Notes: generated by a model not told the origin, from the letters alone. Counted from the first letter of the stretch, positions 1 through 64,000 are shown. The stretch is 64,000 nt of DNA from Candidatus Falkowbacteria bacterium RIFOXYD12_FULL_34_57 (GCA_001780285.1 MFGN01000021.1:11122-75121); one strand, 5' to 3'. Made by a program: numbers and translations.

Positions 1-272
1 TTGATAAATTAAAAAATATAAAACAAATTGAACAGGCCTTGCCTATTAATTAAAATTAAAAAATCACCCCGCTCTTATGTTATTCTGAGCTTACCTGCCC
101 GCCTTAGGGGAATTCAGAATCCATTCCGTAAAATTAGAGAATAAATTTTGTTATTTAAATTTACTTTGTAAATTCTGGATATTTTTTATTCTCCGCCAAC
201 TAGCGGATTATAGAAAATACAGAATGACGAGAGTAGTGGGTTGTTTAAATTAGTATATAATTATTTAATTTT

Positions 273-1181
273 ATGAAAAACACAAAAAATAACAAATCAA
301 TGCTTGCTCCGGGACACCGTGGATGCGCCGGATGCGGAGAACTTTTAGCAGCGCGCACCGTAGCTAATGCCCTTGGACCAAATACTATCATCGCCAATGG
401 TACCGGATGCCTGGAAGTCACCACCACTCCTTATCCGCAAAGCGCCTGGCGCATGCCATGGATCCATTCATTGTTCGAAAATGCGGCCGGTGTCGCTTCC
501 GGAATTCTGGCCGCTTTAAAGCAACAAAAAAAAGATAAAGAAATAAAAGTAGTCGCTCAGGGGGGAGATGGCGGAACATTTGATATCGGCTTCGGGCTAA
601 TAAGCGGTATGTGGGAAAGAGGAGAAAATATCCTTTATGTCTGCTATGACAACGAAGCTTATGCCAATACCGGTATGCAGGCTTCTGGCGCCACCCCTTG
701 GGGATCAAGCACTACTACTACTCCGGCGGGAGAAGGACAAACTATTGATGCTATCGGCTCTCATCAAAGAAAAAAAGATATGATTGCCATCGCTCTGGCT
801 CATGGACTGAATTATGTAGCGCAAACAACAGCTGGCTTTCTCTCTGATATAGAAGCAAAGGTAAAAAAGGCGGTAACAATGGAAGGACCCGCCTATATTC
901 AGATCATGACCCCCTGCATCCCGGGATGGAAAATAAGCCCTGATCAAACGCTTGCCATGGGACGCATGGCCGCAAAAACAGGCCTTTATCCTCAGCTGGA
1001 ATATATAAATGGAGAATTGGTAAACAAAACTAAAATTACAAAACCCATAAAAGTAGGAGAATATTTAAACGCTCAAGGCAGATTCAAGCATTTATTTAAA
1101 ACCGAACAGGGCAAGGAACAAATCAAATACATACAAAGTTTGGCTGATGCAAATATTAAAAAATACGGACTGGACAAATAG
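273..1181 (+). CDS. porB: 2-oxoacid(pyruvate):ferredoxin oxidoreductase, beta (TPP-binding) subunit
   Basis: 302-aa ORF. TPP motif GDG-x(~27)-N (GGDGGTFDIG...VCYDNEAYANTG). N-terminal GHRGCAGCG as in PorB/KorB-type beta subunits. Confidence 0.85.
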   Translation: MKNTKNNKSMLAPGHRGCAGCGELLAARTVANALGPNTIIANGTGCLEVTTTPYPQSAWRMPWIHSLFENAAGVASGILAALKQQKKDKEIKVVAQGGDGGTFDIGFGLISGMWERGENILYVCYDNEAYANTGMQASGATPWGSSTTTTPAGEGQTIDAIGSHQRKKDMIAIALAHGLNYVAQTTAGFLSDIEAKVKKAVTMEGPAYIQIMTPCIPGWKISPDQTLAMGRMAAKTGLYPQLEYINGELVNKTKITKPIKVGEYLNAQGRFKHLFKTEQGKEQIKYIQSLADANIKKYGLDK

Positions 1182-1295
1182 CGCTGAATGTAGGATATTT
1201 GTGATTTTTGAGACACTTAAGATATTTGAAATATATTTTGTAGCTATCATTATCTCAAATATCACAATAAACAATTAGAATTAATACAATATAAT

Positions 1296-1324
1296 AAAAA
1301 CAGGAAATAAAATTTCCTGTTTTT
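1296..1324. terminator. Bidirectional rho-independent terminator between porB (+) and rpoC (-)
   Basis: aaaaacaggaaa-taaaa-tttcctgttttt: perfect 7-bp GC-containing stem flanked by A-run and T-run. Confidence 0.7.
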
Positions 1325-1357
1325 ATTATATTGTTACTTGTTACCTGTTACTTGTTA

Positions 1358-4300
1358 TTATTTTCTATCTGAATAATCATCTCTCTTCTGCTTTCCCTTA
1401 TATCCGGTACCAGCCGGTATCAATCTACCGATAATCACATTTTCCTTAAGACCCTCCAGATAATCAATCTTTCCATTGATAGCAGCTTCAATTAACACTC
1501 TGGCTGTTTCCTGAAAAGATGCTGCTGACAAGAAACTATCAGTAGTAAGAGAAGCTTTAGTAATTCCAAGCAGTAATTGTTCGGTTTTAGCTTCTTTTTT
1601 TCCTTTTTCCAGAGCTTTATTGGATCTTTGCAAAACTGAATTTTCTATAATTTCTCCGGGCAATAAATCGGTATCGCCGCCATCTAAAACTAAAAATCTT
1701 GAAAACATTTGATGTGCGATAATTTCTATATGTTTATCGTTTAAGGGCTGACCCTGAGAGGAATACACATTCTGAATTTCTTTGATGATATATTTTTGCG
1801 TTCCCAATATCCCCTTTAAACTAAATAACTGCTTCAAATCCAAACTACCATCTGTTAATTGGTCTCCTTTTTGGACCATATCTCCTTCATTTACAAGTAT
1901 CGCCACCCCCTTTGGAACAATGAATTCTTTGATTTTTTCCGTATTTACTTTAATCTTTATTGTTTTTGCATCCACCGACACCGTGCCGCCTCTTGCGGCT
2001 TGAACTTTATTTTTACCCACGGACAATATATCCTGATTTGCTTTTACTATTTCTCCATCTTTCACCAATATTTTAAAATCAGATTTTTTAACTTTCTTTT
2101 TTTCATCATTTCCTTTTTGCTTTAAATTAATTTCTTTAAATATTTCGTTAAAATTGTATTTATCCGTAGTGGTTCCTTCATAATAAATCTTTAAATACTT
2201 GGAATGTGAATTTTGTATAATAGTTCTTCCGTTTTTATCTTCAATAATTCTTTCCCCTGATTCAATCTTTACTCTTCCGTTCACATCCGCCAAAAATGCT
2301 TTTCTTTTTGGTGATCTAGCTTCAAATATTTCTTCAACCCTAGGAAGACCCTGAGTAATATCATCGACACCGGCAATACCACCAGTGTGAAAAGTTCTCA
2401 TAGTAAGCTGTGTTCCCGGTTCTCCGATTGATTGCGCTGCTATTGTTCCCACTGCCACACCAATACTTGCCGGTTTGTTTTTACCCAAATCCCATCCATA
2501 ACATTTCACACAAACTCCTCTGTCCAACTTACAACTTAAAACTGATCGAATACAGGCTTCTGTTATTTTTTCTTTACTGATATTATCCAAAATATCCTCT
2601 GTAATCAATTCTCCTTTTTTTACCAACACTTTTCCCGCCTCATTCTTTAAATCTTTTGCTAAATATCTTCCTAAAATTCTTAGCGTCAAATCAATACCCA
2701 TATCTTTGCTTTCTTTTTGAGTCATAATAAACCCTTCTTCATCACCACAATCCTCGTCGGCAATAATTACATCCTGAGAAACATCCACCAATCTTCTGGT
2801 TAAATAACCGGCATTAGCGGTTCTTAGTGCTGTATCAGAAAGTCCCTTGCGAACACCATGGGTAGAGATAAAGTATTCCAAAACTCCAAATCCGCGTTTA
2901 AAATTACCTTTTACGGGAAGTTCAATAATATCTCCGGATGGCGAAGTTACTAAGCCTTTCATTCCTAAAATTTGAGTAAGTTGCGCCCATGACCCGCGAG
3001 CCCCAGATTCAATCATTGAATAAACCGGTCCATCGCTAGATAATCCAGTTTTACAAATATCTGTGACTTTTTCCTTAGCAGAGGTCCATGATTCAATTAC
3101 TTTGGCGTATCTTTCACTTTCAGTTAACAAACCATCATCAAATTGTTCTTGTATATTATCCACAATTTCCTGGGTCTCTGAAATTAAAATATCTTTTTCT
3201 TCAAATTTTGGCAAATCGCCCATTCCCCAAGATAAACCACTCTGAGTAATAAACTTAAAACTTTTTTCCTTTAACTCATCTAGTAGTTCTACGGTCCTTT
3301 CTGCTCCATAATACCGGAAACATTCCTTTACTAATCCAACCACCCTCTTCTTTCCCACCACTTCATTTATATATCTTAACTTTTCAGGTAAAATATCATT
3401 AAAAATAACCCTTCCTACAGTTGTTTCTATCAAGCCCTCTTTTTCTATTCTTACTTTTATAATTTCATGTAATTTGATATTTTTAGTATAGTATGCCAAC
3501 TTTGCTTCATCTGTATTAGAAAAATATTTTATGTTTTCCTCTTTTGCTTTTTTCAAAACAGTGGTAATATAAAAAACTCCCCAAACAATATCCTGACTCG
3601 GAGCAACAACCGGATCTCCTGTTGCCGGTTTTAATAAATTTTTAGTAGAGAGCATAATCTCAGAAGACTCTTTTATTGCTTCTTTAGTCAAAGGAACATG
3701 AACCGCCATTTGATCTCCATCAAAATCAGCATTAAAAGCACTACAAACCATTGGATGGATTTGAATAGCTTTTCCTTCAATTAGAACCGGTTTAAAAGAC
3801 TGGATTCCGAGCCTGTGCAAGGTGGGAGCGCGATTTAACATAACATATGAACCCTTAATAATATCTTCTAGTATATCCCAAACTTCATCTACCCCCGTAT
3901 CTATAAATTTAGAGGCGCTACGAACATTATGCACAATCTCCTTTTTAATTAATTTACTAATAATAAAAGGCTTGAATAATTCTAGAGCCATCTTCTTCGG
4001 TAAACCGCATTGATCTAAACGCAAATTAGGATTAACCACAATCACACTTCTTCCAGAATAATCAATTCTTTTTCCAAGTAAATTCTGTCTAAATCTTCCC
4101 TGTTTACCCTTAAGTGAATCCGCCAAAGATTTTAACATTCTTTTTTGTCCAGTTGAAGCTATTACTGTTTTTCCGTGTCTGGCTGAATTATCAATCAAGG
4201 CATCTACCGCTTCCTGCAACATTCTTTTTTCATTTCTACAAATTACTTCCGGAGCATTTAGCTTAATTAATTGTTTCAATCTATTGTTTCTGTTAATCAC

Positions 4301-5335
4301 CCTTCTGTACAGATCATTTAAATCAGATGTTGCGAATCTTCCGCCATCAAGGGCTACCATGGGCCTTAAATCCGGAGGAATAACCGGAATAACCGACAAT
4401 ACCATCCATTCCGGACGAATATTGTTTTGTTTTAAACTTTTTATTAATTTGAGTCGGCGAATAATTTTTTCTTTCTTGGTATCAATAACCTCTTCTAATT
4501 CTTTTTCAAGTTTCTTGGCCGTTTTTCCTAAATCTATTCTCTCTAAAAGTCCGCGCAGAGCTTCAGCACCAATACTAGCCTCAAAGACGTGTCCATATTT
4601 CAAACTTAAATTTTGATAAACGCTTTCAGAAATAATAGCCATTGGTTTCAAATCTTTTAATTCTTTTTGTGCCTGATCTAGCGCCCCTGATAAATTTACA
4701 AGCTTTTCTTCTTTAAGTTTTTCCAAAACATCAATTTCTTTTAAAATCTCAGTTTGAGCTTCTGATTCTTTTTTGCCATTTTGCAACAATTTTGCTTTTT
4801 TATTTTTTATTTCCTTAGTTTGTCTAATAAATTCATTTTCTATAATTTTTTTCTTTTGTTTAAATTCAGATTTAATTTGTTCTACCGTAGAATTTTTATA
4901 TTCCTCATTAACATCGGTAATAATAAAATTAGCAAAATAAACCACCTTCTCAAGAGCTTGCATAGAAAGCCCGAGAATTAAACCTATTTTTGAAGATAGA
5001 CCGCGAAGAAACCAAATATGAGTACAGGGGGTTTGAAGCTGTATATGCCCCATTCTTTCACGCCTTACCGCACTTCTGGTTACCTCCACTCCGCATTTGT
5101 CACAAATAATACCTTTATAGCGAATTTTTTTATATTTTCCGCAATAACATTCCCAATCTTTAGAAGGACCAAATATTTTTTCACAAAAAAGTCCGTCTTT
5201 TTCCGGTTTTTGTGTTCTATAATTAATAGTTTCCGGCCTAACAACCTCGCCATTTGACCACTCTAAAATATTTTTAGGGGATGCTAATTTTAATTTTATA
5301 GCGTCAAAATCAGTTGTTTTTATTGGATTAAGCAT
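1358..5335 (-). CDS. rpoC: DNA-directed RNA polymerase subunit beta'
   Basis: 1325-aa ORF. Catalytic NADFDGDQM motif and N-terminal zinc-ribbon cysteines (CYCGKYK...CDKCGVEV). Confidence 0.98.
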   Translation of the reverse strand: MLNPIKTTDFDAIKLKLASPKNILEWSNGEVVRPETINYRTQKPEKDGLFCEKIFGPSKDWECYCGKYKKIRYKGIICDKCGVEVTRSAVRRERMGHIQLQTPCTHIWFLRGLSSKIGLILGLSMQALEKVVYFANFIITDVNEEYKNSTVEQIKSEFKQKKKIIENEFIRQTKEIKNKKAKLLQNGKKESEAQTEILKEIDVLEKLKEEKLVNLSGALDQAQKELKDLKPMAIISESVYQNLSLKYGHVFEASIGAEALRGLLERIDLGKTAKKLEKELEEVIDTKKEKIIRRLKLIKSLKQNNIRPEWMVLSVIPVIPPDLRPMVALDGGRFATSDLNDLYRRVINRNNRLKQLIKLNAPEVICRNEKRMLQEAVDALIDNSARHGKTVIASTGQKRMLKSLADSLKGKQGRFRQNLLGKRIDYSGRSVIVVNPNLRLDQCGLPKKMALELFKPFIISKLIKKEIVHNVRSASKFIDTGVDEVWDILEDIIKGSYVMLNRAPTLHRLGIQSFKPVLIEGKAIQIHPMVCSAFNADFDGDQMAVHVPLTKEAIKESSEIMLSTKNLLKPATGDPVVAPSQDIVWGVFYITTVLKKAKEENIKYFSNTDEAKLAYYTKNIKLHEIIKVRIEKEGLIETTVGRVIFNDILPEKLRYINEVVGKKRVVGLVKECFRYYGAERTVELLDELKEKSFKFITQSGLSWGMGDLPKFEEKDILISETQEIVDNIQEQFDDGLLTESERYAKVIESWTSAKEKVTDICKTGLSSDGPVYSMIESGARGSWAQLTQILGMKGLVTSPSGDIIELPVKGNFKRGFGVLEYFISTHGVRKGLSDTALRTANAGYLTRRLVDVSQDVIIADEDCGDEEGFIMTQKESKDMGIDLTLRILGRYLAKDLKNEAGKVLVKKGELITEDILDNISKEKITEACIRSVLSCKLDRGVCVKCYGWDLGKNKPASIGVAVGTIAAQSIGEPGTQLTMRTFHTGGIAGVDDITQGLPRVEEIFEARSPKRKAFLADVNGRVKIESGERIIEDKNGRTIIQNSHSKYLKIYYEGTTTDKYNFNEIFKEINLKQKGNDEKKKVKKSDFKILVKDGEIVKANQDILSVGKNKVQAARGGTVSVDAKTIKIKVNTEKIKEFIVPKGVAILVNEGDMVQKGDQLTDGSLDLKQLFSLKGILGTQKYIIKEIQNVYSSQGQPLNDKHIEIIAHQMFSRFLVLDGGDTDLLPGEIIENSVLQRSNKALEKGKKEAKTEQLLLGITKASLTTDSFLSAASFQETARVLIEAAINGKIDYLEGLKENVIIGRLIPAGTGYKGKQKRDDYSDRK

Positions 5336-5457
5336 ATATAGTATTATGATATTTGAGATTTTTAAGATATTTGTGATATTTGAGATATATAATTCCCAAA
5401 AATCTTAAACATCCTAAACATCCTAATTATCTTATTTAAATAATAATAATATTATTT

Positions 5458-8400
5458 CTATTCCATTTCCCTTCTTTCTGTTTCAATATTTCCCCCTTTT
5501 TCTTCTGTAGTCTCATTTCCATCTAACAACTCCTCTTGTCCACCCAACAACTCTACATCTAAACAAAGTCCCTTCATTTCTCGAACTAGAACATTAAAAG
5601 ATTCTGGGACATTTAATTTTCTAATAGGTTCCCCCTTGATTATTGATTCATATGCTTTGCTTCTTCCTGGAACATCATCAGATTTAATAGTTAAAATCTC
5701 TTGCAGTGTATGCGCGGCTCCATAAGCTTCTAATGCCCAAACTTCCATTTCTCCGAAACGCTGACCTCCAAATTGAGCTTTGCCGCCAAGTGGTTGTTGA
5801 GTAATCAAGGAATAGGGACCTATTGATCGCTGATGAATCTTATCATCTACCATATGATTAAGCTTCAACATATATTTATAACCGACTGTAATTTCATTAT
5901 CAAAAGCTTCCCCCGTTTTTCCGTCATACAAAACCACTTTTCCGCTTTCAGGAAGTCCGGCCTTTTTTAATTCACCCCTTATCTGTTCTTCGGTAAGTCC
6001 ATTTAAAACTGGAGTAGCAACTTTATATCCTAATTTTTTAGCCGCAAACCCCAAATGAGTCTCTAAAAGCTGCCCAAGATTCATTCTGGAAATAATCCCC
6101 AAAGGAGATAAAATAATATCCACAGGAGTACCGTCCTCTAAATAAGGCATATCTTCTACCGGCACAATTTTAGAAATAACACCTTTGTTTCCGTGTCTTC
6201 CGGCCATTTTATCACCCACCTGAACTTTTCTAAGAACAGCCACTGTTACCTGTATAGACTCTAAGACACCTGCTGAAAGTTTATCACCGCTTTCGCGTGA
6301 AAATATTTTTACATCTACAACTTTTCCATGTTCTCCATGACCCAAATACAGTGAAGAATCCCGTACATCTTTAGCTTTTTCTCCAAAAATAGCTCTGAGC
6401 AATTTCTCCTCAGCGGAAAGTTCAGTTTCTCCTTTTGGTGTAATTTTTCCAACCAAAATATCCCCGGAAGAAACCTCTGCTCCAATTCTAATAATTCCCT
6501 GGTCGTCTAAATCTTTTAATTTTTCTTCTCCGATATTTGGAATATCACTGGTTACAACCTCGGGTCCTAATTTTGTATCTCGAACATCAATTGTGTAATC
6601 TTCTATATGAATAGATGAATATGTATCTTGTTTTACTAGAGATTCAGAAATAATAATCGCATCCTCATAGTTGAATCCGCCCCAAGTCATAAAAGCCACC
6701 AAAACATTCTTTCCCAAAGCAAGTTCACCATTATCTATAGATGGACCATTTGTTAAAACATCCCCTCTCTTTATCTTGTCTCCCACGCTAACTATTGGTT
6801 GTTGATTAATACAGGTTGAAGCATTGGATCTTAAAAATTTCGTCAAATCGTATCGTCTAGATTCACCCTTTGCATTTTTCGCTTCTATCATTAATGCGTC
6901 CACCTTTGTAATTTCACAATCTTCTTCAGCTAAAATAATATGCCCCGAGTTTCTAGCAGCCCTAGCCTCTACTCCTGTTCCCACAATTGGGGACTCAGCC
7001 TTTACCAAAGGAACTGCTTGCCTCTGCATGTTTGTTCCCATTAAAGCACGCTGTCCGTCATCGTGTTCCATAAAAGGGATTAACGATGTAGCAACAGAAA
7101 CGATTTGATTGGCTGCCACCCCCACAAAATCAATACTTGTTACATCACCAGAAGTTGGATTTCCATGTTTTCTAACCTCGCACCTGTCAACCAAAAAGTA
7201 CCCATTTTCATCAATTGGTGTTGTAAAAGCAGTGGTAATATATTTTTCTTCCTGAAAAGCATCAATATAAATAATTTCATTGGTAACGAAAGGTTTTACA
7301 GCTATTTTATCCGGTCCGCTTTCCTTTAATCTCATAGCTAATTTTTTATCAATCTTTCTTCCGGCCTTTATTAAAATTTTACCCTTTTTATCTTGTTGTC
7401 CTTCTTTTCTAATAATTTCATAAATATCATCCCTGGTAATCATTCCCTCCAAATCCTGCGTATCCCCCTTGGGAATATCATGTAAAACCCTTCTGTAGGG
7501 AGCTTCTAAAAATCCATATTTATTCAATTTGGCATAACTTGCTAAATGACCAACCAAGCCAATATTTGGCCCTTCTGGAGTTGCAATGGGACAAATACGC
7601 CCATAGTGGGTAGTGTGCACATCGCGCACATCAAAACCAGCTCTTTCCCTGGTTAATCCCCCCGGTCCCATAGCGGATAATCTTCGCTTATGTTCAAGTT
7701 CGGCCAAAGGATTAGTTTGATCCATAAACTGAGAAAGCTGTGAAGACATAAAAAATTCTTTTACAATACTGATTACCGGCCTGGCATTTATAAGTTTATT
7801 TGGAGTAAGGGTCTCAAGGTCTGCGGTGCTCATTCTGTCTTTTATAATCCTTTCCATGCGGGCAAGTCCTACTCTGAATTTATTTTGAATTAACTCTCCA
7901 ATAGCCCTTACCCTTCTATTACCCAAATGATCAATATCATCTTCCGGCTCTTGAGTTATATTAAGTCTGATAACTTCTTTTACAATTTCTATTAAATCCT
8001 CTCTGCGTAATATTCTGGTTTCTTTATTGTTTGGGATATCAATTCCAAACCTCCTGTTTATTTTATATCTTCCTACTCTATCAAAATCATATCGATCAAA
8101 CCTAAAAAACATAGAATAAATTAATTGGCGAGCATTCTCGGTGGTTGCTAAATCTCCCGGGCGTATTCTTTTGTATACCTCGCTCAATCCCTCTGCTTCA
8201 TTTTTTGCCAAATCTTTATTAATAGTAGCTTCAATATATCCATCCTCAGATAGATCCACTTCTTTAAAAAGGGCTTTTATATCTTCATCAGTTTCTATGC
8301 CAAAAGCGCGCAAGAGTGAAGTAACCGCCACTTTTCTCTTTCTGTCAATTCTAACCCAAATAACTTTATTAGCGTCTGTTTCTATTTCTAGCCACGCCCC

Positions 8401-8904
8401 CCTATTTGGAATAATTTTTGCTCCATAATATTTTTTTCCTTTTATATATTCTGATGAAAAAATAACTCCTGCACTTCGTATCAACTGAGAAACAACAACT
8501 CTTTCAATTCCATTAATAATAAAAGTGCCGTTATCAGTCATAATGGGAAAATCTCCTAAAAAAACCTCTTGAGTAACGCTTTGTTCTGTTCTTTTATTCT
8601 TCATTCTTACATTAACTCGCAGGGGAGCTTCATAAGTAATATTCTTTTTTCTGCTTTCCACTTCATCAAATTTTGGTTCATCCAGGTAATATTTCTCAAA
8701 ATATAGCTCTAAATCCCTGCCGATGAAATCCTGAATCGGAGAAACTTCATCAAACAAATCAAGAAGCCCTTCTTCCAAAAACCATTTATAAGAATTTTTC
8801 TGTACTTCAATTAAATCAGGCATAGGCATAAACTGGTGAGAATCACTAAATACTTTCCTTGTTTTTGAAACTTTAATATGACTTATATCGCCTCTATTTT
8901 TCAT
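5458..8904 (-). CDS. rpoB: DNA-directed RNA polymerase subunit beta
   Basis: 1148-aa ORF. Conserved C-terminal GEMEVWALEAYGAAHTLQE and the HLGNRRVR / RERAGFDVRDVH blocks. Lies directly upstream of rpoC. Confidence 0.98.
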   Translation of the reverse strand: MKNRGDISHIKVSKTRKVFSDSHQFMPMPDLIEVQKNSYKWFLEEGLLDLFDEVSPIQDFIGRDLELYFEKYYLDEPKFDEVESRKKNITYEAPLRVNVRMKNKRTEQSVTQEVFLGDFPIMTDNGTFIINGIERVVVSQLIRSAGVIFSSEYIKGKKYYGAKIIPNRGAWLEIETDANKVIWVRIDRKRKVAVTSLLRAFGIETDEDIKALFKEVDLSEDGYIEATINKDLAKNEAEGLSEVYKRIRPGDLATTENARQLIYSMFFRFDRYDFDRVGRYKINRRFGIDIPNNKETRILRREDLIEIVKEVIRLNITQEPEDDIDHLGNRRVRAIGELIQNKFRVGLARMERIIKDRMSTADLETLTPNKLINARPVISIVKEFFMSSQLSQFMDQTNPLAELEHKRRLSAMGPGGLTRERAGFDVRDVHTTHYGRICPIATPEGPNIGLVGHLASYAKLNKYGFLEAPYRRVLHDIPKGDTQDLEGMITRDDIYEIIRKEGQQDKKGKILIKAGRKIDKKLAMRLKESGPDKIAVKPFVTNEIIYIDAFQEEKYITTAFTTPIDENGYFLVDRCEVRKHGNPTSGDVTSIDFVGVAANQIVSVATSLIPFMEHDDGQRALMGTNMQRQAVPLVKAESPIVGTGVEARAARNSGHIILAEEDCEITKVDALMIEAKNAKGESRRYDLTKFLRSNASTCINQQPIVSVGDKIKRGDVLTNGPSIDNGELALGKNVLVAFMTWGGFNYEDAIIISESLVKQDTYSSIHIEDYTIDVRDTKLGPEVVTSDIPNIGEEKLKDLDDQGIIRIGAEVSSGDILVGKITPKGETELSAEEKLLRAIFGEKAKDVRDSSLYLGHGEHGKVVDVKIFSRESGDKLSAGVLESIQVTVAVLRKVQVGDKMAGRHGNKGVISKIVPVEDMPYLEDGTPVDIILSPLGIISRMNLGQLLETHLGFAAKKLGYKVATPVLNGLTEEQIRGELKKAGLPESGKVVLYDGKTGEAFDNEITVGYKYMLKLNHMVDDKIHQRSIGPYSLITQQPLGGKAQFGGQRFGEMEVWALEAYGAAHTLQEILTIKSDDVPGRSKAYESIIKGEPIRKLNVPESFNVLVREMKGLCLDVELLGGQEELLDGNETTEEKGGNIETERREME

Positions 8905-9375
8905 ATTGTTATTTATAAATATTTATAAAAATAATTAATTTATTTTTTTGAGTAACAAAAAACCTCAAAACCTAAATAGGCCTCGAGTTTAATGGTTGTC
9001 TTTGAAATTAATTAAGCAAAATGTTCACTAGCTTTTAATTAATTTTAAATGCATGGAGATTGTGAAAAATCACTAATATCAAAATAATATCAACAAAATA
9101 AAAAAACGGAAACTATTTTAAATACACAAAATATGGCTCCGTTTCTATTGCTCTGTAGACATAAAACTAAACATCAAAAAAACTAATGAAAAATTTTAAT
9201 TGAACAAATTTACTCTTTTTTGTCAACTATATAATAGTAGCAAATATTTTTTAACTTGTCAAGAGAATTCTAATAATCTAATTTATATTTAATATTAGAT
9301 AAATTATTATAAAATAATTTTATTCACAACCTAAAAACTAAAAGTTAAAAATAAGAAAATAAAAACAACAAAAAA

Positions 9376-10761
9376 CTAGTTAAACTCGTTCTTTAACAAT
9401 TCTCGAACTACCATTCTGTCATCCCAAGGTATCTTTTTCCCATACTCTATACAAATATATTGCTCATTTCCTTTCCCGGTAATCAAAACAATATCTCCTT
9501 TTTGAGCTAATTTTATGGCTTTTTCTATGGCCGCTCTTCGGTCTAATATTTTAAATAAATCTTTATTATTTTTTTTGCCGGCTCGTTCTGCGCCCAATGC
9601 TACCTGATCTATAATAATTTCCGGGTCATCATCATAAGGATCTTCATTTGTGACAATCACAAAATCAGCCTTTTCTCCGGCCAATTTCCCCAACTGCGGC
9701 CTTCTAGCCACATCTCGTCCTCCGCCGCATGAACCCAAAACATGGATTATCTTTTTATGGTTTAAAATATTTACTACCTCATAGAGCTTTGATATAGCCT
9801 TGGGTTCGTAAGCATAATCAACTACCACTAAAAAATCCTGTCCTTCGTCTATTTTTTCAAATCTTCCAGCTATCCCGTTAATTTTTTCTAAGGATTCTTT
9901 CATTTTCTTTTTTTTCACATTAAAAACCATTCCTACACAAATAGCATTCATAGTATTAACAACATTAAAATCGCCGAGTATCTGCAAATTTATTAAAAAA
10001 TCATTTATTTTGAAACTAGTGCCCTTTTTATCTGTTTTTATATTTCCATACTTTACAATCTCCACATTATTTCCAAAATTTTTATCACCCTGAGTATAAC
10101 TTATTTTATTTTCACTCCAAAAATTTAAAAAATAATCTGCATGCTCATCATCACCATTAACAATAATAGTTTTTTTAACACGATCAAATTCTGTCCTACG
10201 CAAACTTGAAATTGTTTTTATAATTATTTTTTTATTATCAGTATATTTTGTTTTACATTTTTTTAAATGCGCAAAAAGCTTTCCTTTGGCTTTCTTGTAA
10301 TTTTCAAAGCTACCGTGGGATTCAATATGTTCCGGATAAAGACCGGTAAAAACTAAAATATCGTAATTTATAAATCGATGGCGAAATTGTTCTACTCCTT
10401 CAGATGTTGTTTCCACAATAGCGTATTGACACTTGTTGCGCAACATATTGCGCAACATTTTTTGTATAAAGAACCTGCCAGCCATGGTCATTTTCTTATC
10501 ATTTGCCCATTCTCTCTTTCCGTCATTAAAAAGCGCCGTCGTAGTATAACCCACCTTATATCCCGCCCCTTCCAGCATTTTAACTATAAGATAAATACTA
10601 GTAGTCTTTCCGGTAGTTCCGGTGACCCCAATCACTATCAATTTCTCACTGGGCCGACCATAGACAATGCTAGCAAACCAAGCAAATAAAAAATGATAAA
10701 TCGGCTGCAACGATTTAAAAATTTTTCTGGGAATAATTTTTTTAATTATATTTAAAATCAT
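9376..10761 (-). CDS. Mur ligase family protein (MurE-like UDP-MurNAc-peptide ligase)
   Basis: 461 aa. ATP-binding GVTGTTGKTTS P-loop and Mur-ligase middle/C-terminal layout. Adjacent to a FemAB gene. Confidence 0.75.
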   Translation of the reverse strand: MILNIIKKIIPRKIFKSLQPIYHFLFAWFASIVYGRPSEKLIVIGVTGTTGKTTSIYLIVKMLEGAGYKVGYTTTALFNDGKREWANDKKMTMAGRFFIQKMLRNMLRNKCQYAIVETTSEGVEQFRHRFINYDILVFTGLYPEHIESHGSFENYKKAKGKLFAHLKKCKTKYTDNKKIIIKTISSLRRTEFDRVKKTIIVNGDDEHADYFLNFWSENKISYTQGDKNFGNNVEIVKYGNIKTDKKGTSFKINDFLINLQILGDFNVVNTMNAICVGMVFNVKKKKMKESLEKINGIAGRFEKIDEGQDFLVVVDYAYEPKAISKLYEVVNILNHKKIIHVLGSCGGGRDVARRPQLGKLAGEKADFVIVTNEDPYDDDPEIIIDQVALGAERAGKKNNKDLFKILDRRAAIEKAIKLAQKGDIVLITGKGNEQYICIEYGKKIPWDDRMVVRELLKNEFN

Positions 10762-10817
10762 AGTAGCATTTTAGCATATTAACAAAAATAAGTATTAATT
10801 AATATTCTGTTCTATCT

Positions 10818-11801
10818 TTATATCATTCTCCTCATCTTTCTTACCAGCTTATACAAAATATACCAACATTTATCAAACACTAAATCAAATGTTCCCTGGT
10901 AATTTATCTCATCACCGCCGAAACCCTTTTTAAACCTAGTAACCCCGGGCCATTTCTGCGCGTCTATTCCGTGAAAATCATAATATTTATACCCCTTTTC
11001 TTTGGCTAATTTGATTACATGCCATTGCAACAAATACGGCGCCATTATGTTTCTATGTTCATTGCTGGAAGCCCCATGAATATAAGTTGCCATATTACCA
11101 AAAAAAGAAATGATATTAGCGCTAATGACCCGACCTTCAAATTCTGCTACAAATAACTTGATATTATCAAGTAATAACATTTTTCGATAATACCCTTTGC
11201 TGTGCGACCTAAACATGTCCCGATCTTTAGTTTGCTCCATTATTCTCCAAAATTCTTCAAAATCATTCTCCGGGTTTCCTTCTCTGATAAAAATACCTTT
11301 ACGCTGAGCCAACCCAATATTGTACCGTGTCTTCTGATGCATAGCCCTTAATAATTCTTCCTCTTCTTTTTCTAAATTTAATATTATTGTTTTAGGCGGC
11401 TGAATATCAATAGTTTTGTAAATTAAAAATTGACCCATGGTTGTTTGATGGGTAAAATTGGAAATTGAAAATTTTGTTCTTGGCTCAAAACGAAAAAATA
11501 TTGCCTTTTCTTTTTGGGCAATACCCTCAATTGAATCAAAAATAAATTTTAATTGGTCTTCTGTAAGATATTTAATCCCAATCCTAGGTGCAAAAAGATA
11601 ACTTTTTAAAAAAGGTAAAGATACTTTGATTAAAGTAAGCGCCATTACAAGTTTCTTCTGATCTTCAAATCCAAGCCTCACTACCTTGTTGCCCCAACTC
11701 TCCTGAAATTCACCCCACTCCCAAGACTGCAAAAACTGACTATGCTTCTGCGCTCCCACAAAACTATTCAATTGTTCTCTATTTAAATTAACAATCTTCA
11801 T
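10818..11801 (-). CDS. FemAB-family peptidoglycan interpeptide-bridge aminoacyltransferase
   Basis: 327 aa. N-terminal FLQSWEWGEFQ and C-terminal GV.RFKKGFGG blocks typical of the FemX/FemAB family. Confidence 0.8.
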   Translation of the reverse strand: MKIVNLNREQLNSFVGAQKHSQFLQSWEWGEFQESWGNKVVRLGFEDQKKLVMALTLIKVSLPFLKSYLFAPRIGIKYLTEDQLKFIFDSIEGIAQKEKAIFFRFEPRTKFSISNFTHQTTMGQFLIYKTIDIQPPKTIILNLEKEEEELLRAMHQKTRYNIGLAQRKGIFIREGNPENDFEEFWRIMEQTKDRDMFRSHSKGYYRKMLLLDNIKLFVAEFEGRVISANIISFFGNMATYIHGASSNEHRNIMAPYLLQWHVIKLAKEKGYKYYDFHGIDAQKWPGVTRFKKGFGGDEINYQGTFDLVFDKCWYILYKLVRKMRRMI

Positions 11802-11872
11802 TCTTAAATCGTAAATCTTTCCGCAAATGGCGGATCAACTCTAAATAATTTTATAAATTAAAATTATAATCT

Positions 11873-12448
11873 CTAAATTCCTTTTAATGCCTCTCGAATT
11901 CTCTCTCCACTATCCGTAATTTGCGAATCTACTTTTTGCAGAGCTTCTCTGGCCTGCTGCAATGAATAACCAAGAGCAATCAGGGCGTCTATTTCGTCTC
12001 TGGAAGATGAAATATCACAAGTGGTACCTGCCACACCGGATACTGCTAAATATCCCACTTTATCCCGCAACTCTAAAACCACCCTTTCTGCGGTTTTTTT
12101 ACCGATACCGGATACTTTAACCAAGAGTGAAGAATCTCCTCGCGCAATAGTGTCGCGAATATCCTGTATGGCCGCTACAGCCAAAACTCCCAAAGCAGAT
12201 TTGGGGCCAATACCGGAAATAGATAATAATAACTCAAACATTCCCAATTCTTCCAAATTTCGAAATCCATAAAGATCCAAAGCGTCTTCCCGTACATGCT
12301 GATAAGTATAAACCTCAAACTCAGAGCCAAGCTTCAATTCGGAAAATAATTTTTCATTCACAAAAACCTTGTATCCCACGCCACCAATATTAATAATCAC
12401 AAAATTATTTCGTTTATTTTGAATTATACCATTTAAATAAGAAATCAT
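11873..12448 (-). CDS. ruvA: Holliday junction DNA helicase RuvA
   Basis: MISYLNGII...GGVGYKV N-terminus and two HhH motifs (ISGIGPKSA, VSGIGKKTA). Start moved to the internal Met (the ORF track extends to 12496). Confidence 0.85.
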   Translation of the reverse strand: MISYLNGIIQNKRNNFVIINIGGVGYKVFVNEKLFSELKLGSEFEVYTYQHVREDALDLYGFRNLEELGMFELLLSISGIGPKSALGVLAVAAIQDIRDTIARGDSSLLVKVSGIGKKTAERVVLELRDKVGYLAVSGVAGTTCDISSSRDEIDALIALGYSLQQAREALQKVDSQITDSGERIREALKGI

Positions 12449-12614
12449 AATATTTAAAAGGATTCTGGATGTCCAGAATCTTTCATTATTAATCATCTAT
12501 TATATATATTACACTAATATTAAATGCTAGTAAATATTAACGGATTAATACATCAAATTTACACTATTTAATAAAAATGCTAAAATTATAATATCTAACA
12601 ACTAATTAATTATT

Positions 12615-12968
12615 ATGAAACTAATAATAGAATTGTTAATACAAATACTTATTTTAGTTTGTATAGCTTTTATTATTGTTTACCTCATTTTGCTTTCATT
12701 TTGTAATTCCTGTTACCAAACCAAAAACACAGATCAAGCACTTTATAAATTGTGCCCATTAAATTATTCTATTGAAACAAATATATCTAATAAAAAATTC
12801 AATATTTGTTTCAAAAACAAAAAAGCATGCACCTTGAACCAAGAATGGATTTCTATAAATGATGTTTTTCCCGACAAGGAAATCGGGTGTTATATCAATT
12901 CACCCTGTATATGCAATATCCCAAAAAAATGGAAGAAAATTGAATACGGTAGATATATTTGTGAATAA
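12615..12968 (+). CDS. Hypothetical membrane-anchored Cys-rich protein
   Basis: 117 aa. N-terminal hydrophobic helix and 8+ cysteines. No recognised family. Confidence 0.4.
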   Translation: MKLIIELLIQILILVCIAFIIVYLILLSFCNSCYQTKNTDQALYKLCPLNYSIETNISNKKFNICFKNKKACTLNQEWISINDVFPDKEIGCYINSPCICNIPKKWKKIEYGRYICE

Positions 12969-14294
12969 TTAAATTCTTCTTCTGATAACACTAAACTCCG
13001 GAATTTCTTCCCCGCATTCAATCATCACAATTTTGTCCTGCCCGCCATGCGCCTTACCTACGGATTTGCCCGATGGCACATCTATTATCTTTTCAAGCCT
13101 TATTTTTACCACTTCATAAAGTGGTTTTATTATTTCAATTTCATCCCCCACATGCAAACTATTATGCACTTTAATCATCATTAAATTTTTCAAATTATTA
13201 ACTTTCGAATTTATGGACTTTATAAATTTTTTACTGTCTATTACTTGTCCGCAAAACTCCCATGCACTCGTTACCCGCGCGCTACCCAAATTCTGGTCCC
13301 CCTTTTCTCCCAATAAAAATCCAGTGGTATACCCTCTATACACCAGTTTATCTTCCAATTCTTCATAAAGGTTGTTTATCTCATTATTGGTAATCGTATC
13401 AATATTTTTGATTGTCTGTTTATAAATTCCAGCTATAACTGCCTGATAGTACGAACTCTTTGCCCTTCCTTCAATTTTAAAACTAACAACTCCGGCATCT
13501 CGCAAGTCTTTTAAGTGTTTTAACAAACAAAGATCCCGAGAATTCAAAATATAAGAGCCGTGTTCATCTTCTACTATTTCCATCGGCTGATCAGGCCTTT
13601 TTTCTTCTGTGATAAAATATTCACGCCTGTCTGCCGAATTGGAATAATTTTCGGCTTTTGAATTTATAAATTTTTGACTTACATTATATTTCCAACGGCA
13701 TGGCTGAGCGCAATCCCCTAAATTAGCCGACTTTTCTACAAAATATTTAGACAAAAAACACCGCCCCGAATAAGACATACACATTGCGCCATGCACAAAA
13801 TATTCGAGTTCCACATTTGGTACTTTTTTATGAATCTTTTTTATCTCGCGGAGTGTTACTTCTCTCCCTAAAATAATTCTCTTGACCCCCGCGGATTCAA
13901 ACCAAAATTTAGCTGATTGCCAGTTAGTACAATTAGCTTGAGTAGAAAGATGTATCTCGCATTCAGGCCAGATATCTTGAATCACCTTTATAATACCCGG
14001 ATCAGAAACTATTAAAGCATCCGCTTTTATCTTTTTTAATTCCTTAATATACTTAGGCAACCTATCTAGATGATGGTTGTGCGCGAAAATATTTACCGTA
14101 ATATATATTTTCTTGTCCTTAGAATGACAATATTTCGTTGCGGCTTTTAATTTTTTCATATCAAAATCATTAATTCTGACACGCAAGGAAAAATCTGGAA
14201 TACCGGCATATACCGCATCAGCGCCAAAAGCCAAAGCTGTTTTCATTTTCTCCATATTACCCGCCGGTGATAATAATTCTATATTTTTTCTCAT
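12969..14294 (-). CDS. Peptidase U32 family protein
   Basis: 441 aa. ELLSPAGN...AGADAVY N-terminus and the central E.FVHGAMC.SYSGRC block are typical of the U32 (collagenase-like / RNA hydroxylation) family. Confidence 0.8.
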   Translation of the reverse strand: MRKNIELLSPAGNMEKMKTALAFGADAVYAGIPDFSLRVRINDFDMKKLKAATKYCHSKDKKIYITVNIFAHNHHLDRLPKYIKELKKIKADALIVSDPGIIKVIQDIWPECEIHLSTQANCTNWQSAKFWFESAGVKRIILGREVTLREIKKIHKKVPNVELEYFVHGAMCMSYSGRCFLSKYFVEKSANLGDCAQPCRWKYNVSQKFINSKAENYSNSADRREYFITEEKRPDQPMEIVEDEHGSYILNSRDLCLLKHLKDLRDAGVVSFKIEGRAKSSYYQAVIAGIYKQTIKNIDTITNNEINNLYEELEDKLVYRGYTTGFLLGEKGDQNLGSARVTSAWEFCGQVIDSKKFIKSINSKVNNLKNLMMIKVHNSLHVGDEIEIIKPLYEVVKIRLEKIIDVPSGKSVGKAHGGQDKIVMIECGEEIPEFSVIRRRI

Positions 14295-14554
14295 ATTATT
14301 TGATTACTTAGTATGTTTTAAATATATGCCATGCTCTCCTCTGTGTCTGAACTTAGTTCAGAATGACACAGGAGGAATAATTAACTTATATTATAACACA
14401 AACCAACAAAAATCAAATAAACAAAAACATACAAGCAAATACTTGTATGTTTTTGTAAAATATTATTCGCAATTAGCAATCACTGTCTCATATATTCATA
14501 TATCCCATCCGCCAGCTGGCGGAGCGACGAATCTTTCCCGCTAGGGAAATAACA

Positions 14555-15376
14555 TTATTTCTTCAACAACTTCTTAATCTTACCCACAATTTCTTCGGTT
14601 GTAAAATGCGCTTTTACTAAATAATCACTGGCCCCCGCATCCATAGCCTTCTGTATATCATCTTCTTGTCCAAGATTAGAAAGCATAATGACTGGAATAT
14701 TAACTATCTCCTTGTCTTTACTGTTTTTAATTTGATGTAAAACTTGAAAACCATCAATTGCCGGCATAATAATATCAAGTAATATAATGTCTGGTTTTAA
14801 TTCCATGGCGCCATCCAAAGCTTGACCGCCATCAATCGCCTCATATACCGTAAATCCTTCATTAACCAATTTTTTAGAACAAATTTCCCGTAAAAAATTA
14901 TCATCTTCAGCCAATAAAACCTTTATACCAAGATCTCTTCCCCCTTCATTTTTATAAGCTACAAAATTATTTTTTTCCTCTTTTGATTTTCTGTCACCTC
15001 CTAGGCCGTTAAAATAATTTCGAACTTTTTGCAACACATCATTGGGACTAAACTCTGTTTTGATTAAATGGTCAATAGCTCCAAGTTTTTTAGTTTTCTC
15101 AATTTCAACCGGCTGTCCAGAATTAGAAATAATAATAACCGGAATATTTATATTATTTTCTTTTAATTTTTCCAATACATCATATCCATCCATTTTAGGC
15201 ATAACAATATCAAGCAAGATTAAATCCGGCTTAAAACTGTTTACTTTTTTATAACCCTCTTCGCCGTCATAAGCAAAACTAACATCAAAGCCCTCCTTCT
15301 TTAACTTGGCAACCAATAAATCCGCTAAAGATTTTTCATCTTCCATGATTAAAATTTTTATTTTTTTATCAGACAT
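14555..15376 (-). CDS. Response regulator with two tandem receiver (REC) domains and no output domain
   Basis: Two REC units (KILIMEDE...DLILLDIVMP...K and KVLLAEDD...DIILLDIIMP...K). Start set at MSDKKIK (the ORF track extends to 15406). Confidence 0.85.
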   Translation of the reverse strand: MSDKKIKILIMEDEKSLADLLVAKLKKEGFDVSFAYDGEEGYKKVNSFKPDLILLDIVMPKMDGYDVLEKLKENNINIPVIIISNSGQPVEIEKTKKLGAIDHLIKTEFSPNDVLQKVRNYFNGLGGDRKSKEEKNNFVAYKNEGGRDLGIKVLLAEDDNFLREICSKKLVNEGFTVYEAIDGGQALDGAMELKPDIILLDIIMPAIDGFQVLHQIKNSKDKEIVNIPVIMLSNLGQEDDIQKAMDAGASDYLVKAHFTTEEIVGKIKKLLKK

Positions 15377-15441
15377 AATATTTAGAATGCAAAATGCAAA
15401 ATACAAAATGCAAAATTTAAAAGTCGCTTCGCGACAATTTA

Positions 15442-17340
15442 TTATTTATTAATTGGCAGGGTAAATATGAATGTTGTTCCTACCCCCTCCTTGCTTTCAA
15501 AAGTTATTTCACCACCATGTTTTTCTATAACATTTTTCACTATAAACAACCCAAGACCCGACCCTTCGGTCTGCATGCGAATCACATTGTCCGCCCTAAA
15601 AAATTTAGAAAATAATTTCTTTTGGTCTTCTTTGGGGATACCAACTCCATTGTCTTTTATTTTAATTTTTAAAAAATGAATTCCTACTTCAAAAAAAATC
15701 TCAATTTTACCAAATTCGGGGGTATATTTTACAGCATTCTCCAATAAATTCTGCAGCACCAATCCCATCTTTTGCCTATCCATATATACAAGCGGTATTT
15801 TTGCGGGTTTATTAATAATAAATTTTATACTTTTATTTTTGATTCTTGTCTCTAGGTTATCAATAGTATCCTGCAAGGCATCTTCAAAATTATCTTGCTT
15901 AAAGGAATAGCCGAAACGGCCTTCTTCTATGCGAGATACATTTAACATATCGTTAACCAAACCAATAATTCTTTCATTGCTTTGATAACCCTTAAACAAT
16001 AACTTTTCTTGTTCACTGTTAAGTTTTCCAACATCCCCGTCTAAAACCATCTTAATTACCCATTTAATCGCGGAAAGTGGAGTACGAAGCTGATGAGCGG
16101 CTATAGAAATAAACTCTGATTTGAGTTTATCAATCATTTTTTCTCTCGTCAAATTATAAAAAATCTTCATGATTCCTAATTTCCTTTTCATGTTATCAAT
16201 TACCGGTGCTGTAATAACTTTATAGGTCAATTCTTGGGTACCAAAATTTACAAGAACCTCTTCTTCGTTTGGATTATTGGACTTTATAATCTTGTGGGAT
16301 CTAACCTCGTAATCCTGTTCAATAATATCCACAAAATTATTCATGGAATAATTATCTTTACCGTCTATTTTTTTACCCAAATCAGATCTTATAATTCCAA
16401 AAATTTCTTCTGCTGCCGGGTTAAACAAGCTTAATTTATTTTCTGCATCAATAACTAAAATAGGGTCTATAAAATTAGCAATTACGGCTGAAGTTTTGTT
16501 TCTTTCCTCTAGCGCTCTTCTTCTTGCTTCCTGTAGGTCAGAAAAGGCGCGAATTAATGATTTTTCGCTCTTTTCTAATTCTTTTATTTTAATCTCAAGA
16601 ATCTTGTTGGTTTTTTCTAGTTCCTCATCTTTTTTTTGCAAAATTTTAGAACTTCTATCTATTTCCTTCATCTCTCTTTCTTTAACCTCCTTCTCAACAT
16701 TCATTTTTTCCGCGCTCTCTATTAATGCTTGCTCGCGCGTAGCAAATAATTTAGAACCGTAACCCAAAAAAATAGCTACAATGATATAAAAATTAGAGGT
16801 AACAATAACTGTAATAAGTGAAATAGTCATTCTTTTTAATTCAGCAAACTCCAAACCATTCATAATACGATCTTCAGTAACATTATAAACAATAAAATAA
16901 AAGTATTCCGAAACTACGGAAATATTAACTAAAACAACTGACATTAAAGCAGTAATAATTGCTCCTCTAATTCCAAAAATAATAGATGCGGAAATTATAG
17001 GCAAAAAGAAAAAAACACTTATCAGCGACTTCTCGCCGCTCAAATATAAAACAACCGAAAATACAATCAACTCAAGGGCAATTTGCCCAAAACTAAGCGC
17101 TCTAAGTTTTCCAATCGATTTGGTTTTTTTTACCTCTATTAAAGTATAATAAAAATATGCATTAACATAAATAAAGAACAACAAGAGAATAGAAATTGAA
17201 ATAATAGAAAATTCAATTTTAAACAAACTTACTAAAAAATTACCAAAAACACCAACAACAAAAATAGCCACCATGTAAAACCATCTGGTAGTTATAATCC
17301 ATTCATTAATAGCTATCCGCCTGTCATAACGTAAATCCAT
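15442..17340 (-). CDS. Membrane sensor histidine kinase (multi-TM, PAS-like, HisKA, HATPase_c)
   Basis: H-box SIAAHQLRTPL, N-box LLENAVKYT, G-boxes DNGVGI and GSGLGL. About 6 N-terminal TM helices. Start at MDLRYD is uncertain (the ORF runs to 17385). Confidence 0.88.
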   Translation of the reverse strand: MDLRYDRRIAINEWIITTRWFYMVAIFVVGVFGNFLVSLFKIEFSIISISILLLFFIYVNAYFYYTLIEVKKTKSIGKLRALSFGQIALELIVFSVVLYLSGEKSLISVFFFLPIISASIIFGIRGAIITALMSVVLVNISVVSEYFYFIVYNVTEDRIMNGLEFAELKRMTISLITVIVTSNFYIIVAIFLGYGSKLFATREQALIESAEKMNVEKEVKEREMKEIDRSSKILQKKDEELEKTNKILEIKIKELEKSEKSLIRAFSDLQEARRRALEERNKTSAVIANFIDPILVIDAENKLSLFNPAAEEIFGIIRSDLGKKIDGKDNYSMNNFVDIIEQDYEVRSHKIIKSNNPNEEEVLVNFGTQELTYKVITAPVIDNMKRKLGIMKIFYNLTREKMIDKLKSEFISIAAHQLRTPLSAIKWVIKMVLDGDVGKLNSEQEKLLFKGYQSNERIIGLVNDMLNVSRIEEGRFGYSFKQDNFEDALQDTIDNLETRIKNKSIKFIINKPAKIPLVYMDRQKMGLVLQNLLENAVKYTPEFGKIEIFFEVGIHFLKIKIKDNGVGIPKEDQKKLFSKFFRADNVIRMQTEGSGLGLFIVKNVIEKHGGEITFESKEGVGTTFIFTLPINK

Positions 17341-17444
17341 ATAGTTATTATACAATGTTTTGTTAAAAAAGTAAAAATAAAACAAGGACGCAAGTATTTA
17401 TAAAATTTGCTTACACCTTGTGTCCTTGTGTCCTTTTTTAGATT

Positions 17445-18860
17445 TTATCCTAAATAAAACTCTTTATAAAATAAATAAGCACTATATAAATCAGCCTTTG
17501 ACGCTATCTCTAAAGGTGCATGCATATTGAATAACGGGATGCCCATATCCACAATATCTATTCCGCGATTAGCCATAAATTTAGCAATTGTGCCTCCGCC
17601 GCCCTGATCCACCTTTCCCAGCCCGGCTGAAAACTGGCAGACAATATTTTTGTTTCTCTTCATAATACCGCGAAGCTCGGCTACATATTCAGCACTAGCT
17701 TCGGAAGTGGAGTATTTCCCGCCGGATCCGGTATATTTTTCCATGGCAATCCCATATCCCATGCGATGCGCATTGCGCAGATCGTGTACTTCTTTGTAAT
17801 CAGGGTCCACAGCTACGGTCACATCGGTAGAAATAGCCTTGCTTTTATCAAAAATATTGATAATTTCAGACATGTTGCTTTTCTCACCGCCCAATTCTAA
17901 AAGATTTGAAATAAATTTTTCAAAAAACAATGATATTGCCCCGGTTTGTCCGTCTGAACCAATTTCCTCCCGATCCACCCAGGCACAAATCTGAGTTTGA
18001 TTGGAAACTTTAGTGTTTAAAAAGGCTTCAATGGCTACAAAGGAACAAATCCGATCATCGTGTCCGTATGCCGAAACCATACTACGATCAAAACCAAGGT
18101 CGCGCGCCTTGTTGCTGGGCACTGCCTGTATTTCTGCACTGGCAAAATCTCCTTGTTTGATGCCGTAATTATTAAACAAATATTCCAACACTGCCAGCTT
18201 TACTTTTTCCTTTATCTTTTTATCATTAACAGGTATAGAACCAAGAAGCAGATTCAAATCCTCTCCAAGTACTTCTCGTTTTGGGGTAAGCACTCCTCTG
18301 TCCAAATGAGGCAGAAGGTCGGTAATCATAAAAATCGGATCCGTATCTTTTTCTCCAATCACAAAATTTATCTCCTTGCCGTCATCCAAACAAACTACCC
18401 CATGAAGCGCCAAAGTAATAGTCGGCCATTGATATTTTTTAATTCCGCCATAATAATGAGTTTTGAAAAATGCCAAACTCTCCTCTTCATAAAGCGGGGA
18501 AATTTTTAAATCCAAATGCGGGGAATCAATATGGGACATCAACATTCTAAACCCTTCTTTCATGCTTTTTTTGCCAATCACAGCCATCATTAAGGCTTTA
18601 TTTTTGTTTATAGCAAAAACCTTATCCCCAGCTTTCAAACTCTTAACAGCGCCAATATCTTTAAATCCTTTTTCTTTTGCCATTTTAACACCTTCTAGCA
18701 CAGACTCTCTCTCTGTTTTAGCCTTATCTAAAAAAATTTTATATTTTTCCGCAAAATCAAAAGCTTCTTTTTTTATTTTTTCATCCCAAAGCTCCCAACA
18801 ACTCTTTTTTTCTCCTATTAATTTTTTTTCTAATTTTTGATAATCTTGTTTTTTAGTCAT
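17445..18860 (-). CDS. M18-family aminopeptidase
   Basis: 471 aa. SHIDSPHLDLK motif and C-terminal GIP.FNMHAP block characteristic of M18 aminopeptidases. Confidence 0.8.
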   Translation of the reverse strand: MTKKQDYQKLEKKLIGEKKSCWELWDEKIKKEAFDFAEKYKIFLDKAKTERESVLEGVKMAKEKGFKDIGAVKSLKAGDKVFAINKNKALMMAVIGKKSMKEGFRMLMSHIDSPHLDLKISPLYEEESLAFFKTHYYGGIKKYQWPTITLALHGVVCLDDGKEINFVIGEKDTDPIFMITDLLPHLDRGVLTPKREVLGEDLNLLLGSIPVNDKKIKEKVKLAVLEYLFNNYGIKQGDFASAEIQAVPSNKARDLGFDRSMVSAYGHDDRICSFVAIEAFLNTKVSNQTQICAWVDREEIGSDGQTGAISLFFEKFISNLLELGGEKSNMSEIINIFDKSKAISTDVTVAVDPDYKEVHDLRNAHRMGYGIAMEKYTGSGGKYSTSEASAEYVAELRGIMKRNKNIVCQFSAGLGKVDQGGGGTIAKFMANRGIDIVDMGIPLFNMHAPLEIASKADLYSAYLFYKEFYLG

Positions 18861-18976
18861 ATTTTCTTATAACTCATAACACATAACTTGTAATGTATTA
18901 ATAAGTCTAGTTATACATAAATAGCACTCAATAGTCGGGAATATTTAAATTCCTTGACTATGAATTAATTATTAAA

Positions 18977-19633
18977 TTATTTTACACATCTCCTCCCAAA
19001 GATCAAGCTGCCGATACGAATTATGGTAGAACCCTCATTTATTGCGATCTTGTAATCTCCGGACATACCGGCGGATATTTCTTTAAAATTATCATCGCTT
19101 GCAAAGTATTCTTCTTTCAGTCTTTCAAAATATTTTTTTAATTGTTTAAATTCTCCGCGTACAATATCTTCATCTTGAGTAAATGTCGCCATACCCATCA
19201 CTCCGATAATTCTGATATTCTTTAAATTTTTAAAATCACCACAACTCAACAATTCTTCCGCTTCTTCAATACTTAAACCGGTTTTAGTTTCTTCTTTGGC
19301 AATTCGAATCTGTAACAGGCAGTCAATAATCCGATTGTGTTTCGCAGCTTCTTTATTTACTACCTGCAATAATTTCAAACTATCAACAGAATGAATCAAC
19401 TTCACAAACAAAGCGATTATTTTTACCTGTCTACTCTGCAAGTGTCCGATCATATGCCAATCAATATCTTTGGGAAGCTCCTCAAACTTCTTCCTCATCT
19501 CTTCGCACCGATTCTCCCCAAAAATCCTCTGTCCTACATCGTAAACACGCCTAATATCTGAAACCGCTTTAGTTTTAGATACCGCCACCAACTTAATATC
19601 ATCGGGCAATCCTTTTAATATTTCTTGATGCAT
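18977..19633 (-). CDS. yggS: YggS-family pyridoxal-phosphate homeostasis protein
   Basis: 218 aa. VAVSKTK (PLP lysine), HMIGHLQSRQVK and a GMSGDY...GST.IRIGS.IFG tail. Confidence 0.85.
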   Translation of the reverse strand: MHQEILKGLPDDIKLVAVSKTKAVSDIRRVYDVGQRIFGENRCEEMRKKFEELPKDIDWHMIGHLQSRQVKIIALFVKLIHSVDSLKLLQVVNKEAAKHNRIIDCLLQIRIAKEETKTGLSIEEAEELLSCGDFKNLKNIRIIGVMGMATFTQDEDIVRGEFKQLKKYFERLKEEYFASDDNFKEISAGMSGDYKIAINEGSTIIRIGSLIFGRRCVK

Positions 19634-19637
19634 AAAA

Positions 19638-19874
19638 TTAAAAATTATAAATAATATCTGATCTTCTTTCTATTGTTAACAAAGAAATTTTATCATCTTT
19701 CTTAAAAATAATTCTTATCCTACCAACCCTAACCCTAAAAATACTATTCTTATTTTTTAATTTCTTAATATCCAAATTTTCCAAATCATTATTTTTTATT
19801 TTTAACAATATCTTTTTTACCCTTTCTCTCTCTTTAAAATTTAACTTTTTTAAAACCTTGGTTATTTTATCCAT
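19638..19874 (-). CDS. RelE/ParE-superfamily toxin-like protein
   Basis: 78 aa. FRVRVGRIRIIFKKDD..ISLLTIERRSDIIY matches the RelE/ParE C-terminal pattern. It starts 6 nt after the antitoxin-like ORF. Confidence 0.6.
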   Translation of the reverse strand: MDKITKVLKKLNFKERERVKKILLKIKNNDLENLDIKKLKNKNSIFRVRVGRIRIIFKKDDKISLLTIERRSDIIYNF

Positions 19875-19879
19875 ACTTA

Positions 19880-20092
19880 TTATAACCTAGACAATACTTC
19901 ATTAATATCAACTCCGCCTTTTTTAATTTTAGTAAAATCAATTATCTCTTCCCATTTTTCTTCATTGATTGGAGATATTTTAAAAAGCGGCTTAGATTGT
20001 TTAAATACAATAAAAGATTCTCCACGAGCTACTTTTTGAGAATATTTCCCCATATTCTGCCTCAAATCTTTTAAACCTACAATATTTTTCAT
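19880..20092 (-). CDS. Phd/YefM-type antitoxin-like protein
   Basis: 70 aa. The N-terminus (GLKDLRQNMGKYSQKVARGESFIVFKQSKP) resembles Phd/YefM antitoxins. It sits upstream of the toxin-like ORF. Confidence 0.6.
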   Translation of the reverse strand: MKNIVGLKDLRQNMGKYSQKVARGESFIVFKQSKPLFKISPINEEKWEEIIDFTKIKKGGVDINEVLSRL

Positions 20093-20108
20093 AGTTTATA
20101 ATTTAATA

Positions 20109-20147
20109 ATAAAAAAGATTAACTTTAGTTTAACAAAAGTTAATCTT
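20109..20147 (-). terminator. Rho-independent terminator after htpX
   Basis: 9-bp stem aagattaac/gttaatctt with a T-run on the minus strand. Confidence 0.6.
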
Positions 20148-20172
20148 ATTGTCAAATTTAAAATACCCTATT

Positions 20173-21093
20173 CTAAACATCCATCCCTCTTAATGCTGCT
20201 ATTCTTTCTTCTACCGGCGGATGCGTCATAAATGCCTTTGCGAAAAATCCTCTTTTGTGGCGTCCGTCGCTCTTGCCCTCAAATGGAGAAGCTATGTAGA
20301 GATGAGCCGTGGCTCTATTCGCCACCTCTAGAGGCTCCGGATCAGCAGAAATCTTTTCCAGAGCGCGCGCTAACCCTTCCGGATAGCGGGTAAGCAGAGC
20401 ACCATCGGCATCGGCTGCAAATTCCCTTTTGCGGGATATCGCAAACTGCATCATGTATGCAAAAAATGGCGCAAGTATTGATAAAATAATTGCTAAAACT
20501 ATAATTATTAATTGCAGTTGATCTCCCTTATCGCTATTTCTTCTCCTACCGCCGCCCCAAAAAGTCCAGCGCCTGAACCAATCAGCCAAAAGTACCACCA
20601 CGCCAACTAAAATTGTAACTACGGTTGCAAGCAGAATATCCCGATTGCCGATATGTGATAGTTCATGGGCAATCACTCCTTCCAATTCGCTTCTCTCCAG
20701 TTTTTCCAAGAGACCACTGGTAACAGCCACAACAGCGTGCTGCGGATCGCGTCCGGTAGCAAAAGCATTTGGTGCGCTGTCATTAATAATGTATATTCTA
20801 GGAAGAGGAAGCCCGGCAGTAATACAAAGGTTTTCTACCAACCGATATAATTCTTTATTGTCTTCAAATTCTATTTTTCGGGCATCACTCATTGCCAAAA
20901 CTATTTTATCACTCCACCAATAACTCACAAAAGAAGAAATTATACTAAAACCGACTGCAAAATATAAAATTACCGGAGTCTCCATGGCGGCGCTAAAAAC
21001 ATAACCGACAATTGTGATAAAAATCAAAAATCCCGACAATAAAAACCAGGTTTTTATTTTATTGGAATCACTATACGTATATAATGTAGACAT
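20173..21093 (-). CDS. htpX: Zinc metalloprotease HtpX (peptidase M48)
   Basis: 306 aa. HELSHI (HExxH), TM helices and C-terminal HPP.EERI. Confidence 0.9.
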   Translation of the reverse strand: MSTLYTYSDSNKIKTWFLLSGFLIFITIVGYVFSAAMETPVILYFAVGFSIISSFVSYWWSDKIVLAMSDARKIEFEDNKELYRLVENLCITAGLPLPRIYIINDSAPNAFATGRDPQHAVVAVTSGLLEKLERSELEGVIAHELSHIGNRDILLATVVTILVGVVVLLADWFRRWTFWGGGRRRNSDKGDQLQLIIIVLAIILSILAPFFAYMMQFAISRKREFAADADGALLTRYPEGLARALEKISADPEPLEVANRATAHLYIASPFEGKSDGRHKRGFFAKAFMTHPPVEERIAALRGMDV

Positions 21094-21190
21094 AAATATT
21101 AGTATATTAATTAGTTTTATAATATAATATAATTAATTAAATTATATTTAAATATTAACTGGTTTTTATAAATAATTCAATAAAAAATAT

Positions 21191-21505
21191 ATGGATATAA
21201 ATAATTGGCAAAAAAAAGTTGATGATTGGACAGGGCAATACACGCCTCAATATTGGCAGCCGCATGAAATATTGGCTCGCCTAACAGAAGAAGTTGGAGA
21301 ATTAGCCAGAGAAATAAACCATCTTTATGGACCAAAGAAAAAGAAAAAAGAAGAAGAAACCAAAGAGTTGGGCGACGAAATCGGAGATGTAATATTTACT
21401 CTAACCTGTCTCGCCAATTCCAAAAACATCAACCTTAAAAAAGTTCTAAAACGAACTATTGATAAATGTTATATTCGCGACAAAAATCGTTTTGCAAAAA
21501 AATGA
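21191..21505 (+). CDS. MazG-like nucleotide pyrophosphohydrolase domain protein
   Basis: 104 aa. EEVGELARE...ELGDEIGDVIFTL (EExxE...ExxD) MazG motif pair. Confidence 0.75.
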   Translation: MDINNWQKKVDDWTGQYTPQYWQPHEILARLTEEVGELAREINHLYGPKKKKKEEETKELGDEIGDVIFTLTCLANSKNINLKKVLKRTIDKCYIRDKNRFAKK

Positions 21506-22311
21506 ATAAAAGATTATCTACAAACAATAACCCTATCGGCATTCTCGACTCCGGCGTCGGCGGTCTTTCTGTTTGGCAGGAAGTAATTAAGACCTTGCCA
21601 CACGAATCAATCATCTACTTTGGAGACAGCGCTAATTGCCCTTACGGTGAAAAAAGTAAAACCAGAATCAAAACAATGACAGAAAATATCATAGATTTTT
21701 TACTAAAGAAAGATTGTAAACTAATCATTATTGCCTGCAATACCATCTCTGTTTCTATTATTGAAGAATTAAGAAAAAAATATTCCATCCCGATTATCGC
21801 TATAGAGCCGGCGATTAAAGTAGCCGCTAAACACACCAAAAACAAAAATATCGGCGTACTAGCCACTCGTGGTACGCAAAAAGGGAAACTTTATAAGAAC
21901 ACCAAAGAAAAACTTCCAAAAAATATCAATATCCATTTTCAAATCGGTAAAGGATTGGTAGAAATTGTAGAAAAAGGAGAAATAAATGCCCCTAAAAACA
22001 TCAAATTATTAAAAAAATATTTAAATCCATTAATGAATAAAAATATTGATCAATTGGTACTGGGCTGCACTCACTATCCCTTCCTTACTAGACAAATCAA
22101 ACAAATTACCGAAAATAAAATTAATATCATCAACCCGGCAAAAGCGGTTGCTAAACAAACAAAAAAAAAGCTTACAGACCATAAACTGCTTACAAACCGT
22201 TCAAAACCAAATTATACTTTCTTCACCTCAGGAAAAATATTCCTCATAGAAAAACTGTTACCTAATATAAATTTAAAAAGTATTAAAATAAATTTAAATA
22301 AAAAATTATAA
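21502..22311 (+). CDS. murI: Glutamate racemase
   Basis: GILDSGVGGLSV, ACNT and GCTHYP motifs. Start set at the ATG overlapping the mazG-like stop (ATGA); the ORF track starts at 21466. Confidence 0.9.
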   Translation: MNKRLSTNNNPIGILDSGVGGLSVWQEVIKTLPHESIIYFGDSANCPYGEKSKTRIKTMTENIIDFLLKKDCKLIIIACNTISVSIIEELRKKYSIPIIAIEPAIKVAAKHTKNKNIGVLATRGTQKGKLYKNTKEKLPKNINIHFQIGKGLVEIVEKGEINAPKNIKLLKKYLNPLMNKNIDQLVLGCTHYPFLTRQIKQITENKINIINPAKAVAKQTKKKLTDHKLLTNRSKPNYTFFTSGKIFLIEKLLPNINLKSIKINLNKKL

Positions 22312-22363
22312 CATTGAATAATTAAAAATTCATTCGAAATTCAAAATTCTTAATTTAAAATTT

Positions 22364-23599
22364 TCAACAAACGCTCTCCCCTGCCACAAAGCCCGTAGTC
22401 CAGCACACTTGCAGATTATACCCGCCAGTCGGTCCATCCAAATCCAAAACCTCACCGCATAAATACAAATTATCAATCAATTTAGACTTCATTGTCTTGG
22501 GATCTATCTCTCTTAAACTCACTCCGCCGGATGTAATAATTGCCTTGCTGTATCCCGCCAATTCTCGCACTTCCAGCTTAAACTCTTTTAATAAATAAAT
22601 TAATTTCTTCCTTTCTTCCTTCGTAATTAAATTTACTTGTTTTTCCGGACTAATTCCGGACAACTCAATAATTATCGGAGTTAATTTTTTCGGTAATAAT
22701 TTATCTAAACTATTCTTAAACATCTTGTTATTCATCTCTTTAAAATCTCTTTGCACCCTCTTGTCTAATTCCTGAAAAGACAAAGCCGGTTTAAAGTCTA
22801 TTTGCATAACACACGGTAAATTTTTATTTATCTCTTTACTCATATCCAAAACTATCGGCCCGCTCATTCCCCTATTGGTAAACAAAGCTTCCCCAAAACG
22901 AGAATCCTTTCTTTTACCATCTTTATAAACACCAATCTCTACATTTTTCAAACTAAGCCCCTCTAAATTTTTTACAAAATTTTCCTTGATTATAACAGGA
23001 GAAAGTGCCGGCATTGTTTTTTCTATTTTATGCCCCAAACCCATAAGCCACTTATATCCGTCTCCCGTAGAACCGGTCGCGGGGTACGACTTGCCGCCGG
23101 TACAAATTATAAATTTATCCGCAAATATTTCATCCCCATTAACTAAGACAACTTTTTCAATTTTCTTGCCCACCTTTACGATTCTTTTTACTTCCGCACT
23201 AGTTCTTACATCCACCCTTGACTTTCGCATATAGCCCACTAAAGCATTCAATACATCTTGCGATCTGTCGCTTACTGGAAAAACCCGATTTCCTCTTTCC
23301 ACTTTTGTTTTTACTCCTTGTCTTTCAAAAAAATCTATCGTGTCTGGCACCCCAAACCTAAAAAGACCGGAAAACAAAAACTTTCCATTTTTTCCAAACT
23401 TTTCTATAAATTTTCTAGCATCCAATTCATTATGCGCAAAATTGCATCGCCCCTTGCCGGTAATAAGTAACTTCACCCCCAATTCCCCATTCTTTTCCAA
23501 TAATAAAACCCTCGCACCCAAACTCCCCGCTCTCCCGGCCGCCATCATTCCGGACGGTCCCCCGCCAATTATAACTACATCATATTTCATATAAAACAA
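22364..23599 (-). CDS. HI0933/BaiN-family NAD(P)/FAD-dependent oxidoreductase
   Basis: 411 aa. DVVIIGGGPSGMMAA dinucleotide fold and C-terminal GEVLD.DG.TGGYNLQ.CW.TG..AG. Confidence 0.8.
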   Translation of the reverse strand: MFYMKYDVVIIGGGPSGMMAAGRAGSLGARVLLLEKNGELGVKLLITGKGRCNFAHNELDARKFIEKFGKNGKFLFSGLFRFGVPDTIDFFERQGVKTKVERGNRVFPVSDRSQDVLNALVGYMRKSRVDVRTSAEVKRIVKVGKKIEKVVLVNGDEIFADKFIICTGGKSYPATGSTGDGYKWLMGLGHKIEKTMPALSPVIIKENFVKNLEGLSLKNVEIGVYKDGKRKDSRFGEALFTNRGMSGPIVLDMSKEINKNLPCVMQIDFKPALSFQELDKRVQRDFKEMNNKMFKNSLDKLLPKKLTPIIIELSGISPEKQVNLITKEERKKLIYLLKEFKLEVRELAGYSKAIITSGGVSLREIDPKTMKSKLIDNLYLCGEVLDLDGPTGGYNLQVCWTTGFVAGESVC

Positions 23600-23769
23600 A
23601 TTAACATTTTATTTTTTACTTTCAACTAGATAATCTTATTCTTCTTTATTATACCTCAAATAAACTAATTAAAACAACACAAATTTAAGAAAGTATTGAT
23701 TTATTTTTAAACAATGATATAATAAAAAAGTTAAAAATACACTTAATCTTAAATAAAAAAAGGAGAACC

Positions 23770-24033
23770 TTGGTGTGTAATGGTATTATCAAAAAACTTA
23801 ACCAGGAAGAAGTTATTAGCGGAATCATTACTTATGAAGAGACACAGGGCTACAGATTTGCTGATGTTAAATATTTTGACAATTTAGAACAAATGCAAAA
23901 GTTATTTGAAGCGCCGCACATTAAATTCGTAAAACAAATCCAAAACTCAAGAATCATCAAAATTATCAAAAACAAAAAAAGAAAAGAAGTAGTAAAAATA
24001 ATCCTTAAATTAAAAAAACAACAAACAACTTAA
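23770..24033 (+). CDS. Hypothetical Lys-rich small protein
   Basis: 87 aa. A good SD (aaaggaga) lies 6-8 nt upstream of a non-ATG start. No family recognised. Confidence 0.4.
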   Translation: MVCNGIIKKLNQEEVISGIITYEETQGYRFADVKYFDNLEQMQKLFEAPHIKFVKQIQNSRIIKIIKNKKRKEVVKIILKLKKQQTT

Positions 24034-24034
24034 G

Positions 24035-24150
24035 ACAGCGCCTTTCCATGCCCGCCTCAGGCGGGGGCGTGGTGAATAATGGAATATCTAATTTAAACAC
24101 TTTTACTCTTAATAAATAGTAAAAAATAAAAATTCCTATACGAAAATAAA
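24035..24150 (+). repeat. Intergenic hairpin repeat, copy 1 (lacks the 5' extension)
   Basis: acagcgcctttccatgCCCGCCtcaGGCGGGggcgtggtgaataatggaat...atagtaaaaaataaaaattcctata. Near-identical to 27895-28010 and 61704-61785. Confidence 0.85.
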
Positions 24151-24221
24151 GAGCGTTACTAAAAAGTAACGCTTCATTTATATAAACCCTTGTTAAAATG
24201 TTTAAATGTTAATATGTTTAT

Positions 24222-24605
24222 ATGAAAATAATAATCTACATATTCGGCAATCCATTAATTGAAGAAGATAATACGCCGCTAAAATTAATGCCGGAATTAA
24301 AAAATAAATTCCCAAATATTAATTTTATAGAAATAGATCCAAATGAAAATCTCAAGCCGAATAATAAAAAATTAATTATAATAGATACCGCTGTCGACAT
24401 AGACAAGGTAATCTTGATTGATGATATCGAAACACTTGAAACTAATAATTCCTTCTCCATGCACGATATGGACCTGGCATTCAACCTTAAACTGCTTTAT
24501 AAAATAGGAAAACTTGAAAAAATAAAAATATTCGCCATTCCGCCGAACATAAAAAAAGAAGAGGCCTTAGAACAACTTACTACTTTAATTTCAAATAATA
24601 TATAA
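24222..24605 (+). CDS. Hydrogenase maturation endopeptidase (HycI/HoxM-like), divergent
   Basis: 127 aa. Has the GNPLIEEDN, IIIDTAVD and SMHDM triad-like positions expected for the family. It is convergent with the [NiFe] large subunit. Confidence 0.55.
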   Translation: MKIIIYIFGNPLIEEDNTPLKLMPELKNKFPNINFIEIDPNENLKPNNKKLIIIDTAVDIDKVILIDDIETLETNNSFSMHDMDLAFNLKLLYKIGKLEKIKIFAIPPNIKKEEALEQLTTLISNNI

Positions 24606-24610
24606 TTATA

Positions 24611-24639
24611 AAAACTCTCTCTTTACAAGAGAGAGTTTT
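24611..24639. terminator. Bidirectional terminator
   Basis: aaaactctctc-tttacaa-gagagagtttt: 11-bp perfect stem between convergent genes. Confidence 0.7.
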
Positions 24640-24662
24640 ATATTATTGTTGTTTGCTACCCG

Positions 24663-25946
24663 CTATTTATTCTCTATTTTCACTTTTAAAAAATGAGTAG
24701 CGCACGACATGCATGGATCATAGGCTCTGATTATTTTTTCCGCTTCTTTGCGGATAAATTCTTCCCCCTTGGCAATATTCATCTCTACCATCAAACGGAT
24801 ATCTTCCCGCATATTAATCAAATTCTGCGCAGTCGGTATTACTAAATTCACATAACGAATCTTGCCGTCAGTAATTCCGGTCCAATAATAAAGGGTGCCA
24901 CGAGGAGCCTCTATCACCCCCACTCCTTCTCCGGTTAAGGTCTCGGGTTTAATCGGTTCTTCCTCTTTAAATTCATTGTTCTCAAGTATTTCAATAGAGT
25001 GATCAATAGAGTGCATAATTTCTATAGCCTGTGCAAGATTGTTGTGATAAATATTTTTAGACGGAAATAAATCAATATATTTTTTCATATCTTTTTTGGT
25101 ATTAGCATGTAAATTTTTCTTATTTAAATTCATGCGAGACAGCGCCCCAACCATATATTCTTTCCCTTCAAACTTGAATCCGGAAGCAAAAGAAAAAGGT
25201 ATAACCACGCTATGCAAATGATCCCAAAAATTTTCCTCCTTAATTTCCGTTCCACTTGTACTTTTGATTGTACCTTCTAAAAATGAAAAATCAGGAGTAA
25301 CCAGCCCCACAAAATTCGTATCTCTTTCCAGCTTCCAATCACACCCTAAAAATATTTCAGCCAAATTCAAAACATATTTCCGCACGCTTTTTAACTCTTT
25401 AATCACCTCTGCTTTTTTCGCATTATCGGGTACGCGTGCAAAACCGCCAATCTGTTCAAACACGGCATGCACCGCACGACCGGCAACAAGTTTTGACAGA
25501 TTGTTGCCAGCTTCTTTTACATGCAGAGCTTCATGAACCAAATCTTTCCTTTTATCAGCCAGATCTAAAAGAGAATCAAGTTTAAAAATATCCGGCAATA
25601 CAAAAAAATACAAATGCAGAGCATGATCCCGGATCATCATAGAATACACCGTCAATTTTCTAAGCAGCATGGTCTGGGCGCTCGGTTTAATTTTTAAAGT
25701 TTTCTCTACCGCCTCAATGCATCCGGTCATGTGTGCAATGGAGCATGTGCCGCAGATTCTGGAAACAAGTTGTGGAATATTATTATATGGCCTGCCTTTC
25801 ACCGCCTGATTAAAAAAACGATTACTCTCCATAACCCGCAAGTCAATATTCTTCACCCTGCCATCACACACTTTTATATTTAGGCTGGCATGCCCCTCAA
25901 TTTTGGCCAATTTATTAATAGTGATATCAAGATTTGTCTTGTGCAT
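24663..25946 (-). CDS. [NiFe]-hydrogenase large subunit (small, group-3-like)
   Basis: 427 aa. N-terminal RICGTCSIAH (RxCGxC) and C-terminal DPCMSCATH (DPCxxCxxH) Ni-Fe ligand motifs. Confidence 0.92.
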   Translation of the reverse strand: MHKTNLDITINKLAKIEGHASLNIKVCDGRVKNIDLRVMESNRFFNQAVKGRPYNNIPQLVSRICGTCSIAHMTGCIEAVEKTLKIKPSAQTMLLRKLTVYSMMIRDHALHLYFFVLPDIFKLDSLLDLADKRKDLVHEALHVKEAGNNLSKLVAGRAVHAVFEQIGGFARVPDNAKKAEVIKELKSVRKYVLNLAEIFLGCDWKLERDTNFVGLVTPDFSFLEGTIKSTSGTEIKEENFWDHLHSVVIPFSFASGFKFEGKEYMVGALSRMNLNKKNLHANTKKDMKKYIDLFPSKNIYHNNLAQAIEIMHSIDHSIEILENNEFKEEEPIKPETLTGEGVGVIEAPRGTLYYWTGITDGKIRYVNLVIPTAQNLINMREDIRLMVEMNIAKGEEFIRKEAEKIIRAYDPCMSCATHFLKVKIENK

Positions 25947-25962
25947 AGAATTATATTGTTAT

Positions 25963-25998
25963 ATGGTTTCATGGCTCCATTGTTTCATTGCTAAATTA
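25963..25998 (-). promoter_or_regulatory. Conserved 36-nt leader element upstream of the hydrogenase large subunit
   Basis: 33/36 identical to 26585-26620. Starts 16 nt upstream of the start codon. Internally four degenerate 8-mers (tggtttca tggctcca ttgtttca ttgctaaa). Confidence 0.6.
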
Positions 25999-26110
25999 TC
26001 AACTGCCTTTAAAACAATTGAATACAACTATAAAACAATAAAGCAACGCCCCATGTTAATTGCTAAAAAAATAATTTTAAATAAACTTTTAAAACCCAAA
26101 TAAACAAAAA

Positions 26111-26569
26111 TTAACCTATCCATTTTTCAAAAACTTCTATAAACTTGCCTTCATTAATTGGGCATCCTATTATTTCATCATCCACCTTTACCGCCTCTTT
26201 TATTGACAAAGCTTTGGGTAAAAATGGAAAACTATTCAAGGTGTCTTTTGCTTCTGCCAATTGATCCGCGGAAAAAAGATTTCTTTGTCCGCTCGGCTGA
26301 CCGGTCATAGCGCATGCTCCCATTGCAATTAATGTTTTGCTATTTTCTCGAATTTTTTTTATTTCTTTTAGCTCCTTTTCGGTATTAATAACCCCCTCAA
26401 CAAGCGCCACATCAAAATCCTTCACTTCTGATTCTTCTTTAATAGATAAAAAATATTTTATATCCATTTTTTCAAGCCATCCTACAAGTTTTTTGTTAAA
26501 AATTTCCACCAATAAAATACTGCACCCCTCATCACAAGTAAAAGAAAATATTCCGACTTTTTTTTTCAT
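26111..26569 (-). CDS. [NiFe]-hydrogenase small (FeS, NuoB-like) subunit, short form
   Basis: About 152 aa. Cys ligands in CDEGC, GACA.TG and GCPI contexts. Start at MKKKVG chosen for spacing to the leader element (the ORF track gives 26578). Confidence 0.75.
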   Translation of the reverse strand: MKKKVGIFSFTCDEGCSILLVEIFNKKLVGWLEKMDIKYFLSIKEESEVKDFDVALVEGVINTEKELKEIKKIRENSKTLIAMGACAMTGQPSGQRNLFSADQLAEAKDTLNSFPFLPKALSIKEAVKVDDEIIGCPINEGKFIEVFEKWIG

Positions 26570-26584
26570 ACTTAACATTATTCC

Positions 26585-26620
26585 ATGGCTTCATGGCTCC
26601 ATTACTTCATTGCTAAATTA
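26585..26620 (-). promoter_or_regulatory. Conserved 36-nt leader element upstream of the hydrogenase small subunit
   Basis: Second copy of the 25963-25998 element. Tandem 17-mers caacaatgaaacaata x2 lie further upstream at 26648-26680. Confidence 0.6.
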
Positions 26621-26738
26621 ATAAACTGTCCCATGGATAGTTTAAAACAACAATGAAACAATACAACAATGAAACAATATTACATATTAAATTCTAAAAC
26701 AATTATTATATAAATGGTAATATAGCACATTCTTCTTG

Positions 26739-27209
26739 TTACAATTTTTCTACCCAAACACCAATATAATAAGTAGCAACCACCACTAAAATCGCTATTA
26801 ATAAATGCTCTGTCACCACCCCCCTTTTGTTTATTCCCTGTATCTTAGCAAGATAACAACTAAATAAAGCGATTAAAAACAAACCGAACACAATACTAAA
26901 AACAACTGCGGTAGTCAAAGAAAATAATAAAACGGGAACAATAAACATTCCGGCAAAAACAAACTTGGCAACAAATGTAGAAATTGTTGCTTCCCATATC
27001 TCTCTCTCGCTATGGTGATTTTCTGATTCTTCAGAGATGTGAACACCCAAAGCATCGGACAGAGCATCGGCTAAAGCAATTACCAGAACACCGCCAATTA
27101 CCACCTTGGCAGAATTTGTACTGGAATAAAGGCCCACCAAAAGACCTAAAGTAGTAATAATACCGGAAGTGAGACCAAAACTAAATCCTTTTTTTATAGA
27201 ATGATTCAT
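26739..27209 (-). CDS. VIT1/CCC1-like membrane protein (TM domain only)
   Basis: 156 aa with 4-5 TM helices. G..SG..T.LG...G and ALADALSDALG patterns are reminiscent of the VIT family. Confidence 0.45.
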   Translation of the reverse strand: MNHSIKKGFSFGLTSGIITTLGLLVGLYSSTNSAKVVIGGVLVIALADALSDALGVHISEESENHHSEREIWEATISTFVAKFVFAGMFIVPVLLFSLTTAVVFSIVFGLFLIALFSCYLAKIQGINKRGVVTEHLLIAILVVVATYYIGVWVEKL

Positions 27210-27254
27210 ATAAATTTCATTATTACATTGTTAAATTGTTTCTTTGTTAAAATA

Positions 27255-27719
27255 TCATAAGTGATAATTTTTTCCTTTTTCAATAGTAATAGCTCTATAA
27301 ATTTGTTCAACAAGCACCACTCTGGCGAGTTCATGTGGAAAAGTCATTTGGGACAAAGCGATTTTGTAATCTGCTCTGGATAGAACCTCTTTTGATAACC
27401 CCAAAGACCCGCCAAGAACAAAAATAATTGGCTCTTTTATTTTAAACAAAAAAACAGAAAATTTTTCAGAAGTCATATTATCTCCGCGTTCATCCAAAAC
27501 AATTATCTTTTTTTGAGAATATTTATCCAGATACTTAATTATTTTTTTTCCCTCTTCTTTTTTTATTTTTTCCTGGTCATTATTAAAAAAAGATTTATGC
27601 GCTAATTCTTGTATATTAATTTTTATATAAGGGTTAAGCCTTTTTAAAAATTCACAATAAGCATCTTGAAAATATCTTTCTTTTATTTTTCCAATAGCGA
27701 GTATTGTAATATCCAACAT
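27255..27719 (-). CDS. rlmH: 23S rRNA (pseudouridine1915-N3)-methyltransferase RlmH (SPOUT)
   Basis: 154 aa. GGS.G....V...A....SLS.MTFPH.LAR..L.EQ.YRA C-terminal knot motif. Confidence 0.85.
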   Translation of the reverse strand: MLDITILAIGKIKERYFQDAYCEFLKRLNPYIKINIQELAHKSFFNNDQEKIKKEEGKKIIKYLDKYSQKKIIVLDERGDNMTSEKFSVFLFKIKEPIIFVLGGSLGLSKEVLSRADYKIALSQMTFPHELARVVLVEQIYRAITIEKGKNYHL

Positions 27720-27855
27720 GAATTTATACTTTTTCTTTATAAGGAATAATAATATTTTTTATTATATCATAAAAAATAAACTAAAAGCTATTATTTTTTA
27801 CTTTACTATCACGAAACTATCTTTGTGTCAAATTTGTAGCAAAATAATACAAAAA

Positions 27856-28010
27856 AAGCCTGAAAGGCTTTTTGAAGTCTCCGCCTGAGGCGGACACAGC
27901 ACCTTTCCATGCCCGCCTCAGGCGGGGAAGTGGTGAATAATGGAATATCTAATAGTTAAACACTTTACTCTTGATAAATAGTAAAAAATAAAAATTCCTA
28001 TATAAAAATA
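27856..28010 (+). repeat. Intergenic hairpin repeat, copy 2 (full length)
   Basis: Three consecutive small hairpins (aagcc-tgaaa-ggctt; tccgcc-tga-ggcgga; cccgcc-tca-ggcggg) followed by an AT-rich tail shared with copy 1. Confidence 0.85.
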
Positions 28011-28046
28011 AATAATAATAGCCTGTTTATAACATCCCGCAAATCG

Positions 28047-28751
28047 TTAATATCCAAAAAAATTTTCTTTTTTTATTCTTTCTTCTTTAACCCCCATATT
28101 CAACAATGTTTTGTTAACACCATCTACCATTTGAGGCGGACCTGAAATAAAAAATATTTTAGATTTAAATTTAGGAAAATAATCTTTTAAAAAATCATCA
28201 TTAATTATTCTCTTCTCCCCCCTCCAATTAAGATCGTTATTAAAAGTCAAAATTAATTTAAAATTTTTATTTTTCTTTTCCAGTTCTTGCAGTTCATTTA
28301 AAAAAGCCGCCGACTCTTGGTTCTCATTAGCATAAACCAGTGTAATATTATAATTTTCTTGTTCACACTCTAAATACCTAAGCATGCTGATAAAAGGCGT
28401 TATTCCTATTCCGCCGGCAACAAAAATCAATAGTTTCAAAAAACTTTTTGGCAGAATAAAATCTCCAAAAATTTGATCAATCTTTACTTCACTGCCAACA
28501 GGCATGGCTATAAGTGATTTTTTAAAAGCACTTTCTCGCATTTTGGTAGCCATGCTAATAATCCCTTTTTCGTGTGGAGAATTTACAATCGTAAAGTGGC
28601 GCATACTACCCCCTTCATCTACATATGGAGGATTAATTAATGTAATAAAAAAATATTGACCCGGAATAAAACTAATCTTTCGACTTACTATAAAATCAAT
28701 AAGCAGTATTCCCTTGGCGATTTCCTTTTTGCTTTTAATAACAGCTTTCAT
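28047..28751 (-). CDS. Ferredoxin-NADP reductase-like FAD/NAD(P)-binding oxidoreductase
   Basis: 234 aa. RHFTIVNSP (RxYS-type FAD motif), GGIGITP (NAD(P) motif) and C-terminal ISGPP.MV. Confidence 0.65.
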   Translation of the reverse strand: MKAVIKSKKEIAKGILLIDFIVSRKISFIPGQYFFITLINPPYVDEGGSMRHFTIVNSPHEKGIISMATKMRESAFKKSLIAMPVGSEVKIDQIFGDFILPKSFLKLLIFVAGGIGITPFISMLRYLECEQENYNITLVYANENQESAAFLNELQELEKKNKNFKLILTFNNDLNWRGEKRIINDDFLKDYFPKFKSKIFFISGPPQMVDGVNKTLLNMGVKEERIKKENFFGY

Positions 28752-28761
28752 GTTTATTTTA

Positions 28762-28986
28762 TTAAAATTTTAAATTTAATTTTTTAAACCATGGGCAATT
28801 CCAGCAATATTTAAATTTTTTCTTATTTTCAGATTGAAAAGTAGAGGCAATAATCCAACATTCTCGACCTGAATTATTTTGAAAAGCGGGACATTCTTTT
28901 TTGGCTCTCTTATCGCAACAAAAAAACTCCCAACAATTCTGTGTATCGTTGTCAAGTTTTATGTTATTTTTTGTTTCGTATTTCAT
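28762..28986 (-). CDS. Small Cys/Trp-rich protein (two-CW-like)
   Basis: 74 aa. Repeated NCWEFFCC...ECP and CWNCPWF motifs. Confidence 0.35.
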   Translation of the reverse strand: MKYETKNNIKLDNDTQNCWEFFCCDKRAKKECPAFQNNSGRECWIIASTFQSENKKKFKYCWNCPWFKKLNLKF

Positions 28987-29030
28987 TTCTTAAATTATTT
29001 ATAAGCCTTATTCAATTCTTAATAAAGCAT

Positions 29031-29252
29031 CTAAACAGCTCCGCTTTCGCAGTAATATCCCCCGGTAAGCCGGAACTCCTCGGTTAAGGGACAATTGCCG
29101 CAAACACATCCTTTTTTATCAAATCCACAAAGAGACTTAGCGCGTGCGCAAAAAAGACCCTGCATTTCACCTTTTGTACATTCGCTATATGAGGGGCAAC
29201 TTTCACAAATACATCTCATTAAATTTTCTTTCTTATTTTCTACTTTTGTCAT
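29031..29252 (-). CDS. Small Cys-rich protein (DUF2769-like)
   Basis: 73 aa. CICESCPSY...C.C..CP pattern as remembered for DUF2769. Confidence 0.45.
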   Translation of the reverse strand: MTKVENKKENLMRCICESCPSYSECTKGEMQGLFCARAKSLCGFDKKGCVCGNCPLTEEFRLTGGYYCESGAV

Positions 29253-29423
29253 AAAAATTTAATCTGTAAAAATATTTTTTACAGATAATTAATTATTTTT
29301 TTAATATAAGTTAATTATACAACATTACTCATGAAATTTTCTTAAAAAAAATATAAAGAAAATATAAAATTTTTATAAAGAAATATGCAAAAAATGGTCA
29401 AAAAAACACAAAAAAAAATGGTC

Positions 29424-29452
29424 TTGACTAATATCTACGAATACTTTATTAT
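29424..29452 (+). promoter_or_regulatory. Sigma70-like promoter candidate for tRNA-Asn
   Basis: TTGACT, 17-nt spacer, TATTAT, about 45 nt upstream of the tRNA. Confidence 0.4.
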
Positions 29453-29497
29453 ATAAATAATGCCGAAAAGGCATGTTTTAGTTTACAATTGAATAAT

Positions 29498-29569
29498 TCC
29501 CGGGTAGCGCAGCGGTAGCGCAGTTGGCTGTTAACCAATTGGTCGTCGGTTCGAATCCGACCCCGGGAG
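29498..29569 (+). tRNA. tRNA-Asn (anticodon GTT)
   Basis: Hand-folded 72-nt cloverleaf: acceptor tcccggg/cccggga, D arm gcgc/gcgc, anticodon stem gttgg/ccaat with loop ctGTTaa, T arm gtcgg-ttcgaat-ccgac. No encoded CCA. Confidence 0.9.
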
Positions 29570-38012: not shown

Positions 38013-38040
38013 ATATCAATGTGCGTGCTCACATTGATAT
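38013..38040. promoter_or_regulatory. 11-bp perfect palindrome overlapping an extended -10 (candidate operator/promoter of the MTase cluster)
   Basis: atatcaatgtg-cgtgct-cacattgatat; TGaTATAAT at 38035-38043, 49 nt before the start codon. Confidence 0.5.
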
Positions 38041-38091
38041 AATGTGCTAAAATATTAATATAAGGATGTGGATAAATAAAGTATTACTATT

Positions 38092-39168
38092 ATGAGTCAA
38101 GTAATTAAAAATAAGGATAATAAGTTTGATGTAAATAATAGAAAATACTTAGGATCAAAATATAAATTACTTGACTTTTTGGAGGAAAAAATTACAAAAA
38201 ATTGCAACAAGAATGATAAAAAATTTGATTGCTTTGTAGATATTTTTTCGGGTACAGGGGTAGTTGCTAATCATTTTAGAAAATTTTCAAAAAAAGTTAT
38301 AGCTAATGATATTTTGTATTCTAACTTTGTTATTAACAAAGTTTTTTTAAATTCCACAAAAAAGAACGTTGATTTAGAAAAAGTTGAAAATAAGATTAAA
38401 GAGTTAAATAACTTGAAATCTACAAAAGGATACTGTTATAAAAATTTTGGGAATTCATACTTTACCAAAGAAAATGCCTCATATATTGATTCTATTAGAG
38501 AAAAAATTGAATATTATAAAAAGACGAATAAAGTTACTGAACAAGAATATTTTGTTTTACTTACAAGCCTGATGTTTGCTATTGATAAAATTGCAAATAC
38601 GGTTGGTCAGTATGACGCATTTTTAAAACATATAGGCAAAGAGTCTTATAGTAAAGGAAAGCACTTGATTGATAATAATGTTAATAAAAAGATTTTTTTA
38701 AAAATCCCTATTATTTATTTTGACGGTATTAATGAAGTCTACAATAAAGACGCTAACGAACTTATAAAAGAAATAAAATGTAATGTTTTATATTTGGATC
38801 CGCCTTATAATAGTCGCCAATATGTAGATTGCTATCATGTATTAGAGAATATAATTAGATGGGAAAAACCAAAGCTTTATGGTAAAACAAAAAAATTTGA
38901 GAGAGATAATTTAAAAAGCAAATATTGCAGGAAAACACATTCAGTATACGCATTTGAAGATTTGATTAATAATGCAGACTGCGATCATATATTCTTAAGC
39001 TATAATGACGAGGGAATAATCCCGGATAATGAAATAGAAAGAATTTTAAAAAGTAAAGGTGATTTAAAAATCTATAGCCAAGATTATAATGTCTTTGGAA
39101 ATGGTGCGGGAAGTTCCAAAAAAAGAAAAGTCATAGAACGATTATTTTATTGCAAAGTAAAAAAATAA
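38092..39168 (+). CDS. N6-adenine DNA methyltransferase, Dam/D12 class (alpha-type motif order)
   Basis: 358 aa. N-terminal RKYLGSKYKLL, motif I FVDIFSGTGVV and motif IV LYLDPPYNSRQY. Confidence 0.85.
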   Translation: MSQVIKNKDNKFDVNNRKYLGSKYKLLDFLEEKITKNCNKNDKKFDCFVDIFSGTGVVANHFRKFSKKVIANDILYSNFVINKVFLNSTKKNVDLEKVENKIKELNNLKSTKGYCYKNFGNSYFTKENASYIDSIREKIEYYKKTNKVTEQEYFVLLTSLMFAIDKIANTVGQYDAFLKHIGKESYSKGKHLIDNNVNKKIFLKIPIIYFDGINEVYNKDANELIKEIKCNVLYLDPPYNSRQYVDCYHVLENIIRWEKPKLYGKTKKFERDNLKSKYCRKTHSVYAFEDLINNADCDHIFLSYNDEGIIPDNEIERILKSKGDLKIYSQDYNVFGNGAGSSKKRKVIERLFYCKVKK

Positions 39169-39170
39169 TA

Positions 39171-40412
39171 ATGCAACCCAAAGCTCATCTTTTTGTCGTT
39201 GATTGCGACACAATGCCAATACATATACAGAAAGGATTTTGCGGAATTGTTAAAATAAATCCGACCAATAGAAGAGGGCACAGCAATGTGTCCTTTTACG
39301 GCCAGCTATCTGATCTAATGAACATAAGCGTTGGAGACTTGGTATATTTCTACATGCAAACAAAATCCACTGATAGAAAATTTTTTCAGTTACAAAATCA
39401 GAATGATTTTGAAAAGTTAGGACAAGGCTACTACGGAGTTTTTAGAGTTATTGATAAACCATTTATTAGTGAGCGTGAGGTAAGGGGTGAATTTCCCTTT
39501 GATAATTTTTTTATTTTTGGATCAAGGGACAATGAAAATTATTCTAATTTTCAACAGGAAGAAAATAGATTGCCCATTTTATCAGTTCGCATTCCCATTG
39601 AGCCTATAAATGATTATGAGGATTTAAGAAATAAATTTGTGGATGACAATCAAGCTTATATTGATAAAACTGATGAGGGGCAATTATCTACCTTGCTTTT
39701 TAAAAAAATTAAAAGAAAAGGCGAAGAAAGGAGTATTACGCCTATTTTACCGGAGGAAGCAAGTAAAATTGCAAGATTGATTTTTAAACAGGAAAGAAAA
39801 AATTTTCCCTTGAATATAGGTAGAAATCTTGTAAGAAAACGAGAAGATGAGGAGAATATAAAATTAACTATGAGTTCGCGCGACCGAATAGTTCTCGACG
39901 TTGAAGCCATGCTTGAGGCTTATATATTGAATAATTTAAATAATAGTTTAACTCTCGGGCCCATTGATGATGTGGTGGGTAATTATGACGAGATAGAATT
40001 TTGCGGAAATCAAGTTCAATATGGCATATCGGGGAATAAGGTTGATATATTGCTATTGCATAGAAAAAATATTGCCGGTAATACAAATTATAGATACAGA
40101 GCCACGGTAATGGAACTAAAAAAAGAACGTATTAAATTAGATGATATTGAACAAATAATTGATTATCAAAAATGGATTGCTCAGTTAACAACATTTAATA
40201 ATTTAAAAGCAATTCAACCAATTTTAATTGGTAAGAGACCTTCGGCAAGAATGACAACGAACACAAAAGCAAAAATAAGAGAAAATTTAAACACAATTGA
40301 ACGGATAGGTATTTCTACTCCGAGATTTTTTGAATATTCTATAAATTTTAATAATGATCAGATAACCGATTTAAATTTTCAAGAATTTAACATTAATGAT
40401 TTAATTCAATAA
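39171..40412 (+). CDS. Uncharacterised two-domain protein; C-terminal NucS/DUF91-like PD-(D/E)xK nuclease motif
   Basis: 413 aa. GNKVDILLLHRK...YRATVMELKKERI..DDIEQIIDYQKW matches the ID(L/I)L...v.ELKr....v.Q...Y pattern. The N-terminal ~130 aa are beta-rich (PUA/EVE-like guess). It starts 2 nt after the MTase stop. Confidence 0.5.
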   Translation: MQPKAHLFVVDCDTMPIHIQKGFCGIVKINPTNRRGHSNVSFYGQLSDLMNISVGDLVYFYMQTKSTDRKFFQLQNQNDFEKLGQGYYGVFRVIDKPFISEREVRGEFPFDNFFIFGSRDNENYSNFQQEENRLPILSVRIPIEPINDYEDLRNKFVDDNQAYIDKTDEGQLSTLLFKKIKRKGEERSITPILPEEASKIARLIFKQERKNFPLNIGRNLVRKREDEENIKLTMSSRDRIVLDVEAMLEAYILNNLNNSLTLGPIDDVVGNYDEIEFCGNQVQYGISGNKVDILLLHRKNIAGNTNYRYRATVMELKKERIKLDDIEQIIDYQKWIAQLTTFNNLKAIQPILIGKRPSARMTTNTKAKIRENLNTIERIGISTPRFFEYSINFNNDQITDLNFQEFNINDLIQ

Positions 40413-40416
40413 GTTT

Positions 40417-41595
40417 ATGAAAAATAAAATTTTTAAAATTTGGGTTGATTCTGACGGGGATGTTAATCAAGGTAAATACTTTTTTGAAAATACCGACTTG
40501 AATAAATTAAATTGTTCAATCGAAAGAGTTTATTCAAATAAAACGGATAACTTTGCAAAAAATCCAAAAAAAATACAAGATATGTTGTATTTGGATAAAC
40601 CAGATGTGATAATCACCTATCAAGAGAATGAACAATCGATTGAAATTCCTGTTCTCTCTTTGGAGATTAGTGAGCAAACACCAATGGGACAAAATACTTT
40701 TCAAAGATTTCCGAGAGCAGTAGCTTCAGCAGAGCAAGGGGTTCCTTTTGTAATAATTTTTCCTGAAAAAGATTGGGTGCAGAGAACAAAAAAAGAATCA
40801 AGCGGTTGGGAAATGGCTTCGCCGTTTGTATTTAACGGATTGAAAAAATTATCAGAATTTCACAATATCCCTGTTTTTTCTGTAAACTGGGCGTGTAATG
40901 AAAAAAAGGTTTCGCATAAAGGGTATAAAAGTTACGACACGAAATTTCCGAATATGCCAGATTCGAATTCCGAAGAAATGAAAAAACTTTTCATTTTTAT
41001 AAATTTGTTGATACAAAACACATTAGGCGGTTATCAAACATCTAAATTACTTGAAAACAGGGAAATTAAAGAGCTGGTTGAAGATTTAGACGCAAAAAGA
41101 TTTTCAAGAGGCGGAGATTTCTTAAAAAAAATACCGTCGGCTAGTTCTGGCGGAATAGTTAATACAAAAGAGTTAAAAAATTATATAGAAAAGAGTCCGG
41201 ATATTAAAAAATTTGATACAAGTACATTTCCTGACTACATTAAAGCTCGTGATGAATCATTAATCTTTTATTCCGAAACAAATAACTTTAGGGCTGATCC
41301 CTATACGGGTACTATGCTAGTGTACGATTATTCATTTTGCAGATATGGCAAAGAAAAAACAGGAAGACACAGGAATCTAATAGTGCATTTTCCTAAAATA
41401 AGTTTTAGCGATATCGAATGTAAATATAGTAGTTACTACGAAAGAAGATGTCCTTTCAAGCCTGGCTCAAAACATGATAATCAATACTTGGCCCTGCATT
41501 TAAGGGACGGATGTAAGTTTACGAAAATCAAAGAATTTCGTATTTACTTTTACTTTGCCGATATAATAATTCTAAAAGATGTTATATTATTTTAA
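40417..41595 (+). CDS. Uncharacterised protein with possible PD-ExK-like motif
   Basis: 392 aa. DKPDVIITY...PVLSLEISEQ is the only suggestive motif. No family recognised. Confidence 0.4.
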   Translation: MKNKIFKIWVDSDGDVNQGKYFFENTDLNKLNCSIERVYSNKTDNFAKNPKKIQDMLYLDKPDVIITYQENEQSIEIPVLSLEISEQTPMGQNTFQRFPRAVASAEQGVPFVIIFPEKDWVQRTKKESSGWEMASPFVFNGLKKLSEFHNIPVFSVNWACNEKKVSHKGYKSYDTKFPNMPDSNSEEMKKLFIFINLLIQNTLGGYQTSKLLENREIKELVEDLDAKRFSRGGDFLKKIPSASSGGIVNTKELKNYIEKSPDIKKFDTSTFPDYIKARDESLIFYSETNNFRADPYTGTMLVYDYSFCRYGKEKTGRHRNLIVHFPKISFSDIECKYSSYYERRCPFKPGSKHDNQYLALHLRDGCKFTKIKEFRIYFYFADIIILKDVILF

Positions 41596-41598
41596 TTT

Positions 41599-42063
41599 AT
41601 GAGAGAACAAGAGGTTACGCTTGCAATTGAAAAGTATTTAAGAAAAAAAAATTGGGAAATATTAAGTTTGAATAATCCCTTTTCCGGTAAATCAGTTTGG
41701 ATAAAGCCTATTGGTGGCTTTAGGGGAAAGGGCACCTTGATTCCTGACATTATAGCGCGAAAAGAAAAAATTTATTTGATTGTCGAGTCGTATGAAAAAT
41801 TAAAAATAAAAGATATTGGAAAATTAGAAAAGTATTCTAAACCAGAATACTTAGATTCAATCAAAGAAATTTTTGATGAAGAAAGCCCAGTATTGGTAAA
41901 AGCCATGTCTTATCCGGAGCCTATAAAACTACACGGATATCCAAAAGATTTTATTGTCTTCGGAATTGATAATAATTATGCCGTATCAAGTTATATAGGG
42001 AAAGATAATTATTTTTTTGAAAAAAGAGAATTTATTAATTCAAATAAAAATATTTTTATATAA
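41599..42063 (+). CDS. Uncharacterised small protein with restriction-endonuclease-like motif
   Basis: 154 aa. LIPDIIARKEKIYLIVESYEKLK gives a (P)D...E..EK arrangement. Confidence 0.4.
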   Translation: MREQEVTLAIEKYLRKKNWEILSLNNPFSGKSVWIKPIGGFRGKGTLIPDIIARKEKIYLIVESYEKLKIKDIGKLEKYSKPEYLDSIKEIFDEESPVLVKAMSYPEPIKLHGYPKDFIVFGIDNNYAVSSYIGKDNYFFEKREFINSNKNIFI

Positions 42064-42064
42064 T

Positions 42065-42928
42065 ATGAACAAAGATAAAAAAGAAATATTCGATGAGAAC
42101 GGAAAAAGTAGAGGATTTTATTCTGAAAAAAATCAGATAAATGAATTAACCGGCAAAGAATGGCAGTATTGGAGTAAGTCCGTCATAACAAAGCAGTATC
42201 CTTTTAATTTTCAGCACAAACTTAGAAATGAACATGGGGGTCAAAAACCACCCGAATTATGTGCTGATTTAATTAAAGTTTTCACTAAAGAAAAGATGAA
42301 TATTCTTGATCCCTTTGCGGGCGTTGGCGGAACACTATTCGGAGCTAGTTTATGTAATAGAAAAGCAAAGGGAATAGAAATTAATTCAAAATGGACGAAG
42401 ATATATGACAAGGTATGTAAGCTAGAAAAGATAAAAAAACAAAAAATGATCATCGGCGATAGCAAAAAAATTCTCAAGAATGAAAAGAAGAATTGTTTTG
42501 ATATGATACTAACAGATGTTCCGTATTGGGATATGGATAAAGCAGAAAAATCAAAAAATAAATTTAAAAAGGTAGGAGAAATCTCCAAAGACAATAAAAG
42601 AAGTAAATTGTCAGAATTTAATAATTTTAATAATAAAGAACAATCAAAACAAGAATGGCTAGATGAGATGAAAGAAATATTTACACTTTGCTACCCAGTA
42701 TTAAAAAAAGGTAGGTATTTAGTTGTTTTTATCGGCGATATGTATAGAAATGGAAGATATCATTTTTTATCAAACGATCTTGCGAGAGTTTTGGAGGATG
42801 TTGGTTTTGTTCCAAAGGCAAATATAATATGGTATGATGTATCAAATCGTCTACATATATATGCTTATTGTTACCAATACGTTCCTAGTATGATTCATCA
42901 GAATATTTTAGTTTTTAGAAAAGAGTAG
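42065..42928 (+). CDS. DNA methyltransferase (N4/N6 family) with atypical motif IV
   Basis: About 287 aa from MNKDKKE. HGGQKPPELC, motif I LDPFAGVGGT, then ILTDVPYWDM (a D-x-P-Y variant) and LKKGRYLVVFIGD. Starts 1 nt after the previous stop (the ORF track gives 42017). Confidence 0.7.
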   Translation: MNKDKKEIFDENGKSRGFYSEKNQINELTGKEWQYWSKSVITKQYPFNFQHKLRNEHGGQKPPELCADLIKVFTKEKMNILDPFAGVGGTLFGASLCNRKAKGIEINSKWTKIYDKVCKLEKIKKQKMIIGDSKKILKNEKKNCFDMILTDVPYWDMDKAEKSKNKFKKVGEISKDNKRSKLSEFNNFNNKEQSKQEWLDEMKEIFTLCYPVLKKGRYLVVFIGDMYRNGRYHFLSNDLARVLEDVGFVPKANIIWYDVSNRLHIYAYCYQYVPSMIHQNILVFRKE

Positions 42929-42945
42929 TTATTATTAGTCAAAAA

Positions 42946-42973
42946 AGTTCGGAAGCTGTCCAGGTACGCGAGC
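42946..42973 (+). repeat. tRNA-3'-end-like junction motif A
   Basis: agttcggaagctgtccaggtacgcgagc. 27/28 identical to 43850-43877. Followed by terminator hairpin 42986-43018. Confidence 0.8.
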
Positions 42974-43018
42974 CCTATTGAACAGAAAAAACTTATCTAA
43001 AATTAGATAAGTTTTTTT

Positions 43019-43822
43019 GTGTTTTATATACAGAGGTCTTTCGGATTCGAACTTTTTAATGTTTTTTGGTATAATTTGTTTATTAACTGCAAAAATATCG
43101 AATTCTCAACATCACAAAAAGAAATAAAAAGAAGAAAAAAGGCATTTATATCTTTATGCATATTTTTTGGTGTTGGATTATTGTTTACATTATTATTCTT
43201 CAATTATCAAATTTCTTTCGGAATCGTATATATGTTATTCGGAGTATTGTTACTGACTGGAATTTTAACTTTTAGATTCTTGTCAAATTTTGCAAAAAAT
43301 ATTTTATTTATCGATAATAACAAAATTATATTAACTAACTCAAAAAATTCATCAGCAATTAATTTGTGTGAGGTTTATAAGATAAGGATAAAAAGAAGAA
43401 CGAATGGAGCAATCAGAGAAATCTATATATGGTCGAAGAACGGAAAGCCTTTTTTTATTAGCGCTTTTGAAAACGACTTTGATAGAATAGAAAAAATAAT
43501 TATCGATGGCATAGACAAAGACGTATTGATAAAAGAAGTTGTTGAGCCGCTTAATTTTGACCATTTTTTATTTTATCCTATCTTTGGATTATGCACTGGG
43601 GTTTTATCTGCTTTATTTTTTAATACGATATTTAATGCGAATATTCAGATAATCAATATCGCTCTTATTATTGCCTGCATATATGCTTTTGTCCTTGGAA
43701 TATTTTTTATTTTGAAAAAACCGATGTTTTCAAGAAGCGCGAAAAAGAATGCGATTGCTGATTATATTTTTGGAGCAATTTTGATTTTCTTCTCTATTGT
43801 TATTTTCTTAATAGGAATGTAG
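43019..43822 (+). CDS. Hypothetical multi-pass membrane protein
   Basis: 267-aa ORF with 5-6 hydrophobic helices. Start uncertain. Confidence 0.5.
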   Translation: MFYIQRSFGFELFNVFWYNLFINCKNIEFSTSQKEIKRRKKAFISLCIFFGVGLLFTLLFFNYQISFGIVYMLFGVLLLTGILTFRFLSNFAKNILFIDNNKIILTNSKNSSAINLCEVYKIRIKRRTNGAIREIYIWSKNGKPFFISAFENDFDRIEKIIIDGIDKDVLIKEVVEPLNFDHFLFYPIFGLCTGVLSALFFNTIFNANIQIINIALIIACIYAFVLGIFFILKKPMFSRSAKKNAIADYIFGAILIFFSIVIFLIGM

Positions 43823-43849
43823 ATTTAAATATTTTTTATAAACTAACAT

Positions 43850-43877
43850 AGTTCGGAAGCTGTCCAGGTATGCGAGC
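43850..43877 (+). repeat. tRNA-3'-end-like junction motif B
   Basis: agttcggaagctgtccaggtatgcgagc, followed by hairpin 43884-43919. Confidence 0.8.
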
Positions 43878-44017
43878 AAACAAAAGAGGTAATGTTATCA
43901 TAATATTACCTCTTTTTGTATTATATCAATTTTTCAAAAACCTTATAATCAAAGACCTGACCCCTTTATACTGCTTGGATATTGAATTTTTTAGTATAAA
44001 CTGTTAAAATAATCTAT

Positions 44018-44767
44018 ATGAAAGAAGTTATAAATAAACAAAATTATTACGAGAACTATGGATTTCTTGATAGCGATCTTAACGCTATGCATGATCACTT
44101 AAAATCTATGGGTCTACCAGATGATATTTTAGAAATGGTAAATGAAAAAGAAAGTGCTAATATTTTAATTCTGGGATCAGCTACAACTCAAAATCTTAAC
44201 GGAGTGAGCAAAATTGATAAATATTTTCGACCCGATAAAGTAGAACAGGATAAAGTAATTATTATAGACAAAAATTTTTACCCACTTAGTAAACACAAAA
44301 AAGATATAGATTGGATCGAAGGAAAAGATGGATGGACCAATCAACCAAAATCTACTCCCCAATTCCCCTACCCTAAATTTGAACTCGCTCAAGCAGATAT
44401 GTCACAACTACCTTTCGCTGATCACAAAATTGATATAGTAATTTCTGATTATACTCTTAATTTTTTAGATGACTTAAATCAGGTTGATAAAACTTTTCAG
44501 GAAATATCGTCCTCTCTATCTGAAAATGGAATTGCTCTAATTTCTTTTAGAGGGAATGAAAAATATCCACCAGGACAAGATAATCAGATCAATAATGAAA
44601 ATGATAAACAAGAGCACACACTAAGAGGAGGAGTAACGGTACATTATTTTCCATTAACAACTTATTTTAACATAGCTAAAAAATATAATTTAGAAGCTAT
44701 AAAAACAAATTCAATAGGCACTGATACCTTTGCGGTATTTATTAAAAAAGAAACCAAAAAAAATTAA
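44018..44767 (+). CDS. Class I SAM-dependent methyltransferase-like protein
   Basis: 249 aa. ILILGSATTQN (motif I-like) and IDIVISDYTLNFL (post-II/III-like). Substrate unknown. Confidence 0.5.
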   Translation: MKEVINKQNYYENYGFLDSDLNAMHDHLKSMGLPDDILEMVNEKESANILILGSATTQNLNGVSKIDKYFRPDKVEQDKVIIIDKNFYPLSKHKKDIDWIEGKDGWTNQPKSTPQFPYPKFELAQADMSQLPFADHKIDIVISDYTLNFLDDLNQVDKTFQEISSSLSENGIALISFRGNEKYPPGQDNQINNENDKQEHTLRGGVTVHYFPLTTYFNIAKKYNLEAIKTNSIGTDTFAVFIKKETKKN

Positions 44768-44788
44768 ATCTATTTATATAATAAAACT

Positions 44789-44816
44789 GGTTCGGACTTT
44801 ACTCGGTAAAGGGAGC
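44789..44816 (+). repeat. tRNA-3'-end-like junction motif C
   Basis: ggttcggactttactcggtaaagggagc, followed by hairpin 44825-44849. Confidence 0.6.
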
Positions 44817-44988
44817 TCTATAGAAACCGTCAATCTTGGCGGTTTTTTTGTTATGAAATCCTGAAAAAGTGGGTACCCAGGGGCTGGATTCGAACCAATA
44901 AAAATATTGATGTAATATTAGTGAACCATTTTATAAAAAACAGGTGTTGCACCTCGGAGTTGAATGTACCTAAAAAAGTAAGTTCTTT

Positions 44989-45027
44989 TTAATATTGGGA
45001 TTATGCTTTATTTAATACTGGGATTAT
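44989..45027 (+). promoter_or_regulatory. 16-nt direct repeat pair upstream of the small zinc-ribbon operon
   Basis: ttaatattgggattat (44989-45004) and ttaatactgggattat (45012-45027): 15/16 identical, 23-nt register. Confidence 0.4.
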
Positions 45028-45072
45028 ATGCAAAAAACGGTTAATTTTGAATTACACTTAAAGGAGGTTTAA

Positions 45073-45330
45073 ATGTGTACTGAATATAAAGAAATTTCTT
45101 TGGCACTAAAAGGAAAAATACCATTTTCTGATAAAGTAGAAATTTCGTGTGAATGTGGTAAAAACTTTACCGGAAAATTAAAACAAAATCTTCCCTTATT
45201 AGATTGCCCCGAATGTTTAAGAAGATATCAATTTTATCAAGAAGAAAAAAAATATAAAATAAAAATTCATCGCAGATTAACTGATAATGAACAATTTGAA
45301 GCAGAGTGTGCAGAAGGATTACACAAATAA
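45073..45330 (+). CDS. Small zinc-ribbon protein (paralogue of the 58966-59343 N-terminal domain)
   Basis: 85 aa. SD aaaggagg upstream. SCECG...CPEC..RYQF motif. Confidence 0.6.
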   Translation: MCTEYKEISLALKGKIPFSDKVEISCECGKNFTGKLKQNLPLLDCPECLRRYQFYQEEKKYKIKIHRRLTDNEQFEAECAEGLHK

Positions 45331-45355
45331 AATAAATAACAGAAGGAGATATTCA

Positions 45356-45691
45356 ATGAACTTATCAGGGATTAAAAATGAAGGTATTTGGAGAAATGAC
45401 GGATATGAAGAAGAATATGAATTCCTTAAGGATTTAGGAGTTCAGGCTCTAGCAGTGGAACATATTACAGTCGCATTTAAGGACGATAAAAGTTATTCAA
45501 CGAGCTTTGAGATGAGACATGTTGTGGACTCTGAAGGAAATCGTGGATTTATGTGTTTTGTGAGCAAAAGATTGCTCTATATGGATACATATCGTCAAGG
45601 TACGACACAAGAAGTATATGACGAAGTGAAAAGTATGGGCGAAACCATGCAACAGGAAGAACTTCGGCGGTCATGGCTTAACCTGAATTGA
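45356..45691 (+). CDS. Hypothetical protein
   Basis: 111 aa from MNLSGIK with SD aaggag 7 nt upstream (the ORF track starts at 45287). Confidence 0.5.
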   Translation: MNLSGIKNEGIWRNDGYEEEYEFLKDLGVQALAVEHITVAFKDDKSYSTSFEMRHVVDSEGNRGFMCFVSKRLLYMDTYRQGTTQEVYDEVKSMGETMQQEELRRSWLNLN

Positions 45692-45757
45692 GCATAACTA
45701 GTCTTTATCAAAAAATTTAAAAAATAAACATAATAAACAAAAAAGGAGACCAACAAT

Positions 45758-45940
45758 ATGAAATGCTTTCAATGTAAAAAAGAAATTACTAATGAGAGTA
45801 AAATGATTCTTATAAGTGCAGATGGTGATTTTGTCTGCGGACAAAATTGTAAGGATAAATATGAAACAGAAAAAGCACATTTCTTTAATGAAATTGTGCA
45901 TTCACCCGAAAAAACTGAATCATATTTACTGGGAAGATAA
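45758..45940 (+). CDS. Small CxxC...CxxxC protein
   Basis: 60 aa. SD aaaggag upstream. Terminator at 45956-45985. Confidence 0.5.
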   Translation: MKCFQCKKEITNESKMILISADGDFVCGQNCKDKYETEKAHFFNEIVHSPEKTESYLLGR

Positions 45941-45997
45941 TATATTCAAAAATTAAGCGACACGGAATAAACCTGTCGCTTTTTATTTCTTTAAAAC

Positions 45998-46025
45998 AGT
46001 TCTAATTCGCGTAAGAGTCGGGAGC
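45998..46025 (+). repeat. tRNA-3'-end-like junction motif D
   Basis: agttctaattcgcgtaagagtcgggagc, followed by hairpin 46035-46056. Confidence 0.6.
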
Positions 46026-46158
46026 ATTCTTAAGACCGCCAATTTTGGCGGTTTTTATATTGTGAAATTTAGAAAAAACGGGTGCCCCAGGACTGGCCCC
46101 GTAAAATAGCTTCGCTGTCACGGGGTAAAATTCGAACCAATTGTGCTATAATACAAAT

Positions 46159-46671
46159 ATGTTAACAAAAGAACAAAAAATCTGGATAAATCATTTAAGC
46201 AATACTGATATCATCAAAGTAATTCCTTATAATCCTAAAACAAAGGATGTTTTTAGGATAATCAAAAAAGATCTCAAAAAAATATTGGGTAATGTACGGA
46301 TATCTCATCGTGGTTCTACTGCTCTAAAAATATCTGGTCAGGGTGAAATAGACTTATACATTCCTACTACAATAAAAGATTTTAATAGGTATTTGGATAA
46401 ACTAACAAAGCACCTTGGAAAACCTGGAAGTGTTTATCCTCTGGAAAGAGTGAGATTTGTAAAATATATAGACGATATTAAAATAGAAATATTTATAATA
46501 AATAAAAATAACTCGGGATGGAAAAATTCCATTAAATTTGAACAAGCCCTAAGAAAAAATAAAGGATTGCTAAATAAGTATGAAAAATTAAAACAGAGTT
46601 GTGATGGTCTGTCAGTCAAAAAATATTACGCTAAAAAAACAGAGTTCATCAATTACGTCCTATCTACATAA
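46159..46671 (+). CDS. GrpB-family (nucleotidyltransferase-fold) protein
   Basis: About 170 aa. ISHRGSTALKISGQGEIDLYIP matches the GrpB hiGSTav.g..ak..iDi pattern. TGcTATAAT lies 7 nt before the ATG. Confidence 0.6.
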   Translation: MLTKEQKIWINHLSNTDIIKVIPYNPKTKDVFRIIKKDLKKILGNVRISHRGSTALKISGQGEIDLYIPTTIKDFNRYLDKLTKHLGKPGSVYPLERVRFVKYIDDIKIEIFIINKNNSGWKNSIKFEQALRKNKGLLNKYEKLKQSCDGLSVKKYYAKKTEFINYVLST

Positions 46672-46782
46672 AAAATTTCGGACATCCTCGCATACTATTT
46701 TTGACAAAAAGTATAACATATGTTATACTTTTTTGTTGGTCTTTTCCCTAAATTCTTTAAACCCATATAAAAGGAGAAAACT

Positions 46783-47064
46783 ATGCTTAAATATTTTTGC
46801 ACTTCCCTGTATTCTGAAAATTTAACCTGGGAAGATTTTTTTCCTGTTAACGACGACAACCTTCCTAGGGTTACCGTTGACATCGAAAAAAAAGGAAAAA
46901 GGGTTGAAGCCATTAAATTTTCGCGAGATAAAGATGACGGGTGGTATGACGCCTACATTCCCAGCTTCACGGTTGATAACGTGAAAAGTGTTCTCGCCCA
47001 AATCAACGGCACAACTCCCGAAGAAATCGAAATCGATTGGCAGGGTACTATACAAGCCTGCTAG
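46783..47064 (+). CDS. Hypothetical protein
   Basis: 93 aa. SD aaaggag upstream. No family recognised. Confidence 0.45.
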   Translation: MLKYFCTSLYSENLTWEDFFPVNDDNLPRVTVDIEKKGKRVEAIKFSRDKDDGWYDAYIPSFTVDNVKSVLAQINGTTPEEIEIDWQGTIQAC

Positions 47065-47081
47065 CCAAACCTCGGGAGCAA
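47065..47081 (+). repeat. tRNA-Asn acceptor-end-like motif F (outermost)
   Basis: Contains ACCTCGGGAGCAACA versus tRNA-Asn ACCCCGGGAGCAAAA (13/15). Followed by hairpin 47084-47116. Confidence 0.55.
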
Positions 47082-47273
47082 CAAAAAAGGTAACATTATC
47101 ACAATGTTACCTTTTTATTTTATCGTATAGGAATTTTCCCTCTAACCCCATATCTATTATATATCTTCATCTTGTGGGGGATCTCCCGAAGGGGGACTAT
47201 TTGTTACTGTTTATAAAAATAAAAGTGATTAATATTAGATATACTGTTATTTACCACCCCTGCGGGGGACCTC

Positions 47274-47294
47274 AAAAAGCTCGAAGAGCTTTTC
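47274..47294 (-). terminator. Terminator after the S8-like gene
   Basis: aaagctc-gaa-gagcttt with a T-run on the minus strand. Confidence 0.55.
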
Positions 47295-47390
47295 TTGTAT
47301 TTTATTAACTTTATAAAATCTTATCATTAAAGACTTGAGGAATCATTATAAAGTGCTAAATGTTTTGTAAGTTGTTTTTAGGGATTGGAT

Positions 47391-49619
47391 TTAATTATTA
47401 CAATTTAGACATGCCGTATATTGCGCATCACACACATTTACACAATTCCCGTATTGCGTGGCGCATGAAGTATAAAGACAATCTTCCGTTGATCGGTAGC
47501 AAGTGTCCCGGCAGGTATTATATTTGCGAGTACAGGCATTTTGATCACAGCCTCCCGAATCAGGCTCAACGGACGGTGGCTCTTTATCCGGTTTACAGGT
47601 ACCACCTTCCGCAATACAGACAAAATGAGAACCGGCGGGACAGCTTTGCCAGAAAGTACCGTTGCATAATTCACTGCCTACCGGCATACAGGAAGGGTCG
47701 CCCGAGGGCGGGCAATAAAATTTTTCGCCGTTTTGGCACGGAGCCCAGTATTTGCCGTTGCATGATTCACGATTCAAAGGAACGCAAGTGGCGTCGCCCG
47801 ATGGCGGACAATAAAACTCCTGATCACTTGGGCACGGACCCCATTTTTTACCGTTGCATTCAAGGCCTTTTGGTTGGGCCGCTTGAGTATCTATATTTGT
47901 TTGACTGGCGGTTGGCGCAGTTTTGGTTTCTTGCTTTGGCGCTGTTTGTTTTGGCGCGGTCTTTGTTTCCGGTGGCGGTGTTGTTTTTATTTCTTGATTC
48001 GTAGACGGCAACTCCTGTTCAACTGTTTCTTTTTGGCATTCTCGGGCCACATCTACACAGAACATGCCGCAAAACTTTTTACCGGCAGGACAGATGGAAC
48101 AAGTACCGGGTTTGCGCAGTCCGCAAGAACCTCCCGGCTTCAAACAGTAAACATTAGAATTACAACATTCGGCATTGGTAGGAATACAACTATTATAACA
48201 AGCTTGAAGACCATAGGGACAGACCGCTTGAGTTAATAAATTTCGAATTTTTTTAGCATCGCTGAAGCGATTAGCTTGCCACACTTTTTCTGTTTCCGCC
48301 CAAGCTTGCGCCGCCGCCACAGATGTTCCCGCACTATTTTCCGGAATCTCCTTCATAATCACATTTGAGCCGTGATTGGAATACTTGGCTGGCTGTCCGT
48401 TTTTCTCCACGCCATAAAAATAAACCTGATTTTCCGCAAATAAATTCAAAAGCATGAGCGAAGACATGTCAATTCCAGCGCAATCAAGTATTGATCCGCC
48501 CTTGTCGGCCAAACAAGCTCCATTACCGGCAGCCTGGCTGATTACCACGTTGCCTTTTTTCGACCACTCCGATGACTCAACAACATGTAAAAGACCTTTG
48601 GTGAAAGATTCCCACTGGGTCATGGCCCATGAATTGGAATCGGCGCCGTTTTCTTTGTCAAAAATTTCAGAGTTTTGAGTTATGGGCATAAGCGCCAGCG
48701 ATATGTTTACAGCTACTTGCTGTCGATTCGTTTGCGCGCCGGCTAAAACCATTGCCAGCGCCGCATAAACCCTATCCGCCGATGAACAATATTTTTCACC
48801 GCATTTAACACTGCTGACATCAATTTGCAGAACTGGTCCCTTGTTGCCCATCGCCTCGCGCACACCATTAACCATATAACCGTGATTATCTTTAAAAATA
48901 TCGATTTGAACCACGATAATGCCGGCATCAGGATCAGGACTTTTGAGCATAGCGGCTGTTAAATTTTCGGTGGCATTATTGGTATCAGTCAGGTCAACAA
49001 AACTATCACCGGCTTCAACAACTACAAAATTGGGTTCGACGCTCAAAACAAAATCTTTATTATTTACAGCCGCGATAACTGTCTCGATATTTTCCGCAAC
49101 TTCCACAAAATAATAACCGAATGTCGGAATCCGCGTCAGCACCTTGCCACCGAACGGCAATATCAGATTTTCAATTTCTTCGACGCTTGTTTTTGGGTCA
49201 ACGAATATATTGGCTTGCCTCGGGAACAAAGCAATCATTTCTCCGCTCGGCATGACGATCATTTCCGATTCTGGCATTGATCCGTTATAAATTACCGCAT
49301 CCTCAAATAAACTAACCCGAAAAAGAGTAGAGGTATCGGAAAGATATCCGACTATCGGGACACCAATGAATATTGTCAACATCAACACCATCTTTTTTAA
49401 AATTTTATGTCCAGTCAACAAACAAAGTATGAGATATGAACAAATCACCAGAACAAAAGAAAAAAGAAAAGTGGCAATATATACGCCCCTATCGTTAAAA
49501 CCCAAATAATCATCATTTATCCAAATAACGAAGAAACTCAAAAAAAAGAAACCCAAAACAGGTTTCCAAATCTTGGGTCTTTGATCTTTTTTATTATCAA
49601 GATCGATTCTTTTACCCAT
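47391..49619 (-). CDS. Membrane-anchored subtilase (S8)-like protein with C-terminal Cys-rich repeats
   Basis: 742 aa with N-terminal TM helices. Ser motif SAGTSVAAAQAW, His candidate NHGYMVNG, Asp candidate IVVQIDIF. TKTAPKQ linker. Three ~31-aa repeats CNGK.W.PC....(E/K)FYCPPSGD..C.P. Confidence 0.6.
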   Translation of the reverse strand: MGKRIDLDNKKDQRPKIWKPVLGFFFLSFFVIWINDDYLGFNDRGVYIATFLFSFVLVICSYLILCLLTGHKILKKMVLMLTIFIGVPIVGYLSDTSTLFRVSLFEDAVIYNGSMPESEMIVMPSGEMIALFPRQANIFVDPKTSVEEIENLILPFGGKVLTRIPTFGYYFVEVAENIETVIAAVNNKDFVLSVEPNFVVVEAGDSFVDLTDTNNATENLTAAMLKSPDPDAGIIVVQIDIFKDNHGYMVNGVREAMGNKGPVLQIDVSSVKCGEKYCSSADRVYAALAMVLAGAQTNRQQVAVNISLALMPITQNSEIFDKENGADSNSWAMTQWESFTKGLLHVVESSEWSKKGNVVISQAAGNGACLADKGGSILDCAGIDMSSLMLLNLFAENQVYFYGVEKNGQPAKYSNHGSNVIMKEIPENSAGTSVAAAQAWAETEKVWQANRFSDAKKIRNLLTQAVCPYGLQACYNSCIPTNAECCNSNVYCLKPGGSCGLRKPGTCSICPAGKKFCGMFCVDVARECQKETVEQELPSTNQEIKTTPPPETKTAPKQTAPKQETKTAPTASQTNIDTQAAQPKGLECNGKKWGPCPSDQEFYCPPSGDATCVPLNRESCNGKYWAPCQNGEKFYCPPSGDPSCMPVGSELCNGTFWQSCPAGSHFVCIAEGGTCKPDKEPPSVEPDSGGCDQNACTRKYNTCRDTCYRSTEDCLYTSCATQYGNCVNVCDAQYTACLNCNN

Positions 49620-49921
49620 ATAAAGTTATTTAAAAAAATTTATATTAGCGAATAAATTGACATAATATATCTAAATTATAAAATAAAACCAGAAAAGTCT
49701 CAATATTAACTATTTTCCTATATTGATAAAAATTACTGACGTACGATAATTAATAAAAAAATCTTATAAATCCAGTATTACCCCCATATTCAACTTCTTT
49801 CTATATTTTAAGATCCGCTTATATACCGGTATAAAACCGCTGCTTTTAAATCTGTTTTAAAAAAAGTTCTAATTGGCGTAATTTCTTGATAAAATTACTT
49901 TGCCGTCTTATCAGGTCTACC

Positions 49922-51115
49922 TTAAAATCTATCAATAATCACTTTTAACGGTGGAAAGCCATTGAAATAAATCGAACTATAACTGGAGGTATAAGCGCCC
50001 GTGGTTAAGATGTATATTTTATCGCCGTCTTTTATATCCTTGTCTAATTTATACTTTTTGTTTTCATACAGGATATCCATACTATCGCAAGTCGGGCCGG
50101 CAATTATATATTCACGCATATCATTACTATTAAAATCTGGTCTAGTGGATGATTCTGTAAAAATAGGATATTTGATGCACTCATCAATCGTCTCGATCAA
50201 TCCGCCGAATTTGCCGATATCCAAATAAAGCCAGGAATACCTATTTTGACGGGATTTCTGCGATACCATTACCACCTCGCTAACGATTACACCGCTATCA
50301 GCGGAGATGGAGCGACCAGGCTCAATTATTACTTCCGGTAGATTTTCACCGAAATCCTCTTTTAAAAAACGGGTAATTTCTCTAGCGTATTCGTTTATGG
50401 TGTTCGTCGGTTGAACATAATCAGAAGGAAGGCCGCCGCCTATGTTGATCATTTTTAAATAAATACCTTTTTCAGCCAGAGAGTCAAACATGTAGCGGCA
50501 CTGGGCAATAGCATTATCCCATTGTCCGACATCGCGTTGCTGAGAACCGACATGAAACGATAATCCATATGATTCAAGTCCTAGCTTTTCAGCCATGATG
50601 GCTAAATTGTAGATAACATCAGGGTGGGCTCCGAATTTGCGAGACAGAGGCCAATCAGCACCGCCCGAATCACAGAGCAAGCGAAAAAAAACTTTGCTAC
50701 CGGAAGCCTGACGAGCAATCTTTTTTAAATCATCCTCTGAATCGGTTGCGAAAAGTCTAATACCCTTACTATAGGCATAGGCAATATCTCTTTCTTTTTT
50801 AATGGTGTTGCCGTAACTCATTCTTTCCGGCGCGATACCCAATTCTAATAACTGGTTCATTTCATAAACAGTGGCGACATCAAAATTTGATCCTTTGGCG
50901 AATAACGCTTTAATTACTTCATTGTTGGGATTGGCTTTAACGGCGTAATATACTTTAGCGTAGGGAAGATTTTCCCTTAGCTCATCGTAGCGTTTCTCGA
51001 TACGATTCAAATTAATAAGAAGAAACGGAGTTTTTTCCTGACCGGCGAATTTACGCACTTTAGCAAATTCTTCCTGTGAGAGGAATTTAAAAAGACCGTA
51101 TTGTTCGTTTTTCAT
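49922..51115 (-). CDS. PLP-dependent ornithine/basic-amino-acid decarboxylase (group IV)
   Basis: 397 aa. YAVKANP PLP-lysine motif, GGG(L/F)P and the C-terminal AGPTCDS.D block. Confidence 0.85.
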   Translation of the reverse strand: MKNEQYGLFKFLSQEEFAKVRKFAGQEKTPFLLINLNRIEKRYDELRENLPYAKVYYAVKANPNNEVIKALFAKGSNFDVATVYEMNQLLELGIAPERMSYGNTIKKERDIAYAYSKGIRLFATDSEDDLKKIARQASGSKVFFRLLCDSGGADWPLSRKFGAHPDVIYNLAIMAEKLGLESYGLSFHVGSQQRDVGQWDNAIAQCRYMFDSLAEKGIYLKMINIGGGLPSDYVQPTNTINEYAREITRFLKEDFGENLPEVIIEPGRSISADSGVIVSEVVMVSQKSRQNRYSWLYLDIGKFGGLIETIDECIKYPIFTESSTRPDFNSNDMREYIIAGPTCDSMDILYENKKYKLDKDIKDGDKIYILTTGAYTSSYSSIYFNGFPPLKVIIDRF

Positions 51116-51648
51116 TTTTTTGTGGGTGCTTTTTAAAAAGCTTTCCTAAAATATTTAATAATTATACTAGAATTATATAGATATTTTAAAAAATGTAAAT
51201 ATGCCAAAAAATTAATTTTGGAATTATGCCCGAAATTAAGAATTTTTTGATTAAATAATAGCTAATTAATCATTTTTATTACCCAGGCTATGCTAATTTT
51301 AATCATCGAATAAATGTTATAAAATTCTACAAATATATAATTTAAAAAGCAAAATAAAACAACTCACTTTATGAGTTATTTTATCATATTTCTAAAAAAA
51401 TTTAATAAATCCAAAATATAATACCTCGTATGTCAACTTTTTTAAGTAAGATATATTGAATTATTTAAAAATATTCATTTTAAAGATGTAGGAGAAATGA
51501 GATAAAGCGGAGTAGACAAGACCTTTCTGACCTCTTTACGGCAGGCAGGCTTTATTTGGCGGCGGGAGCGGTTTTGTTTGATTTTGAGTGGAAATTAAAC
51601 TAAAATAATAATATATTAAAAGCTGGTATAATTTTATAGAATAATATT

Positions 51649-52356
51649 ATGAAATTCAAAAAGATTAACTTTAATGGTTATCATTTAAATCTAAATCTCA
51701 AAGATGACGCCGGCTTAAGCGTAGTTAATGAGATTTTTAAGTATCGTGAATATCGGATAATTGAAAATATTATTGTTGACACCGATGGCCCCATTGTTGA
51801 TGCTGGTGCGCATTTAGGCTTTTTTACTATTTATACTAAATGCTTGAATCAAAATTCTAAAATTTTCTGCCTAGAGCCGGAAAAAGATAATATAAAAATC
51901 TTAAAAGAAAATTTAGCAAATAATAATATTGCCGATGTTAATATTTTACAAATGGCACTTGCTGATAAAAGCGGAATGGGTAACTTAATAATATCTCATG
52001 ATAGCCATAATCATCGATTATCAGTCGGGGGTGCCGTATTAAAAACACAAAATTTGGATATTCAAAAAATTAACACAATTACAATAAGTGACTTAATTAA
52101 TAAATATCAATGGCCTCATATTTCTCTTTTAAAAATGGATATTGAAGGAGCAGAAAAAGATGTAATCAATTCTCTTTCTGTTCATGACTTCTCAAAAATT
52201 AAAGCTATTGTTTTTGAATATCATGAAAATTATAATGTTAATCATGGGGTGCTAGAAAAAATACTTCGAAAAAACGGTTTTGGCGTAGAGATATTCCCTT
52301 CACAGTTTGATAAAAAAATGGGTATATTATTTGCAAATAATAAAAAAAATAAATAA
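51649..52356 (+). CDS. FkbM-family methyltransferase
   Basis: 235 aa. VDAGAHLGFFT and LKMDIEGAE motifs. Confidence 0.8.
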   Translation: MKFKKINFNGYHLNLNLKDDAGLSVVNEIFKYREYRIIENIIVDTDGPIVDAGAHLGFFTIYTKCLNQNSKIFCLEPEKDNIKILKENLANNNIADVNILQMALADKSGMGNLIISHDSHNHRLSVGGAVLKTQNLDIQKINTITISDLINKYQWPHISLLKMDIEGAEKDVINSLSVHDFSKIKAIVFEYHENYNVNHGVLEKILRKNGFGVEIFPSQFDKKMGILFANNKKNK

Positions 52357-52537
52357 TTAATCCCTTTTTCATAGAACCTAATTAAACCAATTTCTTATCA
52401 TTCCTACAAACTGATAAACACCGTACCATTATTCGCTGAACACCATATCGTGCACACCCGGATATTCAATCTCCTTCTTACTAAAAATTTTTTAATTTCA
52501 TCAAAAAATAACACCTGGTGACTTAAACAACTTTGGT

Positions 52538-53839
52538 TTATTTTTCTTGCCCTGATGACAATTTTTTTATCTGTTTCTTTAATTCAATCATTTTTAACTC
52601 ACGATTAACTATTATTTCCGAAAATTTTTTCATTTCTTCTATCTTTCTTTCAAGCTCCAAAGTTCTTTCTTGTACCCTTTTTTCCAAATTGTGATTACTT
52701 TTTTCCAAATCAATTTGTGATTTTTTAATTTTTTGGAGCATATTATTGAATGCTTCTGTTAACTGCCCTATCTCATCATTGGAATGGTTATTTGAAATTT
52801 CCATAATAGTCTTTTCATCACCACCTGTTGTAGCTGCATCCTTGAGTTTGTTGATTCTTGAAATTATTGGCGCAATAAGCACAAAACCCAAGATTGCTGA
52901 AAGAACTATCATAATGATTGAAAAGAATATAAGATTAATTCTTAATGCATAAATATCATTAAAAATATCAGAACGATTAACATATGTAGCCACAACCTGT
53001 TTGTTTGGTAGTAAACTATAAGCAATAATAGCTTGTTCATTAAAAATAACACCCTCTTCCTTGGTATCCTTAGCCATAAGAAGCGATTCTAGAAGCGACT
53101 GGCTTATTGTTTCTTGCGGATTAACAATAAATTTGTTGTCTCGATCAATTAAAAAAGAAAAACCGTTTTTTATGGTTTTTTGACTAGACACAAACTCGCT
53201 GATTCCCTCCAAACTAATATCCATACCAACAATACCGATAATATTATTTTTATTATCAATTGCCGGTTCAACAAAAGAATACATTGGGATTCTCGTTAAA
53301 GCATCTTCATATGTTGTTGTCCAAACACCCCTCCTTTCTCTTATCGGATCAAAATACCAAGCCATGTCAGGATTATTTGGATCATCAAAGAGTTCCAATG
53401 GCTCATCTTCCATAAGTGTAACCACGCCATTTTCAATGGTGTGCCAAGTCTCAAAAACTTCTTTAAAAATTTCAACATTAAATGTAGCATAAATACTCAT
53501 AACCCCTCCTCCACTTCTATTACTTTGTTCTAAAAGCTTAGAATCTATTTCTGTTAAATAATTTATCCTTTCTTCAATATATTCTTTATTAACCTTGGCG
53601 ATTTCAAATTGAAAATTATTTGCCATTACTGTAGCCACGGTTGACATTATTGATTCAATTTTATTGTTCTCTGACTCAATTTTATTAGCCAAATTTCTAG
53701 TATTTGATAAAATAAGAGTTATTGCTTGTTCTTCTAGTAAATCCGCCCCTTTTGATATGGAAAAAAAAGCGATAACCCCTCCCAGTGTTAGGGTGCAAAA
53801 AATAATAATAAGAATTATTTTTAATCGAATGCTTATCAT
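52538..53839 (-). CDS. Cache-like extracellular sensor + HAMP domain protein (no obvious output domain)
   Basis: 433 aa. TM1, periplasmic domain, TM2, HAMP (DEIGQLTEAFNNM), then coiled coil. Confidence 0.65.
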   Translation of the reverse strand: MISIRLKIILIIIFCTLTLGGVIAFFSISKGADLLEEQAITLILSNTRNLANKIESENNKIESIMSTVATVMANNFQFEIAKVNKEYIEERINYLTEIDSKLLEQSNRSGGGVMSIYATFNVEIFKEVFETWHTIENGVVTLMEDEPLELFDDPNNPDMAWYFDPIRERRGVWTTTYEDALTRIPMYSFVEPAIDNKNNIIGIVGMDISLEGISEFVSSQKTIKNGFSFLIDRDNKFIVNPQETISQSLLESLLMAKDTKEEGVIFNEQAIIAYSLLPNKQVVATYVNRSDIFNDIYALRINLIFFSIIMIVLSAILGFVLIAPIISRINKLKDAATTGGDEKTIMEISNNHSNDEIGQLTEAFNNMLQKIKKSQIDLEKSNHNLEKRVQERTLELERKIEEMKKFSEIIVNRELKMIELKKQIKKLSSGQEK

Positions 53840-54019
53840 ATTTATTTTATTTAAAAATATATTAAATCTATATATATTATAACATTTTTTTACAATTTTT
53901 CACACAAATTTTTAATATTAACTTTATATAAAAAATCACAATATATCATAAATTTATGCAAACATTATAAAAAAACATCTCTCGTGAATAGAGATGTTTT
54001 TTGTATTTTTAAATTTAAT

Positions 54020-55066
54020 CTATTTTTTCCAAATATTTCTAGCAAGCTTCCATGTATATTTTACAACAATCAAAACGATGAATAGATATATAATGTATTC
54101 CAGAATCAAAAATAATAGGGCTGCTAGGTTAATGGTAATATCCTGCGCGATTTTATTTATATCACGAACAAAAGATTTAATAGCTGTTTTCCAAGAATCT
54201 TTTAAATCCTCTCTATCAATAAACTTGTTTTCAAATACATAAACCCTAAAATAAGTATACTCTAGGCGGTCAAGCTGTTCTGCCTTAGATCGATTCAAGC
54301 GCTCCAGTTGAGAGTTGATATTGATTCTTTCCTGAGTTAATCTTTCAATGATTCTAATTTTACTGTCAATAATTTTTGCCAGATTTTCCACATCTCGGGT
54401 TTTGGTTGCAAGTTCAGTAATGTCGTCATAAGCATTAATCGCATTATTTAATGTTTCTTCAATAGAATTTAACTTTTTCTGAAGTATTTCCAGCTCGCTG
54501 GTATAATCCTCGATTAAGCGCTTGATAGTATAAGTATTTTCGTTAAGCTCCTTGGGGTCCAAAGATTCAATAATCGACAAAATCTCTTTTACGCTATCAC
54601 GTTTTACTTTAAAGCTATAATTACAATTTTTTTCATACTCGCTGGCGTTCTCAAAAATCACATCTTCCCGCGATTTTAAATCGGCAATTTTCTTGCAGGT
54701 CTCATCTAAATAACGCGTTTCCACGGTAGTATTATACTCAGTAACCTCAAACTCTTCCGCATCATCACCGATAATATTGCCGTTGTTTACCGGAGGTATG
54801 GAAGTAGAGGGAGCCGTTATATTGCGAACAGACAAACCGACTGCGTCTACTGCTCCGCCGTAATCCATATCGTACGACTCACTCATGCCAGGGCTGATTT
54901 TAAGAGCTGACATGTTTTGACTTTTTGTGTTTATGCCCGAAAAAGAGTTGAGGGATGAACCAATTAAGCGAAAAGCAAGAGCAATCAGGATAATGGCAAC
55001 TAATGCCAAGCCGGCTACTTTCAAAATATTCGCCGGTTTTAAATTTAGATTTTTAAGAAATTCCAT
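54020..55066 (-). CDS. Membrane protein, DUF4349-like
   Basis: 348 aa. N-terminal TM, central coiled coil, YFRVYVFE strand and C-terminal TM pair, matching the remembered DUF4349 layout. Confidence 0.4.
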   Translation of the reverse strand: MEFLKNLNLKPANILKVAGLALVAIILIALAFRLIGSSLNSFSGINTKSQNMSALKISPGMSESYDMDYGGAVDAVGLSVRNITAPSTSIPPVNNGNIIGDDAEEFEVTEYNTTVETRYLDETCKKIADLKSREDVIFENASEYEKNCNYSFKVKRDSVKEILSIIESLDPKELNENTYTIKRLIEDYTSELEILQKKLNSIEETLNNAINAYDDITELATKTRDVENLAKIIDSKIRIIERLTQERININSQLERLNRSKAEQLDRLEYTYFRVYVFENKFIDREDLKDSWKTAIKSFVRDINKIAQDITINLAALLFLILEYIIYLFIVLIVVKYTWKLARNIWKK

Positions 55067-55222
55067 AATTTAAAAATAAGTTAATTAGCCTATATATATT
55101 ATAACGAATTTTCACAAAAAATGTAACAACTGTAAATAAATTTGGCTTTTATGGTATAAATTTATAAATAAATTGTAAAAATTAAAAAAATATAATATAA
55201 TTTTTGTAGGTCAACTAAATCG

Positions 55223-55296
55223 GGACAATTAGCTCAGTTGGTTAGAGCGTTCGCTTCACACGCGAGAGGTCACTGGTTCGAATCCAGTATTGTCCA
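55223..55296 (+). tRNA. tRNA-Val (anticodon CAC)
   Basis: Hand-folded: acceptor ggacaat/attgtcc, D arm gctc/gagc, anticodon stem ttcgc/gcgag with loop ttCACac, T arm actgg-ttcgaat-ccagt. Confidence 0.88.
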
Positions 55297-55461
55297 CTGA
55301 AATAAATTAACATTTTTTTAATATTGATTTATTTCAGTTGATAATATTTGGTTGAGAAACAGTGTGTGAGCAAGGTGGATAGAAGATTTTATTATTAAAT
55401 ATGGTAAAATATATTATATCAAAAATTGGTGCAACTTATGAGGGTGTGAGGCTTCCGCCTC

Positions 55462-55482
55462 TTCGAATCCAGTATTGTCCAC
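55462..55482 (+). repeat. Duplicate of the tRNA-Val 3' end (21/21 nt)
   Basis: ttcgaatccagtattgtccac is identical to 55277-55297. Confidence 0.9.
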
Positions 55483-55570
55483 AAACTTTAAAATATTATA
55501 ATTTATAATTTTTTCAGATTCATAAAACATAAAATATGTATTTAGGCTCCAATGAGCAACAAAAATAAAG

Positions 55571-55641
55571 GCGGGCATCGTATAATGGTATTACATCAGC
55601 TTCCCAAGCTGGATAAGCGGGTTCGATTCCCGTTGCCCGCT
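55571..55641 (+). tRNA. tRNA-Gly (anticodon CCC)
   Basis: Hand-folded: acceptor gcgggca/tgcccgc, anticodon stem tcagc/gctgg with loop ttCCCaa, T arm gcggg-ttcgatt-cccgt. Confidence 0.88.
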
Positions 55642-55844
55642 CTAGTATAATAGAAGAGTCTCACTTAAGACTCTTTTGTTATATTAGGGTTGTGATTAGG
55701 GGAATCGAACTAATTTCGAGCGAGATGTGAGGCGGAATGGAAGCGACAACGAGCAAGCGAACGACGACGACTTTTTGGGAAAAAGTCGACGGGAAACTCT
55801 GGACAAGAAAGTAAGGAGCTATTAGGCGACGAGCGAACGCGAAA

Positions 55845-55863
55845 ATTCCCGTTGCCCGCTCTA
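55845..55863 (+). repeat. Duplicate of the tRNA-Gly 3' end (19/19 nt)
   Basis: attcccgttgcccgctcta is identical to 55626-55644. Confidence 0.9.
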
Positions 55864-55931
55864 ATAAAAAACATGAGATGTTTTTTCGTTTCTGTGTGTA
55901 GGTAGTGGGTGAGAATTCGTAATGATGATTT

Positions 55932-57521
55932 TTATCTAAACATTGTTATAAAAGCATTGTATAACACCTTAATATGATGAGCTCCTTTGTAAATCGGAGA
56001 AACTTTTTTATTCAATTTAAGAAGCGAAAAAACCGCTATTTGAGCAGATCTTACTGAGTACTCCACCGTAAAAACAACATCATTTAAAATTTCACAATAC
56101 TGCCCTAAAAAGGCTAAATTAACTGAATTTTTAGGTATTACAGGCGGTCTGTCGCTTATTGCTCTAGGTAAAAAATGACTTGTGACATAAGGCGTCATAC
56201 AGGGAATACAAACTGAATTTTTAAGAATTTTATCCAAGTATTCATCAAATCCCAAGTGATAAATTAACTCGGTTAATATTTCTTTTCCGTTGCATTCTGA
56301 CATTTTCTTTTTTATAAAATTTCCCTTCTTATCTGAAAATAATCCATAACCCCAGCAAAGTGTAACGCCTTCGGGCTGATTAATAAAATATGGCTTATAA
56401 GACAAAACTATGGACATGAGCCAATTAGAGTCTATTAAATTAATTCCGCCATAAGTAGTTACTTTTTTATGAATAAACTTTTCTATTAATTTAAAAAATG
56501 TAGGATCTCGAAAAGTAACAGTAAAAGATGTCCACTTTGATTTGTCTATATAGGAATTAAAGACATGAGGATTTCCAAATTCTGGCCTATCTTTTGAAAT
56601 ATTTTCCCAAAGAGTCCATGAAGCGCTCTTATTTTTATAATCAAGAAAAGGCGCTTCATCCATGGAACCAATGCTGGAATTAGCCACAATAGAGCCAAGT
56701 GACACAAAAACAAAATCGTTTTCCTCAACAGCAATTTCTCCCACTTTTCCGTCCTGATTAAAATGAATATGGCTTACTATTTTTTTATTTTGCTTCAATT
56801 TAAAATCCAAGTCTGTAATTTTAGTATTTATTACAAAATTAACACCTTGCCTTTTTAACCAATCCTTAATCGGCAGAATAAGGGACTCATATTGATTATA
56901 TGGTGTAATCTCTATGGTTTCCAGGGTATTAATGGAAGGAAAATCCTGAATAAACCTAATAAAGTATCTCCTAAATTCCATTAAACTATGCCACGATTGA
57001 AATGCGAATGCTGTGCAAAATTCGTACCAAAAATTAGACACAAAAAATGATGGAGTAAAATACTCTCTTATTTCCATGTTCTCCAAAGAAGATTCTTTTC
57101 GAAATAATAAGTTAAAGATTCTAAATCTATCTTTAAGGTTCAATTTTAAAGGCCTTGAATCAATAGCCCGACCATTTTTCAGTAATCTTGATTTTGAATA
57201 TGATTTACTTTTTTTATTAAAATCAATAAATTCTTCTCTTATTGTTTTTCCCGGAGAAGTCAAAGACGGTATGAGAGACATTAAATCAAAGGTGCAAGTA
57301 AAAGCTTTTTCTTCAAACATTCTAATTCCACGCATCACATACCCCTTAGAATAAGACAAATTTTGAGCATCAAGGCTTCCACCAATTTTCTTAGATTCAT
57401 CAAATATTTTAATATTTTCACCCTTTATCTGCCCGTCTTTTATCAAATAAACAGCGGCGGAAAGAGATGCGATGCCGCCGCCGACAAGATATGCTTTTGA
57501 TGTTTTATTCTTTATAGACAT
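55932..57521 (-). CDS. Oleate hydratase (MCRA family, FAD-dependent)
   Basis: 529 aa. AYLVGGGIASLSAAVYLI...GGSLDA N-terminus and GY.MRG.RMFE block. Confidence 0.85.
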   Translation of the reverse strand: MSIKNKTSKAYLVGGGIASLSAAVYLIKDGQIKGENIKIFDESKKIGGSLDAQNLSYSKGYVMRGIRMFEEKAFTCTFDLMSLIPSLTSPGKTIREEFIDFNKKSKSYSKSRLLKNGRAIDSRPLKLNLKDRFRIFNLLFRKESSLENMEIREYFTPSFFVSNFWYEFCTAFAFQSWHSLMEFRRYFIRFIQDFPSINTLETIEITPYNQYESLILPIKDWLKRQGVNFVINTKITDLDFKLKQNKKIVSHIHFNQDGKVGEIAVEENDFVFVSLGSIVANSSIGSMDEAPFLDYKNKSASWTLWENISKDRPEFGNPHVFNSYIDKSKWTSFTVTFRDPTFFKLIEKFIHKKVTTYGGINLIDSNWLMSIVLSYKPYFINQPEGVTLCWGYGLFSDKKGNFIKKKMSECNGKEILTELIYHLGFDEYLDKILKNSVCIPCMTPYVTSHFLPRAISDRPPVIPKNSVNLAFLGQYCEILNDVVFTVEYSVRSAQIAVFSLLKLNKKVSPIYKGAHHIKVLYNAFITMFR

Positions 57522-57600
57522 TGTCTTATATTAAAAATTTATTATTGATTATATTATAACATTTACTAATACAATATGTTAGTATAGATTTTTCTATAAT

Positions 57601-57629
57601 AAAAACAAGCTAAATTTTAGCTTGTTTTT
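57601..57629 (-). terminator. Terminator after csp
   Basis: aaaaacaagcta-aatt-tagcttgttttt. Confidence 0.65.
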
Positions 57630-57645
57630 ATTATGAAAAAAAGTA

Positions 57646-57843
57646 TTATGCTTTTTTAACACCAACTGCCGCATTTCCTTTTGGGGTTTTTTCAACCTCA
57701 AATGTAACTGCATCCCCTTCTCTTAATTGATCAAAACTAATACCATCTAGGTTGTTGGCGTGGAAAAATAAATCTCCGGCATTATCTTCTTGGCTGATAA
57801 AACCAAAATTTTTATCAGTCAACTTTTTGATTGTTCCTTGCAT
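57646..57843 (-). CDS. cspA: Cold-shock protein (CSD)
   Basis: 65 aa. RNP1-like KNFGFI and RNP2-like LFFH. Confidence 0.9.
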   Translation of the reverse strand: MQGTIKKLTDKNFGFISQEDNAGDLFFHANNLDGISFDQLREGDAVTFEVEKTPKGNAAVGVKKA

Positions 57844-58082
57844 ATAAATGTAAAGATAAAATTAATTAAGCAAATACTAAGAAGTAGAAATTAAATTTTA
57901 TCTCTACAATTCTAATATTCGTCGCCCCTTTTAAAAGGGTGGATAGTAATTAAACTAACAATTTAATATTAGCATAAAAAAAAATTTTGTCAATATTTTC
58001 TGTTTATAAAAAACTGCGCCTCGCGGCGCAGTTTTTTGATTAGAAATATATTTGAAGATAGTTAAAATCTTTTAATTATTTC

Positions 58083-58253
58083 TTAGTATCGTCTTGGACG
58101 ATCTTGCATTTTTTGCTTGTGGCAATCTCTGCAAAACAATGGTCTTTCTCCATCTGGTTCAAATGGAAGCTCTGTAATTTGGGCTCCGCATTGTGAACAG
58201 GTCCAATTTCCTTTGATCATTTGTCGATCGTTGGAATAGTTTCTATTATCCAT
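58083..58253 (-). CDS. Small CxxC-x17-CxxC zinc-ribbon protein (below the ORF-track cutoff)
   Basis: Hand translation: MDNRNYSNDRQMIKGNWTCSQCGAQITELPFEPDGERPLFCRDCHKQKMQDRPRRY. Terminator at 58008-58037. Confidence 0.55.
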   Translation of the reverse strand: MDNRNYSNDRQMIKGNWTCSQCGAQITELPFEPDGERPLFCRDCHKQKMQDRPRRY

Positions 58254-58514
58254 TTAAATGTATGCTCAAATATTAATAAAATAATAATACTTAAGACTTT
58301 ATTGAATTATAATAAAAGTATAGCATAAAAGTATTTAATAGTCAATAAATAATGCAATTTTTAACAATAAACAAATTTTTCATATAATTACTTCATTATA
58401 CCCAATAAAAACAAACTGATTTTTAATTAATTTGACTAATTGACAGATTTATTTTATGCGTGTTAAACTTGTTCTACATTAGTTTTTTAACAATTTAAAT
58501 AATAAAGGAAAAAA

Positions 58515-58973
58515 ATGGAAAAAGTTCTTTTTTTCGGTGGCCCATGGAATTGTTTTTCAAACTTTTCAGCGTTTAAGGTTAATTATATGGGTATTGATTG
58601 GATGACTTCAGAACATGCCTATCAGGCCAGCAAATTTTTTGATGAAAAAATATTCCAAGAAATCCTCACTGCATCTTCAGCCTATAAAAGTAAAGAAATC
58701 GCTCAAAAATATGAAAAGCATGTAAAAAAAGATTGGCATAAAATTAAAATCAATATTATGGAAAAAATCGTTCGCGCCAAACTGGAACAACATGAATACA
58801 TTCAAAGAAAACTTCTGGAAACCGGAGATCGGGAAATTGTAGAAGATTCACCTTATGATAATTTCTGGGGCCGCGGTCCTGATTGGGAAGGAGAAAATCA
58901 TTTGGGTAAAATTTGGATGAAATTAAGAGAAGGATTGAAAGCTAAAATAAAACAAGGAGATAAAAATGTCTGA
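58515..58973 (+). CDS. NADAR (YbiA/DUF1768) family protein
   Basis: 152 aa. FSNFS...SEHAYQA.KF and D.FWG.G..G.N.LG..LM motifs. Confidence 0.8.
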   Translation: MEKVLFFGGPWNCFSNFSAFKVNYMGIDWMTSEHAYQASKFFDEKIFQEILTASSAYKSKEIAQKYEKHVKKDWHKIKINIMEKIVRAKLEQHEYIQRKLLETGDREIVEDSPYDNFWGRGPDWEGENHLGKIWMKLREGLKAKIKQGDKNV

Positions 58974-59343
58974 AAAAAACAAAAAAACCAAGCAATTATT
59001 TTCATTAAAATTTATTGGAAACATTCCTAGGGGAAAATTTGAGTTTAGCTGTATCTGCGGCCAATACTCAGGATGGAAGAATAATCTAAATGGTGAAAAC
59101 CAAACTATAGAATGTCAAGATTGTGGGGTGAGATACAAATTTGTACAGCAAAAAAATCATTTTCATATATATATCATTTCTCTTGAAAATATTATTAACA
59201 GTTCCTATGAGTGCAATTGCTCATGTCATCAAACCGGTGCTATTCATATTGTCGCCTGTTGCGACCAATGCAAAATATGCGGTAAAAATATTAAAATACA
59301 AATGATGAATAAACATCTAAAAACTTGCCATCATAAAAAATAA
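58966..59343 (+). CDS. Cys-rich zinc-ribbon protein
   Basis: 125 aa. The N-domain is paralogous to 45073-45330, with an extra C-terminal CxC/CC..C..C cluster. Overlaps the NADAR stop by 8 nt. Confidence 0.55.
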   Translation: MSEKNKKTKQLFSLKFIGNIPRGKFEFSCICGQYSGWKNNLNGENQTIECQDCGVRYKFVQQKNHFHIYIISLENIINSSYECNCSCHQTGAIHIVACCDQCKICGKNIKIQMMNKHLKTCHHKK

Positions 59344-59425
59344 AACAATGCGGAGAAAAATCTCCGCTTTTTTAATTAAAGTGAATAAATATTGTAATAA
59401 CTAAAAATATATTACTGAAAGAAAT

Positions 59426-61540
59426 TTAATTTACGAAAATATTGATAAAATTTCTAACAAACGGAGTATTTTTTACTTTTATTTCTATCGAGTCTTCAAT
59501 ATAATTGTCGGCTCGATCATAAACTTTGACATAAATCATGTGATTACCGGCTTTATTAAAAGGAATATAAAGCGGCGACTTAGTGGGGAGATAAATACTA
59601 TCATCAAGCTTAATATAGAATAAATTCGGCTCTATTCCGCTAACAGCGTCCCTTGATTCAAACTCAGTTCTCACAATTTCTCCATTGTTGATTATTCTGC
59701 TATTTACTTTAAGATGTAAATATTCCGGCGGACTACTATCTATTTTCACCTTATAATGGTACACCGATCTCATAATTCCATCACGCACTCCCCCAATGTG
59801 GAAATAATAAACCCCATCATCTTTTGGAGTAAAATTTATAAAACTTTTGTCTGTTTTATTTTTACCGTCAGGAATTGAAAATGGACTATTGTCTAATAAA
59901 TAATAGTATTCAGAAGCCCAATCATCTTGCCAAAAAAGATCAATATTTTTGTTGCGATACCAAGTCTCGCTGTTTGGGTGGGTGTAAGAGAATAAAAATA
60001 GTTGGATATTTTCTTCATCTGTTTCTCCTCCTAAATCAGCTGCGAAATAACTGGAGTCAATTGTATCCCGAAGAACATTGGTCCCCAATCCATCATTTGC
60101 TAAAACTTGACTCTCGGGACCAAATCGTAAACTGATTTGTCCTGTCTGTAAGGGTTCAATAATTAATTCTGCCAATATTCCTTTCTCTTGAGAAAATCCT
60201 GGATTTGGTAGTCCGCAAACTATGCTCACTTGTCCATTTTCATTATCTATATTTTTTTCAATAAACATATTAGAAGTACCGGTTTTACAGAAAGAACTAT
60301 CAGTTATTATTTTATCTACTTTAACCATTTTGGGGTCATAATTAATAACTGCTTTAACTGCATTAATTGCCTCTCCTCCTGATAATAGGTTTATAGCAAT
60401 CTTTTTATTATTATTTATATCTATAGCAGCATACTCCGGATCAAATTTTAAAACGGAATTATAAATTCTATACTCATAAGCTTTTTTAAGTTTAATGGCG
60501 GGATGATAAAAGCCATAATATAAAATATTGTTCCAAACTACAATTGTTAAAAATAAAACAACAAATAATAAAAAAATAATTTTTTTATCAATTTTCCTTC
60601 TACTTTTTCTAAAACGCAATAAATACAACAAAAAAACAGTAAAAAATAAACTAGCAATGAATGAAGGGGTGATAAACTTGGAAAAATAATTAAATTTATA
60701 AAACAAAAAAATTGCACCATCTTCACTCGCCAACTCCTCTAAGTATAACTTATCAATAAAATATTCTTGGTTATTCAAAAATAAAGAATCATTGGATTTG
60801 CTCAAAAAAATATCAGATGCTCTTTGTATATCAATATCAATATTCGCTGAAAATATTTTTTCAACCTCCTTGTTTATAAAGCTTGTTTCTATAATTCCTT
60901 CATTTTGCACAAAAACTCCGATATCTGTATTTTTATCCAAATATCTATTTTTAAAGTATTTTATATATTCGCCGTCTATTCTTTTATTAATTACCAAACC
61001 ACCAATTACTTGTTCATTGCTCACAATGGGCTGTCCTACAACCATTTCAATCAAACTGGCTCCCTTAACATCAAAAGAAGAAAAAATCTGTCCTTTTAAT
61101 ATTTGTTCTTTCCATTTTATGGCTTGAAAAATATAATTATCACTGTTTTCCAAATTATCCACGCCCGAGATGGTTTTTCCATCTTTATCTATTACTGTTA
61201 TAGATAATACATCTTTTCTGTTTTTTATATTCTTGATAGCTTCGCTGATCTCTGTAATTTTTTTATTTTGAACCGCTTCCACAAAAAATGGAGTACTTGC
61301 CATCTCTTTTGATAATTTTAAAAATTGTAAAAATTCTTTATTAAATAATATTTCAGTATTATAAATTTTATTGTTAAATTTGTCTTTATATACAAAAAAT
61401 ACAACATTATTAGTAATGAGAATAAATAAATTAACAAACAAAAATATAAAAGCCAGATACACTGCTTTTTTTACAATATCTTTAGTTATTTTTGTTCTTA
61501 TCTTTTGAAAAATTAATTTAAAAGGATTTTGTATTTTCAT
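59426..61540 (-). CDS. Large hypothetical membrane protein
   Basis: 704-aa ORF with N-terminal and mid-protein TM helices and a beta-rich C-terminal ectodomain. No confident family. Confidence 0.5.
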   Translation of the reverse strand: MKIQNPFKLIFQKIRTKITKDIVKKAVYLAFIFLFVNLFILITNNVVFFVYKDKFNNKIYNTEILFNKEFLQFLKLSKEMASTPFFVEAVQNKKITEISEAIKNIKNRKDVLSITVIDKDGKTISGVDNLENSDNYIFQAIKWKEQILKGQIFSSFDVKGASLIEMVVGQPIVSNEQVIGGLVINKRIDGEYIKYFKNRYLDKNTDIGVFVQNEGIIETSFINKEVEKIFSANIDIDIQRASDIFLSKSNDSLFLNNQEYFIDKLYLEELASEDGAIFLFYKFNYFSKFITPSFIASLFFTVFLLYLLRFRKSRRKIDKKIIFLLFVVLFLTIVVWNNILYYGFYHPAIKLKKAYEYRIYNSVLKFDPEYAAIDINNNKKIAINLLSGGEAINAVKAVINYDPKMVKVDKIITDSSFCKTGTSNMFIEKNIDNENGQVSIVCGLPNPGFSQEKGILAELIIEPLQTGQISLRFGPESQVLANDGLGTNVLRDTIDSSYFAADLGGETDEENIQLFLFSYTHPNSETWYRNKNIDLFWQDDWASEYYYLLDNSPFSIPDGKNKTDKSFINFTPKDDGVYYFHIGGVRDGIMRSVYHYKVKIDSSPPEYLHLKVNSRIINNGEIVRTEFESRDAVSGIEPNLFYIKLDDSIYLPTKSPLYIPFNKAGNHMIYVKVYDRADNYIEDSIEIKVKNTPFVRNFINIFVN

Positions 61541-61663
61541 GATTATATAATTAAATATCCTATTTACAAGATACCATTTTTTTGATTTTCTTTCTATATT
61601 TAACCTCTATTGTTTTATTATTTCATATAATACAATTGCTTTGTGTATTTTTTTATTCAAGAA

Positions 61664-61785
61664 AAGCCTGAAAAGCTTTTTGAAGTCTCCACCCAAGGAG
61701 GACACAGCGCCTTTCCATGCCCGCCTCAGGCGGGGGCGTGGTGAATAATGGAATAATAGTAAAAAATAAAAATTTCTATAAGATT
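61664..61785 (+). repeat. Intergenic hairpin repeat, copy 3 (internal ~30-nt deletion)
   Basis: Shares the 5' extension with copy 2 and the core with copies 1 and 2. Confidence 0.85.
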
Positions 61786-61833
61786 AAAAAACCACCAATT
61801 ATAAATTGGTGGTTTTTCTTTAAAATTTCAAAA

Positions 61834-62400
61834 TTAAAATTTCACTTTTACATTTTCTTTTTCTTCCTTATTTTCAATTTCAAAAAATTCTCTTTTGACA
61901 AACTTCAGCATGCCAGCGATAAGATTGGTTGGAAATACTTCAATTTTAGTGTTAAAATCTCGTACATTACCATTATAAAATCTGCGAGATGCCTGAATTT
62001 TGTTTTCCGTGTCTGATAATTCTCTTTGTAATTCCAAAAAATTTGTATTTGCTTTCAAATCCGGATAATTTTCAGATAAAGCAAAAATAGATTTAAGTGT
62101 TGAAGAAAGCACATTCTCCGCCTGTGCCTGCGCTTTTGGATCTCCGCCGGCCTGAGCTTGCATTGCCATATTTCTGGCTTCGGTAACCTTCATCAATGTT
62201 CCTTCTTCGTGTTTCGCATAACCTTTTACGGTTTCGACTAGATTGGGAATTAAGTCATATCGACGTTTAAGTTGGACATCAATATCACTCCAAGCTTCCT
62301 CTACTCTGTTTTTTAAACGAATTAATGAGTTATACATTCCGATAATAACCAAAATGATAACCACTAAGACGCCTAAAACACCTAAAATAATTGGATTCAT
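61834..62400 (-). CDS. lemA: LemA family protein
   Basis: 188 aa. N-terminal TM, YN.L..L...V.EAWS.IDVQLKRR.DLIPNLV and E..I..SRR.YN motifs. Confidence 0.88.
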   Translation of the reverse strand: MNPIILGVLGVLVVIILVIIGMYNSLIRLKNRVEEAWSDIDVQLKRRYDLIPNLVETVKGYAKHEEGTLMKVTEARNMAMQAQAGGDPKAQAQAENVLSSTLKSIFALSENYPDLKANTNFLELQRELSDTENKIQASRRFYNGNVRDFNTKIEVFPTNLIAGMLKFVKREFFEIENKEEKENVKVKF

Positions 62401-62457
62401 AAAATTTTATTAATTAATTGTTAAAATGTTAATATGTTACAATGTTTAAATGAGAGA

Positions 62458-63636
62458 TTATTGTTCTGTAAGCCTAATCGCTTCTTCAATGCTAATCAAC
62501 CCTTTATTTACTTTTTGTAAAGCCGCTTGTCGCAAGGTAATCATTCCTTCTTTTATTGCCAATTCTGAAATATCTTCATCGGTCGGTTTTTTTAAAATCA
62601 AATCCTGAATCGGTCTGGTGATTTGTATTATCTCATGAATACCCTTTCTGCCAATCATTCCTCTTTGGTTACATTTTTCACAACCAAGAGAATGGAAAAA
62701 TTTCATATCCCTCGGAGCATTAAGCAATTTTATTAATTCTTTAGATGGCTCATATTGTTCTCTGCATTCCGGACAATTTAAACGCGCTAATCTTTGCGCG
62801 GTTACACACTTCAGAGCACTAGCTAATAAAAATGGCTCTATTCCCATATTAATCAAACGAACAATAGCTCCAGCGGCATTATTAGTATGGATTGTGGCCA
62901 AAACCAAATGACCCGTAACTGCGGCCTGGATAGCAATCCGAGCAGTTTCCCTATCGCGAATCTCGCCTACCATAATAATATCCGGATCTTGACGAAGCAA
63001 ATAACGAAGCCCGTCGGCAAAAGTAAGCCCGATACTGGGGTCAATATTTGTTTGTCTAACCATATCTATTTTTCTTTCTACCGGATCCTCCAAGGTTACC
63101 AGACTTTTTTCACTGCTATTTAATTGATTTAAAATAGTTAAAAGCGTAGTGGATTTTCCACTGCCATTAGGTCCGGTTACGAGCAGTAACCCGTGTGGTT
63201 TCCTGGTTACTGTATTTAATATTTTTTCCTGTTCTGGGGTCAATCCTAATTCATTATAGTCTCCAAAATTTTTATTGCTTTCTAAAATTCTAATCACAAT
63301 ACTGTCTCCCACACTGGTTGGAAGAACGGAAATTCGGAGATCAACAAATCTCTCTCCATGCTCAAACTTAATATTTCCTTCTTGCGGTTTTGGAAGTCCG
63401 GTCATTTCTAAACCGGCAAGAATCTTAATGCGGGATGACATATGTTCAAAGATAGAAAGTTCTCCTTCAAAAATAATTCTCAAAATACCATCAATGCGAT
63501 ACCGAACAATTACTTTATCCCGCTGAGGCTCAATATGGATATCACTTGCCCCTTCGTCTATTCCTTGATAAAAAATATCATTAACCAATTTAATTACATC
63601 AATAGCTTGTTCTGTTTGTTTTTTAGAAAATACCAT
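62458..63636 (-). CDS. Type II/IV secretion (type IV pilus) ATPase, GspE/PilB family, short form
   Basis: 392 aa. Walker A GPNGSGKSTT, Asp/His boxes and tetracysteine CPEC...CEKC. Confidence 0.88.
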   Translation of the reverse strand: MVFSKKQTEQAIDVIKLVNDIFYQGIDEGASDIHIEPQRDKVIVRYRIDGILRIIFEGELSIFEHMSSRIKILAGLEMTGLPKPQEGNIKFEHGERFVDLRISVLPTSVGDSIVIRILESNKNFGDYNELGLTPEQEKILNTVTRKPHGLLLVTGPNGSGKSTTLLTILNQLNSSEKSLVTLEDPVERKIDMVRQTNIDPSIGLTFADGLRYLLRQDPDIIMVGEIRDRETARIAIQAAVTGHLVLATIHTNNAAGAIVRLINMGIEPFLLASALKCVTAQRLARLNCPECREQYEPSKELIKLLNAPRDMKFFHSLGCEKCNQRGMIGRKGIHEIIQITRPIQDLILKKPTDEDISELAIKEGMITLRQAALQKVNKGLISIEEAIRLTEQ

Positions 63637-63688
63637 ATTATTTTAAGTAACTTGTAATAAATAACAGATAACATGTTCTGCAATTGAA

Positions 63689-64000
63689 CTACTCTGTATT
63701 TATTTTATTAATTTTAATTTTTACTTCTTTGTTTCTAAGTGCTGGCCGATAATATCCGGTCATAATTGCAACTTTCTGTAAAATTTCATTATTCTCTATT
63801 TTACCACAAATATTCAATTCAGTCGGTACTTTAACTGTTAAAACATCATTAAATAATTTTGAAGATTTCAAACCGCGCACTAAAACAAGTGGCCCTGTTT
63901 CTTCTTTTAATTCTACCATAAAATCACCTTTTTGCGCCAGCTTTGCGAGCATTTCGTTATCATCTTTTTTTCTTCCTATTACAACCAGAATATTATTAAA
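63689..64000 (-). CDS. Hypothetical protein, partial (ORF open to the window edge)
   Basis: The reading frame continues without a stop upstream of the listed Met to position 64000. Function not recognised. Confidence 0.4.
   Translation of the reverse strand, partial: FNNILVVIGRKKDDNEMLAKLAQKGDFMVELKEETGPLVLVRGLKSSKLFNDVLTVKVPTELNICGKIENNEILQKVAIMTGYYRPALRNKEVKIKINKINTE

What the first reader, a model, noticed from the sequence alone, without database searches (positions are those of the whole stretch)
42946..47116. Array of gene cassettes, each closed by a tRNA-3'-end-like motif plus a terminator hairpin
After six consecutive plus-strand genes or operons the same junction recurs. It begins with (A/G)GTTC(G/T)(G/A)A, has a 10-17 nt variable part, and ends in (G)GAGC. 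A further 5-15 nt leads to an unrelated strong hairpin plus T-run. The copies are 42946-42973 and 43850-43877 (27/28 identical, 904 bp apart, enclosing one membrane-protein gene), then 44789-44816, 45998-46025, a weak copy near 46675-46696, and 47065-81. The real tRNA-Asn end has exactly this layout (GGTTCGAATCCGACCCCGGGAGC, then hairpin 29584-29607). The outermost copy matches the acceptor end 13/15. One reading is serial site-specific insertions at tRNA-Asn, each pushing an older tRNA 3' end and its terminator outward. Another is a cassette-capture array that is integron-like in logic. No IntI or attC is present, and a serine recombinase is the only recombinase nearby.
Basis: partly seen in the sequence, partly recalled or inferred. 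Interest (0 to 1): 0.72.

Follow-up and report, generated by a model that had tools for sequence, protein, structure and literature searches.

The report
Serine-integrase attachment-site scars between stacked gene cassettes
The repeated "tRNA-end-like" motif is real, but it is the mobile-element half of a serine integrase's attachment site, left behind as elements and small integrase-less cassettes piled up downstream of the tRNA-Asn gene of a Candidatus Falkowbacteria genome.

Summary
J1 (42947), J2 (43851), J3 (44790) and J4 (45999) all read GTTCKRA-N14-KSGAGC followed by a terminator. J5 and J6 are only fragments.

The motif is not a decayed tRNA end. Its spacing is always 14 nt, against 9 nt in tRNA-Asn.

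Comparison with 119 Patescibacteria tRNA-Asn loci and 38 metagenome contigs identifies it. A large serine recombinase (LSR) gene abuts tRNA-Asn or tRNA-Gln in many genomes, with its stop codon inside the tRNA, exactly as at 29531-31138. The same LSR-proximal sequence is joined, at the same nucleotide (GAGC), to a tRNA end or to this motif.

With GA as the centre, GTTCGAATC lies at bp 11-19 in the tRNAs and GTTCGGAAG at bp 16-24 in the motif. That 5-bp shift is the published attB/attP hallmark of serine integrases.

So the junctions are attP-left-arm/crossover scars, and each following terminator belongs to the neighbouring unit's leader. The array is a tandem accretion of an LSR/inovirus-like element plus LSR-less cassettes. 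Site quality decays with distance from the tRNA.

This is a new variant of a known kind, closest to SCC composite islands and tycheposon islands. An active, integron-like capture system is possible but unproven. No cassette polymorphism was found in this population.

The parts
29498..29570 (+). tRNA-Asn(GTT). Its 3' end 29549-29570 (GTTCGAATCCGACCCCGGGAGC) is the B-type arm of the occupied attachment site (attL).
   Evidence: ARAGORN and Rfam. The same 3' end abuts an LSR gene in 22 of 119 genome loci.
29567..29570 (+). GAGC core with the inferred crossover dinucleotide GA.
   Evidence: It is the joint at which the LSR-proximal arm meets tRNA-Asn, tRNA-Gln or motif A. It is also the mirror centre of conserved T13/A36.
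29571..29607 (+). P' arm (AAAATCGGACAAG...) plus the hairpin that now terminates the tRNA. It lies inside the 3' end of the LSR reading frame.
   Evidence: The N6-GGAC/GAAC pattern is conserved in occupied loci.
29531..31138 (-). Large serine recombinase, 535 aa, with its stop codon 36 nt inside the tRNA.
   Evidence: Pfam Resolvase + Recombinase + Zn_ribbon_recom. RVSS catalytic motif, and tail LPGSDSNRRPIG* encoded by the tRNA complement. Same geometry in 22 other genomes.
31644..37704 (-). Inovirus-like module (Rep ORF2/G2P, Zot-like ATPase, 537-aa protein and others), G+C 0.40-0.51.
   Evidence: Synteny with LSR elements in L140, L152, L156, L164, L165, L168, L171, L173 and L177.
38092..42928 (+). 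Type II restriction-modification operon (two methyltransferases, two weak REase-like proteins, one 154-aa protein). Probably cargo of the LSR element.
   Evidence: No attP-arm-like site lies between it and the phage module.
42947..42973 (+). J1: attP-type left arm plus core (GTTCGGAAGCTGTCCAGGTACGCGAGC). Inferred right end of the LSR element.
   Evidence: A 37-nt copy at about 95% identity occurs in L050 and L085 with other cargo. By analogy, the LSR element in L171 ends in such a motif.
42974..43075 (+). Leader of cassette 1: P'-like N6-GAACAG, terminator about 42985-43018, GGATTCGAAC box 43043-43052, TGGTATAAT promoter 43067-43075.
   Evidence: The leader is conserved together with the gene in L014.
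43019..43822 (+). Cassette 1 cargo: membrane protein of unknown family.
   Evidence: Homologues sit in other arrays (L013, L014).
43851..43877 (+). J2: attP-type left arm plus core, 27/28 identical to J1. Terminator at 43882-43916.
44018..44767 (+). Cassette 2 cargo: SAM-dependent methyltransferase.
44790..44816 (+). J3: attP-type left arm plus core. Terminator 44822-44847. GGATTCGAAC box 44886-44895.
45073..45940 (+). Cassette 3 cargo: three small ORFs (85, 111/134 and 60 aa).
45999..46025 (+). J4: weaker attP-type left arm plus core. Terminator 46032-46055. TTCGAAC box 46131-46137.
   Evidence: (D1).
46141..46671 (+). Cassette 4 cargo: GrpB-family protein.
46676..46735 (+). J5: decayed junction. 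The left arm remains, the GAGC core is deleted, and it is followed by a TTGACAAAAAGTATA... hairpin of the tRNA-Asn-trailer family.
   Evidence: Compare the L014 tRNA trailer, L065 and L109, and L158 and L170.
46783..47064 (+). Cassette 5 cargo: 93-aa protein.
47065..47116 (+). J6: outermost junction. It has only the CGGGAGC core plus a terminator (47084-47116) that is 84% identical to the J2 terminator.
   Evidence: (D5).

Best explanation
The junction motif is the left (P) arm and crossover core of the attP site of a family of large serine recombinases. These recombinases integrate inovirus-like elements into the 3' end of tRNA-Asn, and of tRNA-Gln, in Patescibacteria.

The recombinase reads three features: an outer box (GTTCGAA-like), an inner TCC, and a GAGC core that holds the crossover dinucleotide. 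In the tRNA, which supplies the attB left arm, the outer box lies at bp 11-19 from the centre. In the element, it lies at bp 16-24.

Integration puts the element's P' arm and its own terminator directly after the intact tRNA. It leaves P arm-GAGC at the far end, fused to whatever trailer used to follow the tRNA.

Repeated insertions at the tRNA-proximal end produced the present order: tRNA-Asn, then a 13.4-kb element (LSR, phage module, R-M operon) ending at J1, then progressively older LSR-less units ending at J2, J3, J4, J5 and J6.

Each small unit is a self-contained transcription unit: a leader with P'-like arm, terminator, TTCGAAC box and promoter, then the cargo gene(s), then the P arm.

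What is shown: the motif's geometry, its linkage to the LSR, the position of the joint, its restriction to the region downstream of the tRNA, and the decay gradient.

What is inferred: the exact crossover, the order of events, and that the LSR-less units are non-autonomous relatives moved by an LSR supplied in trans rather than mere deletion remnants.
For: 1. Fixed N14 spacing in J1-J4 against N9 in the tRNA.
2. In 119 Patescibacteria tRNA-Asn loci, GTTC..A-N14-..GAGC occurs 27 times downstream on the tRNA strand, 5 times on the other strand, and 0 times in 463 kb upstream.
3. 22 loci carry an LSR gene ending 36 nt inside the tRNA, as in the window.
4. A metagenome scan for the LSR-proximal arm alone shows it joined at GAGC to tRNA-Asn, to tRNA-Gln, or directly to motif A, including next to intact LSR genes in L164, L165 and L168.
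5. In L171 an LSR-Rep-Zot element syntenic with window 31.5-35 kb lies upstream of the next motif A on that contig, consistent with motif A being the element's right end.
6. Box positions of 11-19 and 16-24 with centre GA match the structure-based serine-integrase model (PMC3783163).
7. Among 56 distinct copies, the positions not imposed by the search pattern, T13 C14 C15 and A36, are conserved and mirror each other about G24|A25.
8. Matrix scores fall with distance from the tRNA: 35.9, 36.7, 22.2, 15.5, below 0, below 0.
9. In L014 the membrane-protein cassette, with the same leader, sits one small unit away from tRNA-Asn and has a different upstream neighbour.
10. LSR-less leaders share about 66 nt with LSR 3' ends and then diverge at one common point, in many contigs with different cargo.
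Against: - Canonical serine integrases recombine only attP with attB, so repeated insertion at an already occupied tRNA (attL) needs a non-canonical property or an intermediate step. The paper abstract listed (PMC3783163) states that other pairings of attachment sites do not recombine.
- The right-hand arms show only weak symmetry and no clear outer box.
- No empty site, circular form or cassette presence/absence polymorphism was found. 23 contigs of this population share one gene order.
- J5 and J6 are not recognisable as P arms.
- No P arm lies between the high-G+C phage module and the low-G+C R-M operon, so taking J1 as the element's end is an inference.
- Arrays occur in genomes with no LSR in the 8 kb sampled, and in L098 the cargo genes are antisense to the tRNA.
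- The inverted GGATTCGAAC box is unexplained.
Confidence: 0.78

Rival explanations
1. An active LSR-based analogue of an integron. Site identity would be set by the left arm only, so the tRNA always behaves as attB and every junction as attP. The integrase could then excise any proximal block as a circle and re-insert circles at the tRNA. Single-gene, integrase-less cassettes would be captured and shuffled in trans.
For: - The cassette ends are conserved while the cargo varies: the J1 arm recurs in L050 and L085, and LSR-less leaders recur.
- Median unit size is about 1.1-1.3 kb over 44 units.
- The right arms lack a discriminating outer box.
- One left context carries three different occupants in L146, L159 and L166/L173.
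Against: - There is no cassette polymorphism in 23 contigs of this population.
- No circular contigs were found.
- The sites decay with distance from the tRNA, which suggests a passive record rather than shuffling.
- Each cassette has its own promoter, and there is no shared array promoter.
- Left-arm-only site identity is untested and contrary to characterised serine integrases.
Confidence: 0.3
2. The small units are merely deletion remnants of full-length LSR prophages that each integrated once. Nothing is mobilised in trans.
For: - LSR-less leaders retain the last ~66 nt of an LSR gene.
- In L152 and L171 an intact element is followed by an LSR-less unit.
- There is a decay gradient.
Against: - The same truncation point and leader recur with many different cargoes and P arms, which indicates a propagating lineage rather than independent decay.
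- The units are tidy promoter-gene-arm modules.
- It still needs repeated insertion at an occupied site.
Confidence: 0.3
3. The motifs are decayed partial copies of the tRNA-Asn 3' end, left by classical tyrosine-integrase integrations.
For: - They resemble GTTCGAA...GGGAGC plus terminator.
- True tRNA-Asn 3'-end copies do occur in other genomes (L042, L043, L051, L092, L112).
Against: - Spacing is always 14, never 9, in 56 copies.
- The middle has its own conserved TCC register.
- No tyrosine recombinase is seen in the window or its flanks.
- The motif abuts LSR genes.
Confidence: 0.03
4. The motif is an RNA-level element in 3' UTRs, either a tRNA-like processing or stability signal or part of a terminator module.
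For: - It sits between stop codon and terminator in the window.
- A long-range stem with the downstream box is predicted.
Against: - There is no covariation. The only predicted pairs are between invariant bases.
- No Rfam family matches.
- In L098 the cargo genes are on the other strand.
- The motif replaces a tRNA end next to LSR genes.
Confidence: 0.03

Closest known systems
Staphylococcal cassette chromosome composite islands (SCCmec / ACME / psiSCC at orfX-rlmH, Ccr large serine recombinases)
   Same: - Large serine recombinases integrate elements at the 3' end of a conserved gene without inactivating it.
- Newer elements insert between the gene and older ones.
- The units are separated by short repeated att-derived sequences.
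- Recombinase-less units sit in the same tandem (PMC3026799).
   Different: - The target here is a tRNA (Asn or Gln), not rlmH.
- The hosts are Patescibacteria.
- The autonomous element is inovirus-like.
- Many units are single genes with a conserved leader.
- The repeat is an attP arm with the 5-bp-shifted box, not an ~18-nt direct repeat.
- Relatedness to Ccr was not tested.
Tycheposon islands next to tRNA genes in Prochlorococcus
   Same: A streamlined genome carries tRNA-proximal islands built by successive integrations that push older elements outward, together with degraded remnants (bioRxiv 10.1101/2020.12.28.424599).
   Different: Tycheposons mostly use tyrosine recombinases, and their separators are true partial tRNA copies. 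Here the separators are attP arms of a serine integrase.
Phage serine integrases with defined att sites (Listeria A118/LI, phiC31, Bxb1)
   Same: - The domain architecture is the same.
- The attP and attB half-sites share an outer zinc-ribbon-domain motif shifted by 5 bp (bp 16-24 against 11-19).
- The central dinucleotide is common to both sites (PMC3783163).
   Different: Characterised integrases give single insertions and do not use occupied sites. In this family attP lies inside the integrase gene's 3' end, so the protein tail changes with integration state.
Integrons
   Same: It is a directional array of mostly single-gene units, each closed by a recombination site, next to a fixed entry point.
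   Different: - There is no IntI tyrosine recombinase.
- There is no attC (RYYYAAC...GTTRRRY) structure.
- The cassettes carry their own promoters.
- The recombinase gene lies on the mobile element, not on the platform.

Membership tests
Large serine recombinase (serine integrase) attachment-site system | Recombinase with Resolvase catalytic domain, Recombinase domain and zinc-ribbon domain, plus a catalytic serine | tested here: met
   Pfam PF00239, PF07508 and PF13408 on 29531-31138. RVSS motif. Weak match to the TP901-1 integrase catalytic domain.
Large serine recombinase (serine integrase) attachment-site system | attP and attB half-sites share an outer 7-9 bp motif placed 5 bp nearer the centre in attB (bp 11-19 against 16-24) | tested here: met
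   tRNA-Asn and tRNA-Gln have GTTCGAATC at 19-11. Motif A has GTTCGGAAG at 24-16. TCC lies at 12-10 in both. The rule is from PMC3783163. The centre is inferred from symmetry, not mapped.
Large serine recombinase (serine integrase) attachment-site system | Partner sites share the central crossover dinucleotide, and the joints fall at that point | tested here: met
   GAGC is invariant. The same P' sequence is joined immediately after GAGC to tRNA-Asn, tRNA-Gln or motif A.
Large serine recombinase (serine integrase) attachment-site system | The enzyme catalyses attP x attB recombination at these sites | not testable with these tools
   This needs an in vivo or in vitro recombination assay.
Integron | IntI-type tyrosine recombinase adjacent to the array | tested here: not met
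   No Phage_integrase family appears among the window ORFs I scanned (29.5-51 kb) or the called genes with precomputed Pfam hits over window ~10-64 kb and 10 kb beyond its right end.
Integron | attC sites: imperfect palindromes bounded by RYYYAAC and GTTRRRY | tested here: not met
   There are 0 such core pairs in 42900-47400 on either strand. The conserved ends here are GTTCKRA...GAGC.
SCC-type composite island | LSR-driven tandem of units, including recombinase-less ones, downstream of the 3' end of a conserved gene and separated by att-derived repeats | tested here: met
   Window layout. Compare PMC3026799.
SCC-type composite island | ccr-family recombinases and an rlmH (orfX) target | tested here: not met
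   The target is tRNA-Asn or tRNA-Gln. No comparison with Ccr proteins was made.
Partial tRNA gene copies (classical att repeats of tRNA-integrating elements) | Sequence collinear with the tRNA from the crossover to the 3' end (T-loop to end spacing of 9) | tested here: not met
   Spacing is 14 in all copies. No match to the tRNA 3' 21-mer with up to 3 mismatches occurs elsewhere in the window.

The most novel reading that the evidence does not exclude
Patescibacteria carry a serine-integrase counterpart of the integron. tRNA-Asn and tRNA-Gln serve as permanent entry sites, and integrase-less single-gene cassettes with a conserved leader and attP arm are captured, stacked and possibly re-excised by an integrase supplied by inovirus-like elements. 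This would be a main route by which these tiny genomes gain accessory genes.
Probability: 0.3. Interest if true: 0.85.

Novelty: new variant of a known kind. Interest (0 to 1): 0.62.

Why it matters
- It explains a puzzling repeat mechanistically. It also shows that the structure-derived rule for telling attP from attB (a 5-bp shift of the outer motif) can be read directly from natural sequence in uncultured bacteria.
- It identifies tRNA-Asn and tRNA-Gln as hot spots where Candidate Phyla Radiation genomes accumulate accessory genes, here a restriction-modification system, methyltransferases and small unknown proteins. The vehicle is a widespread family of integrase-bearing filamentous-phage-like elements and their integrase-less companions.
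- It supplies many natural attB/attP pairs for a new serine-integrase clade.
- If the stacking is active, it would be a natural multi-cassette assembly system.

Tried and rejected
- **attC / integron:** no core-site pairs and no tyrosine recombinase.
- **Known RNA family or conserved RNA fold:** nothing above noise in Rfam, and no covariation.
- **tRNA 3'-end duplicate at the prophage's far end:** none with up to 3 mismatches.
- **P arm between the phage module and the R-M operon (37.7-38.1 kb):** none.
- **Free attP in viral contigs:** two pattern scans found nothing. The one related IMG/VR contig (L139) is cut inside the integrase gene.
- **Empty site or alternative occupants in the window's own population:** every look-up returned the same gene order.
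- **Circular contigs:** no terminal overlaps.
- **Shared cassettes among the fetched arrays:** too few data. Only near-duplicate contigs matched.
- **Downstream TTCGAAC box as a -35 element:** its spacing to the -10 is inconsistent (18 nt in J1 and J3, 10 nt in J4), so I dropped this.
- **Downstream box as a right-arm motif brought close by hairpin extrusion:** the arithmetic fits one subfamily, but this is pure speculation.

Full report
**Source and layout**

The window comes from Candidatus Falkowbacteria bacterium RIFOXYD2_FULL_34_120 (GCA_001778325.1), a Rifle aquifer genome. The same sequence occurs in several ENA, JGI and Logan assemblies.

- tRNA-Asn lies at 29498-29570.
- On the opposite strand, a 535-aa large serine recombinase (LSR: Resolvase + Recombinase + zinc ribbon, RVSS catalytic motif) runs from 31138 to 29531. 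Its stop codon is 36 nt inside the tRNA.
- An inovirus-like module follows (Rep ORF2/G2P, Zot-like protein), with raised G+C of 0.40-0.51.
- Next comes a low-G+C type II restriction-modification operon at 38092-42928.
- Then come five small plus-strand units: a membrane protein, a SAM methyltransferase, three small ORFs, a GrpB protein and a 93-aa protein.

**Checking the observation**

The pattern GTTCKRA-N(8-20)-GAGC has 6 matches against 0.66 expected. They are the tRNA end, J1-J4, and one intragenic hit at 16731(-) that I take as chance.

J1 and J2 are 27/28 identical and 904 bp apart. Terminator-like hairpins follow each junction.

- The variable part is exactly 14 nt in J1-J4, whereas the tRNA has 9.
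- The hairpins are related in pairs: J2/J6 are 84% identical and J3/J4 are homologous over at least 77 nt.
- J5 and J6 are only fragments. J5 keeps the left part but has lost GAGC. J6 has only CGGGAGC.

There is also an inverted GGATTCGAAC box about 72 nt after GAGC in J1, J3 and J4. It can pair with the start of the motif.

**Relatives of one cassette**

Homologues of the membrane protein led to three informative contigs.
- In L013 (50% identity) the gene is followed by AGTTCGAA-N14-GGGAGC and a terminator.
- L014 (66% identity) starts with tRNA-Asn and its terminator. A 115-aa gene follows, then AGTTCTGA-N14-TGGAGC, then a terminator, box and promoter almost identical to the right half of J1, and then the membrane gene. 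The leader therefore travels with the gene, while the motif to its left belongs to the preceding unit. In that genome the array begins directly at the tRNA.
- In L015 the motif is absent, and homology to the window starts just after the box.

**The motif is tied to tRNA-Asn across the phylum**

A scan of one genome per species with the tRNA-Asn 3' half returned 119 loci from many Patescibacteria classes.

The loose pattern GTTC..A-N14-..GAGC occurs 27 times downstream of the tRNA on its strand, 5 times on the other strand, and never in 463 kb upstream. Several loci have two to four copies 0.8-2.3 kb apart.

**Link to the recombinase**

tblastn with the window's LSR shows that 22 of these loci have an LSR gene ending 36 nt inside tRNA-Asn, as in the window, even at about 30% protein identity. 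The integrase gene's 3' end therefore carries one arm of the attachment site. Integration rebuilds the tRNA's surroundings.

**The decisive test**

I scanned the metagenome collection for the LSR-proximal arm alone, placing no constraint on what precedes it.

The sequence to the left, always joined immediately after GAGC, falls into three classes:
- The tRNA-Asn end.
- A tRNA-Gln end (GTTCGAATCCCTGTCCCCGAGC, again with N9 spacing).
- Motif A with N14 spacing, in L142/174, L152/155, L158, L162/167, L163, L164, L165/168, L170 and L171.

In L164, L165 and L168 the motif abuts an intact LSR gene. In L171 an LSR-Rep-Zot element syntenic with window 31.5-35 kb lies upstream of the next motif A on the contig, about 6.8 kb from the LSR, consistent with motif A being that element's right end.

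Motif A thus occupies the place of the tRNA end in the non-tRNA partner. It is the attP left arm plus the crossover core.

**Geometry**

Among 56 distinct copies, positions that my search pattern did not impose are conserved: T13 in 47/56, C14 in 41/56, C15 in 35/56 and A36 in 45/56. T13 and A36 mirror each other about G24|A25, the GA of GAGC.

Counting from that centre:
- GTTCGAATC lies at bp 19-11 in both tRNAs.
- GTTCGGAAG lies at bp 24-16 in motif A.
- TCC lies at 12-10 in all of them.

Rutherford et al. 2013 derived from the LI integrase-DNA structure that the zinc-ribbon-domain motif sits at bp 16-24 in attP and is shifted 5 bp towards the centre (11-19) in attB, while the recombinase-domain contacts stay in register (PMC3783163). 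The match is exact. It explains both why the motif looks like a tRNA end and why it is 5 nt longer.

**Reading the window**

- The tRNA site is attL: a B arm, GAGC, and a P' arm with a hairpin.
- The first P arm downstream is J1, which gives a 13.4-kb element comprising the LSR, the phage module and the R-M operon. No P arm lies between the phage module and the R-M operon, so I treat the R-M operon as cargo. This is an inference.
- J2-J4 close LSR-less units.
- The right side of each junction begins with a P'-like N6-GAAC/GAAA/AGAC and a terminator, like the arm next to LSR genes.
- The J5 right flank belongs to the TTGACAAAAGTAT... hairpin family. That family directly follows tRNA-Asn in L014, L065 and L109, and follows motif A in L158 and L170.
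- Matrix scores, trained without the window, fall with distance from the tRNA: 35.9, 36.7, 22.2, 15.5, then below zero for J5 and J6. This is the pattern expected if new units enter next to the tRNA and old junctions decay.

**Nature of the small units**

In the metagenome contigs, many LSR-less units share about 66 nt with the 3' end of LSR genes. They then diverge at one common point (GTTCGGAAG|TTTTAACAAT...) into a conserved leader, yet they carry different cargo and different P arms.

The J1/J2 arm recurs as a 37-nt match at about 95% identity in two other genomes (L050, L085) with unrelated cargo.

One left context, a tRNA-Asn 3' half, carries three different occupants in L146, L159 and L166/L173.

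These points favour a propagating, non-autonomous lineage over random decay. They do not prove mobilisation in trans.

Forty-four units delimited in the fetched loci range from 0.3 to 5.8 kb, with a median of about 1.1-1.3 kb.

**What does not fit or remains open**

- Characterised serine integrases do not use attL as a target, so stacking at an occupied tRNA needs explanation. The right arms here show little beyond the inner A36 and no clear outer box. Site identity might therefore reside in the left arm only. That is speculation.
- I found no empty site, no circular contig and no cassette polymorphism. 23 contigs of this population have the same order.
- The inverted box is enriched after junctions (16/41 against 3/41 in controls) and after tRNA-Asn (15/96 against 3/96). 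It is not universal and has no assigned role.

**Rejected alternatives**

- Integron attC and IntI are absent.
- No Rfam family matches and motif A shows no covariation.
- True partial tRNA copies would have N9 spacing, and none occur in the window.

**Comparison with known systems**

- **SCC composite islands of staphylococci.** This is the closest mechanistic analogue. Large serine recombinases target the 3' end of a conserved gene, units including recombinase-less psiSCC lie in tandem separated by att-derived repeats, and newer units sit nearest the gene (PMC3026799).
- **Tycheposon islands of Prochlorococcus.** This is the closest ecological analogue. They are tRNA-proximal islands built by successive integrations, but mostly with tyrosine recombinases and true partial tRNAs.
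- **Literature check.** A search of the held literature found inoviruses reported in the Candidate Phyla Radiation, some with serine recombinases (PMC6813254), and general surveys of islands in Patescibacteria (PMC12455944). None describe this att-site architecture or these arrays.

**Verdict**

The feature is a new variant of a known kind.

Noticed in passing
window 29531-29570 (and L140, L164, L165, L173): The integrase reading frame runs through the attachment site, so its last 12-20 residues depend on the partner. At tRNA-Asn the tail is ...LLPGSDSNRRPIG*, at tRNA-Gln it is ...LLGDRDSNPD*, and next to motif A it takes other forms.
   Followed up: partly
L140, L145, L150, L153, L156, L160, L172, L175, L177: The same integrase family also occupies tRNA-Gln (CTG and TTG anticodons). 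Its 3' end shares GTTCGAATCC and GAGC with tRNA-Asn but differs in between.
   Followed up: partly
L042, L043, L051, L092, L095, L112 (downstream of tRNA-Asn): A second kind of repeat unit carries a true copy of the tRNA-Asn end (AATCCGACCCTGGGAGC). It is preceded by GGATKMGAAGTTTAT and a short G+C-rich hairpin, as if a hairpin had been inserted in the T-loop. This may be the att arm of another element family.
   Followed up: no
window 43043-43052, 44886-44895, 46131-46137; many tRNA-Asn trailers: An inverted, imperfect copy of the tRNA-Asn 3' end (for example TTACCCTGGGCAGGATTCGAACC in L029) lies 50-60 nt after the tRNA terminator and after many junctions. J1 and J3 share the exact GAGC-N72-TTCGAAC spacing. 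Its function is unknown.
   Followed up: partly
window 47117-47390: A 270-bp non-coding stretch between the array and the 742-aa gene holds several G+C-rich hairpins (GGGGGATCTCCCGAAGGGGGAC, CCACCCCTGCGGGGGACC, AAAAGCTCGAAGAGCTTTT). Contigs from two other samples end at window positions 47035 and 47167.
   Followed up: no
window 44978-45027: Two tandem 23-nt repeats (TAATAYTGGGATTAT core) lie upstream of the 85-aa gene. A third partial copy is at 47367-47391.
   Followed up: no
window 38092-42928: The restriction-modification operon has two methyltransferases (D12 class and N4/N6 class) and two proteins with only weak restriction-enzyme similarity. The arrangement recalls heterodimeric type II systems.
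   Followed up: partly
window 30000-38000: Cumulative GC skew reaches its minimum near 31-32 kb, and the gene strand switches from minus to plus across the island. This could reflect a replication landmark or simply the inserted DNA.
   Followed up: no
L015 143-205 and 1621-1683: A related genome lacks motif A around the membrane-protein gene. Instead it has its own ~60-nt terminator-like direct repeat flanking a two-gene unit.
   Followed up: no
L098 (Candidatus Peregrinibacteria), downstream of tRNA-Asn: Four motif-A copies lie within 6 kb. The intervening 300-400-aa genes are on the strand opposite the tRNA, and a 37-nt GTTCGAAC-N21-GTTCGAAC palindrome follows each terminator.
   Followed up: no
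window 16731-16757 (-): A motif-A-like match (GTTCTAAATTATTTGCTACGCGCGAGC, score 23) lies inside a histidine-kinase gene. It is probably chance.
   Followed up: partly
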